Below are positions 1 through 64,000 of a stretch of 64,000 nucleotides of DNA, in pieces. The translations under genes were made by a program, and so were the position numbers. The notes under the pieces are model-generated. The model was not told where the DNA came from and ran no database searches. It worked only from the letters and a program-made list of their open reading frames with translations. The stretch's first letter is position 1; each line of letters begins with the position of its first letter. The DNA comes from Eledone cirrhosa (lineage: Eukaryota). The DNA is taken from positions 343,232,001-343,296,000 of the forward strand of contig OZ024741.1 of NCBI GenBank assembly GCA_964016885.1, read 5' to 3'.

Positions 1-619
1 TGTGTGGTTACTGATAACGGCTGTTAGAAGGTAAGGAAACACAAACAAGAGGTGGATAGTCTCCCTTCGTCAGTAGTTAACTACGGGTCACGGATATATA
101 TATATACTGTAAAGAACTATCGCATGACTTGGGCTTCCTTGCTGATGAGTGTAACAGCCCGGTTGTGTAAATATCTGCACATATTACGTGATTTTCTGAA
201 CATTGAGGATCTATATCTGCATTTTTGAAGATATGTTGCACCGAAAGGATATCGTCCAAGGGATGAGAATTTCTCTTTACCTAAACACCGCCACACATCT
301 GCTAAAACTAAATGTCTGCACTCTGAACGGCTGATTGCAATTCCATTATTGCAATTCAGCAAATTCATTGAGTGAGCTAGGCGTTGGCCGGGGACCGTTC
401 AATTAATACCAGCGATCTTCGTTAATTTCATATAGTATATATATATATATATATAAAATGCTAAGAAACGAAAGGATATGTGTGGTTACTAAATACAAGG
501 TTTAATATGGTGGGTTGGACGGAACAAGAGGAGAAAGGAAGAAAGAAGAAAGAAGAATCCTTCGTCAGCTGTAAACCCGCGATCCAGATGTTTTCGGCGC
601 TTGTGTGTGTGTGTGTGAG

Positions 620-657
<38 letters not shown>

Positions 658-1193
658 TATATATATATCTAAGGCGGGTAAAATTCCCGAGATCCATGGA
701 CGAGTTCTCTCCAGCGGTCTCTGTCCCTCATTATCGCTGCCATGTCCTGCGTCTCCAATAGACCAGTATCTGTCCTTAGGGCATCAACATACGTTAACCT
801 TGGTCCTCCTCTTCTAGTGTGTCCATTATATATATATATAATGTATGTATATCTAGGGAGTGTAACGTGGAGTTACTACAGTATCAGCCGAATGAGCACT
901 CGATGCGTAGTTTCCCGTCTGTAACGAGGTGTAGAGCTAAACAGAGTGTAAATAATACTAAAAAGGACGATTTGTTATATACACATATAATTGGTTTGTA
1001 GCAAATTTCCTATTTGTAAATAGTTGTTAAAACTATCGTCTCGTCCTTTGTCCATTTGTTACTATCCTTTGTGCACTAGAGCCAGTTATAGAAATCTTAA
1101 AGCACCGACACAACATATCTCTACTGGTCGACTAATAAGAAGGGACTACTGTCTGTATTCGTTTATTTTGCTACCTTACCTATATTTTTATTC

Positions 1194-1232
<39 letters not shown>

Positions 1233-1378
1233 TGGTGATCGATTGACGCAGAAACAGGCGAGTAGCGATCTCTAGACCTACCAGTTCAGAGAAACAATTG
1301 TCATTAACTTGGTGTCCTTGAAATATGTATAATGAAATAAATATGGTTTTATAAATATAGTTTCCATTTGTAAATATC

Positions 1379-1444
<66 letters not shown>

Positions 1445-1884
1445 CTTTATTAGTCTAAAAGATTTTAGTGAAGACATTATTATTAACAATGATAATAGAA
1501 AATATGACGATATACATATATACATATGCATGCATGGTCCCGTAACTCCTGATGGAGTCGTAGGGACGCCGTATTGGCATAAGGCGTTTCTAGAGCATTT
1601 TAAGCCTGGTGGAGCCCATCTTCCCAGATCTGTAAACAGAAGATTTCTCCCAGAGAAAGATAGAACGTGAGAGAAGGGGATTGAGAAAGAGATATAGAGG
1701 AAGAATCGACCTCAGAACTAAACTGGTACATTTATATCGACCACGAATGAATGAAAAGCAAAGTTGACCTCGTTCTAACGACTCTGCTAATTCACTGCTT
1801 TTACATATATACATATATACATATATACATATATAAATACATGCATACACATATATAATTAAATTTATTTAAAGAAGAAATTAT

Positions 1885-2010
1885 AGTGGCTGAAATATCG
1901 AATAGAATGGTTTGCGGCTATCTGTCCTGCTTTCTGGGCTCTCTGATTTCAAACCTCGCCGAGATCAACTTTACCATCCACCCTTTCGAGGTCGATAAAA
2001 AACGTACCAG
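1885..2010 (+). mobile_element. tRNA-derived SINE fragment
   Basis: ttcaaacctcgccgagatcaactttaccatccaccctttcgaggtcgataaaa matches the window's SINE consensus. Confidence 0.7.
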
Positions 2011-2899
2011 TTATGTAGTGTGGCGTATTTTTTCCTTATCCCTCCTTCTTATCTCCCTCTTTTTCTGTTCAGACCTGAAGAGAAGGTGGGCATTGCTGAG
2101 TTTAAAATGCCCATGGTACGCTGTATCTCACAACCGCGCACCCACGACTCCAACAGGAGTTTTCAAGTCCATACATATGAAATATAAATATAGAACACAG
2201 AAGTATATTAGCAATTAACATTTGAAATAAAGTGGGTTAATGTGAACTGTACTAGAAGTTACCAATTGGATTCAGATATAAGATAAGAAAGAGAACACAA
2301 GAAATTTTCAGAAAAACACAATCAACGGTGCAATGGAAACAACCCCAAAATATAAATCCTCCTGGATGTACAGTTATAGAAGATTGGAAATTAACGGAAC
2401 ACAACATAAAGGTGAAAAGGTGAAAAATGTCAAAGGGGGACTTTCTGAACAACATAAGAGGCCAGAAATCAGTAAACACAGTACAGAAATTAGATTAGAA
2501 GTAAGTATATTCAGAGACAACCCCCCCCCCCCCAAAAAAAAAACGTATCCTACAAATGGTACTTTAAAGATAAACACACACTTAACATATAAAAGCTCCT
2601 GCAAATGATGATAAAAGAGAGAAAAGGAAATAAAAAATATAAATAAATAGGAACCTGGAAAAATAGAACATGTTATATTAAAGATATAAATACATATTAA
2701 TGTATAGACACTAACATCTGATGGAGTGGTAGGGGCGTCGTAGTGACACAGTATTTAATGTGTGTATAAAACCTCGATGAGCTCATCCCTCTCCGTATCT
2801 GAACGGAGTCGATTTCTTCCAGAGAAGGAGAGAAATTGATATATATATATATATGAGATGTCAACATGAATGGACCTGTTATTTTTATCTAAAGACATC

Positions 2900-3056
2900 T
2901 TTCCAATTCCAACCCACCCGTCCCTTCAATCTATCTTATTTCTCATTCTTTCTTCTGATAAAGGACCACCGTCCGAACATTACGACCCTCTTCCTGCTAT
3001 TTCAAGCGTTAATTCATTCCATATACTGTACCGATTGTGTTGTTATTTCTGTTTAC

Positions 3057-3060
<4 letters not shown>
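2900..3060 (+). mobile_element. Degenerate copy of HHR element family at 56170-56340
   Basis: Colinear similarity including decayed core (ctgataaaggaccaccgtccgaacatta). Confidence 0.7.
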
Positions 3061-3087
<27 letters not shown>

Positions 3088-3088
<1 letters not shown>

Positions 3089-3210
3089 AGTTGTAATAAA
3101 ATGAAAACGAAATTTCATTTCTCACTCTTAGTACGGCACTTACTTAAATGTAAGTATGTATGTATACGTACATACATATATGTATACATACGTACAGTAG
3201 CATGCATATA

Positions 3211-3242
<32 letters not shown>

Positions 3243-3663
3243 CACATACACATACAGGTACACATACATATATGTTACATTTAAGTAAGTGCCGTACTAA
3301 GAGTGAGAAATGAAATTTCGTTTTCATTTTATTACAACTTGTCGTTCTCGGTACGCCTGGCCGGACTCACTCGATATGCAAATTAGGCTGCTCAGCCGTT
3401 AATTTTCATAAGGAAAGTATATACTTTCGAACGTTCAACCATCTGGCAGAAGGGTATACGATGCTGATGATAGCTAACAAGCTTGAAACTAGTACATCGT
3501 TCCTGTGTCAGTGTTGAACAAAAAGGTGACGTGGTTGCCTTAACACCGTACGGCATAAATTCAGGCTGTTCAGTTTGTTTACAAACGAACAAAGCGGGCG
3601 CTATAATAAGCGTCCGCTAAACTGATACGTACATATATGTATGTGTACCTGTATGTGTATGTG

Positions 3664-3745
<82 letters not shown>

Positions 3746-3803
3746 TGCTACTGTACGTCTGTATACATATATGTATGTACGTATACATACATACTTACAT
3801 TTA
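3088..3803 (+). mobile_element. Non-coding HHR element family D: inverted arm 3088-3210 plus monomer ~3266-3803
   Basis: Homologous to 9151-9995; ttacattta at both ends of the monomer; internal (TA)n expansion. Confidence 0.7.
3458..3500 (+). ncRNA. Type-I hammerhead (family D)
   Basis: acgatg CTGATGA tagctaacaagctt GAAA ctag TA catcgt. Confidence 0.88.
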
Positions 3804-3813
3804 TATATATATA

Positions 3814-4210
3814 TATATTAATAAAAGGAATTCCAACTTTGTCTGATTTACTCGTTTTATTTACAATTCTTTAAATTTATAATGGTATTAGAATGAAATA
3901 GTATGGTAGAATATTAAATGCTAAGTGTTAATTGAACAAGTACTTTCATGCTTTCGCAATCTTCAGGTTCAAATTCTGTGGTGACAGTCAAGTTTGCAAT
4001 TTTCAACTGTAATGAGATGGGTAAAATCTGTGCCTTATATACAGTGAAAAGTGGCTACAGAATGCTAAATCTTGCAAACTGTATTTCGACCAATCGGTGT
4101 GTAGTTTCACTGGATTACTAAAGCTGATTGGTTTAGGCGTCACGGTTGGTTGAGCATGTCTAACGACTACTAATTGACCCCTCCAAAGCATCAATTGTTT
4201 TGCTATTTTT
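3814..4210 (-). repeat. PLE 3' pLTR
   Basis: Direct repeat of 7984-8381 with scattered substitutions. Confidence 0.9.
3932..3972 (-). ncRNA. Minimal type-I hammerhead ribozyme in PLE 3' pLTR
   Basis: rc: ttgaac CTGAAGA ttgc-gaaa-gcat GAAA gtac TT gttcaa; 6-bp stem I, palindromic loop 3. Confidence 0.85.
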
Positions 4211-4334
4211 AGAAATGATGAAAATAGCATTTTCTAGTAATCATCACCATCAACATCACTTTTATTATTATTGTTGTTGATGTTGTTAGTGGTCGTAGTC
4301 ATAGTCATAGTATTAGTCATAGTCATAGTCATAG

Positions 4335-4790
4335 TCATAGTTCATTTAGTTTGGGTTTGAATTTATCAATAACATTCTTTTCTTTAATTTTTCTCTTGAT
4401 TTCACTTGGGCTGTGTAATTTGTAGAATGGAAATATTATAAATATTCTCTGACCACATGTTGCTAGATGGTTACTCAGGGGTATCTGACGGACATTTGGG
4501 TCTCTGATTTGCTGTCGGTGTACCTGTGCACGTTCCGATAGTGCATTTCCAGTTTGACCGACATATAGTTCTTCAGAATTCGGGCATTTAATGGAGTAAA
4601 TTAGATTTCTGCTTTTGCAGTTCATATTTGAATTTGGGAATATTTTTCCAGTTTTTGTTTTGATATATTGACCGGCGTGTTTGGATTGGCATGTGCCACA
4701 TCGACTATCATTGCATTTAGATACAGTGAATGATTGGTCTTTGTTGTTAAGGTCAAACTTTGATTTTGTTAGCCGAAAAATTTGAAGCAA
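4335..4790 (-). pseudogene. PLE GIY-YIG endonuclease domain
   Basis: CGTC...NCKSRNLIYSIKCPNSEELYVGQTG...HRQQI...KFKPKLN. Confidence 0.9.
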
Positions 4791-4829
4791 TTACTAACAA
4801 AAGCAAAGTTTGACCTTAACAACAAAGAT

Positions 4830-6660
4830 CTGTGATTAAGCCTTTTAATTCATTACTTTCAGCAATGATCGGTAGGTTTGCTTTGGCAGTGTTGAAGATA
4901 TTCTGGTGACATGGGTTGTGTGTCATTATAAATGGTATGACCAGTTCTTGGTTTCTTCTTCCTTGGGTTGTCCTAAGTTGTTGTATAGGTATTTTTATAG
5001 CCCGCTGTATGCCATTTTCTATAAGTAGAGATGGGTATTTTTGTTTGAGCAAAGATTCTCTTAGTTCTGTTAGGCGTTTGTTCCTGGTAGTCGTATCTTC
5101 TACAATGGTACAAATTCTTCTGGCTAGGCAGTATGGGATGTTGCGTTTTGTATGAGGTGGATGGCACGACTTAAAATTCAGATATTGATGGGTGTCTGTG
5201 TTTATAATATATATCCGTGGTAATGGTGGTGTCGTTTTTGATTATAATTATATCTAGGAATGGTAATTTGGTACTACTAATCTCTTTTGTGAATTGGAGA
5301 GATGGGTGTAGGTTATTCAGGAGGATATTGAACTCATCCAGAGTATCTAGAGATTCTGTCCAGATGATGAAACAGTCGTCAAGGTTTCTAAAGTCAGTAC
5401 TATATTTTTCCTCTATTTCTTGGTAGAGTTGTTGTTCTAAGATCCCATTACAGAGTTCGCGTAAACGGGAGCAAATTTCGTTCCCATCGCCGTGCCTCTA
5501 ATTTGGATGTAATTCTTTCCATTGAAGAAGATAGTGTTGTTTTCCAGAATAAGTTTAACTGCATCTAATATAAATGGCGCTGTGAATCTGATGGGAATCA
5601 CTTCTGTTTTTCCACCCAGTATTTAACCGCCTTTATTCCTAAATCATGTGTAATGTTGGTGTAAAGGCTTACCACATCAAAACTAAGAAGTGAATTCGTT
5701 TCCGTGGTTTTGAGAATATGGGACAGGAAGTCGATATCATCCCGGATGAAACTGGGTATGTGAATACATAGTGGTTTCAAAATAATGTCAACAAAATTGC
5801 TTAGACGGTGGGTGGGGCATGTTGGACCAGCTATAATAGGTCTAAGTTTTAAGTCTTTTGGGTGTAGTAATTTAATGTACTCAATCTTTTGTCCTTTTAC
5901 TGCCAGTTGTATTTCTTTTGACTTGTGAACTTTCGGTAGACCATACAGGTTGCTGGGTTTTGGCTCAAAATTGGTGATGTAGTCTCTTTCCTTATCAGTA
6001 AGTGAGTTGTGGTATTTTGAAGCCAGGTTGTTGATCTTCTTCATGATGTTGTGGTCTATATTTGACGGTATTTCATGATAGAATGTTGTGTCTTTCAGTT
6101 GTTCCTCAACCAAATCTTTGTAGTATTCAGTATCCATTATAACAACTGCACCCCCTTTATCTGCTTGTTTAATTATTATTGTTTTATCATTTTGTATACA
6201 TTTAAGTGCAGGCATTTTTGATTTGTTAATGTTTGGCCTGACATTTGTATTACGTCTAAGAGGAAATTTAAACAGGATGTTAATGTATTGGTCGAGATAG
6301 ATATTTCTTCCTTTTGGCGGAGTGAAATTTGATTTATTCTTTACTAGTGATTCATCACTCTCATTACTTTTATCAGCGAAGAATTCTACAAGACGTAATT
6401 TTCGACAGAATTCTTGGGTATCCTCCTTCAGTTCTTGGTGGTTGACTGTTGGAGTCGGTGTGAATTTCACTCCTTTGGACAGAATTTGCATTTCATCATT
6501 GTCAAGATCTCTTTTGGATAACTTAATTATTTTAGGATCTACGTGTACAGATGTTTTGGGTGTTTCCTCCTGGAGTTTTTCTTTTTCCGGTTTTTGGTGT
6601 CCTGACGTTAAAAAATGGATTTTTCTCTGTTCAGGATTTATATTCCTGTTGGTGTTTGCT
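4830..6660 (-). pseudogene. PLE reverse transcriptase (frameshifted)
   Basis: ORFs 5598-6491 and 4816-5052 plus intervening frames carry PLE RT and thumb motifs. Confidence 0.9.
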
Positions 6661-7983
6661 TGATGAACTTTTGGTCATGATATTATATTTGGTTTCGTTA
6701 CGTATTTTGTCCTACTTTTGGTATTATGTATATTATTTTTAACATTATTTTTAACAATCTGGGGAAATGACCTAGGTTGCTTTCAGGTTTAGATCGTTTT
6801 TTCGCCCAGTTTCTTGTGGGTAATCTCTGTTGAGATCTTGAGAGTTATCTGGTCATTCTAGGTTTTTTTTTTTTTTTTTTTCCCCCGTTCCTTGTGGGTA
6901 GTCTCTGTTGAGATCTTGAGAATGATCTCCTGGTTTTACTACTTTTCATGGTCTCGTCAAAGGAATATCTATCGTGTTTGTGCTTTTTGTTCATGTTGTG
7001 TGCGTTAGGGTGTTTTTGTACAAAAAGCGAAGAGTTATTACCGTAGTTCTTCTTTGATTCAAGGTAAGGTGAGTGTTTGTGTTGGCACGTGTTCTGGCGT
7101 ATGTTGTGTCGGTGAGATTGTCCACTTTTAACGCTTTTTCTCAGGGTTCGTGAGTCTTTACCGTAATTTGCAGCATATTCGTCGAGAAATAATTGTTTCT
7201 GCTGTTATACCTTTCTTGATTTGTTTTCTTCTTTTGAGATATCTCTGAGCCATAGTTCTCGTAGTTTTTCAGCTATAATACCAGTCGTTAGCTTTGAAAT
7301 TTCAACTTCAATTTGGTCATCGATAGCTTCATATTTGGCTTTGTAGCGGGATTGTTTACATTGAGAAATGGAGATGTCGGTCCTGAATTTTGTGAATGTA
7401 AGTTCCCATCGGAGTTTTGTTTCTTCTTCTGGTTCTCCTGCAAGTTCTGTAATTAGGTATTTACGAGGGAGTATGGGTGCCGTTAGAGAGAGCCATTTCG
7501 AATGTGTTTCGACATATTTTTCGCATTTGTATGCTTTCCAGAAGTTTTGTTTTCTTATGTTAAGAAATTTTTTTTTTCCATGTCTTCTACATTTCTTTTC
7601 TTATTCGATGTGTTTTGTTTTCCAAATTTCTTTCGTTTAGTTCTGACATCCAAGGGGGTTGTGGTAGGCTTTCTCTTGTATTTTTGATAACAGTTGGTAT
7701 AATTTCAGTTAAATTCTTAATTTCAGAGTTTATATGTTTAGTTATACAATCAACAGACGGAAAACTTGTATTTTTATTTCCTTTGTATTTCTATTTCCTT
7801 TAAAATAGAGGATTGTGTGTGAATCATCGTGATAAGTGTTGATAATTTCGATGATATCTCCTTTAGAATTCTTTCTGATTTTGTTGATTTCATTTGTTGC
7901 TTTCCAGTCATGTTGGCATATACACAATAGGAATATATATATAGATAAATATACACGGGTGTGTATGATTGTGGATAGAAGAT

Positions 7984-8381
7984 TATATTAATAAAAGGAA
8001 TTCCAACTTTGTCTGATTTACTCGTTTTATTTACAATCCTTTAAGATTTATAATGGTATTAGAATGAAATAGTATGGTAGAATATTAAATGTTAAGTGTT
8101 AATTGAACAAATACTTTCATGCTTTCGCAATCTTCAGGTTCATGTTCTGTGGTGACAGTCAAGTTTGCAATTTTCAACTATAATGAGATGGGAAAATTTA
8201 GTGCCTTATATACAGTGAAAACTGGCTACAGATGTTAAATCTTGCAAACTGTATTTCGACCAATCGGTGTGTAGTTTCACTGGATTACTAAAGCTGATTG
8301 GTTTAGGCGTCACGGTTGGTTGAGCATGTCTAACGACTACTAATTGACCCTATCCAAAGCATCAATTGTTTTGCTATTTTT
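7984..8381 (-). repeat. PLE 5' pLTR
   Basis: Direct repeat of 3814-4210. Confidence 0.9.
8103..8142 (-). ncRNA. Minimal type-I hammerhead in PLE 5' pLTR
   Basis: Same motif as 3932-3972; loop 3 reads gtat. Confidence 0.75.
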
Positions 8382-8384
8382 GCT

Positions 8385-8932
<548 letters not shown>

Positions 8933-9411
8933 GTGGAGAACAGACCGTTAAAACATGTTTATTTAAAATAGCACCTACGTATGTTTCGCCCGAATGGACT
9001 CCACAAGAGCATAACAACTAAAAAGCGTTCCTTACATGACTTGACCCGGAATGGGTTTTTAGAGATAAGTTCATGTCAGAGTTCATTCTTCGTAAAAAAA
9101 CATGTATTGATTTTGCAGTAGGTCAAGGGATATATATATATATATATATAAACGGAAAAATGAAACGAAATTTCATTTCCCACTCTTAGTACGGCTGTTA
9201 CTTATATAAGTATGTATACGTACCTACATATATGTATTCAGACGTACAGTAGTATGTATATATATATACATACATGCACACATATATATATGTACATATG
9301 GATTCACCGACCATTTATTATAATGCTCGGCGTGTTTGTAAACAAACATCCCGTATTAAGCCGTAGTGTCTAGCAATCATCGTTGCTCGTTTGTTAAACA
9401 CTGACAAAGGA

Positions 9412-9454
9412 ACGCTGTACTGGTTTCAAGCTTATTGGCTATCGTCAGCAACGT
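9412..9454 (-). ncRNA. Type-I hammerhead (family D)
   Basis: rc: acgttg CTGACGA tagccaataagctt GAAA ccag TA cagcgt. Confidence 0.8.
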
Positions 9455-9765
9455 ATACCTTCCTGCCGGATGATTGGACGTCTGAAAGTATATACTTTCC
9501 TTATGCATATTAATGGCTGAGCAGCCTAATTTGCATATCGAGTGGGTTAATCGACCGGGTGCTCCGAAAACGATAAACGGAAAAAATGAAACGAAATTTC
9601 ATTTCCCACTCTTAGTACGGCTGAGTTTCATTTTTTCCGTTTCATTTTTTCCGTTTATCGTTTTAGGTGCACCTCGCCGATTAACCCATTCGATTTGCAA
9701 ATTAGGCTACTCAGCCTAAGGAAAGAATATACTTTCAGACGTTCAATCATCTGGTAGGAAGGTAT

Positions 9766-9808
9766 ACGTTGCTGACGATAGCTAATAAGCTTGAAACTAG
9801 TACAGCGT
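9766..9808 (+). ncRNA. Type-I hammerhead (family D)
   Basis: acgttg CTGACGA tagctaataagctt GAAA ctag TA cagcgt. Confidence 0.87.
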
Positions 9809-10009
9809 TCCTTTGTCAGTGTTGAACAAACGAGCAACGATCGTTACTAGACACTACGGCTTAATACGGGATGTTTGTTTACAAACACACCGAGCATTAT
9901 AATAAATGTTCGGTGATTCTATACGTACATATAAATATGTGTGCATGTATGTATATATATATACATACCACTGTACGTCTGTATACATATATGTAGGTAC
10001 GTATACATA

Positions 10010-10086
<77 letters not shown>

Positions 10087-10105
10087 TCCGTACAACCTCA
10101 TTTAA

Positions 10106-10148
10106 ACCGAGCTGATGATCCGAATAAGGGGAAACAATTGTTCTCGGT
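10106..10148 (+). ncRNA. Type-I hammerhead in ~100 bp insert between (TA)n tracts
   Basis: accgag CTGATGA tcc-gaataa-ggg GAAA caattg TT ctcggt. Confidence 0.87.
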
Positions 10149-10674
10149 CATGGTCAACTAACTGCTGTGGAACTACTACTACTATATATATATAAATAGA
10201 CATTGATTATTATTACACATGTTTTACTACCAGGCTGCAAACTTAAATGAAATAACTGTATGCTAGACACGCTGATTTTTTTTAAAGGGAAGTCTGGGTC
10301 ATTCCACATCCCTTCCATACACATACTATGTATGCATGTATATACATGAATGCACAAATTCACAGTCCCTTGACCTCGATGTCTGACTATTCTATCTGTC
10401 TGAGTTTGATTGTTTGTTACTGTCACACAAAATATTACGTTCAGCTAAGTGAGTCTTGTGGCTTGACGTGTTCTCTAGTCAGTATTCTAATCCAATATAA
10501 TTCAGAGCACTTTTTCAGGGATCGCTTGGCCTAAGATTTAAACCTGATGGCGGGCCGGATAAAAGACTTTCACAGGCTGGGGGTTGCCAACCCCTATCCT
10601 AGAACATATATTCTATAGCAAAAGAATATAGCCAAATACAAGTCACAGGATTAAATATTACTAATATAAAACGA

Positions 10675-11122
10675 AGGCGCATGGTTTGTTGGCTAGAGAA
10701 TTGGATTCGCAATCGTTAGGTTGCATTCCCGGATGGAAGCATTGTTTCTCTGGTCCGATTTGATGAGTTAATCCCACTCAGTATGGTGAATGGATTTGTG
10801 ATTAGGGCTTCAGGCTTGCAATTGAGAGATTGTGAGTTCAATTCTTGGACCGGGTGGAATGTTGTGTCCTTGAGCAAGACACTTTATTCCACGTTACTCC
10901 GGTTTACTCAGCTGTAGATCTCAGTTCAGACATCATTGGTGTCAAGCTGTATCGGTCATTGCCTTTCCCTTAGATAACATTGGTGGCGTGAAGAGGGGGG
11001 GTGGTGGCTGGTATCCATGGGCGACTACTGGTCCTCCATAAACAAACCTTGTCCAGGCTTGTGCCTCGGAGGGAAACATTCTAGGTGCAAAACCATGGTC
11101 ATTCGTGACCGATGAGAGCCTG
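10675..11122 (+). mobile_element. Second tRNA-derived SINE family (other pieces 24725-24840 and 63110-63180, minus)
   Basis: B-box-like gagttcaattc followed by gttgtgtccttgagcaagacacttt. Confidence 0.75.
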
Positions 11123-11177
<55 letters not shown>

Positions 11178-11185
11178 ATTTAATC

Positions 11186-11432
<247 letters not shown>

Positions 11433-12209
11433 TATTTCTGTTCACCTTTTACATACATATATATACATATATATATATATTATTAGTAGCAATATGTAGT
11501 GTAAAATTGAACATTTATTGAATTCTACATGTATATAGCGTTTTCCCGATGTGCTAAAATGAGTAGTCAGCACTTCATATTTATAAACAACCGATGTCTA
11601 ATGAATGAAATGTATTCAAGTTATTCTTGCCATTTGATTGAATTAAAGATGTTCAGATGTCTCTCAATTTGTTTTTCTTATTTTGCATTGTATAACAACA
11701 TTCTTCAATAAATCAATCTTTACTGATAAAATCTAAAGAAACAGTTTTGAATCAAGTAATGAATCGACAATATATTGTTGTCTTCATTATCTGTGATATT
11801 AACCTGTGATTGACCCTGTATAAAGTTTCTTAACAGCCATCACTCTTGCTATTATGAAAGTGCATGGAAGTCACTGTCGGGTTGTATGAATCTGGTTAAA
11901 TTAAGATGAATGAAATATATGAAAATAAATAGTAAAACATTGTCGAGAACAACTGGAAATGTTTTGGTGCCGAATTCACTCAAAATATAATACCTCGAAG
12001 TGGGAGGAACATAAAAAAATGATGTACATATAAAACGTACGTATAATTTGGCAATATCACATAGATACTCTACTGAAACATATCTATAGTCTACAGAATC
12101 CCCTACAAATAAGCTGATCAATGATGATAACAGAAGTGTTAACGCAAAAACATACCAATAACACCTAATGACATACAAATCTAAAGAGTAAAATTCAAAT
12201 TCTCATGAT

Positions 12210-12360
12210 AATTGTTTCTACCTTTGGCACAAGGCCTGCAATTATCCCAGTGCATTACTGGTACTTTATTTTATCGACTTCAGCGGGATTTGAACTCAGA
12301 CCGAACTCTATGCTGCGAAGCGTGGCGTCCGACTCTCTACCGATACTGCCAATCCACCGC
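12210..12360 (-). mobile_element. tRNA-derived SINE
   Basis: ggcacaaggcc...cagtgcattactggtactttattttatcgac...gggatttgaactcaga. Confidence 0.8.
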
Positions 12361-12717
12361 CCTGTCATGATAATGATAATACCAATCACATTACTAATCT
12401 ATGATCTAGAGGAGCAACAAAACACGCCAATATCACTTCGTCATGAAAGTGAGACTGTAAACGTCTAGAAAGGTTTATGATGAATTTAGGAGTTATACTG
12501 TCCAAAAGAGTTGAAAATTAAATCGTACAAAATTATGAAAGCTTGATAAGAGTAAAACACACGCACTATGGCCTCGGGCGGATGGCTGGAACAGGTAAAA
12601 GAGTATATACAGTTTATTGGATCGTCAGGTATGAAATTTGTAGAAATTTAGTTTTTTCTCCAATTTTCTACAAATTTTATACTTGACGACCCAATATATA
12701 TATATATATATATATAT

Positions 12718-12905
12718 AGGAACCAGTAAGACCCCGACAGCTGAGCTCAAGCCGTTTCGACGGCTAATTCTCGAGAATTAGCCGTCGAAACGGCTTGAGC
12801 TCAGCTGTCGGGGTCTTACTGGTTCCTATTACCCACTCTACTACCTCAAGTATTGAGTACTTTGGTGCGTTATGGTCCACCTGGTTCCTTACCACATTTC
12901 CTTCG

Positions 12906-12907
<2 letters not shown>
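12718..12907 (+). mobile_element. Family B 3' remnant with perfect 110 bp palindrome (12718-12827)
   Basis: Near-identical to 55439-55571; centre ttctcgagaa. Confidence 0.85.
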
Positions 12908-12947
<40 letters not shown>

Positions 12948-13921
12948 TAATAAAAACAATGAATAAAAACAAAGAAACAGTTCCTTATATTAAAAAATTC
13001 ATCATTTTACTATCGTTTCTAGGATATATATGTGTGTGTTGGTATGTATATCATATAGATCTATGTAAATATTTTACAAACTATCAGAGGAAATATACAT
13101 ACCTACACATATATATGCTGTCTTCAGAAATAATGATATTTGTTTATTGAAAAAAACCAACAAAGATTTAATATAATTTATCTTTCCTGTGATTTTCATC
13201 GAAAAATTTTTTGAATGCATCTTCTCTTTTCATGATATTTGCATTACATTGAGTTCTTCATACGGATTAGACACCTCCGTATATTTTGGTAGATTTATAT
13301 ATATATATATAAAGAAAATTTCCCTCTACATGGCTGAATACAATAAATGTAATCTGAGTTATTCGAATATTAATAACATTCGATTCGTTTGCAATTATGC
13401 AAACAAGCATCAATATCGGTAGCATGAACCCTCCATTCTTGCTCTTCTGTTGGCATGTGAACAGAACTGCAGACACTAATGTTTCTGGGTATCACCCTTC
13501 ATGAATACAGCTCACTGTTCACCTGCCAAACTGTCAGAGCTAGTGAAAATATATGCTATTTTCAAAAATACACAGTGACTGATCGGCCTGATTTGCATAT
13601 TAGCAGACTGGCTGATCAGTCAGATCTGCATATTAGCAGATCCAGGTGATACCCAGAAACATTTAAAAGCATGAAATTGCGTTCCCTCTCTTTTTTGTTG
13701 TTTTTGATGCTGTTGGTATGATAGCAGCTGTTGGTCGTACTAGTAACGCAGTCTCGTCCTTCTTCAGCCAATCGTGTATATCCCCTTCTGCCTCGTCTAC
13801 CTAAACAATGATTGTAGCACCTCCTTGTACACAATGTTCCTTGTTCTTCCGTGTCGGGCATTATGCAAAGAGATTTGTCTTGCTTCCCACTCTTGAGCAG
13901 CCAACGTATAGTTAAAAAAGT

Positions 13922-14105
13922 AAATAAGTGGAAACAAAACAGTGCAATCAAATTTTTGCGGATATAATATATATATATATTGAGTGAGTGTGAAAGACTA
14001 AAGGTCATTATTGAAAGTCTCTGGATTTCGCAAAATACATTATATTTTTTATTGGAGATATTTTCCGCAAAAGTTTGATTGCACTGTTTTGTTTCCACTT
14101 ATTTA
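13922..14105. repeat. ~47 bp inverted repeat around (TA)n
   Basis: aaataagtggaaacaaaacagtgcaatcaaa...gcgga / tccgcaaaagtttgattgcactgttttgtttccacttattt. Confidence 0.7.
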
Positions 14106-14169
14106 TTTTTTGAAAATAATTTATTCATTATAAAAAATTAAATGATAGCATTCTACATGTAGGTGAAGT

Positions 14170-14330
14170 GAGGTGGATTGGCAGTATCGGTAGCGGGTCG
14201 GACTCTATGCTGTGTAGCATAGAGTTACGGCCCTTTACGACCTGAGTTCAAATCCTCACTGGGGTTGATTTAATCGACTTTCCTCTCCCCCAAAATTTCT
14301 GGCGTTGTGCCTATATAAGAAGCCATTCTA
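14170..14330 (+). mobile_element. tRNA-derived SINE
   Basis: ggattggcagtatcggtag...gagttcaaatcc. Confidence 0.75.
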
Positions 14331-14367
14331 TGTGGCAACCAATATTTTTAGACCCAGTCCGCCACAC

Positions 14368-14418
<51 letters not shown>

Positions 14419-15479
14419 CAAGTCTCTACAAGGACTAAAAAGCCACGCCCCTGATGCTCGTGTTTAAGTATCTTGACTTGAAATCGATATATATATATAT
14501 AAACATGTGTGAGTGTACGTTTGGATATAAGCACTGTTGAAAACGAATAAGGGCATCTAATTTCCTCGCCACCTGATTCATAGAAACTACAATTTAGCGC
14601 AAACTGCGGCATATAGTTACGTCCCTTTGCGTTCTGATCTTAAATCCCACCCTTGTTAGCTTTGCCTTTCTTCCTTACCGGGTTAATAAAATGAAATACC
14701 AGTAATGCATTCAAATTGCTGCCCTTGTGCCAAATTTAAGAATGCCAAAGCAACAAACTAAATAAAAGGAGAAACAATTATTACTTCCAGGATTTTCAGC
14801 AGGTTCAAGAAACATCTGCTGTAAAGATGTTCGTGAAAAATATAATGACAGAAACAAACGAACGAAAAATAAACAGTTAGATAGGAACACGATAGGAACA
14901 ACACGTGAGCAATGGAACTGCAGGTGAATATCGAATAAAATGATGTTTTCGATTAGAGCAAACTGTTAAGAGAGAACAAATATTAGTAAGGCTTACGTGT
15001 AGAAGAAAAAAACGAGAAAGTAGAGATGAATATAAAAGGAGAGGCTTTGAATAGAAGAATCCGAGAAGAGATTACATATTCTAGAATGACTGGAACAAGG
15101 CAAATGCAGTGTACGTTATGTAACTAACGCTCTTTAAACATGATTGGTTGATTTACGAGGTAACTACTGGCCAGGGAGACTTCAACGTAATGGTTACATT
15201 TCTTACACGGCATACAAGTGATACATGGTTCGTTACCCTGACGGCATCTCTGTCCACGTTTTTTCTTTCTTCAGAAGTGTTATGCCCGATAAATTCAGTG
15301 TTTTCTTTTACATAAAGAATAAATAATTTATTAATAATAAGAATAAAAACAATCATAAACAAATGTATTTCAAATAGTAGCAACACTACAGATATTTAAA
15401 ACGGAAAGTGAAGGAAAGGCAAAGGCTCTGGTGTCATAAAAGAATGGGAGGGGGAAGAGGGATGGTGATGGGCTCTAGG

Positions 15480-15745
15480 AACAGGGCGCGGTGGTGTTGG
15501 GGCTGCGCCCCGCGGACAATGCAGCAAAAGCATTCCTTCGGGCAATGGCCAGCGACACCCAATACATCAACTATCCCACCTCGTGGGGCTCCTTCCTCAG
15601 ACGGGCTGCTGAAATTCCGTTCTTGCGGAGGAGCTCGGCTGTAGGATCTCCGAGTACGCCTGAGGTCTCGTCGGTGACCAGTGCGAAGAGGAAGCAGCCA
15701 GACAATCTCCGGTATTTGTTTATCTTCCTTTACTCTGCATAGCGG
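15480..15745 (-). mobile_element. CRE-like non-LTR retrotransposon 3' remnant (RLE C-terminus)
   Basis: rc translation RKINKY...ETSGVLG...ARLRKEPHEV...VSLAIARRNA; homologous to 52500-52740. Confidence 0.6.
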
Positions 15746-15857
15746 GCCGCAGTTATGATCTGATTTTCTAAATTTCTTACAACTCTTCTATTATTCTAAC
15801 ATTCTATTATTCTAAATATGTTCCTATTTTTCTAAATTTCTTAATATAATAATAATA

Positions 15858-16035
15858 ATTGTTTCTACTTTTGGCACAAGGCCAGCAATAACCCAGTGCA
15901 TTACTGGTACTTTATTTTATCGACCCCGTAAGGATGAAATGCAAAGTTAACCTCGGCGGGATTTGAACTCAGAATGGCAAGGGCCGTAACTCTATGCGTC
16001 AAAGCATGGCGTCCGACCCTCTATCGGTACTGCCA
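15858..16035 (-). mobile_element. tRNA-derived SINE
   Basis: Matches window SINE consensus. Confidence 0.8.
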
Positions 16036-16039
16036 ATAT

Positions 16040-16370
16040 ATAATATAATAATAATAATGAAATTATTGTGTACAATGCTCAGGTGCACTACAACTCATCA
16101 AAGGTGCATGTATAGTACATAGAATAATATACAAATGTCAGGAAAGTGAACAGTGTATGAGTCATGATATACATGTGTGCGTGTGTATGGAGGGGCATAT
16201 GATATGTAGTGTTGGTGAATTTCAGAAAGCATGGAAGTTTTAAAGTTTGCAATGCCACGGCAGCTAATAACTGAAGCAGGACATTGTTCCATGCTTCAAC
16301 AACTCTGAGCGTGAAAAAATGTTTTATCAAGTCAGTTGCCAGACGTCGGCGCTTCAAAATATCCATGCCC
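16040..16370 (-). mobile_element. CR1/L2-type LINE 3' remnant
   Basis: KHFFTLRVVEAWN motif, 3' UTR and (ATT)n tail. Confidence 0.7.
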
Positions 16371-16389
16371 TCGATTTCTAGTTTAACTT

Positions 16390-18400
<2,011 letters not shown>

Positions 18401-18582
18401 AGGAGAGGAAAAAAACGAGGAAGAAGGAAAGAAGAAAGCCAGCCGTTGTAAGGGAACGAGTTTAATGAAGCCATTCATGGTTCGATCAGCAGAGATTGTG
18501 GGTGTGAGTGAAAGGGATAGGAATATGGTAGGAGGAGGTAGATGATCATGTTTACATGCTCGTATATGTATATATATATATT

Positions 18583-18627
<45 letters not shown>

Positions 18628-18966
18628 GCATATATCCACACGCATATAAGCACATAAACACGCATTTATCTGTGTGTGTTTGTGTTTGTGTAGACATGCG
18701 AATGTATTTCACACGCTCAACGCTACAAAGGTGCATTCATTTCTCTCTTTATATATATGTGTAATTGTGTGTGTGGAATCGTGTGTGTGTGTGTGTTTGT
18801 GTGTGTATATATGTATGTGTGTGTGTGTGAATGCATATGTGTGTTTCTCTATGTGTGTACATATAGATCCACATACGTTTCTATAATATAGAATATTGGT
18901 TTCTATTGAAATCACCCAGATTTTCACACGGAAATGTGTCGCAGTTTTAAAGAGGAAAGAAAAGTA

Positions 18967-19019
<53 letters not shown>

Positions 19020-19599
19020 ATGTGTGTGTTCGTGTGTATGTGTGTTTATAAAGATATTTACATTTGCATATACAGTTATATATATATGGATATGTTCATA
19101 TTCGTATAGTTGTGTGTAAGTATGCATTCATGTACTTCCATGCATGCATTCATCAACACATACATTGAGTCTTGCATTCATACTTACACCTTTACAATTA
19201 TACATACATTCATATACCTACACACAAGCGAATTCATACAGATTTCATGACACGTATATCGGTCAAATCGAACTCCTATCACTGTCTATACAATAAGAGA
19301 AGCTTTATTTCTTAAAATCACCGCATATATTTTGAATTTTAATGATTCTTTTTCGTTATTTCGAGGACATTTTTATCAATGTGAAATTTCATATTTTGTA
19401 TTTAAACATTTTGGTAGTATGTGTTTATGAAAAACACACTAACATTCTTTCTATATTATCATTTCCATTTGTCTGATGGCGTGTTGTTAGTTTGCTTGAA
19501 TTATTTAAATCCAGAACAAATTGCCATATTTCGTCCTATTTCTTTCGGTTTTCGAATGTTGCCTATGCCAAAATTAACTTACATTCTTCCTTGGGAAAA

Positions 19600-21030
19600 T
19601 AATGATTTCTAGTATAGGCACAAGGCCAGTAATTTGGAGGAGGGGAAAGTCGATTAAATCGACACCAGTACGTTACTGCTGCTTTATTTTATCGACCCCG
19701 AAAGAATGAAAGGCAAAGTTAACCTCGGTGGGATTTGAACTCAGACCGTAAAGGACCGTAACTCTATGATGCAAAGCATGGTGCCCGATACTCCACCATC
19801 ATTTACCGATATTCCACCACCCTTCCGTGGGAAAATAATGATTTCTAATTTAGGTGCAATATTAACAATTTTTAGAGAGGGGAAAATCAATTATATCGAC
19901 CCCACTATTTGATTTGTATTTTATTTTATCGAACTCGAGTGTACGAATGACATGGTTTGACCTTGGCGTCATTTGAACTCAGAACGTAAAGATCCGTAAA
20001 TATAAACCGCAAAACATTTTGTCTGACGTTCCAAGACACCGACCATTATAGAGCAATAAGTTGGGAATATAAGCACTGGGAGACGGGAAAAATGTTGTAC
20101 AGCGCCGCTCGTGTCTCGAACTTGCACTTGCCATATTCCATTTTAATGTACTACTATTACATCCGATTTCTGTGGGCAAATAATTGTTTCTACTTTAGGC
20201 ACGAGACCAGCAATTTGAAGGGGAAGGGAAAATCGATTAAATCGGTGCTTTATTTCATCGACCCCGTAAGGATGAAAGGCAAAGTTGACCTCGGCGGGAT
20301 TTGAACTCAAAACCTAAAGGGCAATAACTCTATGCTGCAAAGCATGGTGTCTGACGCTCTACCGATACTGCCAATGCACAGCCTTCTGTGGTTAAATAAT
20401 AAAACTATTGAAATCTATCTTAATCATTTATATTCAAATGCAATATCATTCGTCATCTCTTACCTTCAATTATGTTCTCTCTTCTCCCTTCTCAGTAATC
20501 CCTTGGATTTTACTCACTTTATTGCCTTGCTTAGGGTGAACTATAAATGAATACATAAATAAAATGCTACTCCAGTTCGTAGGCCCTTCTGCATATGTTA
20601 GACATTGAATTGGTAGAACGTCGGACAACATGCTTTGCGGCATGTGGTTACGATGTTTTACGTTCTGAATTCAAATCTCACTAAGTTTATCTTAGCCTTT
20701 CATCCTTACAAGGTTGATAAAATAAAGTACCAGTAACGCACTGAGGTCAATTTAATCAACTTTGCCCATCCCTCAAATTTCTGGCATTGTGCTAATTGTA
20801 GAAACAATTATATATGTGCTATAAAGTGGCTGAATAATTAGGTCAGCAGAAACAATGCGTAGTCTTTAGGTAGAGGGTCGAACGCCATGCTTTGCACCAA
20901 AGAATTACGGCCCTTTATGGTCTGAGTTCAAATCCCGCCGAGGTTAACTTTGCCTTACGGGGTCGATGAAATAAAGTACCAGTAATGCACTGGAATAATT
21001 GCTGGCCTTGTGCCAAAAATAGAAGCAATT
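19600..21030. mobile_element. Cluster of five SINE copies (three minus, two plus)
   Basis: Consensus hits at ~19600-19800, 19840-20030, 20180-20380 (-); 20605-20810, 20870-21030 (+). Confidence 0.8.
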
Positions 21031-21100
21031 ATTACTATCAAGATATCCATTCAAAAACAAAACATTTAATTTAATAGTTATTCCCTTGACCCTCATCATT

Positions 21101-21141
<41 letters not shown>

Positions 21142-21436
21142 CTTCTTCTTCTTCTTCTTCTTCTTCTTCTTCTTCTTCTTCTTCTTCTTCTTCTATACTG
21201 AGATATGTAATGAGGAGAAAGCGGCATAGCATCGCATGGGAGGGAAGTAAGGCCCTATGTAATAACGGAGGAAGGAACAGGCTCTGTTAGATGGAGTAAT
21301 GCGAATACTGCAATAAATGAAGTGGGCAGATCCGTGGTAGACAATATGAAGTGTAAAACTAATATTTTTCTTCATTCTACTGTGTCGTTTGCTTTGTTGT
21401 TTCTGTTTCCTTTATGCATGTATATATATATATATA

Positions 21437-21548
21437 ACTAAGGAATTGTGGTAAGGAACCAGATGGACCATAACGCACCAGAGTACTCAATACTTAGGGT
21501 AGTTGAGTGGGTAATATGAAAAGGTTGACCCCGACGGCAGAGCTCAAG
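21437..21548 (-). mobile_element. Family B 3' remnant
   Basis: gtggtaaggaaccagatggaccataacgcacc...gagctcaag. Confidence 0.75.
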
Positions 21549-21615
21549 TCTTTCCTCTTTCCAATATAAAGCGTGAAACTAATAAGACTTTTTGTACCTC
21601 TGTTTGTTGTTTCCT

Positions 21616-21663
<48 letters not shown>

Positions 21664-21677
21664 GCATATACATATAC

Positions 21678-21719
<42 letters not shown>

Positions 21720-21745
21720 TATATATATATATACATACATATACT

Positions 21746-21776
<31 letters not shown>

Positions 21777-21785
21777 TATATATAC

Positions 21786-21841
<56 letters not shown>

Positions 21842-22867
21842 TATATATATTTGTGTTGTTGACACACCCTCTTACTCCTATTATGATGTTCTCAACGATA
21901 CTTTCATTATTACGGTGTCAATAAAATGAAGTCATGGAGTCTTACTCAATTATTGGTCAAATGTAATCAACCATAAACTCACATCCACCAAATATATGTG
22001 GCGGCCTAATCTATGAATTTAATAACTATAACACTTATGTCATATTATTTTATTACTTATTAATTCTAGTCATTTATCCTCAACCACGCTGCGGTACTGT
22101 TCGTTTATGAATGTTTAGTCATTTTAGTCTGGCTATTATGTTAGATGCCTCTATTGAATGGCCTCCTAGTTATATACACTTTGTCGTAAAGGAGCACAAC
22201 TCAACCTACCATTTTATATACACATTCACACATGCATATACGCATATATATGAGTGACATCCATGCAGATTCGATCTCCACAATTTGAATAAAGAAGCAA
22301 GGTCAAACATGTTTGCAATGAAGACATTCTTTAGAGTTCCTACAAAGAGATTGAGTTCTAAAACCACACAGCACTTCTTATGTTGTCGTATCCGTTACAT
22401 AGTGTTTGTCAGCTGTAGTAACATCGTGGAAAAGCTAGTTCCTTGCTTTATAACTATTTAAATCAATAATGCTAGTTTGTATCGATTACATAGAGCTGCC
22501 AATAACTGCACCGTGAAAGGATTAAGCCACTGATAACAAAGTTTATATTTAGAATAGCTACATATCATATGGTCATAGAAGCAATAATAGTGTTGTAATT
22601 ATACATTAACTGCTAAAAGACTACTTCGCAAACAATATGATTTATTATGGGTAGAGCTGTGTCATCACTGAAAATAACAATATGATCTAGTCATTGATTG
22701 ATCTTTTCTTAAGGCTTAGTCAAGGAAGAAAGCACGATGCTTACGATATTTTGAAGGGTTAGCGAGCCAGGTGGGAAAACTAAAGTTATTCTAAAATTGT
22801 AGATTTGTTACAGATGCAAAAAGACTGAAACTAGACGTAGTGCTGCGAAACTGGGTGACATTAAATA

Positions 22868-22968
22868 CAGGGTGTTTCAAAAAATTCTATACACACTTTG
22901 ATTACCTGTACAGGCAATATTTATTAGAATGCTTTTGAAGTGTGTATACATTTTTTCGCGACACCCTG
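22868..22968. mobile_element. Tc1/mariner-type MITE (~100 bp)
   Basis: TA|CAGGGTGT...ACACCCTG|TA with imperfect ~30 bp TIRs. Confidence 0.75.
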
Positions 22969-23806
22969 TATATTAACAAATATCGAAATGAAAATGAAAT
23001 ATATCCGCCATCAAATCTGTGTGTGAAAATGTTTCCATATACGTTAGAGAGAATTTCAATTAATTAACATTTTATTTGCATACGGTATTCAGTGTAACAA
23101 CTTTGTCTTGATCATCTAAATTTAACCCATTGTTCTCTCAATTAATTTTGTTTTTGATAATGCAGATTATTCTTGTAAAAAATATATGTAAATCTTTTTC
23201 TATGTGTAAAATTCAATCCAGCTCGGTTAGACTGTAAAATGTCTATAAATCTCCTTCACTTGCAAACACAACAGGCTGCCATTTTTCCGAGGCAAGTCGA
23301 TTCTAATTTCTTGAAATTATCTTTCATTTCCAGTTAGGTTTGTTTGTTTTCTATCTCAAAAAAAAAAGGAAAATTTTATTAAAAAAATATATGGTAGTCT
23401 CCACAAAAACTGGAAATGGGCCTACGACGTGTCCTGTAGGTGTGGGATGGAAGAACAAAGGATACGTATCCCGACCCACAGAGAGGGTCCGGAAAGGAGG
23501 AAACCTTGACGAAAAGAACATTTATTTATTACATACGACATTCAGTACATCAACTTATTTAACCATATCTACGCCATTGCCCCAATTGAGTTATTTCCCT
23601 TAGATACTTCTAGTTTTAATTACATTGTCTAAACTTTCCGCTTTTACAAAAGGACACAACGAAAAATAAAATCAATTACACCCAGTGACCTCATAACCTT
23701 TCTAATTATATTCATTATATCTAGTTCCAGATGCTTCTCTCCATTATTACTGTGATTCTTCTATATATTTCTCCTCACTCTCTCTCTCTCTCCCTCTCTC
23801 TCTCCC

Positions 23807-23841
<35 letters not shown>

Positions 23842-24184
23842 CACCTCTCTTATATTTTTCACTTTTTATCCTTTTCCATACTTTCTTTATTTTTCTCGTT
23901 CTCTCCATTTGTCTTTATTCTTATTGCTCTCTATTTTTCTTTACATCCTTCCTCTCTCTACATCTGTCTCCGTTTCATCTTTTATTTATTTCTTCCATTG
24001 TGTTTTTCCTCTTGTCTCTCTTTCTTTCTTGAGTTCATGTTTTATTTTTCTGTTTATGTTTTCATTCTTCTATATCATTACTTCTTAGTTCGTGGCATAC
24101 CTTCAAATTTTTCTTTCACATTGTATTTTCTGAATCGAAATATTCTATTTCCACTCACATTTCATTCATCCAGGAACATGTTAA

Positions 24185-24312
<128 letters not shown>

Positions 24313-24529
24313 AGGTATCCCATCCATCAATGCACAGAAATGGAAGATCCAATTCATTGAGGATTGGGTTGGGAACCATCCATTTCACACCGCCTTCTTC
24401 ATTCTTACTGAGACCCACCTTGACAACTCCCACTTGGAGGCCGAAGAGTGAGAAATTTCACAACCATCCGTGCGTATCGTGTTGGCAGAAGGAAGGGTGG
24501 AACTGTCATTTTCCTACACCCATAATCTG

Positions 24530-24625
24530 TTTCAAAGAATGCCTTAACAGTATTAAATGCTTTATTAAACAGTGCCATTCTAGCAACATACTTTTGATGG
24601 GAGACTTTAATCTACCCTGTGGCAG
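24530..24625 (+). mobile_element. LINE APE endonuclease fragment
   Basis: NILLMGDFNLP motif. Confidence 0.5.
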
Positions 24626-24964
24626 TGGCTTGTAGTACATCAAATAATACCTAGAAACAATGTTTCCATTGGTCTTTGCAATTGCTAATACTATCTGTCG
24701 GTCGCAAATCCAACCAGAAAGAAGAACGTGAAATAAAGTGTCTTGCTCAAGGTCATAATGCATCACTCGGTCCAGGAATCGAGATCACAATCTCGTGATT
24801 GTGAATCCAAATCTCTAACCACTCAGCTACACACCTTCACACACATACACTCACACATATATTTATATATATATATATATATGTAGGAGGTGAGTTTTAT
24901 TGTAGCACAATAAAGTAATGCAAATATCGGATAAGTATCACTCAACAGTTTATAGGACTGGAGT

Positions 24965-25117
24965 ATAAATAATATAAAATCAAAAGATGGTTAAAAGAGT
25001 TCCATGTATTTTATTATGCGAATTTCAAAAACAAATATCATCCCATGATATTTGTTTTTGAAATGCGCATAATAAAATACATGGAACTCTTTTAGTCATC
25101 TTTTAATTTTATATTAT
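24965..25117. repeat. Fold-back of HHR element family seen intact at 62874-62980
   Basis: Diverged inverted arms centred on aatatcat-ccc-atgatatt; GAAA tgcgca TA ataaaa. Confidence 0.8.
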
Positions 25118-25250
25118 ACTAGCATTAAAGCCCGGCGTTGCTCGGGGTCAGTAAGTTACCAAAGTTAGGTTGCACCACCCATTTTATGGCAGCACTTTTT
25201 TGTCTGCCAGGCACTGGGTGAATGAATTGCAGACCTGGACTGCCGAAGCA
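25118..25250 (-). mobile_element. Helitron-like 3' terminus
   Basis: rc ends with cccg...cggg hairpin then CTAG|T. Confidence 0.5.
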
Positions 25251-25331
25251 GGATATATATATATATATATAATATTATAATGAAATGACAGGAGGTTGGA
25301 TTTGTGTAAATCAAGTGGTGAACCTCAAACC

Positions 25332-25370
<39 letters not shown>

Positions 25371-25377
25371 AACATAT

Positions 25378-25679
<302 letters not shown>

Positions 25680-26053
25680 GCAAAAGTTCTATTTAAAATT
25701 GTTGGGATACAACAAGTAAATATTTTTATAACTGATATAAAGCACTCGACATGATTTTGGAGTAGATATACGATATTAATAAATGGAAACTATATTTATA
25801 AAACCATATTTATTTCATTATACATATTTCAGGGATACCAAATTAAATTATGGTATACCTTCATCAGACAAAATACAATATATAACAGTTTTACAAATAA
25901 GCTTTGACGTACACTATTAAAATGCAACCATTGTTTTTGGATCGTATATGAATATATATATATATATATAAATATGTATATATATATATGTATATATATA
26001 TGTATATGTATATATATAAATATATATATATATACATATACTCTGATATGCCC

Positions 26054-26157
26054 AGTTCCTGGTTGGGTTGTTATTTCACTGAGGAACTGAGGAACTGGAA
26101 TCAACTGGAATGATATGATTCCAGTTTCTCAGTGAAATAACAACCCAACCAGGAACT
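26054..26157. repeat. Inverted repeat with internal micro-duplications
   Basis: agttcctggttgggttgttatttcactgag / ctcagtgaaataacaacccaaccaggaact. Confidence 0.75.
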
Positions 26158-26655
26158 CCCTTCTCTCTTTATCTTCCGCATATTGGTAACCGCGCGTGTG
26201 TGTGTGTTTATACGCGTGCTTTCATACTCGTATGTGTAATTAATACCTGTAACTGGATGCATGTTAACCATATTATCTTTACACTTTCTTTTTCAACTCA
26301 TATTATATACGTATTTGTGGTCACATATACACAAATATACTTGCCCTCATATATGTACTTACGCACACATTTTCACCATACACATGCATTTGTACATACA
26401 CACATATGTACATTTGTGAGTGTATATACATACATATACACATACCCTAACTATATTTCCTTATTGTTTTATATATCTCTTGCATTACTTTTATTTATAT
26501 ATTTTTTGCCCGTTAAACTCTTGCCTTTCTTGAGGAGACTTTTCAAATATTTCACTATGTTTTAAATTGCCTTGTCCGACAAACGAATGAGGACATTTTT
26601 CGTATTCGTCTTATTCGGGAAACCTCTGGTAATGAGGTAATTATATTGTATTGTT

Positions 26656-26710
<55 letters not shown>

Positions 26711-27284
26711 CAGACAATTCTATTGATTAATTAATTGCTTAAGTTTATTTAAAAACATCCCGGTCGAGAGCTTAATATTCGATTTGTGCAGTCTTTTGCA
26801 ATTCTTGCAATAATTTTACACATTCTGAATCCATCCACCAAAACCGGGGTTACCTCCCTTGCAGGGTAAACACGTGGGGTAATCACTCCAACACTACTAT
26901 TGCATTGGGACACGCTCGCCGGCTGAGAACATAACACCTGTTGACGAAATAGTACCTTTGTTTGATCCTTATACCAAAAGATTACAATGAAAGCTGGCAC
27001 TATAATTGATTTAGTTGTCACAGAAACCTCCCACTGGATTATACCATCAATTTCGAAGGGGTCCAGGTAAATTCTTTTGTTAACCTGCTTAGCTTGCTTC
27101 GTTTTGTTTGGCTCCGGCGGCTGATAGCTTCATGACCGCCGTTTTCAGTTTGTATGGCCTCTATAACGTATGTTAATTGCTCTGGTCCTCTTTTAGTCCA
27201 TTGAGCGCTTGCCGCATATCTCGAAAATTGCTTTTCGCTTTGGTTTTGTCCACTGCCAAAATACGATCTCGATGAAATGATATT

Positions 27285-27391
<107 letters not shown>

Positions 27392-27466
27392 TCTGTTACA
27401 ACTATATACAATATATTGCTTTTATATATATGCGCGCACACACACATATATTTATATATGTGTATG

Positions 27467-27503
<37 letters not shown>

Positions 27504-27646
27504 ACATATATTATAAAGAATAGTGGCGTTTTTAACTACATCTTCTGTTTATTACATAATCCTATTAAATGTTATCGAAGACGTATAACAGAATGACTGT
27601 CTTATTTTTTATTTGTGTTTATCTTGAATTACACACGCACGCACAT

Positions 27647-27730
<84 letters not shown>

Positions 27731-27989
27731 GCGTATATGGAGGTATCTAGAATTCTTTATTTCATCGCATGAGGATTATCCCTGCTTTTCAATTGTCAGA
27801 TTCGTTTTACATAGGCCTTAACACTCTCCATGTAAGAGTGACTAAGGAATGTGACATATATGTAAGTAAAACCTTTGATTAAACCATACTGGCCTATCGT
27901 TCAGGGGTAACTTTGACCTCATATGCTAACGGTTTAAAGAGGCGTGCTTTTTGTACCAGTGAAAACCTCAGAAGCCTCCAGTGCTTGAA

Positions 27990-28170
27990 ATAATGGTTTC
28001 TAATATTCTAAGAAGGCCAGCAATTTTGGGGGAGGGCGAAGTCGATTAAATCGATCCCAGTGCGTGACTTGTAATTTATTTTATCGACCCCGTAATAATG
28101 AAAGGCAAAGTTAAATCGGTGGGATTTGAACTCAGATCATAAAAAGCCGTAACTCTATGCTGCAAAGCAT
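27990..28170 (-). mobile_element. tRNA-derived SINE
   Basis: Matches SINE consensus. Confidence 0.8.
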
Positions 28171-28691
28171 GAGTGCTTGAAATAATAATGAAAATCTAAA
28201 CTTCCAAAATAATGCATCCCGCAGCAGCTTACATCTCAGAAAGTACTTGCTCTCTTTATGAAACCGTCCCCCACCGACATACAGTCTTCACAGACAGAAG
28301 TATTTATCCTACATACCAATACTCTCTACTCTATATCTTCTATCATTCGCCGCCCTCATAATGCCACACTCATAAATGATTGGGTTTATTCATTAACAAC
28401 ACGATATATATATATACACACACACCTACACAATACTCACTCAAAATTGTATATATTCTTTATGTTTCTATGAACACATAGAGTATAAGTTATACACATT
28501 TGTTTGCACTGAACGAAAGAATAATTTCCGTGAATAGTTTCCCTTTGAGTAAGAAAAAATATTCTAATTACCTCTTCTCTTCTCACGATATTTCGCGCAA
28601 GTCACGTTCTTTGAACATACATACTTAAATTATAAAAATTTGTTTGCACTGGACAAATGGGTAATTTCCAAGCCTATGTTCTTTTGAGTAG

Positions 28692-28724
<33 letters not shown>

Positions 28725-28891
28725 TTGTGATGAATTCTTCTCTTCTCACGGAATCTCACGCAAGTCCCGTTCAGATACTTTAAAATGAATGGTTCAAGAA
28801 AGATTGAATTATTACTGATTGTGATCATGCAATCCAAGTCAGGCTATGAAACTTAAGACAACGTTATACATTCCAGACGGTACGTTTTATA

Positions 28892-29014
<123 letters not shown>

Positions 29015-29197
29015 TTATATATATATATAAAAAAATAAAAATAAAAATGCTAGTGTTACATAAATCGTTTAATCATTATAATTATCATTACTGTGGTTCT
29101 CCCTTGCAATCAAGAAGTCTTTCATGCATTTGTTGTTGTTATGGGAACGGTATCCTGAGATGAAATCTGATTTAGTGTATGCTGCCGGCAGGAATAA

Positions 29198-29310
<113 letters not shown>

Positions 29311-29482
29311 ATATTAATAAATGGAAACTATCTTTATAAAACCATATTTATTTTATAAATATAAAGATAGTTTACATTTATTAATATTATTGATATTATA
29401 CTCCAGAAGAAATCTTGTAGAGTGGTTCGAATCTGTTATAAACTAAATTTGTGGAATAACCAACAAATTAAATAATTCACGG

Positions 29483-29579
<97 letters not shown>

Positions 29580-29661
29580 TATAGTTGAAACATAAAACAT
29601 AAAAACAACAACGAAGAAGCAGTACAAAATGTTAATATTAATACATATATATATATATATA

Positions 29662-30160
29662 AATAAAGTTTCAAAATAAATTAAAAAAAATTAACTGTAC
29701 TTACTATAGTTACCTTTACCGAGTCGGTTTCGATTCTCAAAAATAAACGGAGTCCATACGGCCATCGTTGCAAAGAAAGAATCTCGCCAGAAGGATCTTT
29801 TCATTCGGAGAATATAAAATTCCCGAGTTCATATTACGAACTGGCGCTATTCAAAATTGTTCCCGAGATGAGAGTAAATGAAGTGGAATCAATTTTTTCA
29901 AGGACCGAGTGTAAAGATAGAGGCAGAGGCAGGGAGGTCAGATGGCTACTGCTATAACTAGCAGCAGTCAGAACGACCAAATTTTTCTCAACATAGAGGA
30001 GACTAGTAATAATAGGATATGTGCTCCTACACGCACAGGCGCTAAGGAACACATGAATTGTCCAACCATATGCCAATGTGGTTCAATGGCAGGTTAATAA
30101 ATTAACGAGCCAGATAATCAAGGTTTAGCAAATAAGATAAAGTTTCAAAATAAATTTTGA
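29662..30160 (-). mobile_element. Non-coding HHR unit (~474 bp + ~20 bp terminal redundancy)
   Basis: ataaagtttcaaaataaatt at ~29663 and ~30137; HHR inside; motifs shared with 46143-46870. Confidence 0.65.
29713..29794 (-). ncRNA. Type-I hammerhead (A6G core change)
   Basis: rc: cctt CTGGCGA gattct...agaatc GAAA ccgactcgg TA aagg. Confidence 0.7.
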
Positions 30161-30891
30161 TTATATATGTTCTGGCTCGTTAATTTTATATATTTATATA
30201 TGTATATTTATATATGTATATATGTATATTTATATATCTATAAACAAGGGGTTATAGTTCAAGAGATAAATGATATGACAACAAGAAATGGCCATCTGAA
30301 CAACCCTACATATTCTCAAAGAATTATTTTTTCGTTTCTACCACTGCCCATTCTCCTCTATCTTTCTATTTCTTTTGTAATTTCTCATTCTATCGAACTA
30401 GCGTCCGAAACTAAGACTCTTTTCCTACTATATTAAGCGTAAAACTAATATTTGAGAAGATCGAACACAAAGAAATGTTTTTCAGAAAAAAAGCACGTGT
30501 GTGTTCACATTTATTATTACTATATATATATAGTAATAATAAATGTAAATATATATATATATAATCTATATGAGTGTATGTGTATAGGTATTGGAGTAAG
30601 AGTAGAATAGAGAGAGAGAAAGAGAGAGGGAGAGAGAGAACGAGAAAGAGAGCGAGAGAGAGAGATGGAAAGAAAGAGAAAGAGAGAGAGAAAGATGGAG
30701 TGAGGGAGAAAATCAGAACCAGACAGTCTAATTATCTATCAGCTCGCTCTAAAAGACGTCAATTATAAAGCTGTCCATCCCAACAGCGATTAAGTTTCAT
30801 TCAACTAGAAAATGTATAATATCCTTTCTTATTATACTGGCTCGTCTCTGACTACACTGACACATACAACCACACACGTACACGCACACAC

Positions 30892-30950
<59 letters not shown>

Positions 30951-31404
30951 CAGAGACAGACGTTCTTAGAGACACACACATTGGGACAGACACATTCGAT
31001 GACAGACAGATGCATACACACATACAAGCACACGCAACGCACATATATAAATTAATTATGCAATATTAATTAATTAATATTGAATAAATTGCCAAAATAT
31101 AATTATTTATGTAAATCGCTTGAGTACACTCACGACATTTAGTTGCTATATATAGCTATATTTCTTTTCACGGGCAGATCAAAGGGTACTTATTCTCTCA
31201 CAGATTGAAATCAAATAGGATTTGAAGCCGATTGGGTAGAATCTGTATTTCTGTTCATAGAGAGAAATAAAAATGCATTTGTTGAGATCTGTTGACATAA
31301 AAATGCATCTGTTGACTTAGCGACGGCCCGGTTGTGTACCGTAAAATAATTACCTGGTTTTATACATATATTTAAATATAATTATAGCTTCTTTCTCCCC
31401 ACCT

Positions 31405-31478
<74 letters not shown>

Positions 31479-31484
31479 GTCTCC

Positions 31485-31527
<43 letters not shown>

Positions 31528-31528
<1 letters not shown>

Positions 31529-31960
31529 TAGCAGAGGTACCCGGCGTTGCTCGGGTATTAAATAGCAGTTGTGTATACCATTTGTGTCAATACTTCTGTG
31601 CTGCTTCGAAAACTATACTTTTACAAAATTATCGGCTTTTTCCAAAAGGGGGTTCCTGCCCTCAGGGGTCCCCTACTCAATATGTGCCAATTCTGAGAGT
31701 TCACATTCATCAGTAGGACAAAGGTAGCCCATGTGTCAAGTTTTATGAAAATCGGTTGCGAACTGCAGAAGTTATGATGTTTTGTTGCTTTGCACTGCAG
31801 TGCTTCAGTCGAATCCAATGAGGTGGTTAAAGGGGGTTATCTGCCGGGAGGCCCTATAATCAATATCTGGAAAAATGAAAATGCCCATGATCATCAGGAG
31901 TACATAAGTATCCTATGTCTTAAGTTTGGTGAAAATACTGTAGAAATGTATAAGGTTTAT
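31528..31960 (-). mobile_element. Non-autonomous Helitron-like element
   Basis: rc 3' end cccgagcaacgccggg-tacctctg-CTAG|T; 5' boundary uncertain. Confidence 0.55.
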
Positions 31961-31971
31961 ACATACGCGCG

Positions 31972-32061
<90 letters not shown>

Positions 32062-32730
32062 TGGGTGTGTATGTGGGTGTGTATGTAATTGTGTGTGCGT
32101 ATGTATGTGTATGTCCGTCGGGGCATACGTATGTACTGGCCTAAATCTTCACTATTTACTTTTACTATTTTAATAACCTCTGTCATTTTAGTTTTCAATT
32201 TTATTTACATCATTCTTAAACTCCGGGGCTGGAAATTATTCTGTTATTTTAAATAGAATATTAGTCTAACGACTCCATTTATACCATAAACTCGGTCTTG
32301 TCTTTGAATGAAATTGTTCTTCTCGGTCCACATAACGACGTATTATCCTCACTTTTTTTTCCGTTCATTGCCAGAGAACGTCTTCACGAACCAAAATATC
32401 GTCTTCCTGTTTTCCTTCGGCTACAATGTTTCTCGAAATATTTACTTCTGCGTTCACAGATTACTCTCAGTTCAATTTGAATGGGAAATTCCTATTTCAT
32501 CGATTTTCTCCGTAACCATAGAAGCTTGTAGCTTGAAAGTCGACCCAACGCCTCCTCGGGTCATTCTGCATAACTGTGTAAATTTTCGCTGCATTCCACC
32601 AAGCCATTTCGACGTTTATCCGACTAACCCTACATATACAACGTCCTACTACTTCCAATTTATATAGTAGATATATATAAATTTGAAGGAATGTCCTGCG
32701 CAGCTGAGGTCTTATAACATTAATTTTATA

Positions 32731-32940
32731 AAAAGGTGGGCAAAAACAACGGAAAAACGGACGAACGAACCGAGAACAGTCCTTTCTCATTAGTTGACCT
32801 CTGGAGGACTTGTGGTTTTGATGCATTAAGGTCTATAACATTAAAGCAGTAACAAATGGACACAAGACACAAGAGATCGACTAATGAGAAGGGACAGCCC
32901 TGTTTTCGTCCGTTTTTCCGTTGTCTTTGCCACCCTTTGT
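32731..32940. repeat. Diverged inverted repeat
   Basis: ggcaaaaacaacggaaaaacggacgaa...ttctcattagt / actaatgagaa...ttcgtccgtttttccgttgtctttgcc. Confidence 0.7.
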
Positions 32941-32961
32941 TATATATATATATATATATAT

Positions 32962-33132
32962 GTTTACTAAAATAACAGATTAAAGTTTAAGCAGAGAATC
33001 GCTGCTTTCACTCTTAACGATTCTTTGCTGAAACTTTAATCTGTTATTTTAATAAATATTTGCTCTAGTGTTCTTATATATTTGATATATATTTATCCTT
33101 ATCGAGCCCTCTTTGGATTTTAGTCTTCAAAC

Positions 33133-33133
<1 letters not shown>
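32962..33133 (+). mobile_element. Fold-back element (same family as 63232-63350)
   Basis: aaaataacagattaaagttt.../...aaactttaatctgttatttt; shared tail. Confidence 0.7.
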
Positions 33134-33182
<49 letters not shown>

Positions 33183-36100
33183 GTTGCATTTATCTTGCTT
33201 TATGTTCATACGAGTTATCACCAAGTCACAACCAGTGACCTCAAGAGACAACAAGGTCCGCCATGTTCAAGAAAGAACATACATACACACACATGCAACT
33301 TTAGGTGTTTAGACTTGTGATGTACTTATATTGACAGAATCTTCCTTAGTATATGGGCAGTTCCCATTAGTACTATCTTTTGTATTTCTCCTATACGCGG
33401 GTTTCCTGGGATTTGCGATAAGTAATCATTAGACCCCTTAGGTATCATTCCTAGAGCGCCTACAACCACTGGTATTGTTTTAGTTCTCAATTTCCACATT
33501 TTTCCAATTTCTATCTCCAGGTCCTTATACTTGCTCAATTTTTCAAATGTTTTTATAGATACATTCTTGTCTATTGGAACGGACATATCAATTAGCAGGC
33601 ATACCCTCTTTTTAAAGTCCTTCAGTATTATATCACATCTATTTGCATCTATTTTTCGGTCTGTTTGGATGCTAAAGTTCCACAAGATTAAGATGTGATC
33701 TTTTTCAAGTATGGGAGGTGGTTGATGCTCCCACCAATTATTTTGATGGGGCAGTTCAAAATGCTTACACATTATCCAATGTATGTATTGTGCAGCTCTG
33801 TCATGCCTGTTTCGGTATTCGGTTGGAGCTATAGGACTGCACATTGAAATTATATGGTCAATGGTCTCTGGTTGTTTTTTAAATACACGGCATAATGGGC
33901 TGCATCCATTTTTTTTATTATGTTGGCTTGGTATTTTTTTGTTGGCAGACACTGATCTTGTGCTGATATAATCAGTCCTTCAGTCTCCGATTTCAGTCCA
34001 GAGGATGCCAACCACTGATGGGTTAAAGTTTTGTCAACATCAGGATTGTTAGCTCGTTCTGGGTATTTTCCATACAGAGGCTTTTCTTGCCATTTCTTAG
34101 CCAGTTTCTGTAGCAGTTCTTTCTTTGCAGTTACTTTTACATGCTTTGCTTGTTCTGTGTTTTCCATTTGAGCAGTAAATGGGACTTCTGAAATTTGTAG
34201 TCCATTACTGTATCTTTGTGCATCTTTTGTAATGGAGTATGATCTTTTGATGCTTTCGTGTTTCAAAACGAGTTTGATCATCCAATCATGTGATTCCCTT
34301 AGATATGTAGATAATCCAATTGTTGCAGTTTTCAACGCAATGTCTAACTGGATTAACTCACGTCCCCCTTCTTTCCTAGGGAGATATATTCTATCTGTAT
34401 CTGCCTTAGGGTGAAGCATTCTTTGCATGGTTAAGAATTTTCGAATTTTTGTATCGAGCCTACGGATCTCTGTGCTTGACCAGTTGATGACATTGTAACT
34501 GTAGGTTACTACTGGTATGGCAAGCGTGTTTATGGCATCGATCCTATTCTGTGCATTCAATTCCGTTCTTAAGATTGCTCTTACTCTGCGGTAACATTCC
34601 TTCCTTATCCTTTCCCTAATTGTCGAGTGCTTGATTCCGTCTCCTTCACAAACACCTAGATATTTGTAAGTTTCCTCTTGATCAAGTTCTCTTATCACAT
34701 TCCCCCGATCAAGATTAATGTCTGAACTTTTCAGCAGCTTTCCTCTGGTGAACGTTGCTTTGGCGCATTTATCTAGTCCAAACTCCATTTTAATGTCATC
34801 ACTGAACTGCTCCACAGTGGATAATAGCCCTTGCTATTGTTCATCATTTTTTGCGAATAGTTTCATGTAATCCACGTAGAACAAGTGATTAATGGTTTTG
34901 TCATAGACTTTATATCCATGTTTTGTTTCATTGAGCATTTTACTTAATGGTATAAGTGCGATGCAGAATAAAAGCGGTGATAAAGAGTCACCCTGAAAAA
35001 TTCCACAATTAATATTAACTTCTCCAGCTTCCAGTGATTTTGTTTCACTATTCAAAATGAGTGTCGTTTTCCATGTCTTCATACTGAATGACAAAAACCT
35101 CCTGACAACGGGAGATATTTTGAAAATCTCTAAACATTTTTCAATCCAACTGTGTGGCAAACTATCGAATGCTTTTTTATAATCTATCCAAGTAGTTGAT
35201 AGATTTTTGTGTATATGATGACAATCTTCCAGTATCATTTTGTTAACCAAAAGCTGATCCTTACAGCCATATGAGCCTCGTTTACACCCTTTCTGCTCAT
35301 TGGGAAATAGGTCATTTGTTATCAGGTGGTGATATGTATATTCAGTTAGGACTGATGTTAACATTTTATACATTGTGGTCAAGCAAGCTATCGGTCTGTA
35401 ATTTTTGGGATTGTTTGTCTCATCATTCTTCGGAAGCAGGAATGTAATGCCGTTAACTAGTCATGATGGTATCTTTTCTGGCTCCTTCAGTATTTCATTG
35501 TAAAGTTGGGCTAACAGCTCATGAGACTCTGTGAAGGCATTTATCCAAAAGTTTTGTATTTTGTCTTTTCCTGGGGATTTCCATTTGCTGGTTTTTCTTA
35601 GAGACAAGCGCAACTGTTCAACTGTTATATTTTCCCATATTTGTTCCTCAAGGTGAGCTGTATCTTTCATTTGTCTGTCTATCCATGGGGCATGTATGTT
35701 ATGAACTTTTTCTTCGGCCCAGATCTTTTCCCAGAATTCTTGCACTTCCTCCTTGGGTGGTATTGATTTAGCAGTTATTGTTGACTTACCAATTTTTCTG
35801 TAGAAGTTTCTTTGGTTGCTTTTGAACATATTATTGTCCTTATAGAATCTAGATCGTTTTTCAAAGCGCCTTATACGAGCAGCTTTGGCCGACACTTTTT
35901 GCTTGATTATTTCTATCAGCATGTCTATGTCACTTGTTGATTTTATACTGTACTTTCTTTTCAATTTTCTAAGTTTAGTTTGTTTAACATGTTCACCTAC
36001 TTTATAGTATGTCAGATCGGAGAAGGTTTATTTGGCGATTGATGTTCTCTTGCCAAGTAGATTTCTTGTGGGAATTCCTTTGTTTTTTCATCTTCACTCC

Positions 36101-37135
36101 ACATAAGTGAGTGGTGACTTTAGCCGATGTATAATAGATATGATTTAAATCAGTAATGTTTAGTTTGTTTGTGATGATAATGTTTTTGAGAGTTATGTTA
36201 GTCTTGTGTATTATCTTTTGGTTCTGTTTGGAGTTCTGGATCTTAGGGAGGGTGTCTCGTTGCCCCATGTCAGATTCTTTCATTTTCATCCATTCGATCA
36301 TAATTTCATCCTTCAAGTTGGCAAGTTCATTCTCATTCATTTCTTTATCATTTACGATCTCATTATTTTCATTTGGAGTTTCAGCTTGAGCATGCACTCC
36401 CTCCACTTTTTCGATCCTTTCTTTAATTTGTTCTGTTGCCAGTGATTCCGCCCCAACCCTGGGATTCGAAGTGTTACAATTTACCTCGTTTTCACTGACA
36501 CATGTTTCATTTTCCATTCGCTGACTTTGTGCTAATAGCTTGATCTGATCAATTTCTATATCAGTTAGTAACTTTTTTCTGACAATATTTCTTCGTATAT
36601 TGGCTAGTTTGTTACTGTCAATATAGCCTCTGTTTTCGGGATGTTTCTTTTTCCAGTTGATATATGTCTGTTCTGTATTCGATGTATTTGATGGGTAATA
36701 CATGGCAGTGTAGAAAGCCTCAAGGACTTCTTTATTATCTTCCCTTGACCATTTTTCTCTCTTTTTCTTTGGATTTCTTGGTGGTGAGCATGGAGGGCCA
36801 ACAGTAGGAGTATTCCGGTTATGGGAGGTCTCCAGCTCCGAAGTGATGGGAAGGTTTGAACTATTAGCTGATTTTTCGACCCCAGTCTGGTTCCTCTCTG
36901 AGGGACGCGGCCCTTTTTGACCCGGGTGACGGCCGATCCGGTATGAGATTTTATCATTAGACATTTACTTTATTTTGTCGCGTTTTATCCTTATCCGCCA
37001 AGGGGTAATCATTTCGTGTTACCACTTCTAGAACGAGTGTCAACCAAAACTAGAGGGGTCGTTCTCCCCTAGAGACACGGCTATTCCCCGCCGGCCGCCA
37101 TCCCGGTATTTCTTGGTCACGGGGTTTTCTTTTTG
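33183..37135 (-). mobile_element. R4/Dong-clade RLE non-LTR retrotransposon, near full length, disrupted (copy 1)
   Basis: ORFs 36002-36964, 35461-35964, 34834-35382, 33850-34815, 33326-33952: [43 protein letters not shown]; 3' end abuts (TTA)n. Confidence 0.88.
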
Positions 37136-37375
37136 TTGTTTTTTTTAAAATTGTTATTATCATGAGTGGTTCATTGATGTGAGCATTGCGTGGCTTAAGA
37201 ATGAAATTATTAATAATTGTCTCCACTCCAGGCACAAGGCCAGCAATCACCCAGTGCATTACAATAATATAATATACTTTTTGCTGAAGTTGCCTTTTAT
37301 TGTTGTTGGCTATGTCGGTGGTGGTGCTGGGGCTTTTTATATTATTATTATTATTATCATTATTGTTGTTATTAC

Positions 37376-40300
37376 TCTTTGAGTCTCAGTCATTGATGTT
37401 AGTTAACTGGAAAGTTTGTTGAAATTAATATCAAGCCACTACCTGCAGCCTCAGATATTCAGGACGTATCGGAGGGTTCCTGCTGTTCTCAGCAAGCATG
37501 CATCTTGAAGCGTTCCAAAAAGCGTGAAGGGGCCAATTTTCTTAAACCATCCATGGAAACTTTTGGAGATAGTCCCTAGTGCGCCTATGACAATCGGGAT
37601 CACTTTGACTTCATGGCAGTTCCAAATCCTTTTTACCTCCCACTTTAAGTCCTGGTATCGGTTAATTTTCTCCCTCTCCTTCTCTTGCACTCTCGTATCG
37701 AATGGGCAGGCCACATCCACAATCAGGCACGATCTTTTTTCTTTGTCCACAACCACCAGGTCAGGTCTATTGTGTTCCAGTTTCTTGTCCGTCTGTATCC
37801 TAAAATCCCACAGCACCTTCACCTGATCCTTTTCTATCACCGCCTTTGGCTTATGCTCATACCACTTCTCAGAATGTGGTAAATTGTTTACTTTGCATAG
37901 GTGACAGTGGATCACCCTGTCCATCACATCATGTCTCCAGCCCTTATAGTGAGTCTGGGCTAGGTGTTTACACTCGGATACAATGTGAGTCACAGTCTCC
38001 TCTCTCTCTCCACAGATCCTGCACAGTGGGCTAGCCTCCTCCTTGTAAATATGGTGTTTCAACCACTTCGTTTTGAGGGCCTGCTCCTGCGAAACCATTA
38101 ACATTCCTTCTGTAGCCTTTTTAAGGTCTCCTCTTTTCAACCAGTTCCATGTCTGTGGATCTCTAAATTCAGTTTTCTCAAAGAAGGTACTATGAAGGGA
38201 TTTTTCCTGAAGGCTGCTCTTTCTCCTTGATGTTATTTCCTCCTTGGACATCCCCTGGCCTATTGTCCCCTACTTCAGTACAGTTCTGAGCATTGGCTCC
38301 TTACTATCAGTCACGTATTTGTGTAGGTTGTTTTTCTCCATCTGAACACAGTCCTCTATGCTGATAAGACCTCTTCCACCCTCAGATCTCCTTCAGTAGA
38401 GTCTATCGACATCACTCCTCTTGTGGAACATGTTGTAGATAGTCAATAGCTTCCTAGTCTTCCTATCCATTTCTTTCTGTTCAGCAACATTCCATCTCAG
38501 AATTCCCACACTGTACCTAATAATAGACACAGCTCGGGAATTTACTGCACTTATGGCATTCCTACTATTCAGATGTGACTTTAATACGCTCCTTCCTCTC
38601 CGAATGTATTCAGTTCTTATCAATTCCTTCATTTTTTTGTTCTTGATGCCAGAACGCCCAAATACTTGTATCCTTCTTCAGAGTCAATTTCCTTTATCAT
38701 CTCACCCGTTGGTACCTGGATTCCGTTACTTCTGCTCAACCTACCCCTCTTCATCACAATAACTCCACACTTACTAATACCAAATTGCATACATATATCA
38801 TTGGTGAAAATACGGACAGTGTCAACAAGCACATCCAACTCCTTCTCACTCTTCTCGAAGAGCTTAAGATCGTCCATGAAGAGGAGGTGATTGATGGAAA
38901 GCCCTCCCTTTCCCAACCTGTATCCTGCTCTCACTTTTCGCAGTACACTGGTCAGGGGCATCAGGGCAAGGACAAACAACAGAGGGGACAGACTATCTCC
39001 CTGGAAGATACCTCTCTTGATCTTCACGCTTCCCAAGGATTCTCCAGTTGATGTTAACTCTGTTTGTCAGGACTTCATACTTTTGCCCAACAACTGTCTG
39101 ATGTTATCTGCCACCTTGAAGATCTCCAGGCTTTTGGTGATCCAAGAATGAGGCACCATGTCAAATGCCTTTTTGTAGTCTATCCATCCCATGGCAAGAC
39201 CAGTGTGTCTCCTCCTGCAATTCTTCATTACCATCTTATCAATAATCAACTGGTCCTTTGTACCACGTGACTTCTTTCGGCATCCTTTCTGTTCGTCCGG
39301 TAACAAGTTGTTTGTGTGGAGGTGATGGTAGATTTCCTCAGACATAATGCTTGTTAACAGTTTCCACATTACGGACAGACATGTGATAGGTCTATAGTTG
39401 GTAACATCATTACCCTTGATTCGGTCTTTCATTATCAGTCTTTCATTATCAGAACTGTGGTACCTTTTGTCAACCACTCTGGTACCTCACCTGACATCAA
39501 GCAGTCATTGAACATAGTCATTGAACATGGTTGTCAGTTTCGGGTGGAGGGATGTTATATTTTTAATCCAATACCCCTGCACACCATCTGGGCCTGGTGA
39601 TTTCCAGTTGACTAGTTTTTTGGCCTGCCCCTTAAGAGTTTCAACTGTGATACTCAAATCAGTTTGTTGGTGTGTCTGTTCACTAATCTCCTTCTGTACT
39701 GTCTCAATCCACACTGCCTGGTCATTATGTTTAACATCCTGCTCCCATATTCCTCTCCAGAATGTTTTAGTTTGTTCCGCCTCAGGGATCAAGTCGTTGC
39801 CTCTTTCTTTCCCTTCAAGCTGTCCAAACAGCATCTTCTGGTTGTTGTCGAACATGCGGTTCTGTCTATACTGGCTGACTCTGCTCTCGTATCGCCTGAT
39901 TTTTGCACCCTTTGCTACAATGCATTGCTTCAGTTCCTCTATGATAATATTTAGCTTTTTCCTCCTAATTTTGTACTTTATTTCCAGTCTATTTTTAGTG
40001 TCTATGTTTTTTAGTGTCCCATTCAGTAGGGACTCAAGCTTTCCAATGTCATTTCTCATTTCCCTGATTTGCCCACTCAGTCGTTTCTTCCACCAAGGCT
40101 CTGCTCTTTCTTGTCTGTTGTTTGCTCTCGCTTTTATACCAAGTAGATTCCTCACCGTATTTGCTGTTGCTTTGAGGATATTGTTGCACTGGTGAAGGCT
40201 CCTCGCCTCAAGTTATGGGATGACTTTGTTTACCTTAGCTGTTTATTCTTTTAACTTTTTCCTGTCTACAAATCTTAGGTTCATAGGTCTCCCACTATCA

Positions 40301-40981
40301 TTGTTCAATTCATCTACCACTAAGTTTAGGATATCAACCAAATCTTGTCCTAGCCCATCAGCATTCATATCGTCAGTGGCCGTATCTCTGTTCCAGGTAT
40401 TATTTATCTCAGCATTCAGATCATTGTCTGCTTCGGGTGGTTCCTCCGTTCTCTAGACCTCTTCACCTTCATTTCACACTGGCTCGTTTACCTGGCATAC
40501 TCCACTCTCCATTTCCAACCTAAACTCTCTGCTCAGTTCCTCCAGTTCCAGCTCGCTTATCCACCCATTAGTTCTTATTACCCGAGCCTGCCCGGCCAAT
40601 TTTTGTTTATCTAATTTAAATAGACCAATCTCGTTCCAGATGTTATGCATCCGTTTCCTATAGCCTTTCTCCTTGGGGTCACTCTTCAGGTAACATTGCA
40701 TAATAGTTCTATTCAATTCTTTCGTCCAGTTGGTTCTGGTCCTTTTCCTTCTTCTTCTTCCTCCGACACCAGCAGTATCTGGTTGACAGCCAGGTTCCTG
40801 CTGCTGAGCCAGGGAGCACCTGTTGGGTGAGAGTCTGTCACATGACATTCTAGTCTCCATTTCACCGTTATTCGAACTGTTTAGGTTCGACATTTAAACA
40901 CTCTTATCGAGGATTGGCGAATGTATGGTTACATAACCACCGGTGAATTCATCGTCTCCGGTGGTTCCGTCACTCCACGTG

Positions 40982-40983
<2 letters not shown>
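37376..40983 (-). mobile_element. R4/Dong-clade RLE non-LTR retrotransposon, full length, disrupted (family 2)
   Basis: KSPGPDG, GIFQGDSLSP, FMDDLKL, CRICGEREETVTHIVSEC, RHD, NRPDL; (TTA)n on both sides. Confidence 0.9.
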
Positions 40984-41045
<62 letters not shown>

Positions 41046-41046
<1 letters not shown>

Positions 41047-42392
41047 CTTGAATCTCAGTCATTGATGTTAGTTAACTGGAAAGTCCGTTGGAATGAATAT
41101 CAAGCCACTACCTGCAGCCTCAGATATTCAGGACGTATCGGAGGGTTCTTGCTGTTCTCAGCAAGCATGCCTTTTGAAGCGTTCCAAAAAGCGTGAAGGG
41201 GTCGATTTTCTTTAACCATCCCTGGAAACTTTTTGAGATAGTCCTCAGTGCGCCTATGACAATCGGAATCACTTTGACTTCATGGCAGTTCCAAATCCTT
41301 TTCACCTCCCACTTTAAGTCCTGGTATCGGTTAATTTTCTCCCTCTCCTTCTCTTGCACTCTCGTGTCGAATGGGCAGGCCACATCCACAATCAGGCACG
41401 ATCTTTTTTCTTTGTCCACAACCACCAGGTCAGGTCTATTGTGTTCCAGCTTCTTGTCCGTCTGTATCCTAAAATCCTACAGCACCTTCACCTGATCGTT
41501 CTCCATCACTGCCTCTGGCTTATGCTCATACCATTTCTCAGAATGTGGTAAATTATTTACTTTGTATAGGTGCCAGTGGATCACCCTGTCCATCACATCA
41601 TGTCTCCAGCCCTTATAGTGAGTCTGGGCTAGGTGTTTACACTCGGATACAATGTGAGCCACAGTCTCTTCTCTCTCTCCACAGATCCTGCACAGTGGGC
41701 TAGCCTCCTCCTTGTAAATATGGTGTTTCAACCACTTCGTTTTGAGGGCCTGCTCCTGCGCAGCCATCAACATTCCTTCTGTAGCCTATTTAAGGTCTCC
41801 TCTTCTCAACCAGTTCCATGTCTGTGGATCTCTAAATTCAGTTTTCTCAAAGAAGGTACTATGAAGGGATTTTTCCTGAAGGCTGCTCTTTCTCCTTGAT
41901 GTTATTTCCTCCTTGGACATCCCCTGGCCTATTGTCCCCTCCTTCAGTACAGTTCTGAGCATTGGCTCCTTACTATCAGTCACGTATTTGTGTAGGTTGT
42001 TTTTCTCCATCTGAACACAGTCCTCTATGCTGATAAGACCTCTTCCACCCTCAGATCTCCTTAGGTAGAGTCTCTCGACATCACTCCTCTTGTGGAACAT
42101 GTTGTAGATAGTCAATAGCTTCCTAGTCTTCCTATCCATTTCTTTTTGTTCAGCAACATTCCATCTCAGAATTCCCGCACTGTACCTAATAATAGACACA
42201 GCTCGGGAATTTACTGCGCTTATGGCATTTCTGCTGTTCAGATGTGACTTCAATACGCTCCTTATTCTCCAAATGTATTCAGTTCTTAACAATTCCTTCA
42301 TTTTTTTGTTCTTTATGCCATCAGCCTCCAGAACGCCCAAATACTTGTATCCTTCCTCAGAGTCAATTTCCGTTATCATCTCACCTGTTGGT
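41046..42392 (-). mobile_element. 5'-truncated second copy of R4/Dong family 2
   Basis: Highly similar to 37376-38715; 3' end in (TTA)n. Confidence 0.9.
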
Positions 42393-42396
42393 ATAT

Positions 42397-42690
42397 ATAA
42401 ATAAAATAAAATAACAGGAGGCTGGACTGATTCCAATACCTGATGATATCACCGGATTTATATGGAACCCGGTCATTGAAATGATCATAGTATAATAAAC
42501 CTTTCAAGGATTTACACCAGTCCAGCCTCCTGTTATTTTATTTTATTTATAATTAACTCCGTATTCGCACCACCAACTACACAAACAAAGATAGGTGAAC
42601 TGCACTGCGTTGAGTACTCTTCACAATATTACACCAGGATTGACCATACGAAATGACCAGTTCTATCCTGTGGTGTACCAACAAACCTAA
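42397..42690 (+). mobile_element. HHR element with short 5' inversion; inverted relative at 43905-44155
   Basis: 42397-42430 inverts 42518-42550; body homologous to rc of 43905-44155. Confidence 0.75.
42436..42493 (+). ncRNA. Type-I hammerhead
   Basis: atac CTGATGA tatcaccgg...ccggtcatt GAAA tgatca TA gtat. Confidence 0.8.
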
Positions 42691-42692
42691 AG

Positions 42693-42738
<46 letters not shown>

Positions 42739-42806
42739 ATGAAGAGAGAAGAAACATTTAGATATAATTAGTAATAAAATGTATCATACCTAAACTGCTC
42801 CTAAAT

Positions 42807-42896
42807 TCCTCGACTACGTAGTTTCGTGGCATAAACAAAAACAATATATCATAAAGACATAGAGTCCTTGCGAGGTCTGCCGACTTATCAAGAGGA
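42807..42896 (-). ncRNA. Type-I hammerhead, U3-A8 variant (family A)
   Basis: rc: tcctc TTGATAA gtcggca...tgccac GAAA ctacgtag TC gagga. Confidence 0.8.
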
Positions 42897-43401
42897 TACC
42901 TCATTTTACTAGTCTCAAGAACGCGTCTACACGACGTGAGAAAGAATCCCAAAAGACGGAGGGGGAGATAGTCACGCGATATAACGGTCGAGAAACAGAG
43001 CTAAGCCTCTTATAACCCCGAAGAAAATACCACGGAGGCGGAGGGGGTATTTATATCGAGGCCGTAGAAGGGGTGGTGAAGAAGGCGAGAAGTATGAGTA
43101 ATGGAAGCTTTCCAGCTGTCCCCACACTTCAAAGATTGCTCGACCAGAGGGAGTTATTAACAATATATTTAGAAACACACAGATACATGCGGACACACAC
43201 ATATATACATGAATGCATCCGCACCCAACTGTGAGTTAAGGGTGCCAACTTCACCGATGTTGCTCAATGAATGACTGGGACAGACCAATTCAGTTGAACT
43301 AGACTGAACCAGTATCAGAGTTAAAAATACATTATGAAGAGAGAAGAAACATTTAGATATAATTAGTAATAAAATGTATCATACCTAAACTGCTCCTAAA
43401 T

Positions 43402-43491
43402 TCCTCGACTACGTAGTTTCGTGGCATAAACAAAAACAATATATCATAAAGACATAGAGTCCTTGCGAGGTCTGCCGACTTATCAAGAGGA
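43402..43491 (-). ncRNA. Type-I hammerhead, U3-A8 variant (family A, second unit)
   Basis: Same motif 595 bp away. Confidence 0.8.
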
Positions 43492-43828
43492 TACCTCATT
43501 TTACTAGTCTCAAGAACGCGTCTACACGACGTGAGAAAGAATCCCAAAAGGCGGAGGGGGAGATAGTCACGCGATATAACGGTCGAGAAACAGAGCTAAG
43601 CCTCTTATAACCCCGAAGAAAATACCACGGAGGCGGAGGGGTATTTATATCTCTTCATAATGTATTTTTAACTCTGATACTGGTTCAGTCTAGTTCAATT
43701 CAACTGAATTGGTCTGTCCCAGTCATTCATTGAGCAACATCGGTGAAGTTGGCACCCTTAACTCACAGTTGGGTGCGGATGCATTCATGTATATATGTGT
43801 GTCCCCGCATGTATCTGTGTGTTTCTAA

Positions 43829-43904
<76 letters not shown>

Positions 43905-44094
43905 TTTGAAGGTTCACCACTGGATAGAGCTGGTCATTCCGTATGGTCAATCTTGATGTAATAATATGGAGAGTACTCAACGTAAAGCAGCTCAACCGTC
44001 TTCGTTTGTGTAGTTGGTGGTCCGAGTACGGAGTTAATTATTATAAAAAAATAACAGGAGGCTGAACTTGTGTAAATCCTTGAAAGGTTTATTC

Positions 44095-44151
44095 TACTAT
44101 GATCATTTCAATGACCGGGTTCCGTATGAATCCGGTGATATCATCAGGTAT
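44095..44151 (-). ncRNA. Type-I hammerhead
   Basis: rc: tac CTGATGA tatcaccggattcatacggaacccggtcatt GAAA tgatca TA gta. Confidence 0.78.
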
Positions 44152-44260
44152 TAGAAATATAATAAATGAATGTAACAGATAAAATCCATGGGGCTGAAAA
44201 TCATAGACCCGAGGACGACCGACCATCTAGTATCTTCCAGTTTAGCCGGTCGCCCTCAAG

Positions 44261-44297
<37 letters not shown>

Positions 44298-44393
44298 CGT
44301 TAAGTATTTCCGTGGAAAAGGTTAAGGAAAGAAGAGTGTTCTATGTATACTGAAGAACTATTTAATTATGTAATAAACAAGACAATATAATTA

Positions 44394-44464
44394 TTCCATT
44401 ACCCAAGGTTTCACGAATTCAGACGATTCTAACAGAGGCGTCTGAATCCGTTCATCAGATAGAA
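44394..44464 (-). ncRNA. Type-I hammerhead with long stem II
   Basis: rc: ttctat CTGATGA acggattcagacg...cgtctgaattcgt GAAA ccttggg TA atggaa. Confidence 0.82.
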
Positions 44465-44494
44465 AAATATATATACATACATACATATATATAT

Positions 44495-44965
44495 ATCAAA
44501 AATTAAATTAAGGGTTGTCATGTCTGAGAGACATGCAGCATATCCACTTCAGAATAAGCTCAAAGATTCCAATGAATAGATCCGAGCATTTTATATCAAC
44601 TAGAAATAGATTGACATATATATATATATATATAAAATAAACATATGAAACAATCACAGGGAATAATTTGTAAAGTGTGTAAACACACATAGCTAGGTAC
44701 GTAACTAATTAAATTTTAACTAGAACTTCAAATATAGATACCTTTTAAAATGAAGTTCTAGTTAAACTTTAATTAGTTACCTACCTAGCTATGTGTGTTT
44801 ACACACTTTACAAATTATTCCCTGTGATTGTTTCATATGTTTATTTTATATATATATGTGTTAATCTATTTCTAGTTGATCTATTCATTGGAATCTTTGA
44901 GCTTATTCTGCAGTGGATATGGCGCATGTCGCTCAGACATGACAACCCTTAATTTAATTTTTGAT
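44495..44965. repeat. ~230 bp-arm inverted repeat between (TA)n tracts; third partial copy 45260-45403
   Basis: Arms 44495-44730 and 44751-44965, several mismatches and an indel. Confidence 0.85.
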
Positions 44966-45398
44966 ATATATACATCCCCTTAATTGTAGAGCTAACTCAG
45001 TTGAATGGACTCGGCTGCTATTTCTAGCTGTCGACAATCCTATTCACGCTGCTGTGATGACGCTGTGCGATGTTTGTATTTAAAAAAAAATGCAACGCGT
45101 GGTACGAATCATTCACAGATTTGCATTTGTTGTGTAAACACAGATGGTTGGATCTTCTCCTATGGTGACCATCCGAGGTTTGACTTCTGTGATTTACCGA
45201 TTAATTGGTGAAATATATTTTTTATTAAAAGAAATACATACAAAGGAGATTAATCAATTTAAAAGGTATCTATATTTGAAGTTCTAGTTAAACTTTAATT
45301 AGTTACCTACCTAGCTATGTGTGCTTACACACTTTACAAATTATTACCTGTGATTGTTTCATATGTTTATTTTATATATATATATGTCAATCTATTTC

Positions 45399-45467
<69 letters not shown>

Positions 45468-45473
<6 letters not shown>

Positions 45474-46119
45474 GAAACACACAGATACATGCGGACACAC
45501 ACATATACATGAATGCATCCGCACCCAACCGTGAGTTAAGGGTGCCAACTTCACCGATGTTGCTCAATGAATGACTGGGACAGACCAATCCGGTTGAACT
45601 AGACTGAACCAGTATCAGAGTTAAAAATACATTATGAAGAGAGAAGAAACATTTAGATATAATTAGTAATAAAATGTATCATACCCAAACTGCTCCTAGA
45701 TTCCTCGACTACGTACTTTCGTGGCATAAACAAAAACAATACATCATAAAGATATAGAGTCCTTGCGAGGTCTGCCGACTTATCAAGAGGATACCTCATT
45801 TTACTAGTCTCAAGAACGCGTCTACACGACGTGAGAAAGAATCCCAAAAGGCGGAGGGGGAGATAGTCACGCGATATAACGGTCGAGAAACAGAGCTAAG
45901 CCTCTTATAACCCCGAAAAAATACCACGGAGGCGGAGGGGGTATTTATATCGAAGCCGTAGAAGAGGTGGTGAAGGAGGAGAGAAGTATGAGTAATGGAA
46001 GCTTTCCAGCAGTCCCCACACTTCAAAGATTGCTCGACCAGAGGGAGTTATTAACAATATATTTAGAAACACACAGATACATGCGGACACACACATATAC
46101 ATGAATGCATCCGCACCCA
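45468..46119 (-). mobile_element. Family A circularly permuted copy (~592 bp + ~57 bp redundancy), HHR at 45702-45791
   Basis: Starts and ends in ttagaaacacacagatacatgcggac..., a different register from 42736. Confidence 0.88.
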
Positions 46120-46142
46120 ATATATATATATATATATATATA

Positions 46143-46870
46143 TATAGATAATTTAATATATCAACTAACATAAGCGCACAGATGCACGCCCATGCCAGCA
46201 AATACACAGGTTATGTCATAGTACCTAGGTGGTTCAATGCAGGAGAATGCAGAACAATAATATAAAGGACGTAAAATAAGAAAATATATTTTAAAAAAAA
46301 TTTTAAAAAAAATTTTTTTTTTTACTTACTTAAATTTTCACTCCAACTAATTAGTTTCTGCAATGGGATAAAGACAGTTACGTAATCCAACTGTCGAGAA
46401 TTCATTGCGTCATCAGGGAGTCTATTCTCAGTTAAGTCTCCAGGCAATGCGCGGACACTGGCGGCTCATATAAAAATAATAATAATTCGGTAGATCGAAC
46501 AGCTTGCGAGGACTGGATTCTATGTGCCGAAATTCCCACTGCTTCAAGTCAAATGGCCGATTCTAAAGAATCAATCACGTGACACAGAGGCTAGTTAGAA
46601 GGAATGGGATGGTAAGATGACTGACGCCTACTAACACCCCAAAAAAATTTTTTTAGAAGTGGTTTTGACAAGTTTGCTCGACAAATCAGTGATTTGGAGA
46701 TAAATATAGATAATTTAATATATCAACTAACATAAGCGCACAGATGCACGCCCATGCCAGCAAATACACAGGTTATGTCATAGTACCTAGGTGGTTCAAT
46801 GCAGGAGAATGCAGAACAATAATATAAAGGACGTAAAATAAGAAAATATATTTAAAAAAAAAAAAAATTT
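46143..46870 (-). mobile_element. Family C: ~562 bp non-coding unit + ~150 bp terminal redundancy
   Basis: Direct repeat 46143-46300 / 46705-46862; HHR inside; (TA)n flanks. Confidence 0.82.
46340..46421 (-). ncRNA. Type-I hammerhead (family C)
   Basis: rc: actcc CTGATGA cgcaatg...cattgca GAAA ctaattag TT ggagt. Confidence 0.85.
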
Positions 46871-46875
46871 TAATA

Positions 46876-46906
<31 letters not shown>

Positions 46907-46910
46907 AATA

Positions 46911-47518
46911 TGGTGGCTGCCAGCTCGTTTTCGAGTACGGCCACTACTTTATATCCATGTAGGAAAACCCCTACCAATGCGCTGAATGAGTGTGACTTTT
47001 TAGTCCAGACAGCGACTTGAAAACTCTGGTACAAACACTACACTTGTGACAATTATTGACACATAGTGCAGGGCCCTTGGTACCATGTGACAAGTGCAGA
47101 AAGATCTCCAGATATAAAGTAATGCCTGTGCCGTGAAGGTTTTATAGTGAGTAAAGGCACTGCACAAAGCCAGTCCCACTCTCTTAACCAAGATGATATT
47201 TACCAAAAAGAAGAACAAGTCAACATTATTGGATACCATCAGGTTTGCAGGTGTTATATCAGAGTTTTCCTTCTCCTAGAATTCTGCCTTGACAAAGGCT
47301 AAGGGGTCATCTCTCCCGGTGATTTTGGATGGCCATTGACTCTTAAGAGCTCCTTTGCCCTTTGACAGGTTTTGTTTTTAGTCCTCCAGGATGTTCAAAA
47401 TCACCCTCCTCATCAAGAAACCTTGGTGGGGTTGCCAGTTTAGTCGCCAACGACCCGACCATGAGACAGGTTGTACTGGGATACATGTTACCAGTAGCAC
47501 CAACTGGTGACCTGACCA
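46911..47518 (-). mobile_element. Short non-autonomous RTE derivative
   Basis: 46911-46945 resembles the RTE 3' end at 56362-56395; RTE-like 5' UTR (gagttttccttctcctaga...). Confidence 0.55.
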
Positions 47519-48149
47519 TATATAATATACATATATACATATATACAGCTCGTTTGGAATACGATTTTATGATTTGTTTGCTGTCTGTTTTGTTGCATTC
47601 AAATGTATTTTATAAAGTTTTATGGCGTTTTCGTCGTCAGCTTTGTATTAATTGTCTACTAGTTGAATGTTAAACTCATGCCACATCAATCACATATTTA
47701 TGATGTCTGAATGTAGTTTGTGTTTTTATCATATGAATGTATCGTGGGTTGTGCGTTTATTTTAGCATTGTATTATGATATAAGTACTACCTCTGTAATT
47801 AATCATCTATTTCTTGTTAGGAAATCTGCATAATACTAATGCCTTGTTTGTTAGTATTTTCCTATCAAGCATTGTTTTATAGTGCGTGGCGTCGATATAT
47901 ACATAGATATTTAATGGATCAGTCTTACGGGGCAATGTCTGTGTCTTTCTCCCAGACTTCGTCTACAAATGTCAAAAGACGAGGGATTTCTTACTTATGC
48001 ATGTTTGTAATTAAGTGGCGTCTAGATGGAAAGAAAAAAGGGAAGACAAAATCAGATACAAAAGTTGAACATTTTAGGAAGGAGGAAAGACTAGAATAAG
48101 AATCAATTCATCGAACAATAATCATATATATAGGATAAAGGATAAAGAT

Positions 48150-49678
48150 CCCATAAGTCTTTGTGGAGTCGTAGCAGCACTGTCATACGGTGTGTCTAGG
48201 GCACTTTTAAATCTGGTGGATCCCAACCCTCTCCGTGTCTGAACACAGCCGACTTTTCTCTATAGAAAAATAGTTGACACCAGTACTGGACTGGTACTTT
48301 TTTTTATGGACCTCGAAAAGATGAAAAGCAAAGTTGACCTCGACGGGATTTGAACTGAAAGTGCGCAATATGGTGGGACGGATGCCATAAAGCATTCTAT
48401 CCGACATCTTAACGACTCTGCCAATTAGTCGCCTAAATATCTAAATATTTACGTGTATTTATCTATGGATCCACTAGTCTAGGGTATTTTAAGCCTGGAT
48501 TGTCCATCTACTCTCAGTGTCTGAACGAAGCCGATTTCTTCCAGAGAAGGAGAGATAATAGTAGAAAGGAACTGAGAAAGAGATATACTCGACACTAGTA
48601 CTAGAGTGGTACACTTTTATCGACCTCCGCGGGATTTGAACCCAGGCGGCCGTAATGAATACCACAAATCGTCCTATTTGACATTCCAACGACTTTGCCA
48701 ATTCGCCACTGAAATAAAAAATCATCAAAAACAATAAAAAAAATAGAAGTCTCTAAATTTAGAACTGACCTTAATCATATAATTCCTGAATCATACTATA
48801 CCACACACACACACACAAACACACCCACACCCACACACCCACACCCACACCCACACACACACACACATACACACGCAAATACTCCCCACATACGCACACA
48901 CAAACATAACCCTCCTCCCGCACACGCACAGATACCCCCCCACACATGCACATACACACACATATATATATACCCTCCCCCACCCTACCCCCACGCACAT
49001 ACACCCCCTACACACACAAGCACACACGTATCGATGATAACTTATTTTTGTCGTCTGGATATATGTCTTATTTTTTTTTATATTTCTGTATCCTATTTTA
49101 TATTTATTTAAGTTTTGCCATCTAGGATTTGAAGATAAGAACAATCATAATTACCTTCCATTCAGCGTCACGTTATTTTCAATAAACCTAATTTAATCTT
49201 TAACTATTTCTTCCCATTTATGGTCATACCACCTGAAATAGAACCACATCGCAACAACTTCCAATACAAACGATAGTTTTCAGCCAATAGATACCTAAAT
49301 CCCACGATGTCATTTCACTTTTTATTTATCATTTATTTTATTTTTTCACTCATTTATTTAATGTGTGTATGGTATGGTATGGACCCGTAACTCCTGATAG
49401 AGTCGTAGAGGTACTGTACAGACATACGGCGTTTTGGGGGGATTTTTAGGCCTGGCGGAGCCCATCCTTCTCCAGGCCTGAGTACAGCAAATTTCTTCCA
49501 GAGAGAGGAAGAATCGATCCCATCTCAGTACTAGACTGGTGCCTTTTTTATCGACCTCGAAAGGATGAAAGGCAAAGTTGACTTGGTGGGATTTGAACTC
49601 AGAGAGCAGAGAGCCGGAGAGAATATTATAAAGCATTCTATCCGACGTTCTAACGACTCTGCCAATTTGCCGCCTATA

Positions 49679-49711
<33 letters not shown>

Positions 49712-50640
49712 TGTATGTATGTATGTATGTATGTATGTACTTCTGGTTTTATAATTTCACAAAGTTTTGCCAATAGAGAGAGAGAGTCGGTTTCTAACAT
49801 AGACACAAGACTCTCTCATTGGCATTTACACAACATCGTCTAGGTAGATTATGTATGCATGCATGCATGTGTAGATATGGATGTTATTGTATGTGTGGAT
49901 GTGTATGTTTTGAGTTGTATGTGTGCATGTGTATATGCTTTGCATCTGTACATGTGTATATGCAGTTTTAGATGCAAAATTTCTGGAATGTTTTACATAT
50001 TTTTACTGTTACATTAATGGATTGTACTTGTATGTATGTATGTATTTATGTATGTATGTATGTACCCATAATTCCTTATGGAGTCGTAGGTGCCACACAG
50101 TGATGTACAGTATTTCTTAGGAATTTTTTTTCATCTTGCCGAGGCCATCTCTTCTCCACTTCTGAACACAGCCAAATTTTACCAAACAAGGAGAAGGAAT
50201 GTTTGAGAGGCAGTTAGAACAAGATATAGAGGAAAAATAAATCCTGGACTGGTACCATTTATATTGACCTCAAAAGGATGAAATGTAAAGTTGACCTCGG
50301 CAAGAGCGCGGAGTCGGAACATATACCACAAAACATTCTATTCAACGTTCTAACGACTCTGCCAATAAGCCACTATATTTGTTTAATACATATTCATAAA
50401 GCATCCGGCACAATCCTTTTCAGTAAACAAAGTCAGCCCGGTGTTGAACAATTTGATCAATTAGAAAGTTAAGAAATTTAAATAATAAATAATGAATAAT
50501 GCTCTCATTCGTTTTTCTTTTTGTCGTGTTCTATATAGTCCTGGAGATGAGATGGACACAGCCAGGTTTAAAAATACCCTAGAAATGCCATATGTCAATA
50601 CGACAACCCCTACGACACCAGAAAAAGTTACGGGTTTATG
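48150..50640. mobile_element. Several degenerate composite SINE copies
   Basis: SINE heads at ~48280-48435, 48590-48710, 49525-49675, 50245-50370 joined to a shared ggagtcgtag...gagcccatc tail also seen at 1535-1680. Confidence 0.65.
49739..50030 (-). mobile_element. 3' remnant of the (ATAC)n-associated R4/Dong family
   Basis: rc matches 61157-61450; (TATG)n on both flanks. Confidence 0.88.
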
Positions 50641-51075
50641 CATACATACATATAGTATAGTATGTAACATTTAATGTATGTATATGTACGAGGATGTAAA
50701 TCTCAGGTTAAAATTTTGAAATCATGCAACTTAAGCACAACTCACAAATTCAACCACCAGACAAATATATATAACTAAGAAATCATAATTTGACAACCTC
50801 GGACGAATTCCTATAGAAGGAAACGGGGGTTAATCGTGTAAAGGTCTTTGATTTTATTAATAAAGATATATAGTCTCCATTTCATGTATTGAGTACTACG
50901 CACACATACATACACACACACACACACAGACACACTCACACATTCGCACACATATGTATATACACATATAAATATATATATAAGCATACATATTTACAGA
51001 ATATGGTGCAGTTACAAAATTCCATATGTAGGTATGTATGTGCGATATAATAAATATATATATATATGTGTGTGT

Positions 51076-51130
<55 letters not shown>

Positions 51131-51538
51131 AATTTATAGATAGATATAGATGTAGATAGATAAGACGGCACTCCTATACGTATCTACATAAATATATATG
51201 CATACGTAATGTATATATTCAATCATCATTCATATTTATAAATATATATACACGTGTTGTATACATACATATATAGACATATATTAATATAATTGAACGC
51301 ATCGATATATGTATATTAATACATATTCATGAGTGACTACTCTCCCAAACATTTAAGCATTTACAATCAAATACACACAGACACACATATATATATATGT
51401 ATGCAAAAGGTAAACAGAAATAACAAAACAAACGACATATATCACATACATATATACTTATATATATATATATATATGAGCGTGAAGCTAATAAACATTT
51501 GTCGTACTGCCTCTCTGTTCTGTCCCTGTTCAATTTTT

Positions 51539-51616
<78 letters not shown>

Positions 51617-51637
51617 TTATATATACATACATATACT

Positions 51638-51688
<51 letters not shown>

Positions 51689-52499
51689 TGTCTGGACATG
51701 TTAGACAATCTTTCGTCTCGCATCACTAGAATATGCAAGTAGAGACTTTAATTGACTTGTTGTCAGAACATCAGTGCTTCTGATTGGTTATACTATCTAT
51801 TGATCTGATTACATTGACAAAACCGACTGTGTGGCATCAAGGTTTACAGTACGTATTGTACATTATAAATAAGGTTATTCAATATGACAGGGAATAGTTT
51901 GCACAACAGTCGTTGTGTCTACACATGTAGGAATATAAATACACAAACACACAGAATATAGACACAGTCACACACTCGCACAAACACACCCACTCATTCA
52001 CTCACACTACTATACAAACACATGCTTACACATATTCAAACATATATGTAGGAGGACGAGTCATTAATCATTCTCAAAGCACTTGTAATTAGATTGTACA
52101 TTTGAGTAGAAATTAGTAGCGCGAGCAACACTGTACATATGTGGTTTCCCTCTAGTTAGTAGGGTGCAGAATTGAACTTGAAACTTCAAATTAGTTGTGG
52201 CTGTTATTACAGTAACTACTACCGTACTTCTTGTTATTAAAGGTAGAACTCAGTCAAACGTTTACTGTATGGTGGTGTATCAGGGATCGAATTCTAGTAA
52301 AGATATTTAGCACAGCATAGGAATGGCATTTTGTCATTCTGGTTTGTTTACAAATTGACTGAAAATGTTTTTCAAATGGACATACAAACGGTAAGCATCA
52401 AGGAACAGAACGTTCGACTAATTCTTTTGAGGATTACAGTATCAAACGAATCTTTAACAGGATTCTGTTGAAAAGATGGCTGACTATGGATGAAGAGCC

Positions 52500-52740
52500 A
52501 AATATGCAAATTTTCATGATTCCGTCGAGGCCTTGGGTTTAGTGATATTTTTGCAGGCCTACTTGGGCCCCTTACAGTCGAGTTCCTCTGCAAGATTGGA
52601 AAGTAGGCGGCCCGTCTGAGGAAGGAAACCCGCGAGGTGGCGTGGCTGTTGCAGAAGGTGTCGATGGCCATTGTCAGCAGGAATGCTTTTGTAGTCTTGT
52701 ACGTGGGGCACTGCCCCTCTACCGCCAAGCCCTAGGCCCA
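52500..52740 (+). mobile_element. CRE-like retrotransposon 3' remnant
   Basis: LGPLTVEFLCKIGK*AARLRKETREVAWLLQKVSMAIVSRNA. Confidence 0.6.
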
Positions 52741-53233
52741 GAACCCAAGGATCCTCCCCTTCCCCCGCACCATTCTTCTGTGGCATTCCCTCCTCTTTCC
52801 GTTTTTTTCTTTTTCTCTCTTTTCTCTATATCTGCCTATTTTATATTCCATTCTTCTCAATCTAAATTTTCTTTTTTTCTTTTTCTATTAAACTATTTAC
52901 ATGATATATTCCACAAATAAAATTAACTACCTATTTTGAAAGATGAGTCTAAACAAAAACAATCAGAATGAGAAATCTGGCACTCACTTTTGGATTACTA
53001 TTATAATGAAAGGACACCTGATAATAAAATCATTGTTGGTAATGTAACATAGGTATACCATTATAGGTAGAATAATTGTGGATATTTTCTTTCGATCAAT
53101 CCCACACGAGAACTAGCTGCTGAAACAGGAAGAGCTCAGCCGTCGGATTCCGATTCTTTATAATATAACCATATTCTACTAGCACAAGTACTATGTTAAG
53201 TAAATCCATCCTAATATATGTATGTATATATAT

Positions 53234-55571
<2,338 letters not shown>

Positions 55572-55796
55572 TATATATATATATATATATATAAAAGTAC
55601 AGCATATTTGAAGTTCGAGTAGCAGCTAAGCCAACGAATGCCTTCAGCAGTGCAGCCAAGCACTCGACAAGGTATATACCTCCAAGTAATAACATACAGT
55701 TTAAAGGGCTTTGCAAATTGAAAATAGCGACCGCTAATTCAGCTGCGGGATCTGTAGCAACGAAAGGACTGACTAGTGAGAAAATAATACACACAC

Positions 55797-55911
<115 letters not shown>

Positions 55912-56004
55912 CATACATACATGCACATATCTGTATATATACATATATATATATATATGTATATATATGTATATATATATACATACATACATATATATAT
56001 GTAT

Positions 56005-56340
56005 GTAAAAGATAAACAGAAATAACAACACAATCGATACAGTATATGGAAGGTATATATTAGGTTAACGCTTGATATAGCAGGAAGAGGATCTTAACGT
56101 TTCGGACGCTAGTCCTTCACCAGAAGGTACCCTAGTACCTTAAATATGCCCACTCTCAAATCTGTTCTCTAATTCCAACCCGCCCGTCCCCTCAATTTAT
56201 CTTATTTCTCATTCTTTCTTCTGATGAAGGGCTAGCGTCCGAAACGTTAAGACCCTCTTCCTGTTATATCAAGCGTTAACTCAATATATCCCTTCCATAT
56301 ACTGTATCGATTGTGTTGTTATTTCTGTTTATCTTTTACA
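56005..56340. mobile_element. Head-to-head HHR element pair
   Basis: Arms 56005-56126 and 56218-56340, diverged. Confidence 0.85.
56217..56252 (+). ncRNA. Minimal type-I hammerhead (mirror copy 56092-56126 with CTGGTGA)
   Basis: tctt CTGATGA agggctagcgtcc GAAACGTT aaga. Confidence 0.82.
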
Positions 56341-56344
56341 CACA

Positions 56345-56428
56345 TACATACATACATACATGATGGCTGCCCCCTCGTTATCGAGTATGGCCATTGCACA
56401 ATAAAAAAAAAAAAAAAAAAAAAAAAAA

Positions 56429-56483
<55 letters not shown>

Positions 56484-56559
56484 GCAATAATAATAATAAC
56501 GACAACAATAATAATATACATATTCATATATATATACACACACACGCACGCACATAAGC

Positions 56560-56599
<40 letters not shown>

Positions 56600-58570
56600 G
56601 ATAGCAACTAACAGTGCTGCGATCGAATGTGGCTTTTTAGCCCAGCCAATGATCCAAAATGTCTTGCACAGAGTCGGCAACCAAAACATTTACTGGGAAT
56701 AGTCGGCTGTGGTTGGAGTTCGTGTACTTTTGCATGTCGCTTGAGTCCTCCTGCTGATTTACATTCTCTACCACATGTTTGGCAAGCATGATGAGTAGCA
56801 TCTCCAACAGCAGCCTGGTAGTCAACCACTGGTCTTACTTTATGACTGCGAAGATGACTTTCGAGTCCAGCTTTGCTTAGGCAGAGTCTCGCACAGACGC
56901 TGCATGTCAGAAACATAGGAGGACCCTCGCCGTCTGGAAGTGCAACAGCAATACCCTTCCTCACGTCCCGCTTTACTTTCTCGTGTGCGATTCGAGATGC
57001 CTCAAAGGCAACTTTTCCCTCATATACAGTCTTTCTCCATTTATTACGATCAGCAGCAATATTTTCCCATGTATCAGCAGAGATGTTAGCGTCTTTCAGA
57101 GAGGCCTTCAAGGAATCCTTATACCTCTTTTTTGGTTTATGTGGCGGTCGTTTTCCTTTAACCAACTCTCCATAGAAGAGTTGTTTTGGTATTCTAGAAT
57201 CCTTCATCCTGGCAAGGTGACCACTCCAACGGAGTCGCTGCTTAAGCACAAGAGCTTCTATACTGTCACACATAGAGCTTTCCAAAATCTCGACATCACT
57301 GATGTGGTCCCTCCAGCGAACGCCATGTATCCGTCTGAGACACATCTGATGGAAACGCTCCAATTGCTTAAGGTGGCGTCGATATGTGACCCAGGTCTCG
57401 CAGGCATAAAGAAGACAAGAGAGTACACATGCCCTGTACACCTTTACCTTTGTCCTCCTGCATATGTCTCGCCGACCCCAGAGTCGCCTTTCTAGCTTTC
57501 CGAAAGCATCACTTGCTTTCCTAATCCTAAGTGAGATTTCACTGTCAAGGTTGCCATATCGATTGACAGTGCTTCCCAGGTAGACAAACTGATCAACCAC
57601 TCCAAGTCGTTTGCCATACACATAGATGTTTGGTTCAGTGTACTGCCTACCAGGTGCAGGTTGGTACATGACGACGGTTTTCTTGAGACTGACAGTCAAA
57701 CCCAGGGCAGTGCAAGCGTCAGAAAATACATTCAAAATGTGCTGCATATCACTCTCTGTGTGCGCTACAAGATCGCAATCATCTGCATACAAGAGGTCTC
57801 TTATGACTGATGTAAATACTTTTGTCTTCGCAGCAAAGCGCCTGATGTTAAATATGCTGCCTGAGGTTCGATATCGGATGTAAACACCATGCTCGCAATT
57901 CCTGAATGCAATACAGAAAACCATTGCAAAGTATATGGCAAACAGGGTCGGTGCTGGAATATCCCCCTGTTTCACTCCATTTTTTACTGAGATAGGCTCC
58001 GACATGTTACCTCCGACATTAACCCAAGCCTTCATGTCGTCATGGAAAGACCTAACTAAAGCAAGGAACTTATCAGGGCAACCAAGTTTCTGGAGAACCT
58101 TCCATAATGCATCTCTGTTGACAGTATCGAAAGCCTTTGTCAGATCGACAAAAACCTGATACAGATCCAAGCCCTGTTCAATGCACTTCTCCTGGAGCTG
58201 TCTAGCTGAGAAGATCATATCGGTAGTGCCGCGTCCAACACGAAAACCAGATTGACTTTCAGGAAGGACACAATCTGCAATGTGTGTCAGCAGACGGTCC
58301 AGAAGCACCCTACATAAAACTTTCCCCACGACAGAAAGCAATGATATACCTCTGTAGTTCCCACAATCATTCCTGTTACCCTTTCCCTTGTACAAGACCA
58401 CCATTACTGCATCTCTCCAGTCCTCAGGCACGGATTCATTAGCCCATATCCTTCCAAACAGAGAGTGAAGATGTTGCAGGAGTCTCTCACCACCATATTG
58501 TAGGAGCTCAGCATGTATGCCATCCATACCTGGAGATCTTCCACTGTTCAGCTTCGAAATAGCCACTGCA
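56345..58570 (-). mobile_element. RTE-clade LINE, 5'-truncated
   Basis: RT frame plus 3' UTR interrupted by microsatellites; (ATAC)n at both ends. Confidence 0.88.
56608..58570 (-). CDS. RTE reverse transcriptase with three C-terminal C2H2 zinc fingers (open frame, no native start or APE)
   Basis: SPGMDGI, NYRGISLLS, DLTKAFDTV, GVKQG, LYADD, RLRWSGH; CxxC...HxxxH x3. Confidence 0.88.
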
Positions 58571-58650
58571 ACATACATACATACATACATACATACATAC
58601 ATACATACATACATACATACATACATACATACATACATACATACATACAT

Positions 58651-61450
58651 AGCGAAAAACGCCGATACCTGAAGAAGGTACATGAGAGAAAAGTGCTTAA
58701 TAAAAGATTCAGACGAAACCAAACATCAGTCTATAGAGATATGAAGGGCAAAATAATAAGTGTCACTGAGGAGCTATCCCAGAAAGACAGATTCCTTTTG
58801 GAGCAAAATCTGGGGTGAAAAGAAGAATTTCAACCAAGTTGCAGTGTGGCTAAGAGAAATCCGAAAGAATTATTGCTCCTACACTACAAGAAAAACTTAC
58901 GAAATAAGTGAGGGTACTCTTGAGACTATGATAGGAAAACTCCAAGATAAGAAAACACCACGAAGATACATGATTGTCGGCTACTGGTACAAAAAACTGA
59001 TATTCTATCGGAGGTGTCTTACTTACCTCTACCAACAAGTTCTTAAGGGAGATACACTTATACCAGAATGGTTGACATTAGCACATACATTACTGGTCCC
59101 CAAGAACAAAGACACCCACTTGGCAAAAAACTACCGACCCATTGCATGCCAGAACCTAATGTATAAGATGTATACAGCCTGCCTGAACCTGTTCTTCCAA
59201 GATCACTGTGAAAATGATAACATCATCACAGATGAACAAGCAGCTGGAAAGAAAGGGGTTTGGAGATGTATTGAACAACTCCTAATCAACAAAACTGCGA
59301 TGTCGGAGGTGCGACAACTTAGGAGGAATATGGCTACAGTCTGGCTGAACTACAGGAAAGCTTTCTATTCTGTTCCCCACTCTTGGATGATAGCGGCCCT
59401 CCAACTTGCTAAAGTCCCCAGACATTATTGTCAGAGCCATAGAGAGGCTGTCTTCTTCTTGGGCTACTATCCTAAGGTTAAAGACAGAGAGGGAGGACTC
59501 TATTTTCACTGATAAAATAAAATATTGCAGGGGTATATTTCAGGGGGACAGTCTCTCTTTGATATTATTCATCTTGTCATTAAATCCCTTGTACTTTCTG
59601 CTCAAGAAATGTGAGGGATACATCATTGGCTCACAAGAGGACAGAAATACGAACCAAACCCATAATTTCTTTGTGGACGACCTGAAACTCTATGCCAAGA
59701 ACATGGATGGTTGGAAGAAAAATCTTGACCTGGTTACAACGTTCTCAAAGGATATGGGAATGGAGTTTGGCCAAGATAAATGCTTTATACATGACTGTAA
59801 AGCGGGGAAAAGCAACAACCCAATCTATCAACATTGTCATCAATGGCCTAACTGTTTCACCGACATCTGATGAGGACTGCTACAGATACCTGGGGATAGA
59901 AGAGAACATATCCTATAATGGTATCTGTAATAAAGAACGCGTAACCAGGGAATACTACACCCGATTAAGAAAGATCTGGTCATCGGAACTCTCTGCGCAA
60001 AACAAAACAGTGGCTCACAATGTGTTTGCTGTGCCTGTCCTAACACCAACGCTTGGAATACTCAATTGGATGATAGACGAAATCCGAGCAGTTGATGTTG
60101 GAACTCGAAAAATACAAACAACACCGGAAACTTCCACATCAACAGTGACATAGAGCGCCTTTACTTGAAACGTAAGCAAGGAGGCAGAGACCTAACATCA
60201 GTCCAGACAACATTTGAATGTCGCATCATATCTCTACGACAACATCTACGAACCGCGAAGCGTAGGAGACCGCAAGTCTATCTGCACGAAACAGATAAGA
60301 TCATGAGAGTTGGGAAGGAACTCTTCGAGAGATGTTCCCTGTGTGATAATCAAAAACTCACACCCAGGGATGTCGCTCAGCAGTATCGCAGTGAATCCAT
60401 GGATGAAAAACTGCATACTTATCAGCAAAAAATCATGCATGGATATGTTGCCAGGAAGCTCCAGAGTGAGAGTAATATAGATAAGGAAAGTAGTCTATCT
60501 TGGACTAACAACCGCTATTTTGGCTCCCACTTTGAAGGATACGCTTTTGCAATCCAAGAACAGGAGATTAACACGAAATACCTGATTCACAAAAGAGATA
60601 GGGATGCAGGCAAAACACCTAGATGTGATAACAAGTGCAGAACTAACATCGAGGATATCACCCATGTCATCGGCAACTGTCCAAAGATGTCATCGCGGTA
60701 CTATCTACCTATGAGGCATTATGTAGTGGCCAAAACACTGTACAATGCAGTTCGTAAAAAAGATAGCCCCGATAATTAACACATTAAAAGCTACAGTAAT
60801 GTGGAAGACATCCATGTACATAATATGAAAGAGTACTGGTGGAATGTTCCAGTAAAAACCCCAATGAAATGCAGGCATAACAGACCAGATATTATGATAT
60901 GGGACAGGGAGAATAAAGCATGCACAGTAGTGGAAATAAGCTGCCCAGCAGATGCCAATATAATATCAAAGATTAGTGAAAAGGAGAATATTTATGCAGA
61001 ACTGATGAGAAATCTGCAGATACTCCACCCTGATTACACCTTCAAATTTATGCCTGTGATTATTGGGACACTGGGGTATGTTAGTATCTGCCCCAATACA
61101 AATCTTGAGAAGCTAGGCTTCACAGGAACAGGAAGAACACAACTAGTTAGGAAATTACAAGTACAATCCATTAATGGAACAGTAAAAATATGTAAAACAT
61201 TCCAAATATTTTGCATCTAATAACTGCATATACACATGTACAGATGTAAAGCATATACACATGCACACATACATTTCAAAACATCCACATGCACACATAC
61301 AATAACATCCATATCTACACATACATGCATACATACATATCTACCTAGTTGATGTTGTGTAACTTCCAGTGAGAGAGTCTTGTGTCTATGTTAGAAACCC
61401 ACTCTCTTTCTATTGGTAAAACTTTGTGAAATTATCAAACCTGAAGAACA
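58651..61450 (+). mobile_element. R4/Dong-clade RLE retrotransposon (family 3), 5'-truncated, frameshifted
   Basis: NYRPIAC, GIFQGDSLS, FVDDLKL, EDITHVIGNC, MRH, HNRPDI; (ATAC)n at both ends. Confidence 0.88.
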
Positions 61451-61451
61451 T

Positions 61452-61527
<76 letters not shown>

Positions 61528-61532
61528 ATGTG

Positions 61533-61625
61533 TGTAAAAGGTAAACAGAAATAACAACACAATAGGTACAGTATATGGAAGGGATATATTAGGTTAACGC
61601 TTGATATTGCAGGAAGAGGTTCTTA
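61533..61625 (-). mobile_element. 3' remnant of the 56218-56340 family
   Basis: gtaaaaggtaaacagaaataacaacac...aggaagaggttctta then (TA)n. Confidence 0.8.
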
Positions 61626-61904
61626 TATATATATATATATATATAGGATGTGAGCGCCTTTGTGTGTGGCATAAAAGGATGTATTCATATTAAAAAAATT
61701 CTTTGGATTATATTATAATTCCCAAGGAGAGCATATGAAATTGACAGACATACACATATACACCACTGTTAGATTCGTTGCAGGTAGACGTATACATATT
61801 TTGTGAGACAGTTCATTTTATTTATAGTGGTCGATATCCTGAATAAACCAGTCTTGCTGCTGTCGTTTTGCCAGTTCGTGCATGGAAAATTAGGCTCTAT
61901 ATAT

Positions 61905-62033
<129 letters not shown>

Positions 62034-62170
62034 TAAATATATCTGTGTTTGTGTGTGTTTACATATTCGTATATAATCGATGAATAGTTTCGCAGTCGTC
62101 GCAAACACCAGTTAATATATGGTGGTGTAAGCCGGGTTGCACACTCCATGTCTGTGTATGATGGAGTATA

Positions 62171-62203
<33 letters not shown>

Positions 62204-62668
62204 TGCCCTCAGCCAACGGGACTATTGGTCTCAGGTGTGGTCGAACCACAGTGTCAAAAGATGGCAGTATTTCAAGCAATTCAACGAAACTACACACAGA
62301 AGAGTGTCTCAATTAGGTGATGAGATACTGGGAAAGGTTGAAAGCTCTACTGTCTGAAACAGAACGGTAGTGACGCGCAATATATATATATATGGATGAT
62401 CCTGGAACGACTAGCACCATAATTTAGCATTGAGAGCTAGATCGACCCTCGGACAGGAGGTCGCTATGTCTCTAAGTTTATTAATGAAGTAAAGATATAA
62501 CAACCAACTATTCGTTTATAGCCTGTAATCTCTTCAAGCTTATTTCCCCAGAGCTAGTGGTCGGACCACTCTATATCTCATCATGCGTTGTGTAGATCTC
62601 TGATTTATGATAATCGTCGCGGTCTTCGCACCGCAGACACTCCATGCATCATATATATGTATGTATGA

Positions 62669-62716
<48 letters not shown>

Positions 62717-62758
62717 ATATATGAATGTATATATATATATATATATACATATATTCAT

Positions 62759-62804
<46 letters not shown>

Positions 62805-62873
62805 ATATAACACTGTTGATTTAACACTTCATTGCTCGCAAGTGTTATTTAAGCTTCATATCATGTCTCCCTA

Positions 62874-62940
62874 TTTTATCTGATGAGAACGCAATTACCA
62901 TCCCATGATGATATTTGTTTTTGAAATGCGCATAATAAAA
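62874..62940 (+). ncRNA. Type-I hammerhead
   Basis: ttttat CTGATGA gaac...gttttt GAAA tgcgca TA ataaaa. Confidence 0.78.
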
Positions 62941-63189
62941 CACATGGAACTCTTTTAACCATCTTTGATTTTATATTATATATATATATATATATATATA
63001 AATAAAATTTTATCGTTCGACTTTCGTCAAATCGGACCGAGGAAACAATGTTTCCATCACTCTTTCCAATTACTAAAACTGTGTATCAGTCGCAACTCCA
63101 GATAAAAGGAGCAACGTGAAATAAAGTGTCTTGCTCAAAGACATAACGCGTCGTCCGGTCCAGGAATCGAACTGACAAGGGCGATGCGT

Positions 63190-63220
<31 letters not shown>

Positions 63221-63374
63221 ATAATAATAATAAATTTGAAGACTAAAATCCAAAGAGGGCTCGATAAGGATAAATATATATCAAATATATAAGAACCGTA
63301 GAGAAAATATTTATTAAAATAACAGATTAAATCTGTTATTTTAATAAATATATATATATATATATATATTTGAA

Positions 63375-63558
63375 ATATAGAATTGGCTTCTACAGGACTA
63401 AAACTATTTCATTCGAAGGAAATCATCCGGCTTTCCTGATAATTTCCTTCGAATGAAACACTTCTAGTCCTGTAGAAGCCATTTCTATATTAAAAATTTA
63501 TACTCAACTATGTATTGAGTACCTTACTATTGTGATTACCCCCGATTGAAACCGGGAT

Positions 63559-63560
<2 letters not shown>
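63375..63560 (+). mobile_element. Fold-back HHR-element remnant with decayed cores
   Basis: ctgataa tttccttcgaat GAAA cact TC tag and inverted counterpart. Confidence 0.65.
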
Positions 63561-63653
<93 letters not shown>

Positions 63654-63659
63654 TTTTAT

Positions 63660-63758
63660 TAACCGCCGAGGTTAACTTTGCCTTTCAGCCTCACGGGGTC
63701 GATAAAATAAAGTACCAGTAATGTACTGTGAATTGCTGGCCTTGTGCAAAAGTAGAAA

Positions 63759-63760
<2 letters not shown>
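63660..63760 (+). mobile_element. SINE 3' fragment with (TTA)n tail
   Basis: Matches SINE consensus. Confidence 0.75.
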
Positions 63761-63795
<35 letters not shown>

Positions 63796-64000
63796 ATTAT
63801 TATTATTATTACTAGCAGAAAAACCAGCCTTCTGGTGGTTTTCTGCTAGCATGTGTAGTGTGTATATTGATATTATACGCAGGTATATATGCATGTAGAT
63901 ATGATCAAATAAAATCATAAAATCGTAATTGACAATATCCACAGAAATTGAACGAAGACTGCGTTACACTGTCTTATTTAATCAGTAACGTAATCCATGA

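What the first reader, a model, noticed from the sequence alone, without database searches (positions are those of the whole stretch)
42736..46119. Circularly permuted ~595 bp hammerhead unit: candidate large retrozyme/circRNA family
Seen: a non-coding ~595 bp unit occurs as ~1.5 tandem monomers (42736-43650) and again as ~1.1 monomer (45468-46119) starting at a different point of the same circle, with one type-I HHR per monomer. The element 3' ends fall at internal AT-rich spots (..cttcataat, ..tttctaaatatat) that merge with flanking (TA)n. Known: metazoan non-LTR retrozymes are tandem type-I HHR repeats, typically a few hundred nt, that yield circRNAs. Inference: a self-cleaving circRNA reverse-transcribed more than once around, primed by TA microhomology, probably using PLE machinery.
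Basis: partly seen in the sequence, partly recalled or inferred. Interest (0 to 1): 0.9.

Follow-up and report, generated by a model that had tools for sequence, protein, structure and literature searches.

The report
Ribozyme circle copied by Penelope machinery
This is a non-coding 595-base repeat carrying a predicted self-cutting ribozyme, spread as thousands of young insertions whose repeated units match within each insertion and whose ends fall at two fixed paired sites, a pattern that likely records a Penelope-type reverse transcriptase running round a circular RNA, a long-proposed but untested step.

Summary
Confirmed with corrections. The 595-bp unit is real, non-coding, with one type I hammerhead per unit on the minus strand (U3:A8 core, long stem II). 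The genome holds at least 6,777 exact hammerhead matches and 2,475 (TA)n-joined ends; three subfamilies (76-100% identical) keep the ribozyme. Ends are not freely permuted: 219 of 222 outer ends lie at two sites 169 nt apart, and 99 of 104 inverted two-armed insertions pair one site with the other, the Penelope 'tail' pattern. Units within an insertion share even rare alleles (4,683 concordant pairs, 24 discordant, 954 expected by chance), arms cross the cleavage site without indels (0 of 403) or extra stops, and recurrent sense A-to-G changes occupy all passes (69 of 72; held-out 52 of 53). Best reading: a non-LTR retrozyme whose circular RNA is likely reverse-transcribed round and round from both target strands by a PLE enzyme. 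The class and size are known; this genomic evidence was not found in my literature searches. No RNA data; partner PLE unidentified.

The parts
42736..43650 (-). Element 1, arm A: 1.54 units (unit 1-595, then 1-321); outer end at priming site A next to (TA)20
   Evidence: L001
42812..43406 (-). One complete cleavage-to-cleavage unit, 595 nt: the predicted circular RNA (MFE -180.8 kcal/mol; 60 shuffles mean -137; antisense -130)
42807..42896 (-). Type I hammerhead 1: stem I 5 bp, core UUGAUAA (U3:A8) 42891-42885, 59-nt stem II with bulge, GAAA, short palindromic stem III, predicted cut 42812/42811
   Evidence: invariant across three subfamilies
43402..43491 (-). Type I hammerhead 2, identical, 595 nt upstream
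43650..43835 (+).
45465..46120 (-). Element 2: single arm from site B, 1.1 units, 5'-truncated, (TA)n on both sides
45702..45791 (-). Hammerhead 3 with a stem III mismatch (change at 45716), probably impaired; only one hammerhead in element 2, so it cannot release a full unit
   Evidence: sequence; not detected by the descriptor
43162..43330 (-). 169-nt stretch between priming sites A and B (two predicted hairpins with pair-keeping changes across subfamilies): the equivalent of the PLE 'tail'
42695..42734 (.). (TA)20 target tract at the A end of element 1
43829..43902 (.). (TA)37 target tract at the B end of element 1

Best explanation
This is a non-coding, hammerhead-bearing 595-bp retroelement (a non-LTR retrozyme) whose transcript is predicted to self-cleave into one-unit RNAs that are likely closed into circles and likely copied in trans by a Penelope-like (PLE) reverse transcriptase-endonuclease. 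Inferred cycle: a locus with two hammerheads is transcribed; cleavage releases one 595-nt unit; it is ligated into a structured circle; a PLE protein, probably a dimer, nicks both strands of a (TA)n tract and primes one cDNA at site A and one at site B on the same RNA; each enzyme runs on round the circle (mean about 680 nt, up to 2.9 kb) and stops at random; the two cDNAs are joined head to head through short microhomology, giving an inverted A+B insertion, or one arm alone is fixed. Some adenosines of the circle are probably edited (A to I) before copying and are written into every pass. Shown: anatomy, copy number, end pairing, homogeneity, ribozyme conservation. Inferred: cleavage, ligation, the circle, the PLE enzyme, editing.
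For: Copy number: 5,141, 6,777 and 2,475 exact pattern matches, reversed-pattern controls 0. Ends: 219 of 222 outer ends at A (unit 1-6; 123) or B (420-431; 96 plus one at 431 counted here), 207 of 222 next to (TA)4+. Pairing: 74 of 78 inverted insertions are A+B (2 A+A, 0 B+B, 2 other), including 32 of 33 when picked by the A end; held-out 25 of 26. An RT+GIY-YIG-type PLE family of this genome shows the same two-end inverted pattern with a shorter tail, matching the published optional tail on one end (PMC8557442) and two RT start sites with both strands cut and extended (PMC11167929). Arms independent: in 26 of 73 A+B insertions neither arm contains the other. One template unit: 4,683 concordant vs 24 discordant pairs at 33 polymorphic sites, 954 expected if drawn at random (85 insertions); 34 rare alleles fill all tandem passes in 26 insertions and 27 fill both arms in 16; 34 distinct all-pass haplotypes among 42 multi-pass insertions; variants within an insertion are singletons (103 vs 3 shared subsets; held-out 53 vs 0 outside L291) and recur no more than chance (28 vs 21 expected, range 14-29). 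No break at the cut site: 0 indels in 298+105 passes, 2 stops vs 2.2 expected; arm lengths fit an exponential (92 arms, KS p 0.14). Ribozyme kept: 0 of 42 hammerhead positions differ against 88 differences in 595 between subfamilies 1 and 2 (p about 0.001), same in subfamily 3 at 76% identity. Sense strand folds far better than shuffles (z -6.7). Sense A-to-G: 22 vs 14 U-to-C among inherited alleles (p 0.004), 16 vs 31 among later mutations; 71 of 147 parsimony steps; at eight recurrent sites G fills all passes in 69 of 72 cases, held-out 52 of 53; 6 of 8 have a 3' G.
Against: No RNA evidence: cleavage, ligation and the circle are not observed. Stem III is short and stem II long and bulged; published PLE-type hammerheads cleave poorly in vitro (PMC4209133), 8 of 9 Xenopus retrozyme dimers did not cleave, and hammerhead cleavage was not needed for PLE insertion in vitro. 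No sequence homology to 40 PLE loci, so the partner is unnamed; the only direct link is one in-sense PLE-unit fusion with 5-nt microhomology (L192), which a later deletion could also make. The A-to-G excess did not appear in small samples of subfamilies 2 and 3 nor among 14 new private all-pass alleles (1 A-to-G); the eight sites were picked after seeing the data. Local expansion after insertion does occur (L291). Samples come mostly from contig C1 and were picked by exact patterns.
Confidence: 0.74

Rival explanations
1. Same PLE mobilisation, but the template is the linear cleaved unit: the enzyme jumps from its 5' end back to the 3' end of the same molecule, which mimics a circle.
For: Gives the same within-insertion homogeneity; a ribozyme-free tandem element with PLE-type ends was noted in another genome (e1-7881736, not checked); L192 may be a template switch.
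Against: 0 indels in 403 passes over the cut site and no extra stops there (2 vs 2.2); jumps would have to be seamless and stay on one molecule (24 discordant pairs of 4,707).
Confidence: 0.12
2. Uncleaved linear multimer transcripts are the template (the ribozyme is kept for another purpose), with homogeneity coming from very young sources, DNA circles excised from tandem copies, or RNA-RNA replication.
For: PLE insertion in vitro used unprocessed RNA (PMC11167929); the hammerhead may be weak as a monomer.
Against: A new mutation arises in one unit, yet rare alleles fill all tandem passes (34 cases) and 34 of 42 multi-pass insertions have their own all-pass haplotype, so a one-unit bottleneck with re-amplification is needed nearly every generation; no shared unit-specific variants beyond chance. 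A DNA circle is not excluded by sequence alone.
Confidence: 0.08
3. Solo PLE terminal repeats insert as short pieces and expand locally by unequal crossover, as proposed for vertebrate retrozymes (bioRxiv 10.64898/2026.07.22.740005).
For: One locus (L291) did expand after insertion.
Against: That locus shows the expected mark (9 variants shared by subsets of units) while the other 38 held-out loci show 0 against 53 singletons; homogeneity is the same across inverted arms (0.39%) as overall (0.35%); no copy with an intact ORF among 205 loci; the unit has persisted as a circle-sized repeat over 24% divergence.
Confidence: 0.03
4. For the A-to-G signal only: not editing, but ordinary DNA mutations in many source loci that are favoured because A-U to G-U keeps or improves the fold.
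For: A-U/G-U exchanges are common in the conserved helices; no excess in subfamilies 2 and 3; part of the recurrence is plain inheritance within clades.
Against: Class and strand bias (A-to-G 71 steps vs U-to-C 26), 3' G context in 6 of 8 (p 0.001); site 330 changes 11 times between two linked sites that change once or twice, which argues against recombination.
Confidence: 0.35

Closest known systems
Metazoan non-LTR retrozymes (Cervera and de la Pena 2020, PMC7229834; Li et al. bioRxiv 10.64898/2026.07.22.740005)
   Same: Non-coding tandem units with one type I hammerhead each, under 50% GC, no LTR, strongly self-paired predicted circle, co-occurs with PLEs; length within the reported 51-972 bp.
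   Different: PLE-type hammerhead (U3:A8, bulged and extended stem II); dispersed short multimers with inverted arms and two fixed paired ends in (TA)n rather than long satellite arrays; the 2020 review says no motif pointed to the mobilising element (PMC7761336), whereas here the ends carry the PLE mark.
Endonuclease-bearing Penelope-like elements: pLTR, tail, inverted 5'-truncated arm (PMC8557442, PMC3846280, PMC11167929)
   Same: Two end sites, tail on one end only, head-to-head inverted arms, microhomology joins, AT-rich or (TA)n targets, hammerhead upstream of the ends.
   Different: No ORF; tail 169 nt against the usual 30-40; both arms run through several identical units; inverted arms are independent, not self-primed fold-backs as proposed in PMC3846280.
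U3-A8 minimal hammerheads of Schistosoma Cercyon PLEs (PMC4209133)
   Same: Same core covariation; bulged stem II and small palindromic stem III resemble other PLE hammerheads in that paper.
   Different: There mostly single motifs; here in a tandem unit with a 59-nt stem II.
Plant LTR retrozymes (described in PMC7229834 and the 2026 preprint)
   Same: Similar circle size; hammerhead-made circles proposed as templates.
   Different: Type III hammerheads, LTR/PBS/PPT, Gypsy machinery, 4-bp duplications; none seen here.

Membership tests
non-LTR retrozyme | Tandem units each with a type I hammerhead | tested here: met
   two intact hammerheads 595 nt apart in element 1
non-LTR retrozyme | No coding capacity, GC under 50%, no LTR organisation | tested here: met
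   longest ATG frame 76 aa, GC 42%; PBS/PPT not searched separately
non-LTR retrozyme | Stable self-paired unit RNA | tested here: met
   z -6.7; 8 of 117 pairs with changes on both sides, 98.4% of cells paired, but the structure was derived from the same alignment
non-LTR retrozyme | Self-cleavage of the transcript | not testable with these tools
   only conservation of the motif
non-LTR retrozyme | Expressed as circular RNA | not testable with these tools
   no RNA run listed; indirect genomic signs only
non-LTR retrozyme | Long target-site duplications when present | tested here: inconclusive
   ends lie in (TA)n (207 of 222), where duplications cannot be read
autonomous PLE | ORF with RT and GIY-YIG between pLTRs | tested here: not met
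   no intact ORF linked in 205 loci; one truncated fusion
PLE-mobilised element | Two end sites with tail on one end; inverted 5'-truncated arm | tested here: met
   99 of 104 inverted insertions A+B; same pattern in a coding PLE family
PLE-mobilised element | Sequence homology to the pLTR of an autonomous PLE | tested here: inconclusive
   none in 40 PLE loci out of 10,596 GIY-YIG candidates
L1-type twin priming | First cDNA ends near the second priming site | tested here: not met
   4 of 73 within 20 nt, about chance; 56 of 73 B arms run through site A

The most novel reading that the evidence does not exclude
The genome itself records a PLE enzyme priming both strands of a (TA)n target at two sites on one circular, A-to-I edited ribozyme RNA and copying it round repeatedly in both directions: direct sequence evidence for rolling-circle retrotransposition in an animal, an explanation of PLE inverted-plus-tail insertions as two-ended priming, and site-specific RNA edits written back into germline DNA.
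Probability: 0.42. Interest if true: 0.86.

Novelty: new variant of a known kind. Interest (0 to 1): 0.68.

Why it matters
How animal retrozymes move has been a model only: circles copied into multimers by an unknown enzyme, or local satellite expansion. This young family, with thousands of resolvable copies, separates the two by sequence and names the enzyme class from the ends. It also tests an open point of PLE biology (origin of inverted arms and the one-sided tail) and gives a small defined substrate (595-nt circle, two start sites, (TA)n target) for an in vitro assay of a processive, strand-displacing reverse transcriptase. If the A-to-G signal is editing, RNA edits are being fixed in DNA at set sites.

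Tried and rejected
Rfam: nothing at gathering score, no hammerhead at E up to 5. RNA runs: no RNA holder listed; laying four contig runs showed presence of the unit and of ends next to (TA)n only. Partner PLE: BLAST and nhmmer against 40 GIY-YIG loci found no homology; an 18-nt match in L159 proved to be low-complexity chance; the head-to-head PLE contact in L252 pairs two B-type ends and is not counted. Classical twin priming and fold-back rejected. Stops at the cleavage site: no excess. 5' ends of single arms at internal TA tracts: no enrichment, 8 of 66 vs 11%. Depletion of inherited variants in the hammerhead within subfamily 1: 1 vs 5.9 expected, suggestive only. A TATA-like box next to GC boxes in the unit is changed in a large subfamily, so no promoter claim. 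A-to-G excess not seen in subfamilies 2 and 3. Rows dropped before counts: L070b (local duplicate), L111b (older subfamily), overlapping loci, indel-prone columns 112-127, 300-323, 418-432, 460-475, and 8 nt at arm ends. Literature: searches found no paper testing within-insertion homogeneity, A/B pairing or editing in retrozymes; subscription papers are not covered, and the supplements of PMC7229834 (unreadable) and of the 2026 preprint (closed) may bear on this.

Full report
What is in the window. A 595-bp unit lies at 42736-43330 and repeats to 43651; a second insertion at 45465-46120 starts at unit position 427 and passes its own start. Self-comparison shows a further inverted piece at 43650-43835, so element 1 has two arms, head to head, with (TA)20 and (TA)37 outside. 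My type I descriptor finds hammerheads on the minus strand at 42891 and 43486: 5-bp stem I, core UUGAUAA (U3:A8), 59-nt bulged stem II, GAAA, short palindromic stem III, cut after GUC at 42812. The copy in element 2 has a stem III mismatch. Rfam does not detect the motif. U3-A8 cores and bulged stem II are reported in PLE hammerheads (PMC4209133, passages). The unit is non-coding (76 aa at most).

The family. In the 3.0-Gb animal genome (taxon not determined) exact patterns give 5,141 matches near site B, 6,777 at the hammerhead and 2,475 A ends joined to (TA)6, with 0 for reversed controls; a few thousand insertions is my inference. Best copies are 98-100% identical. Two older subfamilies, about 87% and 76% identical, 580-592 nt long, keep the same ends and the same hammerhead: 88 differences between subfamilies 1 and 2, none in 42 ribozyme positions. 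The sense unit folds as a circle at -180.8 kcal/mol against -137 for 60 shuffles and -130 for the antisense; 8 of 117 predicted pairs change on both sides across 15 units, a count that leans on a structure taken from the same alignment.

Ends. I mapped 144 insertions (55 loci picked by a B-region pattern, 60 by the A end, 28 by full-unit similarity) and 43 more from 39 held-out loci picked by one allele. Of 222 outer ends, 219 lie at A (unit 1-6) or B (420-431), 169 nt apart; 207 adjoin (TA)4 or more; none uses the longest internal TA tract. Inverted insertions pair A with B in 74 of 78 and 25 of 26; there is no B+B. Arm joints mostly overlap by 0-11 nt. Arms are independent in length, in 26 of 73 neither contains the other, and B arms run through site A in 56 of 73, so neither fold-back nor L1-type twin priming fits. 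A coding GIY-YIG PLE family in the fetched loci shows the same two-end inverted pattern with a tail of about 45-65 nt; the genome has 10,596 GIY-YIG candidates and RT+GIY-YIG frames. Published PLE work describes a 30-40-bp tail often on one end only (PMC8557442 and PMC3846280, passages) and an anole PLE that cuts and extends both strands from two internal RNA sites (PMC11167929, parts 1-2 of 4). The ends therefore mark PLE machinery. No homology to 40 PLE loci was found; one locus joins a truncated PLE frame in sense to the unit through 5 shared letters (L192).

One template unit per insertion. At 33 polymorphic sites, passes within an insertion agree in 4,683 pairs and differ in 24, against 954 expected at random (85 insertions). 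Rare alleles fill all tandem passes in 34 cases and both arms in 27; one 4.6-kb insertion carries three such substitutions in 7-8 passes of both arms (L094). Among 42 multi-pass insertions there are 34 distinct all-pass haplotypes. Differences inside insertions are singletons (103 vs 3 subsets) and recur at chance level (28 vs 21 expected). The one locus that expanded after insertion, L291, shows 9 subset-shared variants; the other 38 held-out loci show none against 53 singletons. Arms cross the cut site 403 times without an indel and do not stop there more than expected; unbiased arm lengths fit an exponential. A linear cleaved unit would limit A arms to 76 nt and B arms to 245; 115 of 122 and 75 of 96 exceed this. 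A circle read repeatedly explains all of it; a seamless jump on the same linear molecule, or a DNA circle, is not excluded.

An RNA-level mark. Inherited alleles favour sense A-to-G (22 vs 14 U-to-C although U is 1.65 times commoner; p 0.004), later mutations do not (16 vs 31). Polarised with subfamily 2, A-to-G makes 21 of 63 sites and 71 of 147 parsimony steps among 112 insertions. Eight sites recur on several backgrounds, 6 with a 3' G and none with a 5' G, the preference I recall for ADAR; the G fills all passes in 69 of 72 cases and 52 of 53 held-out cases. Genome-wide the G at site 330 is in 816 of 4,255 pattern matches. Against: no excess in 24 and 28 insertions of subfamilies 2 and 3, 1 A-to-G among 14 new private alleles, sites chosen after the fact, and selection on fold is an alternative. 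I rate editing at about 0.6.

Comparison. Non-LTR retrozymes are known as hammerhead tandem repeats expressed as circles, with PLE mobilisation and multimer cDNA proposed (PMC7229834, parts 2-4 of 6; PMC7761336, passages). A 2026 preprint (parts 1-3 of 5) links them to pLTRs by homology, reports 51-972-bp units, suggests local amplification and states that the mechanism is open. So class and size are known. What differs is the PLE-type U3:A8 ribozyme, the long paired tail, and the copy-level record of rolling-circle copying. It works like a retrozyme and meets every membership feature I could test; cleavage and circular RNA were not testable (no RNA holder listed). Earlier scan notes: none on this genome or sequence; two related notes from other genomes, not checked.

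Verdict: new variant of a known kind, interest 0.68, mainly because it makes the mobilisation question directly testable.

Noticed in passing
window 53351-55573: Another non-coding two-armed inverted insertion (arms about 1 kb, 99% alike) with a U3:A8 hammerhead (53452 -, 55391 +) and a roughly 90-nt tail on one end only; its end is common genome-wide; no tandem units, so probably a linear template.
   Followed up: partly
window 42396-42695 and 43903-44156: Two copies (88% alike) of a further short family face element 1 from both sides across the (TA)n tracts; each has a CTGATGA...GAAA minimal-hammerhead-like motif; the left copy interrupts a LINE-like RT frame (41477-42448).
   Followed up: partly
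window 44300-44975 and 45254-45410: Family with a CUGAUGA type I hammerhead at 44458 (-) and nested inverted pieces; the whole 42.4-46.2 kb stretch is a cluster of hammerhead-bearing insertions in (TA)n.
   Followed up: no
window 10112 (+), 62880 (+), 25867 (-): Further type I hammerhead-like descriptor hits; similar motifs occur near PLE frames in L146, L149, L157.
   Followed up: no
window 4344-4604 (-): GIY-YIG domain hit (PF01541, above cut-off), a PLE fragment.
   Followed up: no
window 33326-36964 and 37451-42448 (-): Two broken non-LTR retrotransposons with RT and C-terminal nuclease-like frames; 38001-38714 is repeated at 41670-42393.
   Followed up: no
L192:1609-3745: Truncated PLE frame fused in sense to the 5' end of a unit through 5 shared letters: template switch or later deletion.
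   Followed up: partly
L291 (G000:C1:166379000-166390000): One insertion duplicated three times with 3, 7 and at least 1.4 units inside kilobase TA-rich tracts: local expansion, next to an assembly gap.
   Followed up: yes
L146, L150, L152, L153: A second U3:A8 hammerhead type (core TTGAAAA, 13-nt stem II) recurs near PLE frames; U3:A8 cores seem common in this genome.
   Followed up: no
runs X4 and X5: Runs labelled as two other organisms hold the unit at 95-99% identity; related species, contamination or transfer not resolved.
   Followed up: no
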